From: a virus
IMG/VR virus record: IMGVR_UViG_3300046328_000056
Location: 2,297-66,296 of that record
Direction: 5' to 3' (one strand)
DNA: 64,000 nt
Positions 1 to 64,000 of this stretch are shown one piece after another; position 1 is the first letter of the stretch; every line of letters begins with the position of its first letter. The notes under the pieces were generated by a model that was given only the letters and a program-made list of their open reading frames with translations, was not told where the DNA came from and searched no databases. A program made the translations under genes and the position numbers.

Positions 1-789
1 TTGCTTCTCAACGTCGTCCAACTCGTAGGATGGCTCGCCCAGCTCTACGTCCATGTAGAACCCAGCCTCCATCAGCTTGGTCATCTCGTTCTCGGTCTTA
101 CGCATGACATGCGTGACCCGCTCCGCAGACTCCAGATTGGACGCGCCATAGGGAACGACGATGTCCTCGGCTGGAATAAATACAGCAGCTTGGCGTCCTT
201 TGCTTGGGTCGTAGTAAACCTTCTTGAACGCTGAGCCCGTGATGGGCAGGTTCCACAACATCTTCTCGTGCTCTGGCCGGTACTCGACCATCACTTCAGT
301 CAGTTGATAGTTCATGTCCTCGCGCACGCGAGCGGCGGCTTCTTCACGCAGCACGTCGATGGCCCCAACGATCTGGGTCTTGACTGGCCCCATTGCTGGG
401 AACGTCTCCATCATCGCCTCTGACTGGAAGCGCACAACTGACTCGGTGAGCATCGGGTGGAACACGCCACACGCACCCTGCCAAGGCTCAGTCCGATCTT
501 CGTACTTCAAGCCCAGCAGCTTCAGCCCGTCTACATACGTCTGAATCCAGTCGCGTCGGTCTTGGGTGTCCTTACCAAAATCTTCAACTAGGTCCATACC
601 CAGTGACTGCAAGTCACCGTCGTCCATGAACTCGGCCAAGTTAGCATCGAACTCCTCGGCTGTGCCCTTGGTCTCTTCCTCCACCACCTCGCCATCGTCC
701 TCGGGCTCCAGCTCCAACTCGATTTCGATCTCGGGTTCTTGGGTCAAGTCGGAGATGCCAACGGGGGCTGCGTATAAACCTTTTTCCAT
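1..789 (-). CDS. Portal protein, N-terminal part (runs off window start)
   Basis: Not in the ORF track. Hand translation from ATG 789 (SD AAGGA): MEKGLYAAPVG...RRDWIQTYVDGLKLLGLKYEDRTEPWQGACGVFHPMLTESVVRFQSEAMMETFPAMGPVKT...GSAFKKVYYD. Lies directly after terL and resembles P22-like portals. Confidence 0.85.
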   Translation of the reverse strand, partial: MEKGLYAAPVGISDLTQEPEIEIELELEPEDDGEVVEEETKGTAEEFDANLAEFMDDGDLQSLGMDLVEDFGKDTQDRRDWIQTYVDGLKLLGLKYEDRTEPWQGACGVFHPMLTESVVRFQSEAMMETFPAMGPVKTQIVGAIDVLREEAAARVREDMNYQLTEVMVEYRPEHEKMLWNLPITGSAFKKVYYDPSKGRQAAVFIPAEDIVVPYGASNLESAERVTHVMRKTENEMTKLMEAGFYMDVELGEPSYELDDVEKQ

Positions 790-798
790 GATGTGTCC

Positions 799-2319
799 TT
801 ACACTGTGTAGTACCGCTCTTTGCGGTGGCTTTTGAACCATTGAATCTCTTCGGGCTCGTCGGTGGGCAGACGTAAAAAGCCCCCAGCCCGGAATCTCAT
901 GAGGGCCAGAGTTGTTGCGTCAACCAAGTCATCGTGCTCGCCTGACGGGAACGCAGCAATCTCGTCCACTAACTCTTCAGCCCATCGTGTACGGGGAACC
1001 CATACTTTTCCAGACGCAATTATGTCCGAGACTGAGTTCAAGCGGGCGATTTTGTCCTGACCTTTTGACGGGGTGTAGTCCTGCACGGGTATGCCCATCG
1101 CACGTAGTTCATAGATCAGCGGCGCACCGGTCGCCTTCTTCTCGATCAACAGTCCGTCGGGCTCGTACATGTTGTACTCCTTGAGCACGTCGCGCTTCAG
1201 CTCCACCCACTCGACCCGCTTCTTGTACGTGTTGAGCAAGATGATGTTCTTGGTCTGGTCTTTGTGATGCGTGAAGATGCCCCACGTCGTCCCAGCGGAG
1301 TAGTCGGCCCGTTGGTTTTTCTCAAAGGCCGTGTCCCATGTCTGGAGGATGTATTCGCACTGGGGCGGGTCGTCCTCTTCCCACCACTGCCACCAATCGC
1401 GCTTGACAATCGCTGACTCGTTGCCCACTGGGTTCTGCTGGTACTGGGCTTGCCACTTACTATTAGGCAGTTCCTCCCGCAGGGCTTCCAATTCGTCGAA
1501 CGACCAGAACTCTGGCCACAGGGGGTTGCCACTAGGCAGGATGGCCGGGAACTCAATGACCTCCCACTCCTCGCCACTGCGTGCAGCCGCTGCTTTAATC
1601 ACTTGGCCGGTCAGATCGCGCTGAGCCCAGCGCGTCATCACGATCACAATCGCCCCACCCGGCTGCAAACGCTGCCGGGGTCCGGATGTGTACCATTCAT
1701 ACACCTTGTCATACACATCGGGGTTGGTAGCCGCCATCGCAGCCTCTTGTTCCGAGTGCGGGTCATCAATAATCAGCACGTCCGCACCTTTACCGGTCAC
1801 CGCACCGCCCACACCAATAGCGAAATAGTCGCCGCCCTTGGATGTGTTCCACCGGCCAGCCGCTTTTGAGTCACTTTGCAGGTTCAGGTCGGGGAAAATG
1901 TCGTGATAGACCTCGGAATCGACCAAATTTCGCACTTTTCGACCGAAACCCACCGCCAATTCAGCAGTGTGGGACGCCTGAATCACTTTTTTGTGTGGAA
2001 ATTGGCCCAAAAACCAAGCCGGGAGCAGGTAGGACGCGAATTCTGACTTCGTATGGCGGGGTGGCATGTTGATGATGAGCCGTTTGCACTCACCTCTGGC
2101 CACTCGCTCGAACGCTTCAGCCATTCTCTTGTGGTGACGGCCTGAAATGAAGGTCGGCCAGACCTTTTCCACGAACTTGATGAACCTCGTCTGGCAAAGC
2201 TCACGGTCTTTGAGCTTCTCCAACTTGGTTAGCTGTGCTTCAAGAGTACGAAGATCGGAGTCTGTCAGCTTCCCCGAGTTAATCAGGGTCTCGATGTCCT
2301 TGAGTGAGACGTCACTCAT
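799..2319 (-). CDS. terL: Terminase large subunit
   Basis: Walker A-like NMPPRHTKS, Walker B LIIDDPH, motif III VMTRW, RNase H-like nuclease QTWDTA and HDDLVDA. Confidence 0.95.
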   Translation of the reverse strand: MSDVSLKDIETLINSGKLTDSDLRTLEAQLTKLEKLKDRELCQTRFIKFVEKVWPTFISGRHHKRMAEAFERVARGECKRLIINMPPRHTKSEFASYLLPAWFLGQFPHKKVIQASHTAELAVGFGRKVRNLVDSEVYHDIFPDLNLQSDSKAAGRWNTSKGGDYFAIGVGGAVTGKGADVLIIDDPHSEQEAAMAATNPDVYDKVYEWYTSGPRQRLQPGGAIVIVMTRWAQRDLTGQVIKAAAARSGEEWEVIEFPAILPSGNPLWPEFWSFDELEALREELPNSKWQAQYQQNPVGNESAIVKRDWWQWWEEDDPPQCEYILQTWDTAFEKNQRADYSAGTTWGIFTHHKDQTKNIILLNTYKKRVEWVELKRDVLKEYNMYEPDGLLIEKKATGAPLIYELRAMGIPVQDYTPSKGQDKIARLNSVSDIIASGKVWVPRTRWAEELVDEIAAFPSGEHDDLVDATTLALMRFRAGGFLRLPTDEPEEIQWFKSHRKERYYTV

Positions 2320-2914
2320 CGGTTTCTACCTCGGAATCCGAGGTACGTTTTGTTTGTTCCACTGGCTCGACTGGCCCCAACTGCATTTCCAGATCATCAA
2401 TGGGTTTGACATCAATGACTTCCGCATTGAGCAGCCGCTTGACCCGCTCTTTAATAGAGTCTTCCAGCGCACTGGAGGTTGTGTGGTGAACCGTGATCTC
2501 GCTGCGTTCGGTGAAAAGGCCGATGTCTGAGTGCTTGCCCAGCAGTTCGAGCGCCTTCAATTCAATCTTCGGGTCGCCGTTGTCGGCCAGCTCAATGAGC
2601 TTGTTTGTTATGAAATTGCGGGCTTGGAGCGCATCCGAGAACGCTTGGAAGTCAAAGCGCTTGACCAAATGGTGAGCCGCCGCAGCTTCTGCTGACTTAG
2701 AAATAGTCTTGGGTGTCTGGGGTTTGCCTGCGCCTGTGATGAGATCAGCAGCTTTAGTCAGGTCGCCTTCGCCGAAATCTATGCTTGGGCCGAGTGCATC
2801 AATGAGGTCTACGGTGTTGACAGCGATGGCTATGCTATCCGCATGAGTCTTGGGTTGCTCATCGGTCAGGTCAAAGGGAACAGGGTGTTCCGTCGTAGGC
2901 TCAATTTGAATCAT
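2312..2914 (-). CDS. Probable terminase small subunit
   Basis: Directly upstream of and overlapping terL. C-terminal KALELLGKHSDIGLFTER resembles TerS tails. Start set at ATG 2914; the longer track ORF runs into the control region. Confidence 0.6.
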   Translation of the reverse strand: MIQIEPTTEHPVPFDLTDEQPKTHADSIAIAVNTVDLIDALGPSIDFGEGDLTKAADLITGAGKPQTPKTISKSAEAAAAHHLVKRFDFQAFSDALQARNFITNKLIELADNGDPKIELKALELLGKHSDIGLFTERSEITVHHTTSSALEDSIKERVKRLLNAEVIDVKPIDDLEMQLGPVEPVEQTKRTSDSEVETDE

Positions 2915-2943
2915 AGGCACCAAAGTAAATTGGGAGTGGGCGA

Positions 2944-2987
2944 AATGTAGCAGAAAAAATTTATACATGACAACTCCCTCATGTATA
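2944..2987 (-). promoter_or_regulatory. Putative leftward (late) sigma70 promoter overlapped by an inverted repeat
   Basis: Minus strand TTGTCA (2973-2968), 18 nt, TGC-TACATT (2949-2944). IR TATACATGA-N8-TCATGTATA at 2962-2987. Confidence 0.45.
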
Positions 2988-3248
2988 GAAAATTGCAAAA
3001 TTTTTATACGACACCTTTTGGGTCCCTTGACGGGGGGTGTTTTGGAAAATGGAAATACACCGGGGGTGTAGAAAAAAGTAATAGGGGTAGGGGGGTAAAG
3101 TTGAAAAATGCGGATCGGGTGTGCGACACAGTGTGTATGGGGTCCCCACCTCCCCTTGCTGAGAATCGGGGTGCATGGGGTCTGTCTCGGCGCTCGGTCT
3201 AACATTGTTAGGCCATTCCCCCATATTTAATTTTTGTTTCCCCAAAAC

Positions 3249-3278
3249 TTGCATTATACCCTTATTTGGTGGTACAAT
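3249..3278 (+). promoter_or_regulatory. Early sigma70 promoter
   Basis: TTGCAT-N18-TACAAT with extended -10 TG, ahead of the first + strand gene. Confidence 0.65.
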
Positions 3279-3354
3279 ATAACCATGCAAACAAACAAGG
3301 TTGCATCCCGCTAGCGGGTTTGCTAGTAGTTAGAAAATCAGAAGGTATTTCAAA

Positions 3355-3828
3355 ATGACAAACTTAGTTATCACTCCTAACATTGTTACACTCGCCCAAC
3401 TGCGTTCCGATGTGGCAGACACAACGAAACGACAATATGGTGCGATCAAGGCTTACGCCATCCGCCTCTGCGATGAATTGCCCCTTGGATGGTATGAGGT
3501 AGAGCACAGTGACGTCACCGACGAAGCAAAGCCCACGTTAGCAGAAGCAACCGCGTTTCGCGCGGCACTCAAAGAAGCGGGACACTCTAACCCGTCGGTC
3601 ATGTGGACGCGCGTTCGCAATGAGGCACGAACACACATCGAAGGTGCACCGGAAAAGGGCGCGAATGCCAAGACTTCGATTCAGCTCAGAATGATAACTG
3701 ACTTGACTAAGCTCTATCGTGCGGGTAAACGTGAGGAAGGTCTCAGCACTGCCCAAGCAAACGCCATGACCCATATTGCCTCTGCGTTAACTGCTCTTAA
3801 TGTTGACCTGAGCATGATTGTTAAGTAA
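3355..3828 (+). CDS. Hypothetical early protein
   Basis: 157-aa ORF, SD GAAGG, between a promoter and a terminator. Confidence 0.75.
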   Translation: MTNLVITPNIVTLAQLRSDVADTTKRQYGAIKAYAIRLCDELPLGWYEVEHSDVTDEAKPTLAEATAFRAALKEAGHSNPSVMWTRVRNEARTHIEGAPEKGANAKTSIQLRMITDLTKLYRAGKREEGLSTAQANAMTHIASALTALNVDLSMIVK

Positions 3829-3872
3829 TCCAAGAGCCTAGGGTAAACCCCTAGGCTTTCTCTCGTACCCGT

Positions 3873-3896
3873 AGCCCGCTTCGTGCGGGCTTTTTT
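3873..3896 (+). terminator. Rho-independent terminator
   Basis: AGCCCGC-TTCGT-GCGGGCT followed by a T run; a second hairpin AGCCTAGGG...CCCTAGGCT lies just upstream. Confidence 0.8.
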
Positions 3897-3948
3897 GCGT
3901 CTGCACGAACTTGTTCGGGCAGTCGAACCTTGCCTAACATTGTTAGGC

Positions 3949-4500
3949 TTTGTTACGTTTCGGTAATGTTACGTTTCAGTGCGAAGTCGGGACCTGCACC
4001 AGTTCTTCGGGCGGACGTAGCCACCGGTGATAGACTGCACGCAGTCTATCAGTTTTTTCGCCGCTTGTCAAGCCCTTCATGCACCAGTTCTTCGGGTGGG
4101 CGTAGCGACCAAGCCTAACATTGTTATGGTTTCGGGCTTGTATTGTTACGTTTTTTGGCTTTGTTACGTTTTCGGGTGTCTTTGTTATACCACACATCGC
4201 TGTAAGTCCTTGATTCATAAGCAATGTTACATGTTACGTTTTTTTCGGGAAAAATATGAAAACCTGTCAAGTAGCGGAAGGCTCACCAAGTGCGAAACAA
4301 ACGTGGTCTGCGCAAAAACCAAAATTTTCCCCCCGCACTCTTTTTTTAATTATTTCATAACTTTACTACAATACATATCTTTCTCTATCTTTTTTCCTTT
4401 CCAACCCCTATATTTGTTGGACTCCCTTATGTTACGCCACTGTCCAAAAAAACGTAACAAATGGCCCTTTTTTTGTAACAAAGCCAAAAAACGTAACAAA
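3949..4500. other. Putative replication origin / iteron region
   Basis: TGTTACGTTT at 3951, 3967, 4144, 4162, 4232; inverted AAACGTAACA at 4450, 4489; perfect 25-bp IR 4143-4167/4475-4499; AT-rich core about 4340-4400; IHF consensus at 4203-4215. Confidence 0.55.
4203..4215 (-). promoter_or_regulatory. IHF consensus site
   Basis: TAAGTCCTTGATT; reverse complement AATCAAGGACTTA matches WATCAANNNNTTR exactly. Confidence 0.5.
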
Positions 4501-4509
4501 GCAAAACGC

Positions 4510-4538
4510 TTGCACCCATAACAATGTTATGTTACAAT
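4510..4538 (+). promoter_or_regulatory. Promoter of the RHH gene with the palindrome in its spacer
   Basis: TTGCAC-N17-TACAAT; the spacer contains CATAACAATGTTATG (4517-4531). Confidence 0.7.
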
Positions 4539-4564
4539 ACATGTCCAATCATCAGGAGTTCACC

Positions 4565-4987
4565 ATGAAACCAGTCCAATCCGTTCGCACCTCCAAAACC
4601 GTCTCTGTCACCGTATCCGCAAAACTCCACGCGCAAGTCGTAACATTTGCCCAACTGCGCCGCCTCTCAGTTTCGTCCGTGTTCAACCAAGCCCTGCTCG
4701 AATACCTCGACACCCGCACCTATCTGCGCACACCCGACATCCGCGAGATGCTCAAAGCCACCGACAACCAAGTACCCAAGCGAGACCACGCCCTCGTCGC
4801 CGCCATGAAACACGAGTCCGCTCGCACTGCGCTCGAAGCCCTAGCCCAAGAACAAGGCCACACAGTATCCGCGCTCATGCGCCGCGCACTGTATGAATAC
4901 ACCAAACCCGATGGCGCTACACCAATCGACCCGCTTACAACTGTTGACGCATGGGGAGACCAGCCTCGCACTTTGCCCAAGACTTGA
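4565..4987 (+). CDS. Tandem ribbon-helix-helix DNA-binding protein
   Basis: SD CAGGAG, ATG 4565. Two RHH-like units: KTVSVTVSAKLHAQVVTFAQLRRLSVSSVFNQALLEYL and ARTALEALAQEQGHTVSALMRRALYEYT. Confidence 0.7.
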   Translation: MKPVQSVRTSKTVSVTVSAKLHAQVVTFAQLRRLSVSSVFNQALLEYLDTRTYLRTPDIREMLKATDNQVPKRDHALVAAMKHESARTALEALAQEQGHTVSALMRRALYEYTKPDGATPIDPLTTVDAWGDQPRTLPKT

Positions 4988-4991
4988 TCGC

Positions 4992-5020
4992 TTGACTTAC
5001 ATGTAACATCGTGGTACAAT
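4992..5020 (+). promoter_or_regulatory. Early sigma70 promoter
   Basis: TTGACT-N17-TACAAT with extended -10 TG; shares GTGGTACAATATA with the promoter at 3249. Confidence 0.75.
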
Positions 5021-5113
5021 ATAGGTTGGAGGGGAAAAAACGTAACAAAGCCCCTTCAAACCCGCCCATAACAATGTTATGGCTCAAAATGTAACAAAGC
5101 AAAAGGTTAGAAG

Positions 5114-5317
5114 ATGATTACCAATGAGTTCGACACGCACGACGACAAGTACACCATCCGTTCATTCGGCAACGGTTGGGCATACGAGGTTATCCACAAT
5201 GCCACCAACGAAAGCCTGTGGTTCCAAGACCATGACGCAGACCAACTGCGCACCGACACCGCCAACTTCGAGGACACCTGTGCCCTTGACCAACACTTTG
5301 AATGCTTGGAGGGCTGA
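5114..5317 (+). CDS. Hypothetical protein
   Basis: 67-aa ORF, first gene after the promoter. Confidence 0.65.
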   Translation: MITNEFDTHDDKYTIRSFGNGWAYEVIHNATNESLWFQDHDADQLRTDTANFEDTCALDQHFECLEG

Positions 5318-5320
5318 GCC

Positions 5321-5482
5321 ATGACACCATTTCTTTACATCATCGGCACTGCGCTTGCCATTACTTTCACCCTGTTCGGTTGGGGTGGCGACGGCATCGT
5401 TCACAAACTCCTCCTCATCTTGGGGGGCCTGTACTTCGGCTTCATCATCACCGAAGCCCTCAACTATGACGAAACCAAATAA
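5321..5482 (+). CDS. Small two-TM membrane protein
   Basis: Hand translation MTPFLYIIGTALAITFTLFGWGGDGIVHKLLLILGGLYFGFIITEALNYDETK; SD GGAGGG. Confidence 0.6.
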   Translation: MTPFLYIIGTALAITFTLFGWGGDGIVHKLLLILGGLYFGFIITEALNYDETK

Positions 5483-5497
5483 CACAAGGGGATAACA

Positions 5498-5737
5498 ATG
5501 TTAGACAGCAACTGGAGAGAATGCACCGACTGCGGCGATGACGTCCACATCGAACGCTGGTCACTTGGCTACCGAGTCTGCCTATTCTGCGGCGAAGACC
5601 GCGCCAAGACCGAGCGCATGAGCTGGACTGTGATTCAAGAATACGGCAAGGGTAATTATCAGTTCGTTACACCTACTAACGCATTCGCAACACTCAAGAA
5701 CACTAACCAGAAGCACACCCGAGGAGAGATGACATGA
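5498..5737 (+). CDS. C4 zinc-finger protein, DksA/TraR-like finger
   Basis: CTDCGDDVHIERWSLGYRVCLFC; start codon lies inside the palindrome. Confidence 0.65.
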   Translation: MLDSNWRECTDCGDDVHIERWSLGYRVCLFCGEDRAKTERMSWTVIQEYGKGNYQFVTPTNAFATLKNTNQKHTRGEMT

Positions 5738-5898
5738 CAAGACAAACAACAAACAAACTGTGCGAGCTTGCCGAGGAGGGAGTGTTGTCGTGGGAGACCA
5801 TCGCCAAGGCTTGCCTTGTGTATATGAGCGAGGCCGATGTGAAAGACATGGCCGAGTGTGAGGGGTTCATTGAAGTTGAGGAGAGCAACGATGACTGA
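5734..5898 (+). CDS. Hypothetical acidic protein
   Basis: Hand translation MTRQTTNKLCELAEEGVLSWETIAKACLVYMSEADVKDMAECEGFIEVEESNDD; ATGA overlap with the previous gene. Confidence 0.6.
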   Translation: MTRQTTNKLCELAEEGVLSWETIAKACLVYMSEADVKDMAECEGFIEVEESNDD

Positions 5899-6064
5899 GC
5901 ACGACTACGAGAAAGCATTGAAGCTGATTGCGGCGGTGGAGATTGACCTGCGCCGATTCTTGATGCGCCCATCCGAGTACCAAGCAGAGTACTTGGAAGA
6001 CACCCACGCCTGTATCACCGAGGCGATGAGCTTGTTGAATGTCGAGCCAACCGAGGAGGCATAA
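5891..6064 (+). CDS. Hypothetical protein
   Basis: MTEHDYEK..., SD GAGGAG, tight gene packing. Confidence 0.6.
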   Translation: MTEHDYEKALKLIAAVEIDLRRFLMRPSEYQAEYLEDTHACITEAMSLLNVEPTEEA

Positions 6065-6066
6065 CA

Positions 6067-6255
6067 ATGTTAGACCAAACCATAACCATCGAAATCAAGG
6101 ACGTGTACGGACAGGCCAAGGTCTACCCAGTATGCGACCGAGCCAAGATATTCGCAGGCATCGCAGGGACAAAGACTCTGCTACCACCGGACATCGAGCG
6201 TATCCAGCTACTTGGGTACAAGGTAGCAATCAAACCACGGGAGTTGAGCGTATGA
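6067..6255 (+). CDS. Hypothetical protein
   Basis: 62 aa, SD GAGGAGG, ATG inside the palindrome. Confidence 0.7.
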   Translation: MLDQTITIEIKDVYGQAKVYPVCDRAKIFAGIAGTKTLLPPDIERIQLLGYKVAIKPRELSV

Positions 6256-6605
6256 AAACAAATGAACTGACAAGACACGCCCTTAACTGGGCGGTGGCAA
6301 AGTGTGAGGGCGTTGAGTTGTATTCAGGGCCGCGAGATAACAACCCTGCGTACAAAGCAAACTGGGTGCGGCGCAAACATGGTGATTTATATCAACCATC
6401 AACCGACTGGGCGCAAGGTGGGCCGATTATTGAGCGGGAGAAGATTGATGTGTTTTGTTCAGGTGTTGTATGGGATGCAAGCACAGGAGATAGACACCCA
6501 AATGTAGTTTGCGCAGGAAAGACACCACTCGAAGCCGCCATGCGGTGCTATGTGGCAAGCAAGCTCGGCGATGAAGTCGAGATACCAGAGGAGTTGAGCT
6601 TATGA
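6252..6605 (+). CDS. NinX/DUF2591-like protein
   Basis: ALNWAVAKCEG...YQPSTDWAQGGPIIEREKI...GKTPLEAAMRCYVASKLGDEVEIP. Confidence 0.75.
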   Translation: MKTNELTRHALNWAVAKCEGVELYSGPRDNNPAYKANWVRRKHGDLYQPSTDWAQGGPIIEREKIDVFCSGVVWDASTGDRHPNVVCAGKTPLEAAMRCYVASKLGDEVEIPEELSL

Positions 6606-6718
6606 CTGGCTGGCTTTGTTTCTTTGCGTGGATTTTTTCGCTGGGTGCTGAGACCCCAGTAGTTGTATCTGTGCTGACCTTCTTGGCATGGATGAATGAA
6701 ATACTGTGAGGTGAACAA

Positions 6719-6904
6719 ATGAGCGAAGGAATTCTTGTGAGAGGCAAGGATGGCAGGTTATGGATGCCAAGCGAGGAGTCCTTCAACACCCACGATTGTT
6801 GGAAAGATGCGGAAATCATCGCGCGTGGTGAATGGTGGGACTTGCACAAGATAAAAAATCTCGTGAATGACCAACGTGAATTGGAGGGTAACAATGTTAG
6901 CTAG
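6719..6904 (+). CDS. Hypothetical protein
   Basis: 61 aa, SD GAGGTG. Confidence 0.55.
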   Translation: MSEGILVRGKDGRLWMPSEESFNTHDCWKDAEIIARGEWWDLHKIKNLVNDQRELEGNNVS

Positions 6905-7055
6905 GTATTACGTAACAGGATGGTGCGACAGGTTCAGCCAGTGGGTTGCCGAGAGCATCGTAGCGAACAACATGAAGCTGGCAAAGGAGAGGTTCAAGAC
7001 TGCCAATCCATCGCTTAAGAAAATCAAGGCATACAAAACATTGGGAGGTGTGTGA
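6894..7055 (+). CDS. Hypothetical protein
   Basis: MLARYYVTGW..., SD GGAGGG, ATG inside the palindrome. Confidence 0.6.
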   Translation: MLARYYVTGWCDRFSQWVAESIVANNMKLAKERFKTANPSLKKIKAYKTLGGV

Positions 7056-7282
7056 TGACATATGCAACAGTAACGGTAGAGGCCGAGGTCGATGTGGACT
7101 TGTCACAGTTTGATACCTCTGACTTGCTTGAAGAACTGAAGGAACGAGGCAAGGAAGGGCTGACCTTTGCGGACAACGAAGTGCTGACCAAAGCATGGCT
7201 GGCTGACCGAGAGGGACGCAAGGACGAGGCTTACGCAATCCTGCGTGAGTACATGTTGGACAAACTTAACAAGGTGGTGTGA
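7052..7282 (+). CDS. Hypothetical protein
   Basis: 76 aa, SD GGAGGTG. Confidence 0.65.
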   Translation: MMTYATVTVEAEVDVDLSQFDTSDLLEELKERGKEGLTFADNEVLTKAWLADREGRKDEAYAILREYMLDKLNKVV

Positions 7283-8208
7283 TGGGATACGCAACAGTAA
7301 TGAATGTGCCAAGGATAATGAATCACAGGCACGCCAAGCAGGTATACGAGGTGGTCAAGCCGATTCGCGGGCGCTCGCCAGAGGTTCGACCATTGGGCAA
7401 CAGGCGCGATGCCGACACGTACCAAATACGTATGAATGGGGATGATGTTGAGCTGGTCTTGTACAAGACTCCCGTGGTGACGTTCAAACCCGATAACACC
7501 GTAGAGCTACGCACTGCGGGGTGGAGTACTGTAAGCACAAGGCAGTTCATCAGCCGAGTGTTAGGCATAGGCACGCATGGAGAGATTGGCGAGAGCATCG
7601 TGACCATCGGTGGGCGCAAGCACATCCTGCCAAGCGGGAACGAGTGCATGACTGTGCGCATGAACGACAAAGACCAATGGTGTTTAACGTCTGCTGTGCA
7701 AACCCATTTTGATTGGAAACTAAACCGTAAGGCCGCTAACAATGTTAGGGCTCGGTATGCGAAATTCATCGGCTACTTGGATGTCATCATGCGCCTACGC
7801 AAGGATGTGGAGGACGGTGGTATTGATGTTGCCTACGCCGAGTATGCCGAGGCGTTCGGAGAGCAGGAGAAGAAGAACTACTGGGGCAACGACACGTACA
7901 AGAGAGGTGGGCAGTGGGTGCGGGACGACATCACCTACGAAGAAGCAACCAATGCGTTCTTCAAGCTCATCACAAGCGGGGCGCACGATGACTTTTACAA
8001 GGCGTCGTTGATTCTGTTTGCGACAGCAGGTGGTGGGCAGATGAACATTGTCAGCGGGCGAGTCGTTCGCACACTGGAGAGCAGAGTGGACGACAGGCTG
8101 AACGAGGTGCTGTACAAATACCATTCGGACGAGGTGTTCGACAAGGTGGAGATGCCCGAGGGCAAGCTACCGAAGGGCAAGTACAAGAATTGGGTCAACA
8201 AGGAGTAA
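7279..8208 (+). CDS. Hypothetical protein
   Basis: 309-aa ORF in the early operon; contains a palindrome copy at 7736. Confidence 0.8.
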   Translation: MMGYATVMNVPRIMNHRHAKQVYEVVKPIRGRSPEVRPLGNRRDADTYQIRMNGDDVELVLYKTPVVTFKPDNTVELRTAGWSTVSTRQFISRVLGIGTHGEIGESIVTIGGRKHILPSGNECMTVRMNDKDQWCLTSAVQTHFDWKLNRKAANNVRARYAKFIGYLDVIMRLRKDVEDGGIDVAYAEYAEAFGEQEKKNYWGNDTYKRGGQWVRDDITYEEATNAFFKLITSGAHDDFYKASLILFATAGGGQMNIVSGRVVRTLESRVDDRLNEVLYKYHSDEVFDKVEMPEGKLPKGKYKNWVNKE

Positions 8209-8211
8209 GAC

Positions 8212-8397
8212 ATGATTGAGTTATCTATTGGAGAGATTGCATTGTTTGTCTGGGCCGCGATAGCTACTGGCTACGCGCTTAAGTACAAGCATGAAACCAA
8301 GATGGCTGAGTTCGTACTGCGCAAAGTCATTGAGGACAAGAAGGTGCGCGACGACTTGGTTGCGCGGTGGGAGGAGTTCAACTCGCACATTGGGTAG
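8212..8397 (+). CDS. Small membrane protein
   Basis: SD AAGGAG, N-terminal hydrophobic helix. Confidence 0.65.
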   Translation: MIELSIGEIALFVWAAIATGYALKYKHETKMAEFVLRKVIEDKKVRDDLVARWEEFNSHIG

Positions 8398-8408
8398 GAC
8401 TAGATGTC

Positions 8409-8437
8409 TTGACATATATGTAACATTGTGGTATACT
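8409..8437 (+). promoter_or_regulatory. Strong sigma70 promoter
   Basis: TTGACA-N17-TATACT with extended -10 TG; spacer has a partial palindrome TAACATTGT, and a full copy follows at 8485. Confidence 0.8.
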
Positions 8438-8517
8438 ATATGTTCAGTCAGAAATTTTTCGTGTGTTAGTTTTTTCAATCAGCCATAACAATGTTAGGCA
8501 CATCAGGAGTATCAGAA

Positions 8518-9582
8518 ATGTCAGAAGTTAAATTCGGTAAGACCATCACATTGAAGCAAGCCGCTTCGCTTATCCGTAGCAACCCCGAGACTCGGTTCTT
8601 GTTGCGCGGCGAGCCCGGCATCGGTAAGTCATCCCTGCTGGAGAACATCGCTGGCGAGTTGGGCTATGACCATGCGTATATTGACGTACCCAATCTCGAC
8701 TTGGGCGACATTGCAATGCCTGTGATTGACCACGATACCAAGACCACACGGTATTACCCGAACGCTCGGTTCAAGTTGCATGAGAACAAGCCCATCGTCA
8801 TCATGCTCGACGAGTACACCAAGGGCGCAGACCCAGTGAAGAACATGCTTCACCCCATGTTCGAGAAGGCCAACCCCCGACTCGGTGACATTGCACTGCA
8901 CAAGCAGAACATCGTGTTCTTGACCGGTAACTTGACGACCGACGGTGTTGGTGACTCGTTGAAAGCGCACTCTCTGAATCGCTTGGTATCCGTAACCATC
9001 AGCAAGCCAGACGCTGAGCAATGGATTGAGTGGGCCATGAACAAAGGCATCGAGCCCGAGGTGATTGCGTGGGTGAATCGTTTCCCTCATGTGTTGGCAA
9101 GCTACACCGATGGTGGCCAGAACGACAACCCATACATCTACAACCCCAAGAAGCCACAGACTGCGTTCGTATCTCCACGTTCGCTTGAGACCGCCTCTAA
9201 CATTGTTAGGACTCGCAAGGAGAACGACACCGACTCAGTGATTGCGGCGTTGACTGGCGCTATCGGTGAATCAGGTGCGCGTGACATGCAAGCGTACATC
9301 GAGTTCTCAGATCAGTTGCCAACATGGGAAGCGACCATTGCAAGCCCTAAGACTACGAAAGTACCAACAAGCCCCGGCGCGTGTGCCATTGTGGTGTTTG
9401 GCGCGATTGCACGTATGGACAAGGCGAGCATTACGCCTTTCATGGAATACCTTGAGCGGTTCGATGCCGAGTGGCAAGCTGTATTTGCCATTAACATAGC
9501 GAAAACACCGAGCAAGCAGTCCATCGCGTTCAGTTGCAAGGCGTTCGCCGATTGGGTTGCAAAAAACCAAGATTTGTTGTAA
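8518..9582 (+). CDS. AAA+ ATPase (MoxR/dynein-related)
   Basis: Walker A GEPGIGKS, Walker B IMLDE, sensor TGN, SPRS motif. SD CAGGAG before ATG 8518; alternative ATG at 8491 inside the palindrome. Confidence 0.85.
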   Translation: MSEVKFGKTITLKQAASLIRSNPETRFLLRGEPGIGKSSLLENIAGELGYDHAYIDVPNLDLGDIAMPVIDHDTKTTRYYPNARFKLHENKPIVIMLDEYTKGADPVKNMLHPMFEKANPRLGDIALHKQNIVFLTGNLTTDGVGDSLKAHSLNRLVSVTISKPDAEQWIEWAMNKGIEPEVIAWVNRFPHVLASYTDGGQNDNPYIYNPKKPQTAFVSPRSLETASNIVRTRKENDTDSVIAALTGAIGESGARDMQAYIEFSDQLPTWEATIASPKTTKVPTSPGACAIVVFGAIARMDKASITPFMEYLERFDAEWQAVFAINIAKTPSKQSIAFSCKAFADWVAKNQDLL

Positions 9583-9595
9583 GAAAGGATTACAA

Positions 9596-10204
9596 ATGGG
9601 AAGATTCGTGGACTTAACCAACCAGCGTTTTGGCAGGTGGCTTGTGCAATATAGAGACCCGAAAGGGAAGTACGGTAAGCCTGCGTGGGTTTGCCTGTGC
9701 GACTGCGGTAGCACGAGTGTTGTGGCGGGTAGCGCCCTGCGCATGGGTGAGTCCACGAGTTGTGGATGCTTTCAGAGGGAGCTGGCGGCGAAGAACCTTG
9801 GGAACACTGCACGTAAACACGGGCGGCACAACACACCAGAGTACTTTCGTTGGCTCAGTATGAAGTTGCGTTGTCAGCATCCAAGCCATCATGCGTTTCA
9901 AAACTACGGTGGTAGAGGCATCTCTGTATGTGACCGCTGGAATAAAAGTTTTGAGGCGTTCGTCGAGGACGTGGGGGAGAGACCCACACCCGAACACACC
10001 CTTGATCGGATTGACAACGATGGAAACTACGAACCAACAAATGTTAGATGGGCTACACGGCAAGAACAGGCCAACAACAGGAGAAACAACGTGAGGATTA
10101 CACACAATGGGCAGACTAAAACATTGGCGGCATGGGCACGAGATATCGGTATCACCCCCGAAGGGGTGGCGTATCGAATCCAACACAACAAGCCGTTGCT
10201 GTGA
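9596..10204 (+). CDS. Free-standing HNH homing endonuclease
   Basis: DLTNQRFGRWLV, CLCDCG, SCGC, YGGRGISVCDRW, TLDRIDNDGNYEPTNVRWATRQEQANNRR. Confidence 0.9.
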   Translation: MGRFVDLTNQRFGRWLVQYRDPKGKYGKPAWVCLCDCGSTSVVAGSALRMGESTSCGCFQRELAAKNLGNTARKHGRHNTPEYFRWLSMKLRCQHPSHHAFQNYGGRGISVCDRWNKSFEAFVEDVGERPTPEHTLDRIDNDGNYEPTNVRWATRQEQANNRRNNVRITHNGQTKTLAAWARDIGITPEGVAYRIQHNKPLL

Positions 10205-10434
10205 AAGACAGAGACATCGAATTGGATAACGGTTGGGTTGTGCAAAGTGACACCAACCGCAGACTCCATGCGCTTGGGTACAGCGTAGGCGGGTACATCG
10301 ACAAAGGTGTGCCGCACTATGTGTTGTATCGGAGACTCGGAGAGGCAGGAGTTAAGTTCGAGCGAGTGCATGAGTTCGATTCCGAGGAGGAGTTGCAACG
10401 CACAGTGAAGTTATTGATACCACCGGAGTACTAA
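10201..10434 (+). CDS. Hypothetical protein
   Basis: GTG start overlapping the HNH stop (GTGA). Confidence 0.55.
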   Translation: MKDRDIELDNGWVVQSDTNRRLHALGYSVGGYIDKGVPHYVLYRRLGEAGVKFERVHEFDSEEELQRTVKLLIPPEY

Positions 10435-10436
10435 CA

Positions 10437-10742
10437 ATGTTATACGCACCTGTGAGCAAGCGAGCGATGTGGATGCTGGCGTGGGGGGAGATTGAGTATC
10501 TTGAGAAGGAACTCAGACGAATCAACGCCAACTACCAACTAGGCGCAGAGCAACGGATGTTTGCATTCGGAGACCATCCTCAGTATCGGTTTGTCTTGAT
10601 GAAGTGGAACCGTGACCCAAACACCTTTGAGAAGAAACGCGAGGAGGTGCTTGTGACCCACGATGTGCAACACATGGCATCGGTGTTGAAGATGCTGATA
10701 AGTATCGAGGACGACGATGAGCACAAAGAACATTACCTATAA
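10437..10742 (+). CDS. Hypothetical protein
   Basis: 101 aa, SD GGAG, ATG inside the palindrome. Confidence 0.65.
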   Translation: MLYAPVSKRAMWMLAWGEIEYLEKELRRINANYQLGAEQRMFAFGDHPQYRFVLMKWNRDPNTFEKKREEVLVTHDVQHMASVLKMLISIEDDDEHKEHYL

Positions 10743-10929
10743 AGAACTGCGGAAGATGTTGGACGACCCATACTTTGTGCAGTGGGTGACCACGTTCGAC
10801 TCTACCAAAGGGAACTTGGAAGTGGTGGGTTTCTGTGTGCGTAGACACAAAACATGGGAGACCGTGTTTACACACGAGAGCGAGACTGTGTGTAGGAAAG
10901 TATGTGACATGTTAAATGAAGGGAGCTAA
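10717..10929 (+). CDS. Hypothetical protein
   Basis: 70 aa, SD GAGGA. Confidence 0.55.
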   Translation: MSTKNITYKELRKMLDDPYFVQWVTTFDSTKGNLEVVGFCVRRHKTWETVFTHESETVCRKVCDMLNEGS

Positions 10930-10931
10930 CA

Positions 10932-12146
10932 ATGGTTGAAGAACGTAAAGTACAGAAGGCCAAGATCACGTTGATGCGTAACCCCAAGTTCGCATTGCTG
11001 TCGGGCATATTGATGGTGGGCAAGACCAAGGTCATGGATGGTATTCCGACTGCGTGTACCAATGGGCGCGATGAAATCTACGGACGTGGGTTCGTGAAGA
11101 AGTTGCGCGACCAAGAGTTGAACTTCGTGGTGGCGCATGAGAACTACCACAAGATGTATCGACACTTGACCACATGGAGAAAGTTGCATGACGAGGATGC
11201 GAGCTTGGCTAACGCCGCTTGTGACTACGTTATTAACCTGAGCCTTAAAGACTTAGACCCCAACGAGCAAGTCATTGCAATGCCCCGCTACACCGATGGC
11301 GAGATGAAGGGTAAAGGCATGGGCTTGGTTGATGAGCGGTTCCGTGGCATGAATGCCAAGCAGGTCTTCGACATTCTCAAGCAGGAGAAGGAGGAAGGCG
11401 GTGGTGGCAATGGCGATGGTGAAGGCGATGGTGGGTTTGACGACCACGACTGGGACAGTGCCAAGGATATGCCCGAGGAGGAGAAGAAGGAGTTGGCGCG
11501 GGAGATTGACCAAGCCATCCGTCAAGGCATCATGGCGCGTAACAAAGTCGCGGGAACTGGTGCAGATGGCGCAGACCGCGAGCTTGCCGAATTGCTTGAG
11601 CCAAAAGTTAATTGGCGTGAGGTGTTGCGTGACTTCGTGAAAGCCACATGCAATGCCAAGGACGCATCGTCATGGCGCAAGGTTAACCGTCGGTTCTTAT
11701 CGACAGGCACGTACATGCCGTCGCTGATCGGTGAAAAGGTCGGGCACTTGGTCGTGGCTGTGGATACGTCCGGCAGTGTAGGCAACGATGAGTTGGCTGA
11801 GTTTCTATCCGAGGTCAAAGGTATCGCGGAGGAGGTCAACCCTGCCTGTGTGGACTTGTTGTACTGGGGTAGCAGTGTGGTGGCGCATGAAACCTATGGC
11901 GATGGAGAGGCATCTAACATTGTTAGCTCAACTCGACCAGTAGGCGGCGGTGGCACAAGCCCAAGCTGTATCTCTGAGTATCTCAAGGAGAAGAACATTG
12001 CACCCGAGTGCGTCATCATCTTGACCGATGGCATGGTGGGCGGTGACTGGGGTAGCGAGTGGACTGCACCTACGCTGTGGTGCATTGTCGGTGACTACTT
12101 CGATGGCGAGGCCGACAACGGCAAGACCATTCACATCAAGGAGTGA
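10932..12146 (+). CDS. Metallopeptidase-vWA protein (DUF2201-like)
   Basis: PTACTNG, HExxH (AHENYH), ANAACDYVIN, MIDAS VAVDTSGS, GGGGT, IILTDG. Confidence 0.88.
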   Translation: MVEERKVQKAKITLMRNPKFALLSGILMVGKTKVMDGIPTACTNGRDEIYGRGFVKKLRDQELNFVVAHENYHKMYRHLTTWRKLHDEDASLANAACDYVINLSLKDLDPNEQVIAMPRYTDGEMKGKGMGLVDERFRGMNAKQVFDILKQEKEEGGGGNGDGEGDGGFDDHDWDSAKDMPEEEKKELAREIDQAIRQGIMARNKVAGTGADGADRELAELLEPKVNWREVLRDFVKATCNAKDASSWRKVNRRFLSTGTYMPSLIGEKVGHLVVAVDTSGSVGNDELAEFLSEVKGIAEEVNPACVDLLYWGSSVVAHETYGDGEASNIVSSTRPVGGGGTSPSCISEYLKEKNIAPECVIILTDGMVGGDWGSEWTAPTLWCIVGDYFDGEADNGKTIHIKE

Positions 12147-12149
12147 ACA

Positions 12150-12329
12150 ATGAAACTGGGGAAGCTGGACTATTCCGTAAGCAGAGAGGAAGGCTTTGTG
12201 AAGATCAACTGGGAAGTTATGCCAACAGGCGTAGTCATGTTGGACGTACTACAAGACTGGATAGTAGAACTGCAAGACATCTACGACGAGCAATTTGGAA
12301 AAGTTTTTAACCAAGGGGAATCAAAATGA
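12150..12329 (+). CDS. Hypothetical protein
   Basis: Hand translation MKLGKLDYSVSREEGFVKINW...LDVLQDWIVELQDIY...; SD AAGGAG. Confidence 0.55.
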   Translation: MKLGKLDYSVSREEGFVKINWEVMPTGVVMLDVLQDWIVELQDIYDEQFGKVFNQGESK

Positions 12330-13180
12330 GTATCAGTGCATCAGCAGTGTTAGTGGAATTGAACATCAGTGTGTGGCCTGCATCGAAGATTGATCGGGAG
12401 GTTACCGACAAGGTGAACACGGACGCATCAGCGGTACGTGGTGCATCGCAGACCAAGAAGAATCTGTTTGCGGGTACGTCACTACGCAAAGACATCGAGA
12501 AGTTTGCGGCGCGGGTTCGCCTGTATCACAACCAGCACACGTTGCCGTGGGCTGACAAGGGTGAGCGCATGTTGCCGACCAAGTTGTTCATGGAGTACAA
12601 GCAGACCATGAATGGGTTCGAGCAGACGTTCAACATGATGTGTCAGAACTTCTTCTTGGAGTACCCACGCCTTGTTGCCGAAGCCCCTACCAACTTGGGC
12701 ACGATGTACAAGCCCGAGGACTATCCCGACCTTGAGGATGTGAAGTTGAAGTTCGGGTTCCGTCGAGCGGTCAACCCCATGCCTGAGTCTGGCGACTTTC
12801 GCTTAGACATTCCAGCGAATGACTTGGAGGAGATGCGCAGCGAGTTCGAGGTGAAGTCCAACGAGCGACTGGCCGATGCCATGCGTGAGCCTTGGAAGCG
12901 ACTGCACAAAGTGTTGACCGACATGTCGGAGAAGCTGACCGACGTGGATGGCGACGAGGCCAAGAAGCGTTACCACGACTCTCTTATCAGCAACCCTATT
13001 GAGCTGTGTGAGCTGTTGACCAAGCTGAATGTAACCAACGACCCCAAGTTGGAGGAAGCACGTAGGCAGTTAGAGCTAACAATGTTAGGGGCTGACATCG
13101 AGAACATCAAAGAGTACGCAGACTCTCGTAGCGAATTGAAGTCCAAGGTGGATGCAATTCTTGACAAATTTACATGGTAA
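12326..13180 (+). CDS. Conserved phage protein (DUF3150-like)
   Basis: 284-aa helical protein with HTLPW...RMLP and LNVTNDPKL; typical neighbour of AAA/vWA modules. Confidence 0.65.
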   Translation: MSISASAVLVELNISVWPASKIDREVTDKVNTDASAVRGASQTKKNLFAGTSLRKDIEKFAARVRLYHNQHTLPWADKGERMLPTKLFMEYKQTMNGFEQTFNMMCQNFFLEYPRLVAEAPTNLGTMYKPEDYPDLEDVKLKFGFRRAVNPMPESGDFRLDIPANDLEEMRSEFEVKSNERLADAMREPWKRLHKVLTDMSEKLTDVDGDEAKKRYHDSLISNPIELCELLTKLNVTNDPKLEEARRQLELTMLGADIENIKEYADSRSELKSKVDAILDKFTW

Positions 13181-13189
13181 GGGGGAAAC

Positions 13190-13372
13190 ATGACAACACA
13201 AGACCTGCATGACACCAGCAAATTCTTAATGGATTTGCACTTTATCCAAGCTAACGCAATCGTAGGAGCTGAGTTGCAGGGTAACAAACAGGCGATCAAG
13301 TATATGAAGCGGATTGCTGAACTGCGGGAGTTAATTAAATTGGAAGTTGGAATCAAGGAGAAAACTAAATGA
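13190..13372 (+). CDS. Hypothetical protein
   Basis: 60 aa, SD AAGGGGG. Confidence 0.55.
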   Translation: MTTQDLHDTSKFLMDLHFIQANAIVGAELQGNKQAIKYMKRIAELRELIKLEVGIKEKTK

Positions 13373-14238
13373 ACGTATTAGAAATGAACAACTTGGAACT
13401 TGACGAGAAGCTGACAAAGCGCGTGGCAAATGAGCCCGACTTTAAGATGGCGGGTGTCATATCCATACTTGAGCCGGTTGTATTGCGCTTGGCAACACTC
13501 AATCCATTGTGGCGATTCGTAGTGTTTGACTACCACTACCGCTTCGGGGGTAACTGCCTTGCAAGTGCATTCCGTGTGTATGACCAAGGCGAGGAGATCG
13601 GGCGCATCGGTCGTACCCATCGTGGCCAAACAGAAGTTATCGCTATCTCCAACGACCGTATCAGTAACCAGCGTACACGCGCAAATGCGTACATGACTGC
13701 GGATGCGGACAAGGCTGTCTTGAAAGCCAAGAAGCTGTTCTACAAACTCAAGCCCGACGAGCGAATGAAGGATGCCATGTCTAAGGCGCAGACAGTCATT
13801 GACAACCAAGTACATCGCAAGAACAGAGATAAGCGTGACCACACGTCGAGACTGCGGGATGTGGCGTTGGAATTCATATCCACTGACGAGGGCATGTTGG
13901 CGTTCGTAGGCTGGGTCAAGACATTGACGGGGAGCCAGCAAGCGCCGATCCACAAGTCGATGAATGAAATGGCACGCCTGTCCGATGAACTGATTACGAT
14001 AGAAGACGTAAGGAAGAAGTACGGCGACAGCAAGGCGGCATTGGTAGTGCGCGACGGTGGAAAATATCTTGTGCGACTACTTGACAGTGTACAGTTGTAT
14101 GACGATACTACGCTCCCCGATGAGATGAAGGGCAAGCTAGGTATGCTCAAGCTAGTGGAGGCCGAGCACTTTATCACGAACATCGGTTGCCGTATCTCAG
14201 ATGAAGTGTTTGTGTTGTTGATGAACGAGGAGGTCTAA
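13369..14238 (+). CDS. Hypothetical protein
   Basis: 289 aa, SD AAGGAG. Confidence 0.8.
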   Translation: MNVLEMNNLELDEKLTKRVANEPDFKMAGVISILEPVVLRLATLNPLWRFVVFDYHYRFGGNCLASAFRVYDQGEEIGRIGRTHRGQTEVIAISNDRISNQRTRANAYMTADADKAVLKAKKLFYKLKPDERMKDAMSKAQTVIDNQVHRKNRDKRDHTSRLRDVALEFISTDEGMLAFVGWVKTLTGSQQAPIHKSMNEMARLSDELITIEDVRKKYGDSKAALVVRDGGKYLVRLLDSVQLYDDTTLPDEMKGKLGMLKLVEAEHFITNIGCRISDEVFVLLMNEEV

Positions 14239-14240
14239 CA

Positions 14241-14357
14241 ATGTTAGATGTGATGGCTTTGATTGCGGTGCTGTTCATTGGCCTTGGCCTTGGCGGTGTG
14301 GTGATAGCAGTGTTCTTGTATGCACTTGACAAGATGCAAAACGGAGGTAGGAAATGA
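14241..14357 (+). CDS. Small single-TM protein
   Basis: MLDVMALIAVLFIGLGLGGVVIAVFLYALDKMQNGGRK; SD GAGGAGG; ATG inside the palindrome. Confidence 0.6.
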   Translation: MLDVMALIAVLFIGLGLGGVVIAVFLYALDKMQNGGRK

Positions 14358-14557
14358 TTCTCGACCCAGAAGACGAAGCGTTCAACGAGATTGAACGACA
14401 AGCACAGCAACGCAAGGAAGCTGTGAAGGCCTCAGTATCCCTTAACCCATACCGAGCCCAAGTCATCGAGGAAGTGGCACAGCACATCGAGAAGATGACG
14501 GTGTTTGGTAAGGACACAGTTGACAGTTTTGCGATTTATATCAGGGGAATGAAATGA
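14354..14557 (+). CDS. Hypothetical protein
   Basis: 67 aa, SD GGAGG. Confidence 0.65.
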   Translation: MILDPEDEAFNEIERQAQQRKEAVKASVSLNPYRAQVIEEVAQHIEKMTVFGKDTVDSFAIYIRGMK

Positions 14558-14775
14558 GCTGGAAAGATTTGACGGTTAAATACATCAAAGAGCTGATGAA
14601 GCCAAAGCCAATCAGCGAGATCATCGAGAAAGAAATGCGCGAGGCCATCATCAAAAAGTTGGAAGCTGAGAGTGCTGTGGAATACGCAAGGTCAATCGTG
14701 ACCTACAACCAGCAACGTATTGAGCGGCTGGAGAAGCGGCTGTATGAACATTCAGATGGAGATGGACGTGATTAG
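14554..14775 (+). CDS. Hypothetical coiled-coil protein
   Basis: 73 aa, ATGA overlap. Confidence 0.65.
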   Translation: MSWKDLTVKYIKELMKPKPISEIIEKEMREAIIKKLEAESAVEYARSIVTYNQQRIERLEKRLYEHSDGDGRD

Positions 14776-14974
14776 CAGAATCATTCTTTTGAGCGCGGTG
14801 GTTGGGTGGAGTGGTATTAACCTGCTACCCGCTACTGCGGAACCTATAAAGCCTTTGACTTCAGCGCAGTTGCAAGCCAAGGCCAAACAAAAGTCAGTGA
14901 GCAATGTGTGCAAGGGCAAGAGGAAAAGCAAGACAGTTAAAGAGATGTGCAGACGCTGGGAGGAACAAGCATGA
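14768..14974 (+). CDS. Hypothetical protein with signal-peptide-like N-terminus
   Basis: GTG 14768, MISRIILLSAVVGWSGINLLPATA; two Cys near the C-terminus. Confidence 0.5.
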   Translation: MISRIILLSAVVGWSGINLLPATAEPIKPLTSAQLQAKAKQKSVSNVCKGKRKSKTVKEMCRRWEEQA

Positions 14975-15357
14975 TTGAAGCAAGAGAAATTGATGGTGAG
15001 TTGTGGATAAAAGCATCAGACCATCATCGAGCCATTGCAGAGTTGAAAAGCCAAGAGCCTGTGGCGTTTCTTGCAAACGCTATGCGTTTCAAACTGAGTT
15101 TTGATAGCGAAGGAAAGGTCAACTGTTTTTGGAATCAAAAAGAACTTGGTGGTCGATGGGTTGCTTTGGTTGCGGCAGAAGATGATTGTCATTTAAAGCT
15201 CACCCACCCACCACAGCGCACATGGGTAGGGCTGACGGATGAGGAAATTGACAAGACACACGAAACACAGGTTTGGGATGCAAGGCGAAGCTACGCCCGA
15301 GCCATTGAAGCCAAACTCAAGCAAAAGAACGGCTTTGCCGAGGAGAAGAACACATGA
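14971..15357 (+). CDS. Hypothetical protein with C-terminal WVGLTD module
   Basis: QEPVA...QRTWVGLTDEEI...RAIEAKLKQKN. Confidence 0.7.
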   Translation: MIEAREIDGELWIKASDHHRAIAELKSQEPVAFLANAMRFKLSFDSEGKVNCFWNQKELGGRWVALVAAEDDCHLKLTHPPQRTWVGLTDEEIDKTHETQVWDARRSYARAIEAKLKQKNGFAEEKNT

Positions 15358-15617
15358 GCGAAATTAAAACAGAAATAAAACGCAACACAGATGGTAGCTA
15401 CACCATTACGGACGCACACTCGACCGCAGACGTTGTTCGATGGTTGTTGACACAAGACGACAAAGAAACAATCCTGTATTTACTTGGTGATAAACAACAG
15501 CGCACATGGGTAGGGCTGACGGATAAAGAAGCGCAATGGCTTTACGACAACTGCCGAACACCTAGTAATTTGATTGATATGGTGGAAGCCAAACTCAAGG
15601 AGAAGAACAATGCTTGA
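15354..15617 (+). CDS. Hypothetical protein with C-terminal WVGLTD module
   Basis: QRTWVGLTDKEA...VEAKLKEKN; shares an exact 28-bp repeat with the previous gene. Confidence 0.7.
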   Translation: MSEIKTEIKRNTDGSYTITDAHSTADVVRWLLTQDDKETILYLLGDKQQRTWVGLTDKEAQWLYDNCRTPSNLIDMVEAKLKEKNNA

Positions 15618-15771
15618 AGCAATCAGAACATTTTTTGGCAGGGTGCGTGGGCAACACCGAGAGAAACAGACCATTGTGGTTGAGGGTGAGTTGTACCGAT
15701 GCACCAAGTGCAAGTTAATTTTTATAACCAAATCAGCAGGGGAGCAACATGAGTGCAGTGAGCGCGTTTAA
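15610..15771 (+). CDS. Small zinc-finger-like protein
   Basis: YRCTKCKLIFITKSAGEQHEC. Confidence 0.55.
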   Translation: MLEAIRTFFGRVRGQHREKQTIVVEGELYRCTKCKLIFITKSAGEQHECSERV

Positions 15772-15997
15772 TTGGAAAGAGTACACCGATCAAGAGATCG
15801 CACGTAGAGGCGACCCATTCAAGGACATCAAACGCAATGCGGCCATCAGTGCCAACATGACCGAGGGCTTGAACAAGATTCGCAAAACAAACCCAAGCCA
15901 CGGCACGATCTTCGGCATAACAGAGAAGAACATAAGCACCAGAGCACCGGACATGATGGAGAAGAAACGTGCCAAGACCAAAAAGCGAGCTGACTAA
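15749..15997 (+). CDS. Hypothetical protein
   Basis: 82 aa, SD GGGGAG. Confidence 0.55.
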   Translation: MSAVSAFNWKEYTDQEIARRGDPFKDIKRNAAISANMTEGLNKIRKTNPSHGTIFGITEKNISTRAPDMMEKKRAKTKKRAD

Positions 15998-16130
15998 AAA
16001 CGGCAAAACCATAGGCGTTCGTTTAACTCCGAGCGAGTATGAGGAGTACGTAAAACTTGGCAAGAGCAAATGGGTGCGAAAGCTTTTACGAGAAAGCAAA
16101 GACAAGAGGACAAAAAATGCAAGTATGTAA
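15969..16130 (+). CDS. Small RHH-like DNA-binding protein
   Basis: Hand translation from GTG: MPRPKSELTKNGKTIGVRLTPSEYEEYVKLGKSKWVRKLLRESK. Confidence 0.5.
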   Translation: MPRPKSELTKNGKTIGVRLTPSEYEEYVKLGKSKWVRKLLRESKDKRTKNASM

Positions 16131-16392
16131 AGGGTGTGGAGCCCCAATCCTGAGCGGCGACAACTGCAAGTTCTGCGGTGCGTCACAGGTTGAAGAGCCA
16201 AAACAAAAACGGAAAGGGCGGGGTCTTGGTAAGAAGCCCAGCCTTTTCAATACGAGCTTGCGTCTATCGAAGGAGGTGATGGATTACTTCAACACCCACC
16301 ATCCGTATACAAAGCAAGCCAAGATTCGTGAAATTCTGACCGAGTATGTAAACAGCCAACAGCAAGGAGCTAACAATGGCAACAGCAAGTAA
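16117..16392 (+). CDS. Zn-ribbon plus BrnA-like RHH protein
   Basis: CKGC...CKFC, KGRG, TSLRLSKEVMDYF...QAKIREILTEYV. Confidence 0.6.
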   Translation: MQVCKGCGAPILSGDNCKFCGASQVEEPKQKRKGRGLGKKPSLFNTSLRLSKEVMDYFNTHHPYTKQAKIREILTEYVNSQQQGANNGNSK

Positions 16393-16876
16393 AGTTCGTA
16401 AACTCACCCGCGCCGCAAAGATGCGCGAGTACTTCACCGCCAACCCAACAGCTACTGTGACAGCCGTAGCCAAGAAGTTCAAGACCACGTACCAGATCGC
16501 GTACATGTGCAAGAAAGGGATGGTAGAGAACGCAGTGAAGGACGCTGAGCGTATCTACGAAATTGGCAAGGGGCGCAAGCAACCCAAACAAAAACTTGCG
16601 CTTATCAGTGGAACCCCAACCTACATCACAATGGTTGAGCCGCGACCTGACCCGGTAAATCATCCTACTCATTACAAAGTAGGTGGAATCGAGACCATCG
16701 ACTTCATCGAGGCCAAGGGCTTGACGTATCATTTGGGCAATGCCGTGAAGTACATCACTCGCGCCGACCACAAAGGCAATCGACTGCAAGACTTGGAGAA
16801 AGCCCGTTGGTATCTTGATCGGGAGATCGGCAACTTGAGCGAGAAATTGGCCACACAAAGTATCCAACAACTGTAA
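16376..16876 (+). CDS. DUF3310 protein with N-terminal HTH-like region
   Basis: DPVNHPTHYKVGGIETIDFIE...YHLGNAVKYITRADHKG...DLEKARWYL. Confidence 0.85.
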   Translation: MATASKVRKLTRAAKMREYFTANPTATVTAVAKKFKTTYQIAYMCKKGMVENAVKDAERIYEIGKGRKQPKQKLALISGTPTYITMVEPRPDPVNHPTHYKVGGIETIDFIEAKGLTYHLGNAVKYITRADHKGNRLQDLEKARWYLDREIGNLSEKLATQSIQQL

Positions 16877-17016
16877 TCTGAGGGGGGTAAGCATAGATTG
16901 AGGACGACCTAGCTGGCAGATGTGATGGTGTCTTTGTGGGTGGGGTTCCCCCCTAGAGTATTAAGCCCCACTCAATCCCCTGACGTGACGGAGGGCACGT
17001 AATCTGCCAACCCTCC
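16874..17016 (+). ncRNA. Candidate structured RNA with two pseudoknot-type pairings
   Basis: Stems 16874-80/16894-900, 16914-21/17002-09, 16938-47/16964-73, 16983-87/16996-17000. Loop pairings AGGGGGG(16881)/CCCCCCT(16948) and GGAGGG(16990)/CCCTCC(17011). Confidence 0.45.
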
Positions 17017-17044
17017 ACCCTTAACATTGTTAGGGTAAATCCTG

Positions 17045-17068
17045 AGCCACCTGCGGGTGGCTTTTTTT
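17045..17068 (+). terminator. Rho-independent terminator
   Basis: AGCCACC-TGCG-GGTGGCT followed by a T run. Confidence 0.85.
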
Positions 17069-17077
17069 CGTCTGTAC

Positions 17078-17105
17078 TTGACAATGTCCAACGGTGTGTT
17101 ATAGT
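17078..17105 (+). promoter_or_regulatory. Promoter of the replication operon
   Basis: TTGACA-N16-TATAGT with extended -10; CTTGACAATGT(C/A)CAA shared with the promoter at 24156. Confidence 0.7.
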
Positions 17106-17138
17106 GATGGCTTGAAAAACAACTGGAGGATTAGCGGC

Positions 17139-17492
17139 ATGACTTTTCATTTGACCCCAATCGTTTTGAACGATGGTGATTGGCTTAACGAATGCCCATA
17201 CTGCAAGGGCAACAACTTACACCAATCAGACGTATCCGTATACAACCCCGCCAACGCGCGAGTTGAGTGGCAAGTCAACACCGAGAAAAGCAAAATCACT
17301 ACCCAAACACAAGTTACGCATGTGTTGACCAACGGCACGGTGACTACTACAACGGTTGATGCAGATGCTACAAGCAACCCGAGCCCAGAGCGCCAAGGCT
17401 TGACCATAGATTTTTGGTGCGAGACTTGCGAAAACAAACCCGTCTTAGCCATATTCCAGCACAAGGGAATAACCTTCATGGGTTGGAAATAA
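17139..17492 (+). CDS. Zinc-binding hypothetical protein
   Basis: SD GGAGGA; CPYC...LHQ...FWCETC...QHKG. Confidence 0.7.
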   Translation: MTFHLTPIVLNDGDWLNECPYCKGNNLHQSDVSVYNPANARVEWQVNTEKSKITTQTQVTHVLTNGTVTTTTVDADATSNPSPERQGLTIDFWCETCENKPVLAIFQHKGITFMGWK

Positions 17493-17788
17493 TGGCAACC
17501 ACCCCTGAGTCCAAGGTCAAGGCCAAGATCAAAAAAATCCTGAAAGACAACGGCGTGTACTACGCCATGCCTATTGGTACAGGCTATGGCAATTCAGGAG
17601 TCCCCGACTTTCTTTGCTGTGTAAACGGAAACTTCCTTGCGATTGAAGCCAAGGCAGGCAAGGGCACGACCACAGCATTGCAAGAAAAGAATCTTCGAGA
17701 AATAAAAGAGGCAGGTGGCACAGCCGCTGTGATCGCCGAAGCCCAACTCGAATACCTTGAGCAACTTATCCAACTGATGAAACAATGA
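17492..17788 (+). CDS. VRR-NUC domain nuclease (resolvase-like)
   Basis: TPESKVKAKI...SGVPDFLCC...FLAIEAKAG...TALQ. Confidence 0.85.
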   Translation: MATTPESKVKAKIKKILKDNGVYYAMPIGTGYGNSGVPDFLCCVNGNFLAIEAKAGKGTTTALQEKNLREIKEAGGTAAVIAEAQLEYLEQLIQLMKQ

Positions 17789-17799
17789 AGGAGCTAACG

Positions 17800-18183
17800 A
17801 TGGCTGAATTATCCGCAGGTGTACGTGCGCTGGTAGGGCGAATGGAGTCCAACCCCAGTGAGTTCTATGGCAGTGCAGACAAATGGCATTTCATGTTCTC
17901 TGCCAACTTCCGCGATGTGTTGACCGAGCCCGAGAAGGGCGCACTGCACGAGGCGCTGAAAGAAGTCCGACGCAAAGAGTTCGACGAGAAAGTCATGCGC
18001 GAGCTTTTGAAGGACAACATGGAAGAGCAGTTGTTGAAAAACACCCCTTACTTCACCAATGTGCAGATTGGCAACGGTGGGATAGGTATGAGCGGGTCAA
18101 GTGTGACTGCGACTGCTGTTGGGTATGCCCACGATACCGACAGCTTCAAGGCGGCAACCGCATCACCGAGTCTTTTCAAATGA
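17800..18183 (+). CDS. Hypothetical protein (paralog of next gene)
   Basis: MAELSAGVRALVGRMESNPSEF...; SD AAGGAG. Confidence 0.7.
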   Translation: MAELSAGVRALVGRMESNPSEFYGSADKWHFMFSANFRDVLTEPEKGALHEALKEVRRKEFDEKVMRELLKDNMEEQLLKNTPYFTNVQIGNGGIGMSGSSVTATAVGYAHDTDSFKAATASPSLFK

Positions 18184-18647
18184 GCGAGTTCTGTGCGGGG
18201 GTAAAAATCCTACTAGAGCGCATGAAGTCCAACCCCGAGGACTTTGAATTGCTTGAATACGATGCGTCTTTAATGCACGGCATCAAAGGCAGGTTCTACG
18301 AATTTGCTCAAGCTGTTGAGGGAATAATCTTGGGTAAAACCGACAAAGACAGGCCGTGGAAAGACTGGCAGTACTTTACCGAGGAGGAACGCCAAGCTTT
18401 GATTGCTGGGTTCAAGGAAATGAAGCGAGCCAAGTTTGACAAGGGAATCATGGAGCGAGTATTTGATGAGAAATACATTGACCGTCAACATGAGGAACTA
18501 CAAAAAGCTAGACAACCTATGTATTACCACCCCTCACATCAACCACCGCCAGTTCACCCGTTACAGCAGGGTACTTTCGTAACTACAACCGACAACACAA
18601 GCGGGACGTTTTTAGGTTCTCTTGGTCTTGGGGGCATTTTCAAATGA
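18180..18647 (+). CDS. Hypothetical protein (paralog of previous gene)
   Basis: MSEFCAGVKILLERMKSNPEDF...; ATGA overlap. Confidence 0.7.
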   Translation: MSEFCAGVKILLERMKSNPEDFELLEYDASLMHGIKGRFYEFAQAVEGIILGKTDKDRPWKDWQYFTEEERQALIAGFKEMKRAKFDKGIMERVFDEKYIDRQHEELQKARQPMYYHPSHQPPPVHPLQQGTFVTTTDNTSGTFLGSLGLGGIFK

Positions 18648-21307
18648 ACATCATCACGATTGACTTTGAGACAGCCTATGGCGGTGACCTTGGGTTTGCC
18701 AAGCAGACCACGGAGGAGTACATCCGTGACCCACGCTTTGAGGTTATTGGTGTTGCGGTACAGGTAAACGATGGCGAGCCGGTGTGGTTCAGCGGTACAC
18801 ATCAAAAGATGTGGGACTTCCTGAACAAGTACGACTGGAAAAACTCCCTTGCGCTTGCGCACAACGCGCCGTTCGACGGAGCCATCCTGAATTGGAAGTT
18901 TGGCATGACCCCCAAGGGTTGGCTGGACACGCTGAGTATGGGTCGGGCGCTTCATGGTACGAACGTAGGCGGGAGCCTCGCGGTTCTGGCCCAACACTAC
19001 GGCATTGGGGAGAAGGGCACTGAGGTGCTCAACGCCATCAATAAGTTCCGCAAGGACTTCAACAAGGAAGACTTGGCACGGTACGGCGAGTACTGTAAGA
19101 ACGATGTGAAGCTGACGTGGGATTTGTTCGGACACATGAGCCAAGGGTTCCCGAAGATTGAGCTACGGCTGATTGACCTGACTGTGCGCATGTTCACCGA
19201 GCCAGTGTTGCAGTTGGATACAGAATTGCTGGAAGTGCATTTGGAGGCGGAGAAAGAACGTAAAGCCCAGTTGTTGAAAACTTTTGACAAAGACACCTTG
19301 ATGAGCAACCCACAGTTTGCTGACCTGCTGGTATCGCTTGGTGTACAGCCCCCAATGAAAAAGAGCCCAACCACTGGCAAACAGACCTTTGCGTTCTCTA
19401 AGACGGATGAGGAGTTCAAGGCCCTGCTCGAACATGAAAATACAGCAGTGCAAGCAGTGGTCGCGGCGCGGCTGGGAACGAAGTCCACGATTGAAGAGAC
19501 CCGCACCGAGCGGTTCATTGGGATTGCCTCCCGAGGGCCAATGCCAGTTCCCCTACGCTATTACGCCGCCCACACTGGACGCTGGGGTGGTGACGACAAG
19601 ATCAACTTACAGAACTTGCAACGCACATCGCCTTTGAAGATGGCAATCCTTGCGCCCTATGGTGACGTGATGATTGACTCAGACTCATCGCAGATTGAAG
19701 CGCGGACGCTGGCATGGCTGGCTGGACAGGACGACTTGGTGGAAGCATTTGATAGGGGTGAGGATGTATACAAGATCATGGCATCGGCTATCTATGGCAA
19801 GGCTGTTGAAGCGATTACCAAAGACGAGAGGTTTGTCGGTAAGACGACAATCTTAGGTTGTATTTCCGAGGGAACGCTGGTATTATCCGACTCAGGGTGG
19901 AAGCCTATCGAGCAGGTTTCCTTGGACGACAAGTTGTGGGACGGGGAGGAATGGGTATGCCATCAAGGATTACAGAACAGCGGCATCAAGGAAACATTGA
20001 ATCTTTGCGGGATGTGGTTAACACCAGACCACAAAGTGTGGTCAGGGACACAGTGGTTGGAAGCGCAATCTCTGGTGCAAGACGCAAGTACCCTCTCCCA
20101 AGTATTGGACACCGCAGTGGAAAACTTACCGTTACAGGCTACCTTTGCGGACAGAGGGGAGGCGTTGCTTCGCTTGTCGTCAGGTGTGAGTGCCGACCCG
20201 ATGAGTACAGCGTGGACGTGCATAATTTCAAGTATTTCAAAAGCACGCGCTGTCCGCTTTGTGCCAAAGCTGCTTCAAACCAAAAACGGTACTGGGTGTA
20301 TTCGCACGCAATGGCCGACGACGGGCACAGAACCAGACTACTCAATCGACTGGCTGCTGCCATCACAAGGTGTCACACCGCAACCAACAAAGCATATTCT
20401 CACTATGGGGGGCGTGGCATATCGGTGTGGCCCAAATGGAGAGAAGATCGAGCTTCGTTTCTTCGATATGTGCAAACGCTTGAAGGCTGGGATGTCCCGA
20501 GTTTTGAAATGGACAGGATTGACGTTAACGGCAACTACGAGCCAGACAACATCCGATTCGTTTCTCGAAGTGACAACCTTAAAAACAAACGTCGAGTCGC
20601 CAACCTTGAGGCGCAAATTACAGACTTACGATCTCGCTTACGCAGGGCCGAGGAATCGTTACATGGTGTTAACAGCACAAGGGCCGATGATTGTTCATAA
20701 CTGCGGCTACGGCATGGGCGCGGCAAAGTTTATGGCGCAACTTAAGAATTTTGGTGTTGAAGTGTCGCTTGAAGAAGCGAAGCGAATCATTGATACGTAT
20801 CGAAGTACTTACCCGAAAATTACTGCACTATGGAAAGCTGCGGCGAACGTCCTCCCCGCAATTATCAGCGAGCAAACGACGGCGTTTGGGCGGGACGACA
20901 TCCTCAAGGTAGATGGCAAGGACGGCATCCTGCTACCCAACGGACTGCGCTTGAAGTACCCCAACCTGCGCCAAAAGGTGGACGAGGAAAGCGGCAAGGT
21001 CGAGCTTGTGTACGACACCAAGAAAGGCAAAGCCATCATCCCCAACCGAATCTATGGCGGCAAGGTGATTGAGAACGTATGCCAAGCCCTTGCACGTATC
21101 GTGATAGGCGAGCAGATGCTGATGATCGCCAAGAAGTACCGTGTGGTGATGACTGTGCATGATAGTGTGGGGGTGATAGCACCCGAGGCCGAGGCTGAAA
21201 CAGCTAAGGAGTACGTTGAATTGTGTATGCGTATCCGCCCGTCGTGGGCACCCGAGCTACCGCTGAACTGCGAAGCAGGGTATGGCAAATCTTATGGAGA
21301 CTGTTAA
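18644..21307 (+). CDS. polA: Family A DNA polymerase with 3'-5' exonuclease, interrupted by an intein
   Basis: Exo I IDFET, Exo II AHNAPFD, Exo III YCKND; HTGRW, NLQNL; motif A DSSQIEAR; motif B RFVGKTTILG/CGYG split by the intein; motif C TVHDS. Spliced product 606 aa. Confidence 0.95.
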   Translation: MNIITIDFETAYGGDLGFAKQTTEEYIRDPRFEVIGVAVQVNDGEPVWFSGTHQKMWDFLNKYDWKNSLALAHNAPFDGAILNWKFGMTPKGWLDTLSMGRALHGTNVGGSLAVLAQHYGIGEKGTEVLNAINKFRKDFNKEDLARYGEYCKNDVKLTWDLFGHMSQGFPKIELRLIDLTVRMFTEPVLQLDTELLEVHLEAEKERKAQLLKTFDKDTLMSNPQFADLLVSLGVQPPMKKSPTTGKQTFAFSKTDEEFKALLEHENTAVQAVVAARLGTKSTIEETRTERFIGIASRGPMPVPLRYYAAHTGRWGGDDKINLQNLQRTSPLKMAILAPYGDVMIDSDSSQIEARTLAWLAGQDDLVEAFDRGEDVYKIMASAIYGKAVEAITKDERFVGKTTILGCISEGTLVLSDSGWKPIEQVSLDDKLWDGEEWVCHQGLQNSGIKETLNLCGMWLTPDHKVWSGTQWLEAQSLVQDASTLSQVLDTAVENLPLQATFADRGEALLRLSSGVSADPMSTAWTCIISSISKARAVRFVPKLLQTKNGTGCIRTQWPTTGTEPDYSIDWLLPSQGVTPQPTKHILTMGGVAYRCGPNGEKIELRFFDMCKRLKAGMSRVLKWTGLTLTATTSQTTSDSFLEVTTLKTNVESPTLRRKLQTYDLAYAGPRNRYMVLTAQGPMIVHNCGYGMGAAKFMAQLKNFGVEVSLEEAKRIIDTYRSTYPKITALWKAAANVLPAIISEQTTAFGRDDILKVDGKDGILLPNGLRLKYPNLRQKVDEESGKVELVYDTKKGKAIIPNRIYGGKVIENVCQALARIVIGEQMLMIAKKYRVVMTVHDSVGVIAPEAEAETAKEYVELCMRIRPSWAPELPLNCEAGYGKSYGDC
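19859..20701 (+). mobile_element. Intein (281 aa, PolA residues 406-686)
   Basis: Block A CISEGTLVLSDSG, block B LTPDHKVW (TxxH), block F TYDLAYAGPRNRYMV, block G IVHN followed by +1 Cys. Removal restores KTTILGCGYGMG. Confidence 0.93.
19957..20700 (+). CDS. HNH homing endonuclease in the -1 frame inside the intein
   Basis: GKLTV, VRCEC, RCPLC, YSHYGGRGISVWPKW, EMDRIDVNGNYEPDNIRFVSRSDNLKNKR: same family as 9596-10204. SD GGAGGA 6 nt before ATG 19957; alternative GTG at 20053. Confidence 0.85.
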   Translation: MPSRITEQRHQGNIESLRDVVNTRPQSVVRDTVVGSAISGARRKYPLPSIGHRSGKLTVTGYLCGQRGGVASLVVRCECRPDEYSVDVHNFKYFKSTRCPLCAKAASNQKRYWVYSHAMADDGHRTRLLNRLAAAITRCHTATNKAYSHYGGRGISVWPKWREDRASFLRYVQTLEGWDVPSFEMDRIDVNGNYEPDNIRFVSRSDNLKNKRRVANLEAQITDLRSRLRRAEESLHGVNSTRADDCS

Positions 21308-21585
21308 TGAGAAGAATGCTTAAAAAATTTTTGCAATGGGTGATGGCGGCAGACAGAGAAGAAATTACAACGGGGCCTATTTCGATTGAAGATTCCCACA
21401 ATCCTTCCCAACCTGCGTTTCGACTTGGTGTGATTGCCGCATCAAATGGACGTATCTTGGAAATGTCCACGTACAAGCGCAATCCCCACGGCCCTGACTG
21501 GACGGCTGAGTTGTTTATCGTCCCCGAAGACCAAACGCTTGCTCAGTGCATCACAACAATCCTAACCGTCAAAGGACTCACATGA
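21307..21585 (+). CDS. Hypothetical protein
   Basis: TAATG coupling to polA. Confidence 0.65.
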   Translation: MRRMLKKFLQWVMAADREEITTGPISIEDSHNPSQPAFRLGVIAASNGRILEMSTYKRNPHGPDWTAELFIVPEDQTLAQCITTILTVKGLT

Positions 21586-22244
21586 GTATCGTCTGGTCGT
21601 TCAGTAGCCTGAAAACATTTCAGCAGTGCCCCAAGAAGTACTATCACACCAAGATAGCCAAGGACGTTGTTGAGCCTGACACAACGGCAACGCTGTACGG
21701 CAAGACTGCTCATACCGTAGCAGAGGAATACATCCGTGACGGCAAGCCAATCCCGCCCCAGTTCGAGTACATGCAGGGCACACTGGATGCGCTGAACCAA
21801 CTGGAGGGTGACAAGCTGTGCGAGGTGAAGCTGGGCTTGACCAAGGACTTGGAGGCTTGCGATTTCAGTGCCCCCGATGTGTGGTGGCATGGCATCGCCG
21901 ACTTGGTTGTGCTCAACGAGGAAAAGGGTCTTGCCTACTCTGCCGACTACAAGACCAGCAAGAGCGCACGGTACGCCGATACCAAGCAACTTGACCTTGT
22001 GGCGGTGGGTTTGTTCGCCAAGTTCCCTAACATTGTTAGGGTGAAGTCAGCTCTGATCTTCACGGTAAGTAAAGAGTTTGTAAAAGCTGAGCACCACAGA
22101 GAGATGGTGCCGAAGTACATACAAAAACCCGCCCAAGATGTTGCAAGAATCGAGGCGGCATTGGAGAATGGGGTGTGGAATCCCAGCAGTGGGCCACTGT
22201 GCAAGTTCTGCGCAGTCAAGCAGTGCGAGTACAACAGGAGCTAA
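21582..22244 (+). CDS. PD-(D/E)XK (Cas4/RecB-like) exonuclease
   Basis: WSFSSLKTFQQCP, YGKTAH, GIAD, ADYKT, QL, terminal CKFC...C. Confidence 0.88.
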   Translation: MSIVWSFSSLKTFQQCPKKYYHTKIAKDVVEPDTTATLYGKTAHTVAEEYIRDGKPIPPQFEYMQGTLDALNQLEGDKLCEVKLGLTKDLEACDFSAPDVWWHGIADLVVLNEEKGLAYSADYKTSKSARYADTKQLDLVAVGLFAKFPNIVRVKSALIFTVSKEFVKAEHHREMVPKYIQKPAQDVARIEAALENGVWNPSSGPLCKFCAVKQCEYNRS

Positions 22245-22246
22245 CG

Positions 22247-22450
22247 ATGACAGACGAAGAAAAACAAGCGGCAGAGGCGTACATCAAGTTGCATGATGAT
22301 GTGCGGCAGTTGATTGTGGATACGGTCTACAAAGAACTGCAAACTTATGGGGGTCTAATACAAAATCAAGTTAAAACCGCAGTACTGATTAGCCCTGAAA
22401 TGGAACAAAGGGTCAAAGACATTGTAAGAAACCAAATGCAGAAATACTAA
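22247..22450 (+). CDS. Hypothetical protein
   Basis: SD GGAG, MTDEEKQ... Confidence 0.6.
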   Translation: MTDEEKQAAEAYIKLHDDVRQLIVDTVYKELQTYGGLIQNQVKTAVLISPEMEQRVKDIVRNQMQKY

Positions 22451-22459
22451 GGAGGCATC

Positions 22460-22774
22460 ATGCCGTACGTGAACAAACCCCGACCCTACAAAAAAGAATA
22501 TGAACAACAAAAAGCAAGAGGAGAAGCCGATGAACGGCTCGAACGCCAACGTGCAAGAGAAGCAATCGACAAGAAAAGCGCCGACCGAAACAAAGATGGA
22601 CGCGCTGACGTGCGCGAAGGAAAAGATGTTGCACACATCAAAGCTCTATCTAAAGGTGGCTCCAACAAGAATGGGGTCAAGCTTCAATCACCATCGGCCA
22701 ACCGCTCATTCAAGCGCGGCTCAGATCACAAAGTAGTATCAGAAGTCAGTACCAAAGAACGAAAGAAAAAATGA
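22460..22774 (+). CDS. Small HNH-like nuclease
   Basis: RPYKKEY...GKDVAHIKALSKGGSN...SANRSF. Confidence 0.7.
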   Translation: MPYVNKPRPYKKEYEQQKARGEADERLERQRAREAIDKKSADRNKDGRADVREGKDVAHIKALSKGGSNKNGVKLQSPSANRSFKRGSDHKVVSEVSTKERKKK

Positions 22775-24159
22775 ATCTATCAGAGTATTCGTGGCCTCGT
22801 CCTCACGGGTTCACGCCGTTCGATCATCAGAAGATTACCGCCGATTTCCTTGTAAGCAACCGCAAAGCATTTTGCTTCAACGAGCAGGGTACAGGCAAAA
22901 CAGCATCAGTGATTTGGGCAGTTGACTACCTCATGGAAGTCGGGCTCGTCAAACGAGTGTTAGTGATTTGTCCGTTGTCGATCATGAAGTCGGCATGGCA
23001 ACAGGACTTGTTCAAGTTTGCAATCCATCGCACAGTATCCGTTGCGCATGGCGCGGCGAAGAAACGCAAAGAGATCATCAACGCCGGTTCAGAGTTTGTC
23101 GTCATCAACTTTGATGGCGTGGGTATCGTCAAGAAAGAAATCTTGGCTGGCGGCTTTGACCTAATCGTGGTGGACGAAGCCTCGGCTTACAAGAACGCGC
23201 AGACCGAACGCTGGAAAGACTTGCGTGACCTGACCAAACAGATCAAAGGCTTGTGGATGCTCACCGGTACACCGGCGGCTCAAGCGCCTACGGATGCTTA
23301 CGGATTGGCAAAGCTGGTCAACCCCAAGAATGTGCCCCTGTTCTATGGGCAGTTCCGAGATCAAGTCATGACCAAGGTCAGCATGTACCGTTGGCTGCCC
23401 AAGTCCAACGCACAGAACATCGTACACACCGCATTGCAACCCGCCATTCGGTTTGAGAAGAAGCAGTGCCTTGACCTGCCGCCCCTGACGTTTGTCAGTC
23501 GTGATGCGCCGATGACCCCCCAGCAGATCAAGTACTACAACGTGCTCAAGAAGCAAATGCTGATCGAGGCCGACGGCGAAGAAATATCGGCGGTCAACGC
23601 CGCTGTGCAGATCAACAAGCTGTTGCAGATTGCAGGTGGTGCCGTATACACAGACACCGGAGAGGTACTGGAGTTCGATGTATCCAGTCGGCTCAACGTG
23701 GTGCAGGAAGTCATCGACGAGTCAAGCCAAAAGGTGCTGGTGTTCGTTCCGTTCACGCATACGATTGAGCTACTCCAAAAGCATTTAGAGAAGGCTGGCA
23801 TTCTTTGCGAAGTCATCAATGGCTCAGTGCCTGTCAACCGCAGGTCAGAGATTGTCAAGGACTTCCAAGAGCAACCGCATCCCAAAGTTCTCATCATCCA
23901 ACCGCAAGCGGCCTCCCACGGACTTACCCTAACCGCCGCCGACACAATTATTTGGTACGCTCCTTGTACCAGCGTAGAAACATACTTGCAAGCCAACGCA
24001 CGAATTGACCGCCCCGGTCAAGTCAACCCAATGACCATCGTGCATATCACAGGTAGCCCAGTAGAGGCCAAGATGTATGGAATGTTGCAAGGCAACATCA
24101 CCAACCACAACAAAGTGATTGATTTGTACCGTCAAGAAATTTCTTCCGAGACCACTTGA
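22771..24159 (+). CDS. SNF2-family (SF2) helicase
   Basis: QGTGKT, VVDEAS, LTGTP, HGLTLT, QANARIDRPGQ. Confidence 0.92.
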   Translation: MNLSEYSWPRPHGFTPFDHQKITADFLVSNRKAFCFNEQGTGKTASVIWAVDYLMEVGLVKRVLVICPLSIMKSAWQQDLFKFAIHRTVSVAHGAAKKRKEIINAGSEFVVINFDGVGIVKKEILAGGFDLIVVDEASAYKNAQTERWKDLRDLTKQIKGLWMLTGTPAAQAPTDAYGLAKLVNPKNVPLFYGQFRDQVMTKVSMYRWLPKSNAQNIVHTALQPAIRFEKKQCLDLPPLTFVSRDAPMTPQQIKYYNVLKKQMLIEADGEEISAVNAAVQINKLLQIAGGAVYTDTGEVLEFDVSSRLNVVQEVIDESSQKVLVFVPFTHTIELLQKHLEKAGILCEVINGSVPVNRRSEIVKDFQEQPHPKVLIIQPQAASHGLTLTAADTIIWYAPCTSVETYLQANARIDRPGQVNPMTIVHITGSPVEAKMYGMLQGNITNHNKVIDLYRQEISSETT

Positions 24160-24183
24160 CAATGTACAATTCTGTGATAGACT
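24156..24183 (+). promoter_or_regulatory. Promoter
   Basis: TTGACA-N16-TAGACT with extended -10 TG. Confidence 0.65.
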
Positions 24184-24209
24184 AATTCAAAAACCACAAG
24201 GAGCTAACG

Positions 24210-24638
24210 ATGATGGACGATGAAGTTCAGGGAGAACATCCCGCTATTCCACTCGATCAACTTGCCGCGATCTACATCAAGATTCGTGATGCCAAGGACG
24301 ATCTCACTCAAACCTACAAATCAAAAGTCGCTGATCTCGATGAGCAGATGGGCGTACTTGAGACACAGATGCTGGACACCTGTAAAGAGCAGGGCATTGA
24401 CAGCATCCGCACAAAACACGGCACGATCATCCGTTCGGTTAAGTCACGGTACTGGACGAATGATTGGGATTCGATGTACGACTTCATTAAGGAGCACGGT
24501 GCATTTGGCCTGTTAGAGAAACGACTTCATCAAACAAACATGAAGGACTTTCTTGCTGAGAATCCAGACGTTCTGCCGAGAGGCTTGAATGTCGAAAATC
24601 AATACACCGTGGTAGTTAGACGTTCTAAGGAAAAATGA
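24210..24638 (+). CDS. Conserved replication-module protein
   Basis: 142 aa, coiled coil followed by SIRTKHGT...DW...LLEKR. Confidence 0.75.
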   Translation: MMDDEVQGEHPAIPLDQLAAIYIKIRDAKDDLTQTYKSKVADLDEQMGVLETQMLDTCKEQGIDSIRTKHGTIIRSVKSRYWTNDWDSMYDFIKEHGAFGLLEKRLHQTNMKDFLAENPDVLPRGLNVENQYTVVVRRSKEK

Positions 24639-24640
24639 AA

Positions 24641-25543
24641 ATGAGCAACATCACATTGTTGAACCAAGACCTCCCCGACTTCCTGCAAACCGCTGGGGTC
24701 AGTGATCTTACAAAGCAACTCGCTGGCAAGACTGGCGTAAAACGAATCGTCCCCAAAAACGGAATCTTCCGTAAGGTCGTGGGCGGTGAAGAGATGGGCA
24801 AGGTCAAAGGCAACTTGAATGTTGTCATTGTGAACGCCTCTCCCAAAGTCGGTCGCATCTTCTACGCTAAACAGTGGAGCCCTGATGCCGAGCCAACTGC
24901 ACCTGACTGCTTCTCCAATGACGGCGCTTCGCCTGATGCGGGGTCAGCCAACAAGCAATCCGACCGTTGCGACACATGCGCACAGAACATCAAAGGTTCA
25001 GGCATGGGCAACTCAAAGGCTTGCCGTTACAGCCGCCGTATCGCTATGGTGCTGGAAGAGGACTTCGGTACTTCTCTGCAAGGTGAGGTCTACCAACTGA
25101 ACTTGGCTTCTAAGTCACTGTTCGGCGATAGCGTTGGTGACAACACCCATCCGTTTGAGAGCTACACCAAGTACTTGTCCAACAACGGCAAGAGCTTGGA
25201 CTACGTTGTTACCCAGTTGAGCTTCAACGAGGACAATGACAACCAATCCATCCTGTTCACCCCTGTGCGTTTCATCAACAAGGGCGAGTACGAGATCACC
25301 AACAAAGCTGCTGTTCTTCCCGAAGTGCAGAAGATGGTTGTGATGACACCGTACCAAGCCGATGTATCAGGTCGTGCGCCTAAGCTGGAAGCCCCAAAAG
25401 CTGAAACGCCCAAAGCCGCCGCACCTGCCGCTGACGCAGTGGAGGAACCCAAGAAGCGCGAGTCTAAGAAAGCCGCCGAGCCAGCACCCGCTGGTAAGAA
25501 GGACTTGGGCTCAGTCGTGGCCGCATGGACTGACGAGGACTGA
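24641..25543 (+). CDS. Probable ssDNA-binding / annealing protein
   Basis: Lies between helicase and primase; Cys cluster; flexible Ala/Lys/Pro tail ending WTDED. Function inferred from position and tail only. Confidence 0.55.
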   Translation: MSNITLLNQDLPDFLQTAGVSDLTKQLAGKTGVKRIVPKNGIFRKVVGGEEMGKVKGNLNVVIVNASPKVGRIFYAKQWSPDAEPTAPDCFSNDGASPDAGSANKQSDRCDTCAQNIKGSGMGNSKACRYSRRIAMVLEEDFGTSLQGEVYQLNLASKSLFGDSVGDNTHPFESYTKYLSNNGKSLDYVVTQLSFNEDNDNQSILFTPVRFINKGEYEITNKAAVLPEVQKMVVMTPYQADVSGRAPKLEAPKAETPKAAAPAADAVEEPKKRESKKAAEPAPAGKKDLGSVVAAWTDED

Positions 25544-25545
25544 AC

Positions 25546-25791
25546 ATGAGCTACGGTTACAGCCAAAGTTTGGTTGAGGCGAATAAACGCGCTGATGCCA
25601 CATCTCTTGGCGTAGCCTTGGGTCGTTTATGTATCGAACGTGGTATCCCTGTCACTGAGGTGGCAGGGGTATTCAAAGTAAGCCGAGCAACGGTCTACAA
25701 CTGGTTTTGGGGGCAGGTCACGCCAAACCGAAGCCACAACGAACTCATTGAACGATTCATCGCACGTCACAAAAAGCGCAAACTGGGGTAA
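25546..25791 (+). CDS. HTH DNA-binding protein
   Basis: IPVTEVAGVFKVSRATVYNWFWG. Confidence 0.8.
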   Translation: MSYGYSQSLVEANKRADATSLGVALGRLCIERGIPVTEVAGVFKVSRATVYNWFWGQVTPNRSHNELIERFIARHKKRKLG

Positions 25792-25793
25792 AA

Positions 25794-28643
25794 ATGTCAT
25801 TCGACCTACTCGATACCGTACTGCCTACGGATGGGCGGTACTGCATTATCGGGATTGGGAAGTACGTAGATCAACGATTCGCAGACACAAGGGAAGAAGC
25901 CGAGACACTCATTCAGAATTTTGTATCTCAGAAAGTCAATGCGTTCTTTGGGTGCGCCAAGTTTGGCCCCCTGAATGACAGGACTCACGAGAACGTAGTA
26001 TCTGTCCGCGCACTGTGGATGGACATAGACTGCGGCCCCACCAAGGGCGTACCGAATTCCAAGGGGAAGATCGAAGGCTACATCGACCAGCAAACAGGGC
26101 TGGCCGAGTTCCAAAAGTTTTGCAAAGCAGTCGGCCTACCAAAGCCCATCCTAATCAACTCCGGCAACGGAATACATGCGTACTGGCTGATTGAAGAGAC
26201 GCTGACCCGCAATCAGTGGGAGCCTCTTGCCAAGCGGTTGAAGCAACTGTGCAAAGAACAGAACCTGATCGTTGACGAGAAGGTGTTTGAAGCATCGCGT
26301 GTACTGCGTCCACTGGGCACATTCAATTTCAAAGCCGACGAGCCAAAGCCTGTTGAGGTTTGGAACGAACACACCACCCCGCTGACGTATGAGCAGTGGA
26401 GAGCATTGCTTGGCGCACCCGAGCCAAAGGTCGAGGAAGACAAGCCCGACTTCGTGCCATCTGCCATGAGCCCCATGATGGAAGCATTGATGGGCAACAA
26501 GGTCAAGAAGTTCAAGACCATCATGATGAAGGGCGATAACGGCTGCGCCCAACTGAACTACGTGTTCCAGAACCAAACCGAAGTAGATGAGCCGCTGTGG
26601 GTATCAGCCCTGTCGATTCCTGCTTTCTGCGTAGATGGAGACAGAGCGGCGCACAAGCTGTCAGACCAGCACCCCGAGTACGACCCCGATGAGGTGGACA
26701 ACAAACTCAGGAATATCCGCAAGCGCGGTGGCCCGCACCACTGCACGACATTTGAAGAGCGTAACCCCGGTGGTTGCGATGGATGCCCACACAAAGGCAA
26801 GATCACTTCACCTATTGTGCTCGGCACAGAGATTCAAGAAGCCGACGATGAAGACAACGAGGTTGTTGTAGAGACCGAAGTTGGCGAAACCAAGTATCAG
26901 ATTCCTGAGTACCCATTCCCATTCTTCCGTGGCAAGAAAGGCGGCATCTATGTGCGCCCACCAGAGGACACCGAAGAAGAACCCAAGATGGTCTATGAGC
27001 ATGACCTGTACGTGGTCAAGCGCATGAGAGACAAAGAGTTGGGCGAGATTGCGCTGTTCAGGCTGCACCTGCCCCACGACGGCGTAAAAGAATTTTCAAT
27101 CACCACTGCGGCAATCTCCGCAAAAGACGAGCTACGCAAACAGCTTGCGCAACAGGGCGTGATGGCACACCACAAACAGTACGAGAACCTTGCCACCTAC
27201 GTCATCACATCAGTTAAGAACTTGCAGTACACAAAGAAGGCAGAAACAATGAGAACACAATTTGGATGGGTCGAGGGAGACAGCAAATTTATCATGGGTG
27301 ACAAAGAGATCACCAAGGACGGCACGTTTTACAGCCCACCGTCATCTACCACCGAGGCGTTCGCCGAGAAGATTCACCCCAAGGGTGACATGCAGGCATG
27401 GAAAGAGGTGTTCAATCTGTATGGGTTGGAGGGCATGGAGCCCCACGCATTTGGCGCACTGACAGCTTTTGGCTCGCCGCTCATGAAGTTCACCGGCTTG
27501 AAGGGCGCAATCATCAACGTGATTTATGAATACGCGGGCTCAGGAAAGTCCACCATCTTGCGTATGTGCAACAGCGTCTATGGGATGCCCGAAGAACTGA
27601 TGGCGATTGAGAAGGACACGTTCAACGCAAAGATGCAACAGCTTGGCGTGATGAACAACCTGCCCAATACGATGGATGAGATCACCAACATGTCAGGCGA
27701 TGAGTTCTCTGACATGGCGTACAGCATCAGCCAAGGCCGGGGCAAGAACCGAGTCAAGAGCCAGTCCAACGCTTTACGAGTTAACAACACATCTTGGCAG
27801 AACATGACCCTGTGCTCGGCCAACGCCAGCTTCCACGAGAAACTTGCCTCCGCAAAGAAATCCCCCGATGGTGAGTCCGTCCGTTTGCTGGAGTACAAGA
27901 TTGAGCCCAACGACGTGATTGGCGTATCTCGGGGCAAGGAGATGTTTGACCACCAACTGAACGCCAACTACGGCCACGCTGGGGAAATCTACCTGTCATG
28001 GCTGGTGAACAACTTGGAAGAAGCCAAGGCGCTGGTGCTTAAGATTCAGGCCCGCCTCGACAAAGAAATCCAGTTCACTTCACGCGAACGCTATTGGTCC
28101 GCGACCGCCGCTTGCAACATCGCCGGAGGCATCATTGCCCACAGCCTTGGTCTGCACGACTTTGATATGAAGCGGGTCTACGCATGGCTCAAGCAGATGT
28201 TGGCTGAGATGCGCCACGAGATCAAACCTGCACAGGATTCCCCTGCCACTTCCTTGGGTGAGTTCATCAACGCCCACATCAACAACGCGCTGGTGGTCAA
28301 CGGCGAGGTAGACGCAAGGAGCAATCTGGGGGCACTTCCATTACTGGAACCCCGTGGAGAGCTGCTGATACGCTACGAGCCAGATACTAAATGCCTGTAC
28401 GTGGCGGCAAAGCAGTTCAAAGACTTCTGCGTCAAACAGCAGATCAACTACCGCAACATGCTCAAACAGTTGGGCGAACACAAGATTTACCTTGAGACCG
28501 TCAACAAGCGCATGTCCAAAGGCATGAAAGTCGTGGCTCCCCCTGTACGTGCGCTCATGTTCAACGCCGCCAATTCTGAGTTCTTGCGCATGGATGAGAT
28601 ACTGCCCGCCAATGAAGATCGAGACAGTAACGTACCAGCTTGA
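25794..28643 (+). CDS. Primase-helicase (RepB/AEP-like primase, DUF927, P-loop)
   Basis: LWMDID, NSGNGIHAYW, SRVLR, Cys cluster, TQFGW, Walker A AGSGKST, MDEIT, GRGKNR. Confidence 0.85.
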   Translation: MSFDLLDTVLPTDGRYCIIGIGKYVDQRFADTREEAETLIQNFVSQKVNAFFGCAKFGPLNDRTHENVVSVRALWMDIDCGPTKGVPNSKGKIEGYIDQQTGLAEFQKFCKAVGLPKPILINSGNGIHAYWLIEETLTRNQWEPLAKRLKQLCKEQNLIVDEKVFEASRVLRPLGTFNFKADEPKPVEVWNEHTTPLTYEQWRALLGAPEPKVEEDKPDFVPSAMSPMMEALMGNKVKKFKTIMMKGDNGCAQLNYVFQNQTEVDEPLWVSALSIPAFCVDGDRAAHKLSDQHPEYDPDEVDNKLRNIRKRGGPHHCTTFEERNPGGCDGCPHKGKITSPIVLGTEIQEADDEDNEVVVETEVGETKYQIPEYPFPFFRGKKGGIYVRPPEDTEEEPKMVYEHDLYVVKRMRDKELGEIALFRLHLPHDGVKEFSITTAAISAKDELRKQLAQQGVMAHHKQYENLATYVITSVKNLQYTKKAETMRTQFGWVEGDSKFIMGDKEITKDGTFYSPPSSTTEAFAEKIHPKGDMQAWKEVFNLYGLEGMEPHAFGALTAFGSPLMKFTGLKGAIINVIYEYAGSGKSTILRMCNSVYGMPEELMAIEKDTFNAKMQQLGVMNNLPNTMDEITNMSGDEFSDMAYSISQGRGKNRVKSQSNALRVNNTSWQNMTLCSANASFHEKLASAKKSPDGESVRLLEYKIEPNDVIGVSRGKEMFDHQLNANYGHAGEIYLSWLVNNLEEAKALVLKIQARLDKEIQFTSRERYWSATAACNIAGGIIAHSLGLHDFDMKRVYAWLKQMLAEMRHEIKPAQDSPATSLGEFINAHINNALVVNGEVDARSNLGALPLLEPRGELLIRYEPDTKCLYVAAKQFKDFCVKQQINYRNMLKQLGEHKIYLETVNKRMSKGMKVVAPPVRALMFNAANSEFLRMDEILPANEDRDSNVPA

Positions 28644-28806
28644 TTGGTCTAAGTTCCGAGTCGGCTATTCGTTTTTTGTACCCTGCATAGACGAGAAGGC
28701 GGCAAGGAAAACCCTAGCGGCTGTTGCAAAACGGCTGAAAATTGAGATTGTTACGAAAGTTGTGATCGCAGACGGCGTCAAAGGACTGCGCGTCTGGCGG
28801 GTCTGA
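28612..28806 (+). CDS. Small conserved protein
   Basis: WSKFRVGYSFFVP...GLRVWR. Confidence 0.65.
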   Translation: MKIETVTYQLDWSKFRVGYSFFVPCIDEKAARKTLAAVAKRLKIEIVTKVVIADGVKGLRVWRV

Positions 28807-28854
28807 GATAAACTTTGGAGTGGAAGAGTTAGCTCCTTCCGATACTCCTTTGAC

Positions 28855-28879
28855 CCCCCGCCTTGTGCGGGGGTTTTTT
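28855..28879 (+). terminator. Terminator where the two arms converge
   Basis: CCCCCGC-CTTGT-GCGGGGG followed by a T run; an extra hairpin at 28817-28848. Confidence 0.75.
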
Positions 28880-31800
28880 ATTGGGCCATCAGCCGCTCAC
28901 GCTCCAGCTTCTTCTCTGATGGTTCCAACAAGTCAAGCAGTTGCGGGTAGTATTTCTTGTCGATGGGCATACCACGGTCAGACTTCATCTTGCGCTCAAT
29001 CTGCTTCTTGATGGATTGCTTGATGTTGTCCCCACCGATTGCGTCATAGGGGTTCCGGCTGTTGAACGTGAACACGTTGTTAAAAGCTTTCTCAACGTCC
29101 TCATCTGAGCCTTTATCCAGCTCCCGCTCCAAACGATCGAGCAGCTTGGTGCGTTCCCGCTTCACCTTCAGAATCTCACCTTGCAAGTGGAAGATTGCTT
29201 CCCGCCGGGCCACGAGCCCTTCGGTGGCAAAGCCCATAGACTGAGCCAGCAACTGCCCTTGAGTGAACTCCTCGGCTTCCTTGATAACCGCACCCGAAGT
29301 GGTGGTTGCGCCTTCTTTGCCGTACCGATAAGCGGTGAGTGAGCCACGAGCAAAAGCTGGGGCCAACTGCTCGATACCCCGTGCAATTTCGCCTTTGTTG
29401 AAGAAGTCGATAGCGTTGGGGATTTGTTTGAACGTGATTGACGCACTGGGGCCGAGTAAGGACATAAGGTATTCCTGCATAGCCGCAGCAGAAGTCGCCT
29501 GCTCTTTTACGTCGGGCACCCACATGTTGTTCATGGACAAGCTACCGGAGATGTCGTAGCCCGTCATGGAGGCAATCAAGCCTTTGTCCAGAATTTCGTC
29601 GAGTGTGTGGTCGCCGATCTTGATGTTGCCAAAAGTCTGGGGGAGCCACTTGTTGCGGAACCAGAACTCCAAGTCGCGCTCTTCCAACGGGTCTTCATCG
29701 TCCTCGTCGCGGATTGCGTTCATCATGCCTTGGATTGCGCCCATAGCCATTGTTGCACCGGGGATACCAACGTAGCCAGCAAGCGCAGTGGACATGGTCA
29801 ATGTGCCGACCAACTGAGTCATGGCCTTGGCGCGATCTTTTGCGTCGATCCCAGCCAGCGCGCGGTAAGCGTTACGGACAAAGAACGTAGTCACAAACGC
29901 GGGGAACATCTTGAACTGAAGAATTGTGCGGCCCACGGGCTTTTGCGCGTTAATTAAGACTTGGCGTTCAGAGTCGGCCAACAAACCGCGAGGGCGGTTG
30001 GATGCGTGGTAGTTGCCCAAGGCTTCGTGAGTCTCGGCTTCGGCTGCACGCAGGGCTTCTTCGTGGGTGTACTTTTTGCCGGTTTCCTTGTTGGTCTGCT
30101 GGGAGTACAGATCGTAGGAGGTCATGAAAGTCACTTCACGAATCATGCGCTCAGTGTGGTGGAACAAGCTGGTCATCACATTGCTGACGGTGCGCATAGT
30201 GCGGCGTACCCCGCCCTCAAGTTGGTTTGTCGGCGTATCTCTACGGTTGCCAAGGTCGTAGGCCAGTGTGTTGTCGCTGATGCCTCTGTCTGCCATGTAT
30301 TGCGCAGCCAGCTTTTGGTTCTCGGTCAACTTCACCAAACCGTTGTTCAGGTATGAGGGGAACTCAAACGTGGACGAGCCGTCTTCAGCTTGGCGGCGAA
30401 TACCGCTTGTACCAAAGATAGCCATTGACTTGGCAAGGGCCGCGCCTACCTTGACAGGATTGAACCCGTGGTTGGATGTAAGCACTGGGCCAACAAAGAT
30501 TGGAAGCGCCGTCAACTGAGTAGCGGCAGTTTTGACCGAGGTCATCAACCACAAGTAGGCCGAAGAATTCAACAGCGCAGAAGTTTTGTAGCCGAGGCTG
30601 TCTTCTGGGTCGGGGCGCACTTGCTGCTCGGCACGCATACGCATCTCGGTAACAAACTCGCCGAGGCGGGCTTTGTCTGGGTTACCTGCAAGCGTGTCGG
30701 TTGCGCGTTCAAGCTCGCCCATGATGCGGGGGCCGTACTTGATGCGGGCCAGTTGGTTGGCCATGTTTGTGCCGGTCACTGCGAAGTTACGAGCAATGTC
30801 GCCACTGAAACCAGTAGTGCCTTGGCGGTGCATGTACTGTCTGCGGAAGTTGCGGTCAGGCAAAGTCTGCAAGTACATCTGGTAGATTTCGTCTTTGAGC
30901 TTCTCGGCATCAATGCTGGACATGGTGGAGACTGCGTTACCGAAATCATCAACGATCTCTTTGCCCGCTTTTACACCGTTGTCGATTGAGTTGAAGATTT
31001 CCTTCAACATGCCGCTGGCGTCCAAGTCCCGCTTGCGTGCGTCGGACAAGTCATTGCCCATGTCAATCACTCCAGATTCCTGCATCTCGCGCAAGGATTC
31101 AGTAGTGCCAGCCTCTTGTATTTGACGGATGCGCTTACGCAAGAACATGTTGCGATCAAAGGCGTTCTCAAACATGTAGAACTCGCGGTTCACGCCCTTG
31201 CCAATTCGCAGCCAGTATTGGCCGTAACGCATCAACGGGAAGTACGGATACAGCTTCTTGCCGTCTTCGTAGATTTGTTTGATCTGTGCAATCAGCTTGC
31301 CTTTGGGGGACTTGCCATCTTTAGCAGTGCCAGCCAGCTTTGAGTTTGCGATTTGCTCTTCTAGCAACACATGGTACTGCTCATGGTTGGCTTTGTAGAA
31401 GTCGCGCACCTGCTCGTACAGCTTCTTGTTTGCGTCGGTCAGACCATCCCACATCTTCTTCAGGTCCGCGTCTTTGCTCAGGTTGCCAGCCACAGTCGGG
31501 TCACGGTACAGCAACGTAGAGTAGTGCATCACATTGGCCAAGCGCCGCATTTGGTCAGGCGCACTGCGTGCTAACTTAGCCAGAGCTTCAGAGACGGGCA
31601 CCATGTCCAGCGTGAGTTTGTTGCGCATTGCGGCCATGTCAGTGAGATACTGCCAAGCTTCTCTGATGCCGACAACACCACTGCGCTCAGACCATTGAAC
31701 CACGGCTTCTGTTTGCAATGTAGGCAGTACCTGACGCATCTTGAAGTTATCAAAGCCAGCGTACATAGAAGACAACGCATCGGTCAAGTCCTCCATACTG

Positions 31801-34634
31801 CGGATATTCACAAGGCCGGGCAACTCACGGATGGTGTCGGCAAAGCTGGATTTCTCCATGCGCTCAACCATCTTGTTGGTCTTGATCTTCTTCTTTTTAA
31901 GTTCAGAAGAAACTTCCGTGGCATCTGCACTGGCTCGTTCCGCAGCAATCTCCGCCCGCATATCGGCGGTCAGACGGGAACTGAGCATTGAATTGGTAAC
32001 GGCGATTACATCTGCAAGGGCGCTGGTGTGCATTGGCCCCATGTTGAAGAACTGACGCACGTTGTTGACGAACCGAGTGAACAGCGACTGCTTGGTAACG
32101 CCCTCGGTCTCCATCAAGAACTTCTGGAAACGTGGGTGGGACATTGCATAAGCAACAAACTCGCGGGGGTCACCAAAGATGTCGGAGACCACCAGTTCCC
32201 CCATAAATTCTGGCAACGTGCCTGCGGCGTGCATTTCTTTCACACGCTTCAAAGTCATGTCCATAGTGCCTTGCAAGGCATCAAACGCTTTTACCAAATT
32301 AGCGTTGAGTTCTTTACCTGCGTTGTACGCCCCGTATGCCGCAGTTATTTTTTCATTCAGCGCGGCGTGCAGCATCTCGTGCAGCACGGTGACATTGTTC
32401 ACGCCTTGGTTAGGGCCTCCAGTTACGCCGCGAACAAAGACAAAGCGTTCGCCAGTAGACACAACCCGCAAGAACATGCCACGGGATTCGTTCCAGTCGG
32501 CCTCTACTTTTCCTTCAATGATCTGAGGTGGCAACTGCGCGTCTTCCTCGATGACCATGAACTTGACGTCTTTTACAAACGGCAACAGGCGAGCGGCCAA
32601 GAATCTTTGGAACGCATTACCAGTCTTGATGACGTGCCGCAGTGCTTGCTGGCCAGTGGTCATCTTGCTGAATCTGGAGTCAGCACGGCCCGCTTTGACC
32701 TCGGTCACAGCCTTGGATACTTGGGCAGCAATACCCTTTCTCACATTCTCCAACTCCATGCGAGTAATGGCGGGGTTCTTCAGCAGTGCTTCTGCTCGGT
32801 CACCCGGCTTAGTACCCTTGAGGGAACGCGCTAGCAACATCAAAGACTTGATCGCTTGGATTTTGCCGATGCGCTTGTCTCTTTCAGCGGCGGCTAAATT
32901 TTCATCGGAAGTAATCTTGTCTTCATCAATGGGAGTGAGCGCTTCATTGAGCGCCTCCTCAGCAGTGTTAACAGCCTTCTCGTTTTCTTTCCAGTTTGCA
33001 GTTTGTTGTGCCCGACGTGCATCGCTGGCGGCTTTTGCTTCTGGGCTCAGGGGTTTACGGCCACGCTTAGTCTTGACCGACACTTCTTCCGCCACTTCTT
33101 CAGTAGGCAGAGTAGCCAAATCGCCAACGGCCTCAGCAACGTCGTCTGGGATCGCAGCTTCTTCAGCAATTACTTCGTCTGACTGCTCGGCTAATTCGGC
33201 AGCGGTTTCTACCGGCTCGGCAACGGTTGGTTCAATGACCGGGGCTGGAGTTTCTTCTGGTTGCTCGGCTAGTTCGGCAACGGGCTCAACGGGGGCTGTT
33301 TCTTGTCCTTGCGTTTCTGCTTGGATGGTTTCAGGGGTTTCAATGCCAACTTGGTCTCCTTGTTCAAACGGGTCAACTATTGCAACGGGCTGTGTTGCTT
33401 CTCCTGTAGCAACCCCTGCAACATCCTGTCCAGCAGGAACCACTCCACTTGGCTCAGGGACTCCAACTCCTCCGGGGGCGATGTCTGCACTGGGCTGTTC
33501 AGCCACTGGAACGCCTGCTCCACTTGGCTCGGTGATAGTCTGTCCAGCATCTGGTTCTCCTTGAGCTTCCTCACTTGCAGGGGCTTTCTCTTCAGCTTCC
33601 AAAGTCGCGGCTTCAATCGCTCGGATGTTTGCCTGCGCGGGGTCGAGCCCCATGTCTAGGAAAGTTTGCTGGAATTGCGCAACGCGCTCAGGTTCGATGT
33701 CAGTGATGCCTTGCTTGGTCAGGTCGGCAGCAATCTTCTCAACTTCTAACGGCGCTTGTCCGGGTGTTGTAGGTTCTTGGGTAGGCGCAGTTTTAGGAGC
33801 AAGCAGTTCTTTTGCGCCCTGCACCGTAGCACCGAGTCCACCACCAACAATTGCGGCTTCAGCACCGCGAGTCAAAGCTTCTTCTGCGCTCAGACCTTTT
33901 TGTGTGCCCGCAGCTTCGCCAAGGTACGCTGCTTCTTCTTCAGCAACCTCAGTGCCCGCCTGAATACCTGTCTCTTTTGCAATCCGCCCCGCAGTTGAGC
34001 CGCCCGCAGTTGGTTTGAGCAAGCCTTTGGTGGCGAAGCGTTCAAGCGTGGATTCAATGACAGCCGCAGAAGCGGCGGCGGTTACATCCCCTACGGTAGC
34101 TTCGTCGAGTGTTTTGTTGTCGTTCTTGACCCGCTCGTCCAAGATTTCTTTTGTGCGCGCCGCCACATAAGCAGGGAACACGCCTGCTGCGGCGACCATG
34201 TCGGGGGAAGACGTGATTACCCGCTCGGCAATAAACGGAATTGCTTTAAGCGGATTGGTGCCCAGCTCTTTGAGCTGCGTGCTTGGCTGGTAACCGAGGC
34301 TCTCATCAAAACCCTTCAACGACTTCGCCCAATCAAACAAGGGCTGAAGCTGCTTTTTGTTTTTAATGTCTTCTTCGCTTATGCCTGACAGGGGTACAGC
34401 CAATTCCAGCTTGTCACCGAGCCTCTCGGCAGCCTCTGCCACTGCGCTAACACCCGCACCAGCCAAGGATGCGACACGGCCAAGCGCCCCAGTGAAGGGG
34501 TTTGCTGTGGTCTCTTTCGGGGGCGTAGTTTGGGCAAAGGGGTCAACGATCTGCGGCGCGGATTGCGCCTCAAAGGGGTCAACGATACCCCTCCGTTGCG
34601 GTTGTTGCGCCTCAAACGGATCAATGATGGCCAT
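28878..34634 (-). CDS. Large internal virion / ejection protein with a zincin-like motif
   Basis: 1918 aa, last gene of the late arm; acidic Pro/Ala/Glu linker; HExxH (VLHEMLHAAL); YFPLMRYG; repeated I(I/V)DPF. Confidence 0.7.
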   Translation of the reverse strand: MAIIDPFEAQQPQRRGIVDPFEAQSAPQIVDPFAQTTPPKETTANPFTGALGRVASLAGAGVSAVAEAAERLGDKLELAVPLSGISEEDIKNKKQLQPLFDWAKSLKGFDESLGYQPSTQLKELGTNPLKAIPFIAERVITSSPDMVAAAGVFPAYVAARTKEILDERVKNDNKTLDEATVGDVTAAASAAVIESTLERFATKGLLKPTAGGSTAGRIAKETGIQAGTEVAEEEAAYLGEAAGTQKGLSAEEALTRGAEAAIVGGGLGATVQGAKELLAPKTAPTQEPTTPGQAPLEVEKIAADLTKQGITDIEPERVAQFQQTFLDMGLDPAQANIRAIEAATLEAEEKAPASEEAQGEPDAGQTITEPSGAGVPVAEQPSADIAPGGVGVPEPSGVVPAGQDVAGVATGEATQPVAIVDPFEQGDQVGIETPETIQAETQGQETAPVEPVAELAEQPEETPAPVIEPTVAEPVETAAELAEQSDEVIAEEAAIPDDVAEAVGDLATLPTEEVAEEVSVKTKRGRKPLSPEAKAASDARRAQQTANWKENEKAVNTAEEALNEALTPIDEDKITSDENLAAAERDKRIGKIQAIKSLMLLARSLKGTKPGDRAEALLKNPAITRMELENVRKGIAAQVSKAVTEVKAGRADSRFSKMTTGQQALRHVIKTGNAFQRFLAARLLPFVKDVKFMVIEEDAQLPPQIIEGKVEADWNESRGMFLRVVSTGERFVFVRGVTGGPNQGVNNVTVLHEMLHAALNEKITAAYGAYNAGKELNANLVKAFDALQGTMDMTLKRVKEMHAAGTLPEFMGELVVSDIFGDPREFVAYAMSHPRFQKFLMETEGVTKQSLFTRFVNNVRQFFNMGPMHTSALADVIAVTNSMLSSRLTADMRAEIAAERASADATEVSSELKKKKIKTNKMVERMEKSSFADTIRELPGLVNIRSMEDLTDALSSMYAGFDNFKMRQVLPTLQTEAVVQWSERSGVVGIREAWQYLTDMAAMRNKLTLDMVPVSEALAKLARSAPDQMRRLANVMHYSTLLYRDPTVAGNLSKDADLKKMWDGLTDANKKLYEQVRDFYKANHEQYHVLLEEQIANSKLAGTAKDGKSPKGKLIAQIKQIYEDGKKLYPYFPLMRYGQYWLRIGKGVNREFYMFENAFDRNMFLRKRIRQIQEAGTTESLREMQESGVIDMGNDLSDARKRDLDASGMLKEIFNSIDNGVKAGKEIVDDFGNAVSTMSSIDAEKLKDEIYQMYLQTLPDRNFRRQYMHRQGTTGFSGDIARNFAVTGTNMANQLARIKYGPRIMGELERATDTLAGNPDKARLGEFVTEMRMRAEQQVRPDPEDSLGYKTSALLNSSAYLWLMTSVKTAATQLTALPIFVGPVLTSNHGFNPVKVGAALAKSMAIFGTSGIRRQAEDGSSTFEFPSYLNNGLVKLTENQKLAAQYMADRGISDNTLAYDLGNRRDTPTNQLEGGVRRTMRTVSNVMTSLFHHTERMIREVTFMTSYDLYSQQTNKETGKKYTHEEALRAAEAETHEALGNYHASNRPRGLLADSERQVLINAQKPVGRTILQFKMFPAFVTTFFVRNAYRALAGIDAKDRAKAMTQLVGTLTMSTALAGYVGIPGATMAMGAIQGMMNAIRDEDDEDPLEERDLEFWFRNKWLPQTFGNIKIGDHTLDEILDKGLIASMTGYDISGSLSMNNMWVPDVKEQATSAAAMQEYLMSLLGPSASITFKQIPNAIDFFNKGEIARGIEQLAPAFARGSLTAYRYGKEGATTTSGAVIKEAEEFTQGQLLAQSMGFATEGLVARREAIFHLQGEILKVKRERTKLLDRLERELDKGSDEDVEKAFNNVFTFNSRNPYDAIGGDNIKQSIKKQIERKMKSDRGMPIDKKYYPQLLDLLEPSEKKLERERLMAQ

Positions 34635-34645
34635 GCCGAACCCCT

Positions 34646-36967
34646 TTATTTGCCGTATTTTTGATTGTAGTAGGCAGCTAAGTCTGCGTCAGATACACCG
34701 GGGTTTGCTTTTCTAGCCGCATCCATAAACGCTTGCATAGAAGGTTTAGCAACAGGGGCCGCAGCTTGAGGGGCGGCAGCGGGGGCTGTGTTTGACAACT
34801 CCGTTGCTACACCTTGGCGAATACGGGCGGCTTCTGCGGTGTTGCCCTTTTGCACTGCCTTCAAGTAAGGTACGTTGCTTTCCAGCGCCTTATCCACACG
34901 GGCTTGGAATTTGGCGTCCGCGCCTTCTCTAGCAATATCAAGCTTCTCAGTACCGGGGAAACGGCCAAGATCACTCGCAGCCATTGAAGCGGCTTCGGCC
35001 ATTGTTTGTTTATTGGCTGGTTTACCTTGTTCAATCAAAGAGTCGTAGCGAATACGAGTTTGACGCGCAAGATCGGTTTCTTTGTTCGCGGCCATTTGTT
35101 GCGCTTTAAGTGTTGCAGCCGTTTGCATTTCTGTACCGGCCAAACCTGCGTTGAGCTGTGCAACTTTTTCTTCCGCCCCAATTTTGAGCTTGAGCCCTTC
35201 CAGTCTTTGCGCTTCGGCTTTGTCTTCCAGTGAGGTGGCCTTGCCAACCATACCTTCTTTACGTGCTTGTTGCGCAGTAGCCAGAGTGATCTCGGACTGA
35301 CGCAGTCGATCTTTGGCTTCCTTGGTTTCTTTGGCCACCCGAGCCACTTCACCCGTGAACGCTTTAACAGACTTGCTGGCTCCCTCGCGGAAGTTTTTAG
35401 CGCCGATCATTTCGGCAGCGGCAAGCAGAGCACCGAGACCCTTGGCCTCGTCCATGTTTTTACCCAAGCCAGCACGCTCAGCTTTTACTTCTTCCAAGTA
35501 ACCGGCAGTGGCATCCGGGCCGTACAGCTTTTGAACAAACGGCAACTGCTTCTCAACACCAGCTTGGTACTGCTCGGCAGTCTGAGGTTTGTATTCATCG
35601 ACTAGGCTAGACAAGCCTTTGAGGGACTCGTCGGTTTTTTGTCTGTATGAACCGCCACCAGCCATTGCAACGATGCCGCCATCCGCCATCATTTGTTCTT
35701 GTTGCTCAGGGGCAATCTGATCGAACGCACTGCCAAGCCCTGCGGTCAAAGATTTGGACTGGGCAAGCTCAGCCAGACGTTCGTCGATTGCGTCTACAGT
35801 GTCCATGTCCCTGCGGTTCAACGCATTTTCACGAGCTTGCTGTAACTGCTCTGGGCCAAGTTTGTCGATGATGCTTTCCACGTTGCCTTGACTGGTCACG
35901 CCGCCTTCAGCCATGAACTTGCTCAGGCCATATGCGCCCATGCCAATACCAGCCAAGTCTTGCAAACCAGAACCAGCGGGTTGATACATGTTGGTCACGC
36001 TTGAAGAGCCAGTAGGTGTACCGCGCAGCAAGTCGGACATGAAGCCCAATTGTTTGTAAGGGTAGTTCTGTTGGTTCAGGAAGTCCTGATAACCCACGTC
36101 CAAACCTTTTTGCGCTTGAGCTTGCTGCATACCACCATAAGCCGACTGAAGCTTATTGATGTCCATGCCTTGTTGGAACTGCTGACCACCCAACTGGCCA
36201 AGAGTACCTGCTGCTTGCAGACCAGTCTGAAGTCCTTGCAACCCCAAGCCTGCGCCGTATTGACGAGACTGTTCACCCAGTTGTTGGGCTTGCAGTCGGC
36301 GAGCTTGATCGGCATTGAATTGTTGCTGAGCTTGTTGGAACGAAGTGTTCAAACCCTGCGCTTGGATGTCGCCCTTTTGAGTTGCCAGATTACGCGCAGC
36401 TTCAGCATCTGTGATCGCTTGGCGGCTACCGCCAAATGCGCCGGACCTGACCGCTTGAGCGTTGCGTTGTGTGCCAGCAATATCCGCTTGACGTTGTGCT
36501 TCACGTTGCTGAACATCCACCACATTCTGCATGTAGGGGTTCATGTATTGCTCAGCGGCACGGTTTCCAAACTGACCGCCCGAGAAGCGACCGGCTTGGT
36601 AGTTTGTATTCATAGCGCCAAGGCCCGCCGCACCAGCCAAGCCCGTACCCATACCCAACTGAGACGCTGGACCCATTGTTCCCGCGCCGGTCATAGCTTG
36701 CTGCTGCAAAGGTTGAAAGCCAGCAATGCGGTCTTTGTCGTATTGCTGGTATGGGTTTTTATTTGTGTCAGTTAGGGCTTCGCCCTTAGCCAGAATATCC
36801 TTGGCGTAACCGCGAGCCCATTCAGGCAAATCGGTTGTTGTGGTTTGGGTTTGCGCAGGGCCAGAACCACCGCCGTCACCATAGACAATACGCCCGCCTT
36901 CAGCCCGGGTTACTGAATCGCCCAAAGGCTCGCCCAAAGCATAAAGTTGGCGACGTGAATAGCTCAT
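34646..36967 (-). CDS. Internal virion / DNA-injection protein
   Basis: 773 aa, Gln/Ala/Gly-rich; YMNPYMQNVVD, GAFGGSRQAI, YQDFLNQQNYP. Confidence 0.7.
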   Translation of the reverse strand: MSYSRRQLYALGEPLGDSVTRAEGGRIVYGDGGGSGPAQTQTTTTDLPEWARGYAKDILAKGEALTDTNKNPYQQYDKDRIAGFQPLQQQAMTGAGTMGPASQLGMGTGLAGAAGLGAMNTNYQAGRFSGGQFGNRAAEQYMNPYMQNVVDVQQREAQRQADIAGTQRNAQAVRSGAFGGSRQAITDAEAARNLATQKGDIQAQGLNTSFQQAQQQFNADQARRLQAQQLGEQSRQYGAGLGLQGLQTGLQAAGTLGQLGGQQFQQGMDINKLQSAYGGMQQAQAQKGLDVGYQDFLNQQNYPYKQLGFMSDLLRGTPTGSSSVTNMYQPAGSGLQDLAGIGMGAYGLSKFMAEGGVTSQGNVESIIDKLGPEQLQQARENALNRRDMDTVDAIDERLAELAQSKSLTAGLGSAFDQIAPEQQEQMMADGGIVAMAGGGSYRQKTDESLKGLSSLVDEYKPQTAEQYQAGVEKQLPFVQKLYGPDATAGYLEEVKAERAGLGKNMDEAKGLGALLAAAEMIGAKNFREGASKSVKAFTGEVARVAKETKEAKDRLRQSEITLATAQQARKEGMVGKATSLEDKAEAQRLEGLKLKIGAEEKVAQLNAGLAGTEMQTAATLKAQQMAANKETDLARQTRIRYDSLIEQGKPANKQTMAEAASMAASDLGRFPGTEKLDIAREGADAKFQARVDKALESNVPYLKAVQKGNTAEAARIRQGVATELSNTAPAAAPQAAAPVAKPSMQAFMDAARKANPGVSDADLAAYYNQKYGK

Positions 36968-37392
36968 GATTCATCCTTAAAAAACTTTTGGTACGTCACA
37001 CTCTGTACCTCATACCCATGAGAGCCAGCGGATTTCCTCCAGCCCGGGCGTCCAATAAATTCAATGCCGGAGCATCCGGCGTCCTTGGCAAACCTGTCAA
37101 GCAGGTCGTACATCTCATCTTCCACATACTGCATGTGGTTTGGCTCACCCGCGCAGTACTGCACAACAAGCATTTTGCGTCGTGGGTAGTCTTTAACCTC
37201 AGTTATGACATGACCATAAATCTCATTATCGTCGTGTCCCACCCACAATTGCATCTGTCCGTTCAATACAAACCGCAAAATATCATCGACTGTGGCACGT
37301 CCCCGTGTCCACTCCTGCGATTTCACCAAGTAAGGCAGTAAAGAAGGGATGACCCCTGCTACCGTTCCGGGCGGAATCAACGACATTCTCAT
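36964..37392 (-). CDS. GNAT-like protein
   Basis: QMQLW...ITEV..YP...FAKDAGCSGIEFIGRPGW. Confidence 0.6.
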   Translation of the reverse strand: MRMSLIPPGTVAGVIPSLLPYLVKSQEWTRGRATVDDILRFVLNGQMQLWVGHDDNEIYGHVITEVKDYPRRKMLVVQYCAGEPNHMQYVEDEMYDLLDRFAKDAGCSGIEFIGRPGWRKSAGSHGYEVQSVTYQKFFKDES

Positions 37393-39449
37393 GCGGGCAA
37401 GTACTTCTCAGAACGGCTGTTCTTGGCTACCTTACCTTTGCCCACTGTGCTTCCACGGGCCTTTTGGATTCGGTCCATCATGGCGTACAGCTTACGTGCG
37501 CCAGCTTCAGTCGAGCCATTGCCCAACTCAGAAACGATACGCGCAGGTACAACAAATTCACCGTCGGCTAAACGTGCGGGTTGCTTTTTGCCAATCACAG
37601 CGGGAATGGAGTCAGACACGCCGTCACCGGGGCCTTTGAGTAGTCGGCCACCATCGGAGTAATCGCCAAGGTGAGATATACCACCAGCGGCCATCAAGCC
37701 ACCATTTGCCGCGCCTGCGGCCCCCGCAGCCATACCATGTGCGCCTGTACCCATAGCAGCAGCACCGCCGCCGCTTCCACTGCCGGTAGAAACACCGCCA
37801 CTACCCCCAGCAGCGCCCCCTCCAACGCCGTGTAGACCAGCCAAAGCCGCTGAGGGGCTAGTTGTACTGGCGGCTGTTTGACCCGCCATACCTGCTGGGC
37901 CGAAACCTAAAGCACCAGCATTGCCGGTCATTGCGCCGGGTGTACCAAAACCAATACCTGAACCCGTGGTGCCAACACCTTGCAGCCCTTGCAAAGCCGC
38001 AGCAATAACCTGTGCTTGTTGGGCGTTGTTTGCTTCCGCTTTTGCTTGGGCATCCGCCAATGTGCTTTCAGAGTTGAGCATGTCGCCCGCGTCTACAACT
38101 TGGACGGCATCTGGGTTGGGGTTTGGCTTGCTCATTTTGAAAGCAAGATAGCCAAGCCCGTTTGAAAGCGCATCCCCCACCTTACTCATCGCCAAAGAAG
38201 GAACAGCCATCGGAGAAATATTGCCGCCACCGTCGGTGAGAGACTTCGCAATAGAGATGAGTCCTGCACCGGGCATGACTGCGTTGATGAACTTTGCTTG
38301 GCTTGCTTGGTGCGCGGCCAAACCTTCTGGGCTCAGGCTATTGAAGTAGCCGTTGATTTGAGCTTGTTGGGGGTTGACGCCGCCACGACCAGATTGAGCA
38401 GGGGCGGAAGATGCGTTTTGGGTCTGGTTGTCAGACGGCATTGACTCGATTTTGCTGAACAACTGTGTCAAGGGGTCGTATGTGTAACCTGTATCTGCTG
38501 GAACTGCGCCGCCATCAGCAAACGCCATTTCCCCAGTCATAGGGTTAACGCCAGTATCTGAAACATCAGAGATTACATTGCGGGAGATTGGCGTTTGCCA
38601 AGGCGCTGCATACGCGCCCTTGTTGATGTCGGCCATTGGGTAGCCAGTGTTTGCCCCAACAGCGTTCGCCTCTGACATAGCCTCGATGGGGCCACCGCCA
38701 GCATATGCCTTCGTATATATGGGTTTGAAGTACGTTTGCTCACGACCGTATGGGTCGGGTGTTGGGGTCGGATTGACTCGACCGGGAGAGTATGTGTACT
38801 TAGGATTTGGGGTGGTGTCGCCCTTGATTTCAGGTTGTTTGGTTGTCGGCTCGATAGCCTGCATCACTGCTGGGGCTGCGGCAGCGGCGTACTTCCAATT
38901 GTTCTTAAAGAAGTCTCCGGGGGCTTCACCAATCTGGGAAAAGCCCGCTTTTGCTTTGTCCATGAACGGCATTTCTGCGGCTTTGGCTAGTTGAGCAGTG
39001 CGAAGAGCGTTGACCTGCTCGGCGTACTTGGCGGTGTCCCCTGCAAATTGAGGCATACCGGCGGCTTTAATGCCCTCGGCGGCCAAAGCACCTTCACCTG
39101 CGCCCATCAACCCACCCATCATGCCAGCGCCGCCATATGCGCCAAGACCCGCCATCAAGCCTTTGCTCAAGCTACCTGTCGCTGCGCTAGTCACACCACC
39201 CATAAGCAAGCTCGCCATCATAGGAGGCATACCCATAGCGGACATGGCCGCGCCACCAACCAACGGCAAAATGCTGGACAAAAAGCCAGCTTCGGGCAAA
39301 CCAGTCTGGGGGTTGATGCTTAAAGAGCCACCGCTGGCGCGGGCCAAATCCTGAAGTCCTTTGACTTCCCCTTGGGACATGTGGACGAGCGTAGTGTCAG
39401 GGCCTCGGCCTTGGCCGGAAAGATGTTGGGCGGCAGCGTGTAGGCTCAT
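37389..39449 (-). CDS. Internal virion protein
   Basis: 686 aa, Gly/Ala-rich; GRGPDTTLVHM...INPQTGLPEA; C-terminal GPGDGVSDSIPA...RLADGEFVVPA. Confidence 0.7.
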   Translation of the reverse strand: MSLHAAAQHLSGQGRGPDTTLVHMSQGEVKGLQDLARASGGSLSINPQTGLPEAGFLSSILPLVGGAAMSAMGMPPMMASLLMGGVTSAATGSLSKGLMAGLGAYGGAGMMGGLMGAGEGALAAEGIKAAGMPQFAGDTAKYAEQVNALRTAQLAKAAEMPFMDKAKAGFSQIGEAPGDFFKNNWKYAAAAAPAVMQAIEPTTKQPEIKGDTTPNPKYTYSPGRVNPTPTPDPYGREQTYFKPIYTKAYAGGGPIEAMSEANAVGANTGYPMADINKGAYAAPWQTPISRNVISDVSDTGVNPMTGEMAFADGGAVPADTGYTYDPLTQLFSKIESMPSDNQTQNASSAPAQSGRGGVNPQQAQINGYFNSLSPEGLAAHQASQAKFINAVMPGAGLISIAKSLTDGGGNISPMAVPSLAMSKVGDALSNGLGYLAFKMSKPNPNPDAVQVVDAGDMLNSESTLADAQAKAEANNAQQAQVIAAALQGLQGVGTTGSGIGFGTPGAMTGNAGALGFGPAGMAGQTAASTTSPSAALAGLHGVGGGAAGGSGGVSTGSGSGGGAAAMGTGAHGMAAGAAGAANGGLMAAGGISHLGDYSDGGRLLKGPGDGVSDSIPAVIGKKQPARLADGEFVVPARIVSELGNGSTEAGARKLYAMMDRIQKARGSTVGKGKVAKNSRSEKYLPA

Positions 39450-39483
39450 TTTTGCCTCTTAGAACGGGGGTTTGTGGATACTA

Positions 39484-40182
39484 TCATGGGAAGAGCGCCG
39501 AGACAAATGTGATTGACCCGATTGCAGAGGGAACTGCGGGGTGCGGCATAGGCGTAGTTTGGGCAGCTTGGCCGTACATGTATATGCCGGTTGCCCCGCC
39601 AGAAGTGGCGACTTGGGCTGCGCCCCACCACAGCCCGACAGAGTCTCCAGCAGTCAACTCAAAGACAACCTCAGAATATGCGGTAACAAATGCCGGAACC
39701 CCGGCGCTCTTGCGAGCAGGGACTGTGAAGATGGTGGACGAATTGGCAATATCGGCGGCGGAAGTTGATCCGTTTACACGCAACCACACAACAGTGTCGT
39801 GCGCCAGATTGTCATCATTGGCAAGCTGGAGGCTGTACGTTATTTTGTAGATGCCTGAAACTATGGCCGTGGCTGTGTAGCTTGGGTTTAAGGTGAAGCC
39901 ATTACCGCCTTCTAGCGTATCCCATTCAACAATAGTAGGAGTGTTTGCCGCAGTCAAATATTGCGTGGCACTGTCGGATGCAGCAATGAACGGAAACTGC
40001 AACAACGCCCCGCCAGTCTCAGTCGTAAAAAGCTGAAGGAAATTCTGAAGCTGATTGAAGTACAGCCGCAGGGCGTTGGAATACTGCTCTTGGTACTGCG
40101 CGTCGTACTGCATCGGAGCCGCCAACAGCCGAGGCTGCTGGGGCGCGATAAGAGGGGCAATCTTAAATTGTGGGAGTGCCAT
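39484..40182 (-). CDS. Tail-associated structural protein
   Basis: 232 aa; N-terminal LRLYFNQL helix and a beta-rich C-terminus; follows the tail hub gene. Confidence 0.65.
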   Translation of the reverse strand: MALPQFKIAPLIAPQQPRLLAAPMQYDAQYQEQYSNALRLYFNQLQNFLQLFTTETGGALLQFPFIAASDSATQYLTAANTPTIVEWDTLEGGNGFTLNPSYTATAIVSGIYKITYSLQLANDDNLAHDTVVWLRVNGSTSAADIANSSTIFTVPARKSAGVPAFVTAYSEVVFELTAGDSVGLWWGAAQVATSGGATGIYMYGQAAQTTPMPHPAVPSAIGSITFVSALFP

Positions 40183-42380
40183 CAGCGACGTCCATCTGGT
40201 CGGGTATCAATACGCGGCGTACCTAACTGCCAAGCCACGCCAAGGTCGTTGGACACCACTTTGAACGCCATCTGCCGCCCCCGAATACGCACAAACACTT
40301 GCTGCGTAAACTGCTGCACGGTGAAGTACCGCTGGTTCTGATAGTTGTCAGCGCTGGTAACAGTGGGGGAATCTGACACGCCGTAGTTTGTACCGGGAAA
40401 CTGGCGCGGGCGCACAGTGAAATCCAATGATGGGTTGTTCACAGTTGAGCCGTCAAAGGTCACGTCGGGGATGATGCGGGTCACCAAACCAAAGTTATGG
40501 CCGTCACCAATATCAAAGTCTGAAGACTGCACATAGGCTTCAATCGGCGTGGCGGGGTTCGTTGTGCCGTCGTCATTGCCGTTCTCGTGGTAGATGAGTT
40601 GGCCGTTATAGCCAGCCGCCATAGGCGTTGCCCGCAAGGGGGAGTCCAGCCAGTATGTACGCGCCAAAGTGCCGTAGTACCAAGTGCGCTCGAGATGGTT
40701 GAAGATGACATACTTGTCGATGGTGGTTGAACTGGCTGAGCAATAGAACCACCAGATTTCGTTGTAACCCTCGTTGGTGCTGGCAAAGAATTGAAACTGC
40801 TGTGACAAGTTAATGTCGTTGTACACGTACTGGCGCAGAGAACAGGGAAGTGTCTCTACACGACCTGAGTACATGTAAAACTTGTCTGTGCCCATCCAAT
40901 ATGTCACGTTGTTGGCTGTAGCTACGGCGTTTGGCCCCATGATAGAGATGTTGTCGCCCATCAACTGGAAGCCCCACACGTAAGGCGGGCCAAGGTACTG
41001 CATGGAGTAAATGGCGGAGTCCGTTATCACCAAAATCTCTTGCCGGGTCTGGATTGCCGTAATGATTTGGGAACCGTGGCTGAGTTGATAGCTGCCCGCT
41101 TGGTTGGTGATTGCTGGAGCCCATGTAGCAATCGACTCTTGGTCAGACCAACGAATTAACATCGGATTTTGCACGGTGCTTCCGTAGTCCGTACAACCAA
41201 AAGCAAGTACAAACCGTGATGAGTCGGACACCATCACAAAGTTGGCAACGGTCGGGCAAGAGGAATCAATAGAAATTGACCCTGCTTTTGTAACCACAGT
41301 GGCGCTGGGGCCAAGCAACTGCCCCCGGTTAAACGTGTTTGCTGACGCTGCATTCGCCCAGTAATACAGTGCGCCACCACGGGGGTTAAACACCAAATCC
41401 TCACCAAAGTTAGATTGGCTCCAAAGACGCAACTGATCGCCAATACCTTGACCCGCAGGTGCGGGAGCGCCCCAACCAGTAAAAGTTGTAGATTGGATAA
41501 CCGCCGCGCCGTCGGCGTGAGTGGTAGCCGCGCCTGAACCTGTGCCGCTCACGCCGCGAGTACAGCCTGTGAACTCAGTTGCGGTAACACCGGAATACGT
41601 AATTGTTTCCGAGTCAATCAGAATAGAGCCCGTGCTTGTAAACCCCGTCGTTGAGGTCACAGTCACGGTTGTATTGGAGCTTGAAAGCGTACCGCCTGAT
41701 ACCGCAGTGGTTCGCGTGCCAAGAATAATGCCGCCCCAAGTACCTGCACCCCAACCCACGTTCTGGGTAAAGATTTCATTACCGGACGTGATTTGATACG
41801 CGCCAACCACGGATGCGCCGCCATTACCAACATCACTGCTGTTGGCTGCAACAGAGGAGGTAATAGTGTAGGTATTGGATGTCAGGTATGTAATCTGAAA
41901 CTCGGCGTTCAAAATGGCGGCGGTGATAACACCGCCCAAGGACACCGCACCACTAAAAGTAACAAAGTCCCCAGTCTGAGCTCCGTGCCCAGCGTCTGTA
42001 ACCGTGATGGTGGTAGACCCGTTAACTGCTGCAAAGGTGACTTCGCCAGCAGTCGTGGTAGTTCGGATGGGGGTCACATCATAGAAATTACCGCCTGTGC
42101 CGTTTTGGATGTAGTATTTAAGGTTTGTGCCAAGCGCCAACAAGTTGTAGCCAGACAGATTCAACCAATTCCACATGGCGCGGCACACGCCCCAATAGTC
42201 ACCGGCGGGGGGCTGCAAAGTAGATGCGTTCGATCCCGTATCAAGAACCCATCCACCAAGCTTTTCGGGGTAGCCAGAACGAAACCGAATTTTGTCCGAC
42301 TCAAACCAACCGCCTTCGTTGGAAAGCGTTGTGCCTTCGCGGTTGATGCCGGGTCTAAATTGCAGTTTCTGTAACGGCAT
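40182..42380 (-). CDS. Tail hub / packaged-DNA stabilization protein (P22 gp10-like)
   Basis: 732 aa, beta-rich; MPLQKLQFRPGINRE, IRWSDQE, EIWWFY, ends PDGRR. Confidence 0.7.
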   Translation of the reverse strand: MPLQKLQFRPGINREGTTLSNEGGWFESDKIRFRSGYPEKLGGWVLDTGSNASTLQPPAGDYWGVCRAMWNWLNLSGYNLLALGTNLKYYIQNGTGGNFYDVTPIRTTTTAGEVTFAAVNGSTTITVTDAGHGAQTGDFVTFSGAVSLGGVITAAILNAEFQITYLTSNTYTITSSVAANSSDVGNGGASVVGAYQITSGNEIFTQNVGWGAGTWGGIILGTRTTAVSGGTLSSSNTTVTVTSTTGFTSTGSILIDSETITYSGVTATEFTGCTRGVSGTGSGAATTHADGAAVIQSTTFTGWGAPAPAGQGIGDQLRLWSQSNFGEDLVFNPRGGALYYWANAASANTFNRGQLLGPSATVVTKAGSISIDSSCPTVANFVMVSDSSRFVLAFGCTDYGSTVQNPMLIRWSDQESIATWAPAITNQAGSYQLSHGSQIITAIQTRQEILVITDSAIYSMQYLGPPYVWGFQLMGDNISIMGPNAVATANNVTYWMGTDKFYMYSGRVETLPCSLRQYVYNDINLSQQFQFFASTNEGYNEIWWFYCSASSTTIDKYVIFNHLERTWYYGTLARTYWLDSPLRATPMAAGYNGQLIYHENGNDDGTTNPATPIEAYVQSSDFDIGDGHNFGLVTRIIPDVTFDGSTVNNPSLDFTVRPRQFPGTNYGVSDSPTVTSADNYQNQRYFTVQQFTQQVFVRIRGRQMAFKVVSNDLGVAWQLGTPRIDTRPDGRR

Positions 42381-42382
42381 TT

Positions 42383-42904
42383 TTAAAACTCCAATACAAA
42401 AATTTGCAGGCTTTCACGCATACGGGCATCAATTGCAGTTATGGTAGTTGTATGCCAGAGTGGCGGCTTATACGAAATACCGACGTTATGCTCCGGAAAC
42501 ACGCATGAAATTTTTTCAAACGGGGCTTCCCCTTGTGCATACAAGTGCGCCCCACCCCAATCATATTTCCACTCCGGATTTAAATATATTGTAGTTGTAT
42601 AGATGTACTTTCCGTCATTGTGCCAAGGAATAAATGCGCCGCGTGGAAACAAGTTGATGTGTGCAGACCAGTTCTTGGGCTTGTTGGGTAGAACCCCCTT
42701 TGCGAGCAACTCTTCCGCAAGTTGCTCTCGATCCAGCGCTTCCAAATCAAACTGGAAAATAGGGTTGCTCATTCCCACAACTGCTTCGGAGTAGTGAAAA
42801 TAACTTGTTTTTGATGGCTGCCGCCCATCTCTGGTTAAATGGTGCAGCCTTGAAAGCAATTTTTGAGACAGCACATTTTTTGTGATTTTTACATCTACAT
42901 CCAT
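42383..42904 (-). CDS. 2OG-Fe(II) oxygenase
   Basis: HxD (PWHND), YLNPEW..DWGG, distal His (LWHT), R.SLQ. Confidence 0.85.
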   Translation of the reverse strand: MDVDVKITKNVLSQKLLSRLHHLTRDGRQPSKTSYFHYSEAVVGMSNPIFQFDLEALDREQLAEELLAKGVLPNKPKNWSAHINLFPRGAFIPWHNDGKYIYTTTIYLNPEWKYDWGGAHLYAQGEAPFEKISCVFPEHNVGISYKPPLWHTTTITAIDARMRESLQIFVLEF

Positions 42905-42908
42905 AATA

Positions 42909-43376
42909 TTAAGCCACAAGTCCAGAAAGATACTGTGTTTTACCAGCTACCTTGGTCGCAGTCAATTCTTGCTTTTTCAAGTTGTTCGGGTCGTAAGACA
43001 CATGCACCCAGCCGCTGTCAGGGATGCCGGGGGTGTAGAACTCAAGAATGAGTTGGGTGTATTCTAGGTTATCCATGATCCATTGAGCAAGCTCTGCATT
43101 GGCCACTCCGGGTATCTCAATATCGGCTGCTCGGCCAAGGCAATGGTCTGAGGTCTTCGAGCCTCCGGTGGCTTGGTTGACGGCTGGAGCACGGAACCCT
43201 GAGTTCACCTTGACGCCTTTGCCAAAGTGGTCACGCACGGGCTGGAGGACTTTCTCGCACAGCAGGCGCAGGGCTTCAATCTCTGCTTCGCCGGGGGTGT
43301 TGTCCAGATCGTTACGCAAGGCAGTGTCGGACTTGGTCAGTTCGTGCAGAGAAAAGTTGGCGGTGAGTTGTGTCAT
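42909..43376 (-). CDS. Endolysin, peptidase M15 family
   Basis: NFSLHELTKS, VNSGFR, SDHCLGRAADI, WVHVS. Confidence 0.9.
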   Translation of the reverse strand: MTQLTANFSLHELTKSDTALRNDLDNTPGEAEIEALRLLCEKVLQPVRDHFGKGVKVNSGFRAPAVNQATGGSKTSDHCLGRAADIEIPGVANAELAQWIMDNLEYTQLILEFYTPGIPDSGWVHVSYDPNNLKKQELTATKVAGKTQYLSGLVA

Positions 43377-43840
43377 TTGATACCTTTCTGTGATTCAAGA
43401 GCTTGGTTGTACAGGGTGATGCAGGCGTTGAGCTTTTCAATGGCTCGGTTGCCTTCATCGGTTATTTCGAAAATAGCTTTTCCAAACGCCGGGTCAAGTT
43501 CGGCTCGTGCCTCTCCTCGGTTATCTCCTGCGGCAATGGCGGTATCTGGGGAGGCTGGTACGGGGCAGGTCGTTTTGACAGGAACCCGCAACTTGAGAGC
43601 ACCACTGTCAAGAGCAAAATCGCGCTCCTTGGTGGCAAGCTTGGCTTTTTCATTGGTCTTCCTCAGTGCATCAGCAGTTGTTGTCACAGCGGCTGTCAGT
43701 GCCGCCTCCTTGGCCCTGGCTTGGGTATTCAGGCGATCTACCTCGACCTGTTGAGCTTCTTTCTCAGCCTTGCCCCCATACCAATACCCGCCGCCGAATG
43801 TCAGCAGCAGGGCAATCAGGCCAGACAGCAGGTTACGCAT
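43373..43840 (-). CDS. Rz: Inner-membrane spanin
   Basis: N-terminal TM, coiled coil, GALKLRVPV, LNACI. Confidence 0.8.
   Translation of the reverse strand: MRNLLSGLIALLLTFGGGYWYGGKAEKEAQQVEVDRLNTQARAKEAALTAAVTTTADALRKTNEKAKLATKERDFALDSGALKLRVPVKTTCPVPASPDTAIAAGDNRGEARAELDPAFGKAIFEITDEGNRAIEKLNACITLYNQALESQKGIK
43462..43653 (-). CDS. Rz1: Outer-membrane lipoprotein spanin embedded in Rz
   Basis: Lipobox LSSC after a hydrophobic stretch; Pro-rich mature part; fully nested in an alternate frame of Rz. Confidence 0.8.
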   Translation of the reverse strand: MKKPSLPPRSAILLLTVVLSSCGFLSKRPAPYQPPQIPPLPQEITEERHEPNLTRRLEKLFSK

Positions 43841-44162
43841 CGCCGGTCTTCCCACGGACGTAGGCTTGTGCGGCCATGAACGCCACGACGATGGTGCCCA
43901 TTGCGGCGCAGTAGGTGGTGACCAAGCCGTTCAAGGCGTTGACTTTCTCCAAACTGACTAGGTTGGAGGCCAAAAAAGCAATCAAGGCGGGTGGCAATGC
44001 AAGCGCAGCCCATGACATGACACGCTGTTGGTCGGCCATCTTGTCCATGTTCTCAATCATCAACATCCGCTCGGAGCGGGCCAGCTCAGCGTCGGTCACA
44101 ACGCCGTCGTGGTCGGTGTCAAATTGGTTATACGTCGAGTTCTTTTCCAGTTGTTTTGTCAT
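43833..44162 (-). CDS. Probable holin with an EF-hand-like loop
   Basis: Two TM segments within the lysis cassette; DTDHDGVVTDAE. Confidence 0.6.
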   Translation of the reverse strand: MTKQLEKNSTYNQFDTDHDGVVTDAELARSERMLMIENMDKMADQQRVMSWAALALPPALIAFLASNLVSLEKVNALNGLVTTYCAAMGTIVVAFMAAQAYVRGKTGDA

Positions 44163-44313
44163 TTCGTTTCTCCTGCTCTATCTGCCGTCTTAACTTTTCT
44201 ACCTTTTCCACCTGCTGCTTGACTTCGTGCTTGGCTTCCAACACGTCCAAGTACAACATCCCAAGCACTGGGAGCATGAGGGCGACCAACACACAAGCGG
44301 CAATCCATCCCAT
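44128..44313 (-). CDS. Small membrane protein with coiled coil
   Basis: MGWIAACVLVALMLPVLGMLYL...; TGATG coupling to the upstream gene. Confidence 0.55.
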   Translation of the reverse strand: MGWIAACVLVALMLPVLGMLYLDVLEAKHEVKQQVEKVEKLRRQIEQEKRNDKTTGKELDV

Positions 44314-45011
44314 CACGTCTTCCCCAAACGATTTATGAACAGGAACCACAGCCACAGGTAAAGGAGGAATAGGAAAGTCGCTACGAGATACGCTGACTTT
44401 GCTTGGAAGTTTCTTTTTTCCTCCCGTCGTTGCCATTGTTTGTACCTCTCCTGCGCCTCTTCCTTCAACCTTGCCTTCTCCTGCTCCTCCTGTATCACGC
44501 TCCGCATCTCAAACACTTTGGAATACAGCGCTCCCATCTCAGGCGGCGACCGGTACACCATTGTCTCTCTGACCTCAACTTCCAGCGCCGCCATCTGATC
44601 CATCACCATAACCCGCTGCAAGGCGGCTTCCATCAAGTTGGCATCAGGGTCGTAGACGGTCTGGCTCTTTTCTTCCTCTTCTCTTATGTGCGCCGCAAGC
44701 TTCTCTTGAAGCCTGAAAAGCTCCGTGAGCTGGCTGACGACATCGGCCATGATTTTGGTTTCGTCAACGGCAACGAACTTTTCTTTCTTCTTTTGCGCCA
44801 CAGGCTGGCTTTGAGCTGGTTTTGGCGAACCGCCAAACATTCTTGCCAGTTTGCCCCAGAAGCCATATACCTCCTGTGCAACTCCAATAGCCTCGTCAAC
44901 CGTTGCCTTGACCTCCATGAAAGATGTCTTAGCTTGCTTGTATAGCTCACAACCTTCCTTGATGGCGGCGACACAAGCATTTGCAGCAAAGAGGATGCTG
45001 ATCGGATCAAT
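44313..45011 (-). CDS. Coiled-coil membrane-anchored protein, probable ATT start
   Basis: Frame open to ATT 45011 giving (M)DPISILFAANACVAAIKEGCELYK; SD AGGAG 6 nt upstream; C-terminal TM. Confidence 0.65.
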   Translation of the reverse strand: MDPISILFAANACVAAIKEGCELYKQAKTSFMEVKATVDEAIGVAQEVYGFWGKLARMFGGSPKPAQSQPVAQKKKEKFVAVDETKIMADVVSQLTELFRLQEKLAAHIREEEEKSQTVYDPDANLMEAALQRVMVMDQMAALEVEVRETMVYRSPPEMGALYSKVFEMRSVIQEEQEKARLKEEAQERYKQWQRREEKRNFQAKSAYLVATFLFLLYLWLWFLFINRLGKT

Positions 45012-45014
45012 TTC

Positions 45015-45281
45015 TTACTCCTGATCTGGTGTCTTTGCCATATCTTCTGGTGCATGTTCAACACCGGGCGGCAAGAAAAACACGCCTTCAGGAGGAAGCG
45101 GGTAGTCATCTGGATTAAAAGGAGCGATATTGCCAGACGCCTCTAGCTCGGCAAACAACGCTTTACCAAAAGGCTCGACGTCATCTTTTGTGGCGGTGAA
45201 CGGAATCCACCCATATACAGGATGCTCAATGTCACAGTCTATTCCACCGACTCTTGTCCAACGTGCGTTTTTGTATTGCAT
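45015..45281 (-). CDS. Tail fibre assembly chaperone-like protein
   Basis: IDCDIEHPVYGWIPFTATKDDVEPFG; TGATG-coupled to the fibre gene. Confidence 0.7.
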   Translation of the reverse strand: MQYKNARWTRVGGIDCDIEHPVYGWIPFTATKDDVEPFGKALFAELEASGNIAPFNPDDYPLPPEGVFFLPPGVEHAPEDMAKTPDQE

Positions 45282-46450
45282 CAAGAAATCCTCATCCAAA
45301 TAGTTTGATCCCAAGAGGAGCCAACCGCATACCCCAAACATTTCCAAGTCCCACTTACAGAGTACCCGGCGTTCATCCAACCATTACCGTTATTGCCGGA
45401 AGGTGTGTTGTTAGTTCCTGCGGTAGAACCTTTCCACATACCCGCCGGAAACAAGCTGCTTCCAGCAACATTACTGCCAAAAGCAACGCCCCCGACGTAG
45501 CTGCCAAGAAAGGCCAACGTGCCCACAGCGCCCGCCGACAAACCTCCTATTGCAGTCCCAATTTGTGCGCTTGTAACAGTAGTCACTGTCCCAGCATTTG
45601 TAGCATTGGTGGCGTTCGTAGCGTTGGTCGCATTGGTAACTGCTGTTGCACCAATCTGCCCAACAATATCCGCAGCGGAAGCCGTGGTGACGGCCCCTGT
45701 TCCTGCGCCTTTGAGAATCGCCCCGGAAGTAAAAGTCGTGGCCCCAGTACCGCCGTTGGCGACTGGCAAAGTGCCTGTCACGTTGGTTGTTAAATGGGCA
45801 AAAGTAATTGAGGTTGTCCCCGTTCCACCATTGGCTATGGGTAATGTTCCTGTGACATCAGTAGTCAACCCGACCTGAGCAAACGAAGTATTGGTGCCGT
45901 CTGAGCGAAGCACGCGGTTGTTTGTCTGTGCTGGGAGCAAAGCATTGAATGCCGCATTTGCTGTTGTCTGCCCAGTACCGCCTTTATTGATTGCCAAAGT
46001 GCCAGTCAGGTTCTGGGCCTGCAAGTCATAGAAACTTGTTCCGTCAGACCAGACCATGACTTTGTCGCCGTTTGCAATCGCAATGCCTGTACCTGCTGCG
46101 ATGGTATTACCAATTACAGTGGAGTTGTAAATTGTGGCGGTGTACCCACTGTTGTTCCAGATGATGTACGACTTGGAAACGGGCGGCGCATAAATGGAAA
46201 AAGCTGCGCTAGTAGCGGTTGTCAACCGGAGCATAGCGTATACCGCCTGATTCAGCGCCGCAGTAGACGTTGCGCCGTTCAAATAGGTCAGCGCCTGATT
46301 TGCCGTTGTTACGCTGACGGTCTGATACCCCGCAATAGCATTGTCCAAAATATTTGAAAAGTTGCTGTTTGTGGTCGTCCCTAAAGCCCCGGCTTGGTCG
46401 CCGGAACCAATCAACTCAATGCGGAGACTGTTTGAATATGTGCTGCTCAT
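45281..46450 (-). CDS. Tail fibre protein, copy 2
   Basis: 389 aa; VTGTLP(I/V)ANGGTG and NAT repeats; C-terminal GTWKCLG...WMRIS. Confidence 0.85.
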   Translation of the reverse strand: MSSTYSNSLRIELIGSGDQAGALGTTTNSNFSNILDNAIAGYQTVSVTTANQALTYLNGATSTAALNQAVYAMLRLTTATSAAFSIYAPPVSKSYIIWNNSGYTATIYNSTVIGNTIAAGTGIAIANGDKVMVWSDGTSFYDLQAQNLTGTLAINKGGTGQTTANAAFNALLPAQTNNRVLRSDGTNTSFAQVGLTTDVTGTLPIANGGTGTTSITFAHLTTNVTGTLPVANGGTGATTFTSGAILKGAGTGAVTTASAADIVGQIGATAVTNATNATNATNATNAGTVTTVTSAQIGTAIGGLSAGAVGTLAFLGSYVGGVAFGSNVAGSSLFPAGMWKGSTAGTNNTPSGNNGNGWMNAGYSVSGTWKCLGYAVGSSWDQTIWMRIS

Positions 46451-46470
46451 GCTTTATCCTTTGCGTTGCA

Positions 46471-47640
46471 TCACGAAATCCGCATCCAAAGAGTTTCGTC
46501 CCAAGAAGACCCCACTGCATAGCCCATACATTTCCAAGTTCCGGCAACAGAGTACCCAGCGTTCATCCAACCATCGCCGTTATTGCTTGATGGAGAACCG
46601 CCAGTACCCGCGCTAGACCCTTTCCACAAACCCGCTGGGTATAAACTACTGCCCGCGACGTTACTACCAAAAGCAACCCCGCCAACATAACTGCCCAGAA
46701 AAGCGTAAGTTCCAACAGCGCCAGCCGACAACCCCGCAATGGCCGTACCCACTTGCGCACTGGAAACTGTGGTCACCGTGCTGGCGTTGGTTGCATTTGT
46801 GGCATTGGTGGCGTTTGTTGCGTTTGTAACTGCGGTGGAACCGATTTGAGCAACGATGTCGGCGGCTGAAGCCGCAGCAATTGCACCCGAGCCAGCACCT
46901 TTAAGGAGTGCGCCAGAGGTGAAGGTTGTAGCCCCAGTACCTCCGTTGCCAACAGGCAAAGTCCCAGTGACGTTGGTCGCCAAATTAACAAAGGTTGTAG
47001 ACGTTGTGCCTGTGCCGCCGTTAGCGATAGGCAGTGTTCCTGTGACGTCAGTAGTTAAAGCAACTTGAGCAAACGAGGTGTTTGTGCCGTCTGATCTAAG
47101 TACTCGGTTGGCAGTTTGCGCAGGAGCCAGTGCGTTGAACGCGGCATTGGCGGTAATTTGTCCAGTACCGCCCTTGGCAATAGCCAGAGTCCCAGTCAGG
47201 TTCTGCGCTTGCAGGTCGTAGAAATTTGTACCATCCGACCACACCATGATCTTGTCGCCGTTGGCAACCGTAATACCTGTACCCGCTGCTGTAGTGTTGC
47301 CAATAACAGTCGAGTTGTAGATGGTCATCGAGTATCCGCTGTTGTTCCAGACGATGTACTGCTTTGACACTGGGGGAGCATAGACGTTGAACGCCGCACC
47401 GGTAGTTGTCGTAAAACGCAACATGGCGTACACGGATTGGTTCAAAGCGGCTACCGCAGTCGGCCCGTTAACGTAGGTAAGAGCTTGGCTGGAACTTGTG
47501 ACGCTGACGGTCTGATACCCAGCAATCGAGGCATCAAAGACGTTTGAAAGGTTGCTGTTTGTAGTTGAACCCCAAGCACCAGCTTGGTCGCCTGAACCAA
47601 TCAACTCTACCCGCAGGCTACTTGAATACGTGCTGCTCAT
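46471..47640 (-). CDS. Tail fibre protein, copy 1
   Basis: 389 aa; about 83% identical to copy 2 by hand count, no indels. Confidence 0.85.
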   Translation of the reverse strand: MSSTYSSSLRVELIGSGDQAGAWGSTTNSNLSNVFDASIAGYQTVSVTSSSQALTYVNGPTAVAALNQSVYAMLRFTTTTGAAFNVYAPPVSKQYIVWNNSGYSMTIYNSTVIGNTTAAGTGITVANGDKIMVWSDGTNFYDLQAQNLTGTLAIAKGGTGQITANAAFNALAPAQTANRVLRSDGTNTSFAQVALTTDVTGTLPIANGGTGTTSTTFVNLATNVTGTLPVGNGGTGATTFTSGALLKGAGSGAIAAASAADIVAQIGSTAVTNATNATNATNATNASTVTTVSSAQVGTAIAGLSAGAVGTYAFLGSYVGGVAFGSNVAGSSLYPAGLWKGSSAGTGGSPSSNNGDGWMNAGYSVAGTWKCMGYAVGSSWDETLWMRIS

Positions 47641-47657
47641 TTAATTTGCTCCTGTGG

Positions 47658-50600
47658 TTAACTTTTCATAATATACGCAAGGGCGTAGTATGGGGGAAGG
47701 TTTGCATTGGTGCCAGACACACCTGTTGCTGCAACTGTTGTTGTAATGTTTGCAAACCCCGTTCCGGTATTAACGTTGGCAACACGGTTTGGCGCGCCTG
47801 ACGCATTTTGTCCGCTCGGAGAAAATGGTTGAAATCCCCCTGAATGCACATGTCCAGAATCTGTTGATGTTGCAGTATGCGTGTGGCTAACAATAACAGC
47901 ATTAGCAGAACCGCCTGTACCGGCAACTGCGTATGTACTGCCAGCACCAACGATAAAACGGTCACGTAAGTCAGGAGTGCCGCTAGTGCCGTTACATAGC
48001 AGCCAACCACTAGGAATACTGGCGATTGAACCAGACCACATAACAATGCTGCCGGAAGGAACTCCGTTATCGGCCACTCTTGCAGAATCAACACGAACGC
48101 CATAAGTGCTTACTCCATTCCAGCCCATCAATGTAGGGTATGTCGCACTCCAAACAACTTGGGAATTAGTGTTGTTTACCGCAGTGCCATCAGGTGCAGT
48201 GCTTGCTGAAGCATCAAAAATTGTATGGTTGTTGGAATAGTTTTTCCACGACAATTGCCCAACAACAGCAGTGATTGTTCCGTTGGTTGACCAGTTGGTG
48301 CGGTTGGTTGAAAGATTGGTTGCAGTATCCGCATTACCAGTCAAAGCAGCATTGATTGTTCCCGCCGTGAAGTTGCCAGACCCGTCACGTTGAACAATTG
48401 CAGACGCCGTGTTTGCGCTGGTTGCTGTTGTCCACGTTGGAGCCGCAGCACCAGCGGATGTGAGGACTTGCCCAGATGTGCCTGCTGTTGAGTACGCTTG
48501 TGCTGTACCTGTGCCGTAAACAACCCCGCCGTTTGTTGGAGTAGCCGTACTGTTTGTACCGCCGTTGGCAATTGGCAAAGTCCCATCAACATGTGTCGCC
48601 AAGCCAATCTTGCCCCAGCTTGGAGCCGCAGCCACGCCGCCAGAAATCAGCGCATTGCCAACTACTACATCCGCGAGTTGCGCCAACGTCGTTGTTGTGT
48701 CTGCGTAAAGTAAATCTCCCACAGCGTAAGAGGCAAAGCCAGTGCCGCCATAAGCAGCAGCAATAGTTGTAGCGTTCCAAGTACCAGCAGTAAGAGTACC
48801 GACTCCAGTAACGCCCGTGTAGCTGCCAGACAAGCGCGAAGTGCCCAGAGTACCCGAAGTAATGTTTGAAGCATCGGTTGTATCCGTTGTTGCTGATGGG
48901 GCCAAGCCTGTGATGTCAGACGCCGCAGGTTGCTCCCAGCCGGGGGCTTGCCCAGCCGTGCCCGTACCTGTTTGGGCCAAGAACTTCTTGGTGGTTGTGG
49001 TGTTGGCCGTCACCTTGTCCAGCGATGTTGTGGTGTTGGCATACAGCATCTCGCCTTGGGCGTAGCCAGTAATCCCTGTGCCACCATTACCAACTGGAAG
49101 TGCGCCAGCTACTGCGGCTGATTGATCTAAAGCAACAGCGTTCCATTCAACCTGCGTACCTGCACCGTTGACTGACAACGTCTTGTAGGCCGCGCCAAGA
49201 GCCAACTTGCTCCATGTGTTTGAAGCGGAGCCGTACAGCAGATCGCCAACTGCGACTGTGTTTACGCCTGTACCGCCATTGGTAGCCGCGACGGTTCCGG
49301 TCAAAGAAATCGTCTGACCAGTGATGTCGATGTTCGTACCGCCAACGTAGTCAACGGAGCCACTGAACTGTGTATATGTCAGCGTGGTATACCCAATAAT
49401 CATTGTGTTGGGTTCAGTGGTCAGAACGTGCGAGTCGCCAGCGTTCAGCAAACCTTCTTGGGTGAAGAAGTAGTCGCCTGTGCCAAGCCCATCAGGATCG
49501 GCGGGGCTGACAAAACTGGCGTCATCGGCACGGGTCAAAACCCAATTTGTACCGCCGGGGTCTGGAGTACCCACAGTGGTAACCACGTACACACCGTTTT
49601 CTTCGCCATTTGTTTGCAGCCGCACCATGACACGGTTGGTCGTGGAAAGATTAACCCCATCAATTTGCAACGCTGCTTTTGTACCTGCGTTGGTCAGATA
49701 CGCTCCGACACCAGAATTAGCCCGTGTTGCATATGCCAAACCAGAAGCGTTGGTCAGCCCAGTTATTTGTGAGCCGCCAAATGTCAGCGACAGGGTCAAG
49801 GTATTCAACGCAGGGGTTGAGTACACAAAATAGGCGGTGTTTGTAGACAGGCCGTTACCAGCGGTGCTGTACAACCAAATTTGGTCGCCAATAGACAAGC
49901 CGTGGTTCACAGACGTGGTTACTGTGTTTGTGCCGGTAATGTCTGTGATGTTGAATGTCGTGCCGCCCTGCGTGTAGGTAGCGGTCAGATTGCCGGTTGT
50001 TTCAACCCGCACAGGCTCGTGGATGTGCAATCCTGCGGTGACTTGGTTGTCAACATATTGCTTGGTGGCCGCTTGCAATGGGAGAGCGGGGTTGGCATTC
50101 AAGGTCACAGTAGAGCCAAACGTAGCAGCCCCTGTCACATCCGCCGCGCCAGTCACATCCAAAGCACCGCCAACATTCACATCGGCAACAGTTGTGACGG
50201 CCTTGGTTGTCTTGTCAATCCGAACTGCTTCATCCGCCGCATCAACGCCGCCCGCAAACAGAACGACGTCGTCGGTGGCGCTACCAAGAAAAAGCTCCCC
50301 GCCATCGTTGAAAAGGTAGGCTGAGCCGGGTGTGAAGATGGGGTAGGTTGCAGATGTGTATGTTGAGCTGTTGATGCCCATGTCCACAAAGTTGTTGACC
50401 CCGTCCCCAAGATCGTTGTACGCCACAAAGTCGGCAGATGCTTCTGTGCCATCGCTCAAATTTTGGGCATAGAACTGAGCAAACGAATCAATGTCTGCGT
50501 ACATTTCGCCAAGTGCGGCTGAGAATGTGGTAAAGCTTGTGACCCCTGTACCAATCACAGTAATTGGGCCACCGTCGATCAAGACATTGCCACTCAACTC

Positions 50601-50912
50601 TTCATATATTGCCTTCTCAGCGGGGTAGGTACAGAATACGTCCTTGTCGCCAGAACCAAAGCTGATCTTCGCCCCAGCCGCGCTGGAAGACAGAATTGTG
50701 TTGCGGGTAAGTGTCGGGCCAGACGTGGTGTACTGCCCGTAGCCAACTTCCCAGTCGCCTGTGGCTGGGTCTACAGCGGCGTAGTATGTGTAGTTGTTGT
50801 TGCCGATTGCGGCAAACGTCTGGAAGCCAGACGGCGCACCGCCCAATATAAAGTCTGCTGTGCCTGTAGTGGCGCTAACAACTTTAACTCGGTCTTTTAC
50901 AACGATTGCCAT
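47658..50912 (-). CDS. Long tail fibre with C-terminal collar domain
   Basis: 1084 aa; xxGGTG repeats; VPSGSIVMWSG...GWLLCNG...TPDLRDRFIVGAG...NLPPYYALAYIMK. Confidence 0.85.
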   Translation of the reverse strand: MAIVVKDRVKVVSATTGTADFILGGAPSGFQTFAAIGNNNYTYYAAVDPATGDWEVGYGQYTTSGPTLTRNTILSSSAAGAKISFGSGDKDVFCTYPAEKAIYEELSGNVLIDGGPITVIGTGVTSFTTFSAALGEMYADIDSFAQFYAQNLSDGTEASADFVAYNDLGDGVNNFVDMGINSSTYTSATYPIFTPGSAYLFNDGGELFLGSATDDVVLFAGGVDAADEAVRIDKTTKAVTTVADVNVGGALDVTGAADVTGAATFGSTVTLNANPALPLQAATKQYVDNQVTAGLHIHEPVRVETTGNLTATYTQGGTTFNITDITGTNTVTTSVNHGLSIGDQIWLYSTAGNGLSTNTAYFVYSTPALNTLTLSLTFGGSQITGLTNASGLAYATRANSGVGAYLTNAGTKAALQIDGVNLSTTNRVMVRLQTNGEENGVYVVTTVGTPDPGGTNWVLTRADDASFVSPADPDGLGTGDYFFTQEGLLNAGDSHVLTTEPNTMIIGYTTLTYTQFSGSVDYVGGTNIDITGQTISLTGTVAATNGGTGVNTVAVGDLLYGSASNTWSKLALGAAYKTLSVNGAGTQVEWNAVALDQSAAVAGALPVGNGGTGITGYAQGEMLYANTTTSLDKVTANTTTTKKFLAQTGTGTAGQAPGWEQPAASDITGLAPSATTDTTDASNITSGTLGTSRLSGSYTGVTGVGTLTAGTWNATTIAAAYGGTGFASYAVGDLLYADTTTTLAQLADVVVGNALISGGVAAAPSWGKIGLATHVDGTLPIANGGTNSTATPTNGGVVYGTGTAQAYSTAGTSGQVLTSAGAAAPTWTTATSANTASAIVQRDGSGNFTAGTINAALTGNADTATNLSTNRTNWSTNGTITAVVGQLSWKNYSNNHTIFDASASTAPDGTAVNNTNSQVVWSATYPTLMGWNGVSTYGVRVDSARVADNGVPSGSIVMWSGSIASIPSGWLLCNGTSGTPDLRDRFIVGAGSTYAVAGTGGSANAVIVSHTHTATSTDSGHVHSGGFQPFSPSGQNASGAPNRVANVNTGTGFANITTTVAATGVSGTNANLPPYYALAYIMKS

Positions 50913-50916
50913 TTGG

Positions 50917-51840
50917 TCAGCCCTGCGTTTTTATTACTTGCCATGTGTCAGTTTGACCGTCGTAGATGACTGTCCAACCAGCATTCTGAGCATCATTGAT
51001 GTTCTGCCATCCGCCTGTCTGGGCTGTCCCAATCGTGGCCCAAGTCGTTGTCTGGGAGGCATTGATATTGCCCCAGTTTGCCGTTTGCGCATCGTTGATG
51101 ATCTCCCAAAGCAGTCTAGCAATGATCTGATCTGCGGCTACCGCACCTTCGGTAATGGTAGCAAAAAAGACCGCACTTGCAAAGACTGCGTCTAGTGCCT
51201 GCGCTGTTTCACTGATGGCGGCGTTAAAGGTAGAAGGGGCCACCAACGCACTGTCTGAGCCAGCCGCTGTTTCAGAAACGGCCACCCCAAAACCTGCCGC
51301 CGCACTAGTGGCATCCAGCCCCGAAACAATCTCCACCACTGCCGCCCGAAAATCTACACTCACTGCGGTGGCGTCTAGCGCAGCAGCCAGCTCAGAGACT
51401 GCGGCTAGGTAATCCAATCGTGCGGTTGCACTGTCACTACCAGTCGCTGTTTCAGCAATAGAAGAGATGAAATCTGCCAAAGCAGAGGCGACGTCTTCGG
51501 CTGTTGCTGCTTCAAGTATTGCCGCTTGGAAATCCACCAAAGCGGAGGTGCTGTCAGCACCGGCGGCAGTCTCTGCAATGTTCACAGCAAAGTCAACCAG
51601 TACAGAAACGATGTCTGATCCGGCGGACGCTTCGCTGATTACAGTGTTGAAAACAGAAGCGGCCACAAGAACGGTGTCCGAACCAGTGGCGGCATCGGCA
51701 GTGCTTGAGTTAAATGCCGCTTGCGCTGCGGTGGTGTCTAAGGCCGAAACGCTTTCAGTAATTAGGCTGTCAAGGCTTCGCCCGCCAGCCGCCCCTTGCG
51801 AGGCAAACGGTGCTTGGGCAAAGGCTGATTCTGCAAACAC
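50917..51840 (-). CDS. Ala-rich repetitive structural protein
   Basis: About 21-aa repeats (F..A+.E.A.G.D); Trp-spaced C-terminus. Confidence 0.7.
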   Translation of the reverse strand: MFAESAFAQAPFASQGAAGGRSLDSLITESVSALDTTAAQAAFNSSTADAATGSDTVLVAASVFNTVISEASAGSDIVSVLVDFAVNIAETAAGADSTSALVDFQAAILEAATAEDVASALADFISSIAETATGSDSATARLDYLAAVSELAAALDATAVSVDFRAAVVEIVSGLDATSAAAGFGVAVSETAAGSDSALVAPSTFNAAISETAQALDAVFASAVFFATITEGAVAADQIIARLLWEIINDAQTANWGNINASQTTTWATIGTAQTGGWQNINDAQNAGWTVIYDGQTDTWQVIKTQG

Positions 51841-51843
51841 TCA

Positions 51844-52419
51844 TTAAGCAGCGTCAAGGCTGAACGTGTAGGTCACATTCAAAGTGTCGCCAGCAACAAC
51901 GGTACGGTCGCCGGGAGACTGGAAGTCTGACTCGGAAAACAACACGCCAGATGTGCCACTAGACACGGTACACAGGAACGCACCAGCGATCACGCCGCCT
52001 GCACCAGAAATGGTGAAAGCAGAAGGCGTGGCTGAGTTGCTGATGACTGAGGGGTCTGCGGTTGTGGCTGTACCAAATGTCACGGCCTTACGTGCGCCGC
52101 TGTAGTCTGTGTATTCAGTCCAAGCGTGGGAGGCCAAAGTGTCGGCTGCGGCAAAGGTAGTGCCTGAACCGGGGCCTGTAATCAAGCCAAGGTAGAGCGC
52201 GGCAGTGTAGGTTGAACCCTTGAAATACTGGGTGTTCATGTCCTGCAAACCCTCGTTCACAACCAAGTTGTGCTCGGAGGTTTTCCATTTCAGGTTGCCG
52301 TCTTTGTCAAAACACTGGACGTGGAAGACGCCGCCTGCACGAGCACCTGAATCGGCTCCAGTACGAGCGACAAGACCCGCGCTTACGGTATCTGTTGAAG
52401 TTGCTTTTTCGTTGAACAT
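51844..52419 (-). CDS. Tail structural protein
   Basis: HNLVVNEG...LYLGL...GDTLNVTYTFS. Confidence 0.7.
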   Translation of the reverse strand: MFNEKATSTDTVSAGLVARTGADSGARAGGVFHVQCFDKDGNLKWKTSEHNLVVNEGLQDMNTQYFKGSTYTAALYLGLITGPGSGTTFAAADTLASHAWTEYTDYSGARKAVTFGTATTADPSVISNSATPSAFTISGAGGVIAGAFLCTVSSGTSGVLFSESDFQSPGDRTVVAGDTLNVTYTFSLDAA

Positions 52420-52428
52420 GGTCGCTCC

Positions 52429-52851
52429 TTAAACGAGTCTGATGAGTGCGGATGTGCTGGTGTTAGCTGGCATCGCCACGGTGAAAGTTGATGTGGAAGT
52501 TTTATTGCTGCCAAAGTCCAACACACATACTGCGTCTCCAGTTGTGTTGTTGTAGATCAGTGCCCCACGAGCAGTGATTGCTCCAGTCCATGCTGGCGCT
52601 GCGAACGATACATAAACTGTGCTGCCTGTTGTGGTGGCGGCGGTGGATACAGTAGCGGCAACAGTCTGACCGCCAGCGGAATAGTTTCCGCCAGACGCCT
52701 CGCCAGTGGCTGAGTAACCTGAAGTCTCTGCGTTAAGCGTAGCTGTGTTGGTATACAAAGCCAGCTTAAATACATCCGATGAAAAGTTCATCGTGCCGTT
52801 CATCAAGGCTGTGCGCAGTGAGTTGCAGGAGTAGTTGCCGGTAAATGCCAT
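52429..52851 (-). CDS. Tail structural protein
   Basis: FKLALYT...YSAGG...ARGALIYN...VLDFG. Confidence 0.7.
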   Translation of the reverse strand: MAFTGNYSCNSLRTALMNGTMNFSSDVFKLALYTNTATLNAETSGYSATGEASGGNYSAGGQTVAATVSTAATTTGSTVYVSFAAPAWTGAITARGALIYNNTTGDAVCVLDFGSNKTSTSTFTVAMPANTSTSALIRLV

Positions 52852-53588
52852 TAACGCACTCCATTATTCTGTGGCAGCGGAGCTTCGCGGTACTGCCCAC
52901 TACGGTAAGCATCGCTGCGCTCCATACCATCGCCCAGACGTTTGGCCAACCCAAGTGCTTCTTTGTACTTGCCGTCATAAAGCGCAATGATGTCTTGCTC
53001 GCCCTTCATGAAGGTGTAAGCCTCGACCAGTGAACCATACAACAGCACGGAATCAAAGTTGTCGCCCAACCAAGTGTGGCCAGAAGCCACAGTCGTGATG
53101 GATTCGGGATAGTAGTAGTAGTGCAACTCAACGTCATACGCCGCATCAGGAGTTGGGCCAAGAATGAAACTCAGCTCGTTTGTGATGGCAGGGCTTGGGT
53201 CGTTGGTAGTCGTTGGGCCAAACAGAGCGTAGTACTTGGGTGTTGAGTAACCTGCGGCACCCGTATTTGGGTATGCCTGACGGATGAAATTCACATCCTT
53301 GTTCAACAGGTACTCGTAATTGTCGTCCGCATCAATCACGGCCAACGAATACGACGCCAAAAAGTCGGCGGGGCACGATAGATACTTGTTACCAGTCGTG
53401 GTTACCCCCGTCACATTCTTGCGCAACGAGGGGAACTGAACCGTGTTGTAGATGCGCTGCTCAGCCTGCGTGATGAAGGTGTTTAACTGAGCCGTTGAAG
53501 ACTCAGTTGCTCCACTTGCAAGGTACGTTTCCGGGAACGTATTCTCGGTGTACGACTGAATAGCAGCAATCAACTCGGTGTAGGTCAT
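52851..53588 (-). CDS. Head-tail adaptor-like protein
   Basis: MTYTELIAAIQSY...FITQAEQRI...GPTPD...LLYGSLVEA. Confidence 0.65.
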   Translation of the reverse strand: MTYTELIAAIQSYTENTFPETYLASGATESSTAQLNTFITQAEQRIYNTVQFPSLRKNVTGVTTTGNKYLSCPADFLASYSLAVIDADDNYEYLLNKDVNFIRQAYPNTGAAGYSTPKYYALFGPTTTNDPSPAITNELSFILGPTPDAAYDVELHYYYYPESITTVASGHTWLGDNFDSVLLYGSLVEAYTFMKGEQDIIALYDGKYKEALGLAKRLGDGMERSDAYRSGQYREAPLPQNNGVR

Positions 53589-53842
53589 GCCATCGGGCCT
53601 CGGGCCATCAAGCCTTTAGTTGCCGCGCCAGTGCCGCGAATCTTGATGCCGCTGGTTTTGGTTTCAGAGTAGTTGCCTTTGCTGATGCCACCAGCAGACA
53701 TGTTCATCTGATTCATGCGGGCTGCGCCGGTCTCTGTAGGCACTTCTGCCTTCAAAGCCTTACCCTTCATAGTGTGTGGCTCTGCGTAGACGCTGGCTGG
53801 ACCAACTTCTTTGCCGCCCTTTTTCATGCTGTATTTAGCCAT
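53585..53842 (-). CDS. Small basic virion-associated protein
   Basis: MKKGG; C-terminal IRGTGAATKG. Confidence 0.65.
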   Translation of the reverse strand: MAKYSMKKGGKEVGPASVYAEPHTMKGKALKAEVPTETGAARMNQMNMSAGGISKGNYSETKTSGIKIRGTGAATKGLMARGPMA

Positions 53843-53843
53843 A

Positions 53844-54008
53844 TTAGCCTCCGCGAGCGCCGCCGCGCTGATTCATTGCACGAGCAACATTGCGGCCATA
53901 CTTGCGCATGGATTCGCCTGTCACGCCACCTTTGGCCATTTTGTGCATACGCTGCTCGTGAGATTTCACTTCTTTGCTGGCAATGCGTTTAACTGCTTTC
54001 GTGTCCAT
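53844..54008 (-). CDS. Small basic protein
   Basis: Hand translation MDTKAVKRIASKEVKSHEQRMHKMAKGGVTGESMRKYGRNVARAMNQRGGARGG; SD AAGGAG. Confidence 0.65.
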   Translation of the reverse strand: MDTKAVKRIASKEVKSHEQRMHKMAKGGVTGESMRKYGRNVARAMNQRGGARGG

Positions 54009-54017
54009 ATCGACTCC

Positions 54018-54446
54018 TTATGTCGTTACAACCGTAACTGTACCAAGTTCCACAGTCAAAACCAAATTATTTGGAGTCAATGTGGCATCAAAAAATGAAG
54101 AACCTCCTACGGGATTCCACCCCCACTGGAAGATTCGACTTCCCGCCTCGTTGGTTCCTGAACCTGTTGGCCCAGTCCCACCATTCACGTTAATCTGCAA
54201 CCCGCTGTTGCCTGACAAAAGATAGCTTCGATCTGGGCGGGGGTTACGCAAACCTTGGGGGTCGTCCACCGGGAACATACCCAACTGCAACTGAGGCTGG
54301 TCAGGGTCCCAACACTCTGGACATACAAGCAAGTCGTAGTTCTTGGTTTTGATGATCTCTTTGCGCAAAACCTTGAGCTTGAACCGCTGGTCGCAACGGT
54401 CGCACTGGGCGATTGCCCATTTGCCGCTGGCGAACCTATTTCCCAT
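54018..54446 (-). CDS. Conserved Zn-binding protein
   Basis: CDRC...VCPECWDPDQPQL...DPQGLRNPRPD. Confidence 0.7.
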   Translation of the reverse strand: MGNRFASGKWAIAQCDRCDQRFKLKVLRKEIIKTKNYDLLVCPECWDPDQPQLQLGMFPVDDPQGLRNPRPDRSYLLSGNSGLQINVNGGTGPTGSGTNEAGSRIFQWGWNPVGGSSFFDATLTPNNLVLTVELGTVTVVTT

Positions 54447-54901
54447 TACACAATTCTCCCTTTGGTCTTACCACGGGATGCGATACCGTCGGCTCGGCGA
54501 GAGGCGGTCATGCCGCCCTTCTTCATGCCTGTACCGGCAGCGCCCACCGGGTCTTTGGTACGGACTGCGTCGCCACCTGCGTCTTCGTATTCATCGTTGT
54601 CCTTGGCTGCGGCGGCTTCTTTGCTGGTCATTGCTTTTACACCCGCGCCAGCAGCGCCTGCGCCTGCGGCTCGACCAACCATGCGGCTTACAGCTCGATC
54701 TTCGGCCAACTCAACAGATTTTTTGGCCGCGCCTTTTGCTTTAGTTGGTGGGGCGGTGATCTTTTTAATGTCGTCCATGAGGCTGGCGTTGCCCTTCATT
54801 GAGGGCATTCCGCTCCATTTGGTGCTTTTAATGCTCGCACCAGCACCGCCGCCTTCAAGCAGTTGTTCATCCAAACCACGCCTTGAGGGGTTCTTAGCCA
54901 T
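54446..54901 (-). CDS. Small protein with C-terminal tag
   Basis: Ends MKKGGMTASRRADGIASRGKTKGRIV. Confidence 0.7.
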   Translation of the reverse strand: MAKNPSRRGLDEQLLEGGGAGASIKSTKWSGMPSMKGNASLMDDIKKITAPPTKAKGAAKKSVELAEDRAVSRMVGRAAGAGAAGAGVKAMTSKEAAAAKDNDEYEDAGGDAVRTKDPVGAAGTGMKKGGMTASRRADGIASRGKTKGRIV

Positions 54902-55830
54902 TATGTACCTCCAATATATTGCTGTCTGGGCACGAACCGAATTGCGGCTTTTTCGTGGTCCTCATACGCAGCCAATTCCCAAGCCTCGTCATACTGAGCC
55001 TTCAGAAACTGTAGGCGCTCAGCGCCTTGCGGGATTTTTCCAGCCACGTAGTAAGACAAACCTGCAACCATGCAAGGGATAAAGCGGAATGGAACGTCCA
55101 TTACGTTCACACCGCCGCCAGCGTCTTGGGTGCGGCGCAGTCGCCAGTACACGAATTGGTACGGCTGCACATTGTCTGGGGTTGGCCAAACGGTCACGGC
55201 GGGCAGGTTCTGTACGGCCACGGCCACGCCAGTCAGGTGAGCTGCGGCTGTGGTGTTGTTCTGCCCACGGAAGCAATTATTGAGCGTATTGCCGTCGATA
55301 TAACCATAATTGATGGTTTCTGAGCCTATCTGCACAAAGCCCACAGCGGGCATACCAGCGGTGGAAGTCACCGTGATTGTGGTGTCAGTGGCTGAAATAC
55401 CGCCATTCAACGTGGTAATCGGGGCCGCAGTCTGGCCATCCAGACGCTGTACCCACACCTGAATTGGGCGGGCCTGTTGAAGCTTGTTGGGCAGGGTAGC
55501 GTAGGTGGAGACACTGATGCGTGTGATGGTCAGGTCGGCCTGAGTAGCGACGTTGTTGGCTTGTGTGCGGATGACGTGCTCCAGCAAGTCCACGGTGTCA
55601 TTGGGCAGGGCATAGGTGTTCTGGCCCGGAACCAAATCAATGACCCCGGTCTCAATCGTCCACATGTTGATGCCACGGTTGGCCCACTCAGCGAACATGA
55701 TGTTGAGGCTACGGCGAGCCGTGCGCAGGTCGTAACCCGTGCGCAGTTCACCCCCAGCGCGTTCAAACGCCTCCTCGACTAAGTCGGTCAGGTCGAGGTT
55801 AAATGATGTGGAGCCGGAAGTAACTGCCAT
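54901..55830 (-). CDS. Head-tail adaptor / tail tubular-like protein with an inserted beta domain
   Basis: VEEAFER..G.ELRTGYDLRTARRSLN...WANRGIN.WT; VPFRFIPCMVAGL. Confidence 0.7.
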   Translation of the reverse strand: MAVTSGSTSFNLDLTDLVEEAFERAGGELRTGYDLRTARRSLNIMFAEWANRGINMWTIETGVIDLVPGQNTYALPNDTVDLLEHVIRTQANNVATQADLTITRISVSTYATLPNKLQQARPIQVWVQRLDGQTAAPITTLNGGISATDTTITVTSTAGMPAVGFVQIGSETINYGYIDGNTLNNCFRGQNNTTAAAHLTGVAVAVQNLPAVTVWPTPDNVQPYQFVYWRLRRTQDAGGGVNVMDVPFRFIPCMVAGLSYYVAGKIPQGAERLQFLKAQYDEAWELAAYEDHEKAAIRFVPRQQYIGGT

Positions 55831-55831
55831 A

Positions 55832-56110
55832 TTAAATCAACTTTCCACGGGTTTTGCCGCGAGATGCTACACCGTCGGCGGATTTTATATACCCACCACG
55901 CTTAGCCGTTACAGGCTGTTCATCGGATTCTGTAGAACTTATTTTTTCTGGAAGCTTGCCGGGAATAAGTTTGGGTATGTAGCGTGAACCACCATAAGTT
56001 GTATCCATGCGGTTGCTCGCAGCGTTAGCTTTACTAATGCTGTCGTATTCTTTATTACGCACCCAGTTTTGAGACTTTATATCCCAAACACCAAACTTAT
56101 TATCCGCCAT
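55832..56110 (-). CDS. Small protein with C-terminal tag
   Basis: Ends KRGGYIKSADGVASRGKTRGKLI. Confidence 0.65.
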   Translation of the reverse strand: MADNKFGVWDIKSQNWVRNKEYDSISKANAASNRMDTTYGGSRYIPKLIPGKLPEKISSTESDEQPVTAKRGGYIKSADGVASRGKTRGKLI

Positions 56111-56343
56111 TATCTAAACCCTGCCGTTTTCTTTGCGATGTTTTTGGGTTGCGCCACAAACTGCTTACCCGCTGCCTTACCTTTGCGCTTGGCTTTGGTT
56201 GTGGCTGCGTACTCGGCGGAAGACAAAGACTTAATGGCCGCTTCAGGGAGATACCTCTCACCTGTTTTTGACGAAGGCTTCCCCGACTTGGTACGCCATT
56301 TCTGGTCGCCCCAATTTTTAAGGGAAGTCTGCGGTGCTTTCAA
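56110..56343 (-). CDS. Small basic conserved phage protein
   Basis: SLKNWGDQKWRTKSGKPSSKTGERYLP. Confidence 0.7.
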   Translation of the reverse strand: MKAPQTSLKNWGDQKWRTKSGKPSSKTGERYLPEAAIKSLSSAEYAATTKAKRKGKAAGKQFVAQPKNIAKKTAGFR

Positions 56344-56615
56344 TCTCTGTAACCTCCACCAGCAGCTTTGTATTTCTTGGCTACAAGCTGCGCCTTACGT
56401 GCTGACCACTGGCCAGCTCCAGTACCGTGAGTCGCCGCCGCCTTAACCTGAGACACAATCCGCTTGCGCAGACTTGGCTTGGTGTAATTGCCAGCGGCGT
56501 TCACGCCACCACCTTCCGCATACTCAGTAAAGTCGGTGTCGTCCCTACGAGCCTTGCGCTTGGCCCCGGGCATTTTCTTGGGGTTGATAGCCCCCATGCC
56601 ACGGGATGCCATCAT
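56340..56615 (-). CDS. Small basic conserved phage protein
   Basis: NYTKPSLRKRI...GQWSARKAQLVAKKYKAAGGGY. Confidence 0.7.
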   Translation of the reverse strand: MMASRGMGAINPKKMPGAKRKARRDDTDFTEYAEGGGVNAAGNYTKPSLRKRIVSQVKAAATHGTGAGQWSARKAQLVAKKYKAAGGGYRD

Positions 56616-56845
56616 TGGATGATCGTCCCACGAGTTTTACCGCGCTGGGCAATACCGTCTGCACGGCTGGAAGCGGAACCACCAGAAGCCATCTTCTTGG
56701 CGGGCTTCACAGGCTTGCCGTCAACACGAATGTCTTGGCCGGGTTGCTCGGGCATACCGGGCTCACCCTTTTTGAACTTGCGTCCAGCGGATGCGCCATC
56801 AATGTCTTTTGGTGCTTCTTTGTTCTTTTCCAGTTCGTAGTCCAT
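56612..56845 (-). CDS. Small protein with C-terminal tag
   Basis: Ends MASGGSASSRADGIAQRGKTRGTIIQ. Confidence 0.7.
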   Translation of the reverse strand: MDYELEKNKEAPKDIDGASAGRKFKKGEPGMPEQPGQDIRVDGKPVKPAKKMASGGSASSRADGIAQRGKTRGTIIQ

Positions 56846-56853
56846 GATTCACC

Positions 56854-57525
56854 TCAATACATTTTGCAGTTGGTTTTACCGCGAGACGCAATACCGTCGG
56901 CGCGTTTGGAAGCAGTCATACCGCCAGAAGCCATCTTCTTGGTTGCGCCGCCTTTTTTGTACGAAGAACCAAGAGCGGCTCGCATACGCTTACCCAGCAA
57001 CCCGCTGTCCGCATCATCTTCGGATGTTTTGGTTGGGGTTTTTTCGACCATCTTCCCGCTGAGACTGCGGTAGTACTCTTTTTTCGCTGTACTTGCTGGG
57101 GCCAAATCGGGCTTTGCAGCGGGCGCTGGAGCGTTACGGCCTTCATTGCTGTAGTCAGAGTTTTTGGCCACAGCAGGACGACCACGGCTCATACCGGCTT
57201 CCAAATTAACGCGAGAAGGATCGCCACGGGGGGCTGTCTTAGCGGTCGTAGAAGTGCGAGGAGCCGTGGCTGTTTTAGGGGCCGCAGGCGTTGCCTTTTC
57301 AGGCATGACAACGTCGGCCTCAGTAATGGGTTTACTGTCGCCATCGGACTTTTTCATGCTGCGCTTGATGGTGTCTTCAGGAGACTCCAAACGAGTCTCG
57401 GTGGACTCTGGACGCGCTGCACGGGTGGGGTTTGAATCCTCGCCCTTGTCCTTGTCTTTGGACGCCATATACGCTGCGCCCGCAAGAGCAGCAAGACCCG
57501 CTAATCTGCCTAGTTTCTTCGCCAT
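56854..57525 (-). CDS. Low-complexity protein with C-terminal tag
   Basis: Ends MASGGMTASKRADGIASRGKTNCKMY. Confidence 0.7.
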   Translation of the reverse strand: MAKKLGRLAGLAALAGAAYMASKDKDKGEDSNPTRAARPESTETRLESPEDTIKRSMKKSDGDSKPITEADVVMPEKATPAAPKTATAPRTSTTAKTAPRGDPSRVNLEAGMSRGRPAVAKNSDYSNEGRNAPAPAAKPDLAPASTAKKEYYRSLSGKMVEKTPTKTSEDDADSGLLGKRMRAALGSSYKKGGATKKMASGGMTASKRADGIASRGKTNCKMY

Positions 57526-57540
57526 GACCGGCTCCTTAAA

Positions 57541-58026
57541 TCAGCACTTGCCGCCGTTCTTCATGCCTTTGTTACCGGGCATGACAATCATTTTGCCTTT
57601 GGTTTTGCCTTTGGCAGCAACACCGTCGCGGCTAGGAGCTGCGGTTTTAACTGCGCCCATCTTGCTGGCAGTCATGCCGCCTTTGGCCATTTTCTTAACT
57701 TTCATTTCGGACTCCTCGTGTTTAATCATAGATGCAGGTGCGCCCTTCTTTTTCATGAAGGACACTTCTTTTTTAACCATTGCTTTTGACTCAGCCATCT
57801 CGCCTCCTTTTGCGAACAATTCGTTCTTACCTTGATTGGTTTTGGGCTTGTTGATTGCTTGTGCATCCGCACGGCTGCCCGAACCCTTACCAAATTTCAT
57901 GCCTTTACTGGCTTCGCTGAAGTCCTTGCCAACGGCTTTAGGCACTCCAACTTTCTTTGCAAACGCTGGGTTATGCGCCACAGCATCCATGAATTTCTTT
58001 TGTTTAAGACTTGTCGCTGGCATCAC
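57541..58026 (-). CDS. Basic protein with tag near the C-terminus
   Basis: SLKQKKFMDAVAHNPAFAKKVGVP...SRDGVAAKGKTKGKMI. Confidence 0.7.
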   Translation of the reverse strand: MMPATSLKQKKFMDAVAHNPAFAKKVGVPKAVGKDFSEASKGMKFGKGSGSRADAQAINKPKTNQGKNELFAKGGEMAESKAMVKKEVSFMKKKGAPASMIKHEESEMKVKKMAKGGMTASKMGAVKTAAPSRDGVAAKGKTKGKMIVMPGNKGMKNGGKC

Positions 58027-58262
58027 TTCCCCGCTGAAAGAAGGCGGTCAATCTTTTCTTCAAGCTTGTTGAAGCGTTGGTCAATGTGGTCAGTAACCCT
58101 TGCAACTTCTGCTTTAGTAGCTGTATCACGGGCAATCTCCTCGCGTGTGATGTTTAAGAGCCGCTCAAGACGTTTGACATCCTCGAATCTCTCGCGGATG
58201 AAGAACCACACTGCGCCCATGACAAGCGACAGTGCGCCAGACCAAATGGTGTTGATGTCCAT
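58023..58262 (-). CDS. Small TM plus coiled-coil protein
   Basis: N-terminal TM; TREEIARD...RFNKLEEKIDRL. Confidence 0.7.
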   Translation of the reverse strand: MDINTIWSGALSLVMGAVWFFIRERFEDVKRLERLLNITREEIARDTATKAEVARVTDHIDQRFNKLEEKIDRLLSAGK

Positions 58263-58263
58263 G

Positions 58264-58518
58264 TCAGCATTTCCACCGAGCCAAGGAAGCCGCCTTGCGG
58301 GTGGGCTTGCCTTTTTCGTCTTTCATCGGGCCGGGCATACCAGACATACGAGCGCAGAATGACTTCTTACGGGGGCCACCTTCGGGCTGTGGAGCCTTCA
58401 GGTTACTGCCCGTTGCTGCGTTGTACTTGGCACGACCTTTGGCGGTCAAACCTGCTCCTTTGGAGACGGGCAGCTTTTCGCCACGGCCAACTGCAAGAGA
58501 GGGATTTTTCTTAGCCAT
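58264..58518 (-). CDS. Small basic conserved phage protein
   Basis: GLTAKGRAKYN...RKKSFCARM...LARWKC. Confidence 0.75.
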   Translation of the reverse strand: MAKKNPSLAVGRGEKLPVSKGAGLTAKGRAKYNAATGSNLKAPQPEGGPRKKSFCARMSGMPGPMKDEKGKPTRKAASLARWKC

Positions 58519-58996
58519 AGTACACCATCGCAGTCACGCTAGGGCCGCAGCCAAAGAAGATTCCACCCGGGCAAAGAATGCCTTGGCCGGGGATTAGTAC
58601 AGACAACCCAACGGTGCTGTAAGTGTCCAACTCCATGTAAATACCGGGGTAGATATTCACGTCGCCAGAAGTAGAAACAGAGTTTGCGGTTGTCACGCTG
58701 AAACTATTAGCGCCAATGTACGTGATGTCGTACATGCCGTCACGACTTGTGCCAGTAAGAAAATCAACAAACACCCGTTGCCCATTTGTCAAACCGTGCG
58801 CAGTGATGGTGATTGTGGCGGTAGTGCCTGTTTGACTGTAAGTACCGGACTTAACAGTTGTAGGGTTGCACGCTGCCACATTACGTAGGGAAGACGTACC
58901 AGACGTAACCACGCACCCCTTGAGTCGGTATGGCAACGGTGTTACAAGCACGCCAGAGCTTTTTATGTATGCTGATTTGACATCGGTTTGCATCAT
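58511..58996 (-). CDS. Structural protein, paralog A
   Basis: MQTDVKS...IPGQGILCPGGI...YG. Confidence 0.7.
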   Translation of the reverse strand: MMQTDVKSAYIKSSGVLVTPLPYRLKGCVVTSGTSSLRNVAACNPTTVKSGTYSQTGTTATITITAHGLTNGQRVFVDFLTGTSRDGMYDITYIGANSFSVTTANSVSTSGDVNIYPGIYMELDTYSTVGLSVLIPGQGILCPGGIFFGCGPSVTAMVYYG

Positions 58997-59007
58997 GACT
59001 TGGCCCC

Positions 59008-59502
59008 TTATCCGTAAAAGATAGTGGATGTTACAGATGCTGACGGCAGAAAAACGTAAATGCCGTTGGTCGCCAACACGCCCTCGCCGGGGATCAACGT
59101 ATAAAACGACGTGCCGGTAGAACAGTCAATTTCTGTCAGCAAGTCCATATACACAGTCACAGTCCCGCTTGTAGTCAAAGTGCCTGTAGTTACTGTGAAA
59201 GTGGTGCTGGTTGGCACGGTTTGCACAAGGTAGGTATCCGCTACCAAAGTACCCGTACCTGTGACCAAAACCACTCGGCTTACGCCAGCAGTCAGTCTTG
59301 AAGTGGAAGGAACTGTAACCGTACACACGGTTGTCCCGGGGATGTTGTACGTGCCTGAAACCGGCAAGTTATCAACGATAGACGTGTTGAGCGTCACTGA
59401 TGTAGACGGGGATACCACCACACCTTTGAGGCGCGTACGGTAAGGTACAGCAACACCGGAAACAGTGTTGTGGTACGACTTTACATCGGTTTGCATTCCC
59501 AT
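59008..59502 (-). CDS. Structural protein, paralog B
   Basis: MQTDVKS...IPGEGVLATNGI...FYG. Confidence 0.7.
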   Translation of the reverse strand: MGMQTDVKSYHNTVSGVAVPYRTRLKGVVVSPSTSVTLNTSIVDNLPVSGTYNIPGTTVCTVTVPSTSRLTAGVSRVVLVTGTGTLVADTYLVQTVPTSTTFTVTTGTLTTSGTVTVYMDLLTEIDCSTGTSFYTLIPGEGVLATNGIYVFLPSASVTSTIFYG

Positions 59503-59520
59503 AATTGATCTCCTAGTTCA

Positions 59521-59542
59521 AAAACTGGGGGCCGAAGCCCCC
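59521..59542 (-). terminator. Terminator with UUCG tetraloop
   Basis: Minus strand GGGGGC-TTCG-GCCCCC then AGTTTT; hairpin identical to 60788-60803. Confidence 0.75.
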
Positions 59543-59550
59543 GAGATCAA

Positions 59551-60051
59551 TTAGACGTTTTGCTGGCCAACCAGAGGATCAGTCACAAAGTACAGGATTG
59601 TGCCTGTAATAGCGCCGCCAGTGGCTGCATCGCCAGTAGTTGCACCACCAGTCAAGGTGACCATTTGAGTTGTTGACATAGCCACGCCCAGATCGTCGCC
59701 AGCGGTAGCAGAAGCGAAGTTGAACACTTGCTTGCCTGCGTCGGCATCAGCGGCGCTCAACAGGCCGTTGGGGTCGGAAACTGCGGTGTTGGTGTAGCCA
59801 ATCCAGCCCATATCAAACGTGGGGGTTGTGCCACCTGTGCCAGCGGCGTTGGCTTGAATTTCGACGACCACTGCGCCAGCGGGGAGCACAACAGGAACGG
59901 TGCTGCCAGAGGCAATTTTTACAGTGGTGGAGTCAGCGGCGGCTGGGTTAATGTAGAACTGAGCGGCCATCAAGCCGGAGCCACAGTAAGCGGTGCGAGT
60001 TTGATCGCCACCACCAGAACGCCAAATACTTTGGGTAGTTGAGAGTGCCAT
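59551..60051 (-). CDS. Probable capsid decoration / minor head protein
   Basis: 166 aa, beta-rich, VLPAGAVV; own promoter and terminator near the capsid gene. Confidence 0.6.
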   Translation of the reverse strand: MALSTTQSIWRSGGGDQTRTAYCGSGLMAAQFYINPAAADSTTVKIASGSTVPVVLPAGAVVVEIQANAAGTGGTTPTFDMGWIGYTNTAVSDPNGLLSAADADAGKQVFNFASATAGDDLGVAMSTTQMVTLTGGATTGDAATGGAITGTILYFVTDPLVGQQNV

Positions 60052-60135
60052 TTAATTGTCCTTACGTACAAGATCAGCGCATCAATCGGTACGTCGTCTG
60101 CCGGGTCAGTTTGATGCGCCGGGTTACCCCGGGCT
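60052..60135 (-). ncRNA. Candidate structured 5' leader RNA
   Basis: GUAA-tetraloop hairpin 60120-60131; 9-bp stem 60077-85/60111-19; loop 60089-94 complementary to 60064-69 beside the SD. Promoter TTGACT-N16-TATATT at 60169-60142. Confidence 0.45.
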
Positions 60136-60155
60136 AGGTGCAATATACACCATTT

Positions 60156-60740
60156 TCAATCGGAGTCAAGCAGCTTATTGGACTTTTTTAAGTTTTCCCC
60201 CTGAGTGATGACCCGTAGATTCCACGGCACATGCAAGCCGCAAACAAAATCAGATCGCAAAGGGATGATGTGATCTACAACGTATTGCTCGCCAGTGGTT
60301 TTTGTGAGGGTAATGGCAGCTTGATACATCTGCCGTATTTCAGTTTTTTGTCTGCGGGAGAGCCACGGTGGGGTGGCTTCACGGTGTTTGCGTCGGCGAG
60401 CTTTTGTATCCGCACGAATTTTAAGGACGTTGTTTGCTTTCCATACGTTGCGATATTCTCGTTTTACATGGTCTGGGCGGGTAGCCGCTGCCTGCTTTAC
60501 CTTTTCATGGTTCTCAAGATACCACTCGTTTTTTCGGTCTTTAACTTCTTCCCGCCGGTTGTACTCACGGAAGTACTCAGCACGGGCCTCGTTTCCTTTT
60601 TCCCATTCAGCCTTCAAGCATTCAACGCACGCCCCCTTTGTTTTACGCAGCGCGATATGCCCATACTTGCATGGTTCGCCTGTGAAATAGTGCTTAGCCC
60701 CCGTGGACTTAGCCTCTGCTCTGGTTTTTGGGTACTCCAT
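60156..60740 (-). CDS. Free-standing HNH homing endonuclease
   Basis: YFTGEPCKYGH...CVEC, ATPPWL, VDHIIPL...VCGLHVPWNLRVIT..EN..KSN. Confidence 0.9.
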   Translation of the reverse strand: MEYPKTRAEAKSTGAKHYFTGEPCKYGHIALRKTKGACVECLKAEWEKGNEARAEYFREYNRREEVKDRKNEWYLENHEKVKQAAATRPDHVKREYRNVWKANNVLKIRADTKARRRKHREATPPWLSRRQKTEIRQMYQAAITLTKTTGEQYVVDHIIPLRSDFVCGLHVPWNLRVITQGENLKKSNKLLDSD

Positions 60741-60779
60741 TTTGTTCTCCTGCGACTTAGTTACAGGTAATCATAGCAT

Positions 60780-60803
60780 AAAAGAAAGGGGGCCGAAGCC
60801 CCC
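60780..60803 (-). terminator. Terminator after the major capsid gene
   Basis: Minus strand GGGGGC-TTCG-GCCCCC followed by TTTCTTTT. Confidence 0.8.
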
Positions 60804-60831
60804 TGTTCCAAGTACAAAACTTAGTACTTTA

Positions 60832-61743
60832 TCAGGCAGAACCTGAAGAACCCCACATACCCAATGGGTCAGACCAGCCGAAGCTATAACGCTCGCGGGC
60901 TTTGTAACGCACGTTGCCGGTGTCGAAATCACCATCCATTGAGTTCTGGAGGGGAGTGCGGACGAAGTGCTTCATACCGTTAGGCACGTCAGTGGTCAGA
61001 TACCAACCATTGGTGTCGGTCAAGAAGTGGTTGACGGTGTAGCCTTCTGGCACAGCGCCGTTGTTCTTGATAGCGTTGATGTCGTTGTCGTTTGTACCAA
61101 CGCGCAACTCGGTTTCGAGCAAGCGGGTAGCGACGAACATCAGGCTAGGAGGAACAATCAACTTCTTGGGTTTAGCAGCGATCAACAAGCCACGCTCGTC
61201 TGTCCAAGCAGCGATCTGAATGACAGCGGCTTCCAAAGAAGTCTCATTCAAGTCGGCTTGAGTAGCGGGAGTGTTGGAGTTGACACCACCAGAAACCAAG
61301 GGATGGTTTGCGTTGAACAAAGAAACGCCGTCACCACCGGGGTAAGTGTTGCTGAAACCGTTGTTGATAACGGCAGCAGCTTTCACTTGCTTGGTGTACG
61401 CCATCGCACGGGCCAAGGACTTGGTGTAACGAGCAGACAAGCTGTCGTACAAGTTATCTTCGACCGCTTCTTCAGTGATCGAGAAACCCAAGGCGATGGT
61501 TTCGTGGGTGTAGCGGGTTGACCATGCTTCTTGTGCATTGTCGTAAGCGATGGCAGAACCTTCGTTTTTGACAGGTGCGGCAGAGAAGCCGGACAGCTTG
61601 GTTTCTTCTTCGAAAGAACGCTCAGAAGTCTCGGTTTCGTAGATTTCTTTGTGTTCTTCGCCGTAGCGAGCGTACTCCATACCGAACAAGGCGTTCAGGC
61701 CGGGGAGCAACTCTTTCAGCAGTTGTGCGCGTGAAATAGCCAT
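60832..61743 (-). CDS. Major capsid protein
   Basis: MAISRAQLLKELLPGLNALFG...GGDGVSLF...HP...DFDTGNVRYKARERYSFGWSDP; strong SD; followed by a terminator. Confidence 0.88.
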   Translation of the reverse strand: MAISRAQLLKELLPGLNALFGMEYARYGEEHKEIYETETSERSFEEETKLSGFSAAPVKNEGSAIAYDNAQEAWSTRYTHETIALGFSITEEAVEDNLYDSLSARYTKSLARAMAYTKQVKAAAVINNGFSNTYPGGDGVSLFNANHPLVSGGVNSNTPATQADLNETSLEAAVIQIAAWTDERGLLIAAKPKKLIVPPSLMFVATRLLETELRVGTNDNDINAIKNNGAVPEGYTVNHFLTDTNGWYLTTDVPNGMKHFVRTPLQNSMDGDFDTGNVRYKARERYSFGWSDPLGMWGSSGSA

Positions 61744-61758
61744 GATTTAAGCTCCTTA

Positions 61759-62415
61759 TTAGGCGATGCCAAGTGGGTTGAGGTACATGTGACCGCCGTT
61801 TGTAACGCCTTCAGCACTGATGCTGGGAGCGTTAAATTTGACGATAACTTCGGGGTACAGCGTGCTGCCACCGGAAACGTAGGCGGTGTCAGGGACAACG
61901 TCAACGATTCGCATTGGCAAAGTGGCTGTCACGTCGGTGGTGCTATCCAAAATAGCAACGCGAGAGTCACCAGTAGCGGTAACGCCAGCGTTTTGAACCA
62001 AAGCTGCATTGTTGCCAATGGCTGCGTATTCAATACCGGTAACGACGGTGGTGCCAGACACAACAGCAACTTTAAACAATTGGTCAGGATCATCGCCGAT
62101 GAAAGCATTGATGAAAGTGCCAGTTGGAGCTGTGGTGCTTGCGGGGTAGTACTGGGCGAAGATGACTTGGCCTTGTGCGTTCACGTATGAACAGCCCAAG
62201 AACACGCCAGCAAAACCTGTTGCGGGTGCAGTGGAGGTTTCGTTTGCCAGAACGATTGTGCCGGTAGTTGTCAGCTTGACTGCATCACCGTAGAAAATGC
62301 TAGTGGCATAGCCAGAAGCAATACGGCGTTGACGGGTCGCACCAGCAAATACCTGACCGCCGATCAAATTGATCGGTTTCAACCCGTATGGGGCTGAGAC
62401 AGTTGGATAAGCCAT
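61759..62415 (-). CDS. Head protein (cement/decoration-like)
   Basis: APYGLKP...IFYGD.V...GVFLGCSY...DDPDQLF; directly upstream of the capsid gene. Confidence 0.65.
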   Translation of the reverse strand: MAYPTVSAPYGLKPINLIGGQVFAGATRQRRIASGYATSIFYGDAVKLTTTGTIVLANETSTAPATGFAGVFLGCSYVNAQGQVIFAQYYPASTTAPTGTFINAFIGDDPDQLFKVAVVSGTTVVTGIEYAAIGNNAALVQNAGVTATGDSRVAILDSTTDVTATLPMRIVDVVPDTAYVSGGSTLYPEVIVKFNAPSISAEGVTNGGHMYLNPLGIA

Positions 62416-62434
62416 TTAAGGACTCCTAGAAAAT

Positions 62435-62896
62435 TTAAGAACCGGGGCCGAAAGTAACCTTGGATTTCTTCTCAGAGAAAAGAGGCATCCTCGGATCACT
62501 ATCACGAAGGAAATTGTTGTCCACGGATTCCATTTGAGCCTTGTTCTGGTTAGCGTAGTACGCTGCCCGTTGTTCCAAGAACTCTGATGGGATGCGGCAG
62601 AGCAACAGACCACCCACCTCAATACCCCCTTTAAAGGGGCCGTCGGCGGTAGCGTGCATCATTAGCTCAGGATACTCTTCCGCTTTCACGGGTTCGTAGC
62701 CTTCACGGAACTTGGAGGAGCGATTACTGGCGTCAGTCTGGCCCATCATGCTGATTCGCACCCATCGGTGCGTCCAACCGGGACGGGGATCAGGGCTTGG
62801 CAGAGTCTCCGGAGGTCTCCACGCTGTTGGGCGTTGAGTCATCATTCGGGTATCCACGTCGCGCGGAGCGCGGTTTTGAGCTTTTACTTGATCCAT
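62435..62896 (-). CDS. Conserved head-module protein
   Basis: WRPPETLP...HRWVR...REGYEPV...VGGLLLCRIP. Confidence 0.7.
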   Translation of the reverse strand: MDQVKAQNRAPRDVDTRMMTQRPTAWRPPETLPSPDPRPGWTHRWVRISMMGQTDASNRSSKFREGYEPVKAEEYPELMMHATADGPFKGGIEVGGLLLCRIPSEFLEQRAAYYANQNKAQMESVDNNFLRDSDPRMPLFSEKKSKVTFGPGS

Positions 62897-63885
62897 TATT
62901 CACCTCTCTTCAGTTGGGCAACCTGTTTCGCGTATTCTTCCAAGGGCACCCCAAGTCTGCGAGCAATCGCAGCTTCTGATGCCTTCAACTTAATACGGTT
63001 AGGCGGGGTACTTCGGGTAGCCGGAGCCACTGGCGAAGTAATTTTTGTTGCACGGCGGGGCGTATAGTCCTCATCCGGTTCTGACTTTCTTGTGGAGGAG
63101 TCGTCTTCCTCATAGCTCTGGTCACTTTCAAAGTGCTCAGGAAATCGTTTGCGCATCGTTTTGTCGATGGTTTTGAAGTACTCTTCAGTACCTACATAGT
63201 CCGCACCATACTCCCTTTGCAAACGCTTGTCAATGCCCATAGCGGCCATTGTCATTTCTTCGTCTTTACCCCACCAATCGCTGTTGGCGTCTACCCACTT
63301 CTGGGTACGGGGGGTTACTCGGGGAGCTTGCTGCTTAGTAGTAGGTGCCTCAAATTCCTTGTCGTCCACCTCGATAGGCTTCATACCGGAGGCTTTGTCC
63401 AGCTTGAGCGCGGCCTTGGCGATAGTTGCTTGGGCTTCCGCCAGCGCATCTACATCCCCGGCTTCATAGGCTTCTTTGTAAGCTTTCTTGGCGCTGGCCA
63501 ATTCGACTTCCGCAGTAGTCTGTGACTGCTCAATAAAGGCTTTGCTTCCGTTAGAAAGCTGCTGTTGAAGGCGTTTGTTTTCCTCGTAAACCTGCTTGGC
63601 GTAGGCTTCAGCGGCTTCCCGCTCGCGCAGGGCTTCTTCTTTGGCACGACGTTCGTCGTGGTAGCCACGGGTAAATTTCTTAATCCGTTGCTGTACTTTC
63701 TCGTCGTACGAGGAGAGTTCGTCGTCGGTTGGGTCTTCCACCGGCTCTTTCATGGGCTTGCGGCCACGATCTTCGGGGGGAGTATCGTCCTCGATCTCTA
63801 CTTCAAACTTGTCTTTAGCAGCAGCCTTGGCGTCCTTTTCGTCAGGAAACTCGTAAGCTTCTTCTTCAAATCGTTGTGTTGCCAT
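62896..63885 (-). CDS. Probable scaffolding protein
   Basis: Acidic N-terminus, long coiled coil, C-terminal IARRLGVPLEEYAKQ. Confidence 0.7.
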   Translation of the reverse strand: MATQRFEEEAYEFPDEKDAKAAAKDKFEVEIEDDTPPEDRGRKPMKEPVEDPTDDELSSYDEKVQQRIKKFTRGYHDERRAKEEALREREAAEAYAKQVYEENKRLQQQLSNGSKAFIEQSQTTAEVELASAKKAYKEAYEAGDVDALAEAQATIAKAALKLDKASGMKPIEVDDKEFEAPTTKQQAPRVTPRTQKWVDANSDWWGKDEEMTMAAMGIDKRLQREYGADYVGTEEYFKTIDKTMRKRFPEHFESDQSYEEDDSSTRKSEPDEDYTPRRATKITSPVAPATRSTPPNRIKLKASEAAIARRLGVPLEEYAKQVAQLKRGE

Positions 63886-63895
63886 GTGTTACTCC

Positions 63896-64000
63896 TTATG
63901 CAGCTCGTGTGATGCCACGGGGGTCTTCCACAACTGCTTCAATCGAGTCATCGTTGATGATGCGAAATTCACGGCCATGAATCTTCAGGCGGGTGCCTGA
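63896..64000 (-). CDS. GroES-like co-chaperonin, C-terminal part
   Basis: Hand translation SGTRLKIHGREFRIINDDSIEAVVEDPRGITRAA* resembles the GroES C-terminal strands. Confidence 0.65.
   Translation of the reverse strand, partial: SGTRLKIHGREFRIINDDSIEAVVEDPRGITRAA

What the first reader, a model, noticed from the sequence alone, without database searches (positions are those of the whole stretch)
19859..20701. Intein whose homing endonuclease is encoded in an overlapping alternative reading frame
Seen: PolA motif B (KTTILG|CGYG) is split by a 281-aa intein with all canonical splicing blocks (C1, TxxH, block F, His-Asn, +1 Cys). Its roughly 190-aa central region shows no endonuclease motifs in frame. 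The -1 frame is stop-free from 19843 to 20700, across the whole intein, and encodes an HNH nuclease (YGGRGI.VW..W...MDRIDVNGNYEPDNIRF...N..N) of the same family as the free-standing HNH at 9596. The intein codons for DGEEW supply an SD (GGAGGA) 6 nt before ATG 19957, and the HNH stop TAA lies within the intein's terminal CAT-AAC (His-Asn). Established: intein homing endonucleases (mostly LAGLIDADG, some HNH) are normally fused in frame between the splicing halves. Inference: a dual-coded selfish element in which one frame keeps PolA functional by splicing while the other makes a separate mobility protein. Standard annotation would call it an endonuclease-less intein. I know of no established description of this arrangement but could not search the literature.
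Basis: partly seen in the sequence, partly recalled or inferred. Interest (0 to 1): 0.94.

Follow-up and report, generated by a model that had tools for sequence, protein, structure and literature searches.

The report
Polymerase intein with overlapping endonuclease gene
A self-splicing protein insert (intein) in this freshwater phage's DNA polymerase carries its presumed mobility gene, an HNH-like endonuclease, in a second overlapping reading frame; the layout is real and shared by hundreds of phages, but this kind of layout was first described in 2025-26.

Summary
PolA (18644-21307) is interrupted in motif B by a 281-aa class-1 intein (19859-20701). The -1 frame holds an intact 249-aa HNH-like ORF (19951-20700).

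It is not an assembly error. All 85 related inteins examined have 0 stops in the polymerase frame. In 77 of 78 full-length ones the -1 frame stays open for 241 codons or more. An independent metagenome contig is identical, with no indels.

Selection switches frame. dN/dS in the intein frame is 0.14-0.19 in exteins and splicing domains and 1.35 in the centre. In the -1 frame the centre gives 0.11.

AlphaFold folds the -1 product well (pLDDT 82). In frame, residues 96-247 are disordered (pLDDT about 30) between confident Hint halves.

Of the 80 closest polymerases, 79 lack the intein, and deletion "mini" forms exist. Both fit a mobile element.

The layout is not unprecedented. Three Gogarten-lab papers from 2025-26 describe out-of-frame endonucleases in inteins. 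This scan also found this PolA family before, on other DNA.

Caveats: the conserved start is 19951, not 19957. The "HNH" label rests on PHROG names, and the expected catalytic His is an invariant Arg. Translation, cleavage and splicing are untested.

The parts
18644..21307 (+). Family A DNA polymerase gene (887-aa precursor). The exteins are 18644-19858 and 20702-21304, plus the stop codon.
   Evidence: ORF. Pfam DNA_pol_A E 4.2e-28 in 3 stretches, and DNA_pol_A_exo1 E 9.2e-5.
19859..20701 (+). Class-1 intein of 281 aa in the polymerase frame, inserted in motif B between ...KTTILG and CGYG...
   Evidence: Foldseek top rows are inteins or other Hint-type domains. 79 of the 80 closest polymerases are uninterrupted at exactly this point.
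19859..20143 (+). N-terminal splicing (Hint) half, intein residues 1-95, including C1 and block B TPDH.
   Evidence: pLDDT 90-96 per 10-residue block for residues 1-90, falling over 91-100. Frame-0 dN/dS is 0.14-0.19.
20144..20599 (+). Intein 'linker', residues 96-247. In frame it is a stop-free but unstructured read-through of the nested gene.
   Evidence: pLDDT under 50, with block means about 30. Frame-0 dN/dS is 1.35, and frame-0 codon position 2 is the most variable.
20600..20701 (+). C-terminal splicing half, residues 248-281 (blocks F and G, His-Asn).
   Evidence: pLDDT 89-95. Frame-0 dN/dS is 0.18.
19951..20700 (+). Nested -1-frame ORF encoding a 249-aa HNH-like putative homing endonuclease. 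The alternative ATG is 19957. The TAA stop at 20698-20700 lies inside the intein's terminal CAT-AAC.
19945..19950 (+). Shine-Dalgarno-like GGAGGA. It abuts ATG 19951 and lies 6 nt before ATG 19957.
   Evidence: Sequence. SD-like tetramers occur at -4 to -8 in a minority of the 64 relatives, e.g. AGGA at -4 in 28.
20119..20262 (+). Predicted zinc ribbon of the nested protein, ORF residues 57-104, with Cys 79, 81, 101 and 104.
   Evidence: C79, C101 and C104 are invariant and C81 is 90% or more conserved in 59 sequences. Strands at 59-66, 72-79 and 85-88. CapR-homology Pfam hits in 21 of 59 members.
20506..20592 (+). Beta-beta-alpha core of the nested protein (EMDRIDVNGNYEPDNIRFVSRSDNLKNKR), ORF residues 186-214.
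   Evidence: Strands 186-189 and 201-204, then a helix from 206. D188, R189, N200, N209, N212 and R214 are invariant. The motif aligns to a canonical HNH_3 protein with DH replaced by DR, weakly, at E 0.11.
9596..10204 (+). Free-standing paralogue of the nested gene in the same phage (202 aa).
   Evidence: phrog_374 at E 2e-68. The own-genome search finds exactly these two copies.

Best explanation
This is a composite selfish element written in two frames. In the polymerase frame, 843 nt encode a class-1 intein. Its two Hint halves (residues 1-95 and 248-281) are joined by a roughly 150-aa unstructured linker, and the intein should splice out to restore PolA motif B. In the -1 frame the same DNA encodes a separate 249-aa protein of a very large phage family of free-standing HNH-like homing endonucleases. 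That protein has an N-terminal helix, a Cys4 zinc ribbon, a beta-beta-alpha core and a C-terminal coiled-coil helix.

The nested protein is most likely made by internal initiation at the conserved start at intein codon 31/32 (19951, or 19957 in this copy). It would then cut or nick intein-less polA alleles during co-infection, so that repair copies intein and nuclease gene together.

Shown here: both frames are conserved and open; purifying selection acts on the intein frame at the ends and on the -1 frame in the centre; the two structure predictions are opposite; the distribution is sporadic; and deletion derivatives exist. Inferred: translation start, nuclease activity, target site and splicing.
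For: Conservation of both frames:
- The HNH motif lies in the -1 frame in 4 of 4 cultured-phage relatives at about 30% intein identity.
- All 85 related inteins have 0 frame-0 stops. In 77 of 78 full-length ones the -1 frame is open for 241-293 codons, while the third frame's longest open run is usually 20-85 codons.

Selection:
- The most variable codon position is frame-0 position 3 in exteins and Hint halves, and position 2 (the -1 frame's wobble) over codons 76-255 (64 sequences).
- NG86 values pooled over 58 pairs give frame-0 dN/dS of 0.14-0.19 outside the centre and 1.35 in the centre. The -1 frame gives 0.11 in the centre and 1.2-2.0 outside its ORF.
- Resampling: the intein frame was stop-free in 0 of 20000 trials. 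Free-standing relatives carry 3-17 stops in the corresponding frame.

Structure:
- The -1 product has mean pLDDT 82.2.
- The in-frame product has pLDDT about 30 over residues 96-247, between halves at 89-96. The listed Foldseek matches are inteins or other Hint-type domains.

Start of the nested ORF:
- A start codon sits at the same codon in 63 of 65 non-identical relatives (ATG 42, GTG 17, TTG 4).
- In most, -1-frame stops lie 1-21 codons upstream, and 60 of the 63 have none for the next 235 codons or more.
- There is no conserved slippery heptamer (at most 8 of 64 sequences).

Mobility:
- 79 of the 80 closest PolA N-exteins (70-93% identity) have no intein.
- Intein and extein similarity are incongruent. 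L007 has intein 73% against extein 57/48%. L010 has extein 89/74% against intein 54%.
- Five mini-inteins at the same site keep remnants of the -1 ORF.

Independent assembly: a contig from another study spans 19605-20721 with 0 differences and 0 gaps.
Against: There is no evidence of translation. No RNA holder was listed, and no promoter-like site or unusual RNA structure lies near the start.

The SD-like GGAGGA abuts ATG 19951, which is poor spacing. The well-spaced ATG 19957 is not conserved. A start codon at this position is partly forced by the intein's [EK]-W codons, and 17 relatives have GTG there, so start-codon conservation is weaker evidence than it looks.

The nuclease assignment is soft. 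0 of 59 members and 0 of 6 free-standing relatives hit any Pfam HNH model. NCBIfam gives nothing. No solved-structure relative was found by sequence or fold. The residue aligned to the HNH general-base His is an invariant Arg.

Selection was measured on the family, not on this copy. Some members are decayed: L027 has a premature stop, and there are deletion forms.
Confidence: 0.8

Rival explanations
1. Assembly artefact. Two compensating indel errors have put a normal in-frame HNH domain of the intein out of frame.
For: None found.
Against: The same two-frame layout occurs in 4 GenBank phages and 80 IMG/VR loci from many samples. A contig from an independent study is identical over 19605-20721 with no gaps. 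The polymerase frame is kept stop-free against expectation (0 of 20000).
Confidence: 0.01
2. Relic. The -1 ORF descends from an endonuclease gene that once invaded the intein but is no longer expressed or active in this phage. The intein persists as a de facto mini-intein with a long linker.
For: Decay stages exist in the family: L027 has a premature stop, and five deletion mini-inteins occur, one of them 89-90% identical to this intein. No expression evidence was found. The catalytic His position is Arg.
Against: This copy's ORF is intact from the conserved start to the stop. Family-wide dN/dS in the -1 frame is 0.11 in the centre. The Arg is shared by the free-standing relatives aligned here (6 of 6), which belong to a very large family (112,365 cluster representatives), so it is not a sign of decay here. 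The nearest polymerases lack the intein, which implies recent gain.
Confidence: 0.1
3. The -1 protein is functional but is not a DNA-cleaving homing endonuclease. It could be a sequence-specific DNA binder, a nickase needing a partner, or a regulator, because the general-base His is replaced by Arg.
For: R189 is invariant in 59 of 59 nested copies and in 6 of 6 aligned sequences including free-standing ones. There is no Pfam HNH hit. The only link to canonical HNH_3 is a weak hhalign match at E 0.11.
Against: PHROG families annotated as HNH endonuclease match at E 1e-30. The family behaves like homing-endonuclease genes. It is free-standing between the halves of a split PolA in phage phi G17, it is nested in sporadically distributed inteins, and the nearest ESM-Atlas clusters include one named 'Homing endonuclease family protein'. 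Asn 200, 209 and 212 are invariant, as in HNN-type enzymes (the comparison is recalled).
Confidence: 0.12
4. Programmed -1 ribosomal frameshifting fuses the PolA N-extein and the N-terminal intein half to the HNH-like domain, instead of separate initiation.
For: The -1 ORF lies in the -1 frame of a translated gene, and in this copy it is open from 19843, upstream of the intein.
Against: There is no slippery X_XXY_YYZ heptamer in this copy between codons 31 and 90, and none is conserved (at most 8 of 64). In most relatives, -1-frame stops lie 1-21 codons before a conserved start codon. No RNA structure stands out.
Confidence: 0.03
5. Group I intron carrying an HNH gene, as the Sodalis phage SO-1 record annotates the homologous region.
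For: RefSeq NC_013600 labels the overlapping CDS pair 'type I self-splicing intron'.
Against: No Rfam family matches 19600-20950 at E up to 1. The insert is in frame and stop-free. Its ends are under purifying selection as protein. It folds as a Hint domain with C1, TxxH, HN and +1 Cys.
Confidence: 0.01

Closest known systems
Actinobacteriophage inteins with non-canonical homing endonucleases (Gosselin, Arsenault and Gogarten, bioRxiv 10.1101/2025.01.02.630785). This covers the same-strand 'frame 3' endonuclease VII-like genes and the antisense LAGLIDADG and VSR-like genes. I read the abstract, sections 8 and 15, and passages.
   Same: A bona fide intein in the host frame. The in-frame centre has no recognisable structure. 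The endonuclease lies in another frame of the same DNA. Free-standing relatives exist. The proposed origin is invasion of an intein by a free-standing endonuclease gene.
   Different: Here the nuclease is HNH-like, not EndoVII-like. The hosts are phages of Gram-negative and freshwater bacteria. [quoted passage not shown] Its figures and supplements were not visible to me, so I cannot say which endonuclease type its DNA-polymerase inteins carry.
Cyanobacterial dnaX intein with an out-of-frame (+2 ORF) LAGLIDADG endonuclease (Phillips, DeSimone and Gogarten, bioRxiv 10.64898/2026.09.14.751524). I read the abstract and passages.
   Same: A disordered in-frame centre, a confident fold in the other frame, frame-dependent dN/dS, an SD-like motif, coexisting mini-intein and intein-free alleles, and the proposal of secondary invasion of a mini-intein.
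   Different: The endonuclease family is LAGLIDADG. The host gene is cellular (dnaX) rather than a phage PolA.
[quoted passage not shown] I read the abstract, section 19 and passages.
   Same: A hidden HNH-type ORF in a shifted frame of a stop-free in-frame insertion. Its stop codon lies in the last four bases, TAAC, as here (CAT-AAC). It has flanking zinc fingers and a sporadic distribution.
   Different: ShiLan has no detectable splicing domain and is thought to stay in the protein. Here the insertion is a complete intein. Whether the two nucleases are homologous was not tested.
Fractured genes: split inteins with a free-standing endonuclease gene between the halves (Dassa et al. 2009, PMC2677866; search listing and abstract only).
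   Same: The intein and a free-standing-type endonuclease gene are separate coding units at one locus.
   Different: There the host gene and intein are broken into two ORFs. Here the polymerase frame is continuous (0 stops).
[quoted passage not shown] 1997).
   Same: The same logic of splicing plus homing, and the same position of the endonuclease between the splicing halves.
   Different: Here the endonuclease is not part of the intein polypeptide.

Membership tests
Class-1 intein (Hint superfamily) | N-terminal Cys or Ser nucleophile | tested here: met
   Cys at 19859. C1 is invariant in 64 of 64 aligned sequences.
Class-1 intein (Hint superfamily) | Block B TxxH | tested here: met
   TPDH is present. 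T55 and H58 are invariant.
Class-1 intein (Hint superfamily) | C-terminal His-Asn, and Cys, Ser or Thr at +1 | tested here: met
   IVHN followed by CGYG. N281 is invariant and H280 is 90% or more conserved. Position +1 is Cys or Ser in 84 of the 85 loci; the exception, L069, is a match cut at the contig end.
Class-1 intein (Hint superfamily) | Hint fold | tested here: met
   The AF2 halves have pLDDT 89-96. The listed Foldseek PDB rows are inteins or other Hint-type domains, with probability up to 1.00 and best E 4.1e-3, which is above the tool's 0.001 line because of the 152-aa disordered insert. Pfam is weak: Hint_2 in 8 of 64 members and none for this copy.
Class-1 intein (Hint superfamily) | In-frame insertion at a conserved host site that is uninterrupted in homologues | tested here: met
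   79 of the 80 closest polymerases read TTILG directly followed by [ACS]GYGMG (one has SGYAMG). Rhizobium phage RHph_TM3_14A is contiguous at this point.
Class-1 intein (Hint superfamily) | Protein splicing activity | not testable with these tools
   This needs expression of the 887-aa precursor.
HNH (beta-beta-alpha-metal) endonuclease | Match to a curated HNH profile | tested here: not met
   Pfam gives no HNH family for this ORF, for 0 of 59 nested homologues, or for 0 of 6 relatives. NCBIfam gives none. Only PHROG families named 'HNH endonuclease' match: phrog_374 at E 1e-30 and three more at E 1e-16 or better.
HNH (beta-beta-alpha-metal) endonuclease | Beta-beta-alpha core fold | tested here: inconclusive
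   The AF2 secondary structure has strands at 186-189 and 201-204 followed by a helix from 206, at pLDDT about 90. No PDB fold match was obtained, because the long C-terminal helix filled the list.
HNH (beta-beta-alpha-metal) endonuclease | General-base His at the end of strand 1 | tested here: not met
   The position is Arg189, invariant in 59 of 59 and in 6 of 6 aligned sequences including free-standing ones. hhalign to a canonical HNH_3 protein pairs its DH with DR (E 0.11, weak).
HNH (beta-beta-alpha-metal) endonuclease | Conserved Asn residues of the motif | tested here: met
   N200, N209 and N212 are invariant.
HNH (beta-beta-alpha-metal) endonuclease | DNA cleavage | not testable with these tools
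   This needs purified protein and intein-less polA target DNA.
[quoted passage not shown] | Splicing domain in the host frame, with an unstructured in-frame centre | tested here: met
[quoted passage not shown] | Intact endonuclease-like ORF in another frame over the centre, with free-standing relatives | tested here: met
[quoted passage not shown] | Frame-dependent purifying selection | tested here: met
[quoted passage not shown] | Sporadic distribution and intein-extein incongruence | tested here: met
Group I intron with an endonuclease ORF | Ribozyme core recognisable by covariance models | tested here: not met
   No Rfam match at E up to 1 in 19600-20950.
Fractured gene / split intein | Host gene and intein broken into two ORFs | tested here: not met
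   A single 887-aa ORF with 0 stops.

The most novel reading that the evidence does not exclude
This PolA-motif-B family may be a snapshot of how bifunctional inteins are born. A free-standing HNH-like homing-endonuclease gene has repeatedly overprinted a mini-intein: in the -1 frame here, and in the +1 frame of a homologous intein at the same PolA site in Streptococcus phage Javan104. The result is a stable two-gene symbiosis. About 150 intein residues would then be selected for nothing except the absence of stop codons. About 30-45 codons at the N-terminal border would be truly dual-coded, as Hint strands in one frame and a confident helix in the other. The nuclease would work with Arg where HNH enzymes have their general-base His, which would make it a new catalytic variant of the beta-beta-alpha-metal fold.
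Probability: 0.3. Interest if true: 0.75.

Novelty: new variant of a known kind. Interest (0 to 1): 0.55.

Why it matters
Standard annotation calls these elements endonuclease-less or "decaying" inteins and misses the nested gene. One RefSeq record even labels the pair a group I intron.

The family is large. IMG/VR holds 343 relatives. In GenBank phages, 149 records have a match covering at least 80% of the intein, mostly Salmonella and Escherichia siphophages. The published examples are actinobacteriophage and cyanobacterial, so this family would put the questions raised by the 2025-26 preprints into easily handled phage-host systems. Those questions are how a gene nested inside a translated gene gets expressed, and whether splicing and homing functions co-evolve as two genes.

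The family also gives a clean natural case of a long protein segment kept only stop-free. It supports the "splicing first, endonuclease invades later" model of intein origin. And it flags a very large HNH-like family (112,365 cluster representatives) whose expected catalytic His is Arg.

Tried and rejected
Pfam and NCBIfam on both frames gave no HNH or strong Hint hit for this copy.

A sequence search of the PDB with the 59-sequence profile found only a weak zinc-ribbon-like match to cytochrome oxidase 5B, at E 0.5.

Fold searches of the -1 model were uninformative. Foldseek against the PDB gave nothing at E 0.001 or better. VIA-align wide returned only coiled-coil matches to the C-terminal helix, at Z 5.5 or less.

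The ESM Atlas gave nearest clusters without a common Pfam family. One is named 'Homing endonuclease family protein' (0.92). I-HmuI_NUMOD-like, AP2 and NUMOD3 clusters scored only 0.83-0.84, so they are leads only.

hhalign against a single canonical HNH_3 protein gave E 0.11. That is suggestive at motif level but not significant.

The promoter and terminator scan found no + strand site. RNA folding around the start gave z -0.01. No conserved slippery site was found.

No RNA holder was listed among the sequencing runs, so expression could not be examined.

In run X5, one contig joins 19801 to 20705 (skipping 903 nt; side 27, likeness threshold 90). This may be an intein-less relative in the same sample, but it is too weak to count.

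X1, the possible source sample, gave only three short 90-95% pieces on the stretch and added nothing.

Literature searches: with passages read. None found a description of an out-of-frame HNH in a PolA intein, in Jerseyviruses or in Sodalis phage SO-1. Supplements and figures of the three Gogarten-lab papers were not visible and may list related cases.

My HNH regular expression was too narrow and missed this window's own motif. I did not use its counts.

Rows dropped before counts:
- L006 (partial) and five mini-inteins were left out of the 'full-length' set.
- Identical DNA was collapsed from 78 to 65 sequences.
- One further sequence without 90-nt flanks was dropped, leaving 64.
- L001-L004, L027, L073 and L081 were left out of alignments A3 and A4.
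- dN/dS used the 58 of 2016 pairs with 70-97% nucleotide identity.

Full report
**What is there.** The window is bases 2297-66296 of a complete 66,296-bp virus record with direct terminal repeats. Runs that hold the stretch are freshwater, lake and drinking-water metagenomes.

An 887-aa ORF at 18644-21307 is a family A DNA polymerase: Pfam DNA_pol_A at E 4.2e-28 in three stretches, plus the 3'-5' exonuclease domain. After ...ERFVGKTTILG the frame continues with a 281-aa insert (19859-20701). The insert begins with Cys, contains TPDH, ends ...IVHN, and is followed by CGYGMG. From my recollection of the family A motif B pattern (R-x3-K-x3-F/L-x3-Y-G), the insert sits inside motif B.

The frame one base upstream is open from 19843 to the TAA at 20698-20700, which lies within the intein's last two codons, CAT-AAC. 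That frame has ATGs at 19951 and 19957, just after a GGAGGA.

The -1 product hits PHROG families annotated as HNH endonuclease (phrog_374 at E 1e-30). It is 37% identical over 89 residues (E 3e-17) to a free-standing 202-aa ORF at 9596-10204. These are the only two copies of the family in the phage.

**Not chance and not an assembly error.** I kept the -1 protein and resampled synonymous codons using the window's own codon usage. The polymerase frame was stop-free in 0 of 20000 trials (mean 7.2 stops), and in 18 of 20000 for the centre alone. The reverse test gave 1 of 20000. The third frame has 14 stops. Free-standing relatives have 3-17 stops in the corresponding frame.

tblastn of the in-frame intein found 190 phage records, 149 of them covering at least 80% of it. 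Most are Salmonella Jerseyviruses annotated 'intein-containing DNA polymerase precursor'. I inspected four: Salmonella phage JD02, Pseudomonas phage MR14, EBPR siphovirus 2 and Vibrio phage 97.13. They share only about 30-36% intein identity with the window. In all four the nuclease motif is again in the -1 frame and the polymerase frame is open.

A scan of IMG/VR found 343 relatives, of which I examined the best 80. All 85 sequences have 0 stops in the polymerase frame. In 77 of 78 full-length ones the -1 frame is open for 241-293 codons; the exception, L027, has a premature stop. The third frame's longest open run is mostly 20-85 codons.

A contig from a different study covers 19605-20721 with no differences and no gaps.

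**Which frame is under selection.** I used a codon alignment of 64 non-identical sequences. The most variable codon position is the polymerase frame's third position in the exteins and in intein codons 1-75 and 256-281. Over codons 76-255 it is the second position, which is the wobble position of the -1 frame.

The table gives pooled Nei-Gojobori dN/dS over the 58 pairs at 70-97% nucleotide identity.

| Region | Polymerase frame | -1 frame |
|---|---|---|
| N-extein | 0.16 | 1.89 |
| Intein codons 1-30 | 0.14 | 1.96 |
| Codons 32-62 | 0.19 | 0.90 |
| Codons 63-89 | 0.62 | 0.35 |
| Codons 90-250 | 1.35 | 0.11 |
| Codons 256-281 | 0.18 | 1.18 |
| C-extein | 0.14 | 1.68 |

In codons 32-62 the synonymous rate in the polymerase frame is roughly halved (0.30 against 0.53). 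This fits a stretch constrained in both frames. Identity to the window is also higher in the -1 frame than in the intein frame for the same loci, for example 84/79/82/75% against 77/73/76/57%.

**Structure predictions.** With a 59-sequence alignment, the -1 product folds with mean pLDDT 82.2. The model has an N-terminal helix, a three-stranded zinc ribbon with invariant Cys residues, helices, a beta-beta-alpha unit, and a long C-terminal helix.

With a 64-sequence alignment, the in-frame intein gives 10-residue block means of pLDDT 90-96 for residues 1-90 and 89-95 for 251-281. Residues 96-247 are below 50, with block means of about 30. The listed Foldseek matches for that model are inteins or other Hint-type domains, with probability up to 1.00 and best E 4.1e-3.

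The intein 'linker' is therefore simply the out-of-frame reading of the nested gene. Fittingly, the intein-frame profile also finds the +1 frame of the free-standing paralogue, which is interrupted there by a TGA.

**Where the nested gene starts and stops.** In 63 of 65 non-identical relatives the -1 codon spanning the last base of intein codon 31 and the Trp codon 32 is a start codon: ATG in 42, GTG in 17 and TTG in 4. In most, -1-frame stops lie 1-21 codons upstream. In 60 of the 63 none occurs in the next 235 codons or more; the exceptions are L027, L073 and L081. In the window this codon is ATG 19951.

A start-type codon here is partly forced by the intein's [E/K]-W codons, so this is moderate evidence.

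The stop lies 1 to 61 nt before the intein end in different lineages. No slippery heptamer is conserved (at most 8 of 64). No promoter-like site or RNA structure stands out. Separate internal initiation is therefore the best-supported mechanism, but it remains unproven.

**Mobility.**
- Among the 80 IMG/VR polymerases closest to this one (70-93% identity over the 250 residues before the insertion point), 79 are uninterrupted. The residue after TTILG is Ala in 46, Cys in 29 and Ser in 4. Only one carries the intein.
- Intein and extein similarities disagree. L007 has intein 73% and nested protein 79%, against exteins at 57/48%. L010 has exteins at 89/74% against intein 54%.
- Five loci carry mini-inteins of 135-182 aa at the same site. 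Their -1 frames keep remnants of the nested ORF. One of them, L020, is 89-90% identical to this intein.

These are the stages expected of a homing cycle.

**How good is 'HNH'?** The label rests on PHROG and RefSeq names. No Pfam HNH model matches this ORF, any of the 59 nested homologues, or any of 6 relatives. There is no NCBIfam hit, no solved relative by sequence, and no informative fold match.

The core reads EMDRIDVNGNYEPDNIRFVSRSDNLKNKR. A weak hhalign match (E 0.11) to a canonical HNH_3 protein of phage JD02 pairs that protein's Asp-His with Asp-Arg here. Arg189 is invariant in all nested and free-standing members aligned.

The family is very large: 112,365 cluster representatives at E 0.001 or better. 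It also behaves like homing-endonuclease genes. In Escherichia phage phi G17, a free-standing member sits between two halves of a split polymerase gene. I therefore call it an HNH-like putative homing endonuclease and flag its catalytic chemistry as open.

**Comparison with what is known.**
- Gosselin, Arsenault and Gogarten (bioRxiv 10.1101/2025.01.02.630785; abstract, sections 8 and 15, passages) report actinobacteriophage inteins whose endonucleases are antisense or in 'frame 3' (endonuclease VII-like). They propose invasion of inteins by free-standing endonuclease genes.
- Phillips et al. (bioRxiv 10.64898/2026.09.14.751524; abstract, passages) show a +2-frame LAGLIDADG gene in the cyanobacterial dnaX intein, with frame-specific dN/dS.
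- Arsenault et al. (PMC11855218; abstract, section 19, passages) describe an out-of-frame HNH insertion without splicing domains, whose stop also lies in a terminal TAAC.

My five literature searches found no description of this PolA-motif-B, HNH-like family. The Sodalis phage SO-1 record does annotate the overlapping pair, but as a 'type I self-splicing intron'. Rfam finds no intron here.

This scan had already noted the same family on other genomes. My tests were run on this window and agree with those notes.

**Verdict.** This is a real, selected, two-frame selfish element. It is a new variant (an HNH-like nuclease in PolA, in phages of Gram-negative and freshwater hosts, with an ORF reaching into both splicing halves) of a kind first described in 2025-26. 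Expression, cleavage and splicing still need experiments.

Noticed in passing
L171 (Streptococcus phage Javan104) 1041-1967: A 309-aa intein at the same PolA motif-B site (GKIAELA before the Cys, CGYGG after) carries a homologous HNH-like ORF in the other alternative frame (+1 relative to the intein), not -1 as here. This suggests independent overprinting events or a frame change by indels.
   Followed up: partly
L172 (Escherichia phage phi G17) 1-3106: The DNA polymerase I gene is split into two CDSs (gp30, gp28) by a free-standing member of the same HNH-like family (gp29). The split is at a different site, upstream of motif A as judged by eye.
   Followed up: partly
L020, L057, L059, L063, L066 (intein coordinates): Mini-inteins of 135-182 aa at the same site retain fragments of the nested ORF in the -1 frame. 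They are deletion derivatives, and L020 is 89-90% identical to this window's intein.
   Followed up: yes
L089-L168, the residue after TTILG: Intein-less alleles are polymorphic at the +1 position: Ala in 46, Cys in 29 and Ser in 4 of 79. The 15 closest relatives listed (80-93% identity) have Ala, which could not serve as the splicing nucleophile. Whether this affects susceptibility to invasion is unknown.
   Followed up: no
window 9858-10088 (G000 12154-12384): The +1 frame of the free-standing paralogue matches the profile of the intein 'linker' (E 1.8e-4) but contains a TGA. This illustrates that the linker is an out-of-frame reading of this gene family.
   Followed up: partly
This is probably a misreading of the same intein/nested-gene layout.
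   Followed up: partly
Proteins P0002, P0003, P0004, P0019: Longer family members (395-604 aa) carry three to five tandem copies of the zinc-ribbon module ahead of one nuclease core.
   Followed up: no
Protein P0047: In this 451-aa protein an SNF2-like helicase N-terminal part (DEGH and LTGTPL motifs, by eye) runs in frame straight into an HNH-like domain of this family. It may be an endonuclease insertion in a helicase gene.
   Followed up: no
window 19801-20705, run X5: One contig at higher depth (34.7 against 5.3) joins 19801 to 20705, skipping 903 nt. It may be an intein-less relative in the same lake sample, but the support is weak (side 27, likeness 90).
   Followed up: no
L001 (Salmonella phage JD02) 5351-5590 and 4857-5354: The record annotates an 'intein-containing DNA helicase' fragment just downstream of the polymerase. 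A canonical Pfam HNH_3 protein (167 aa) lies between them.
   Followed up: no
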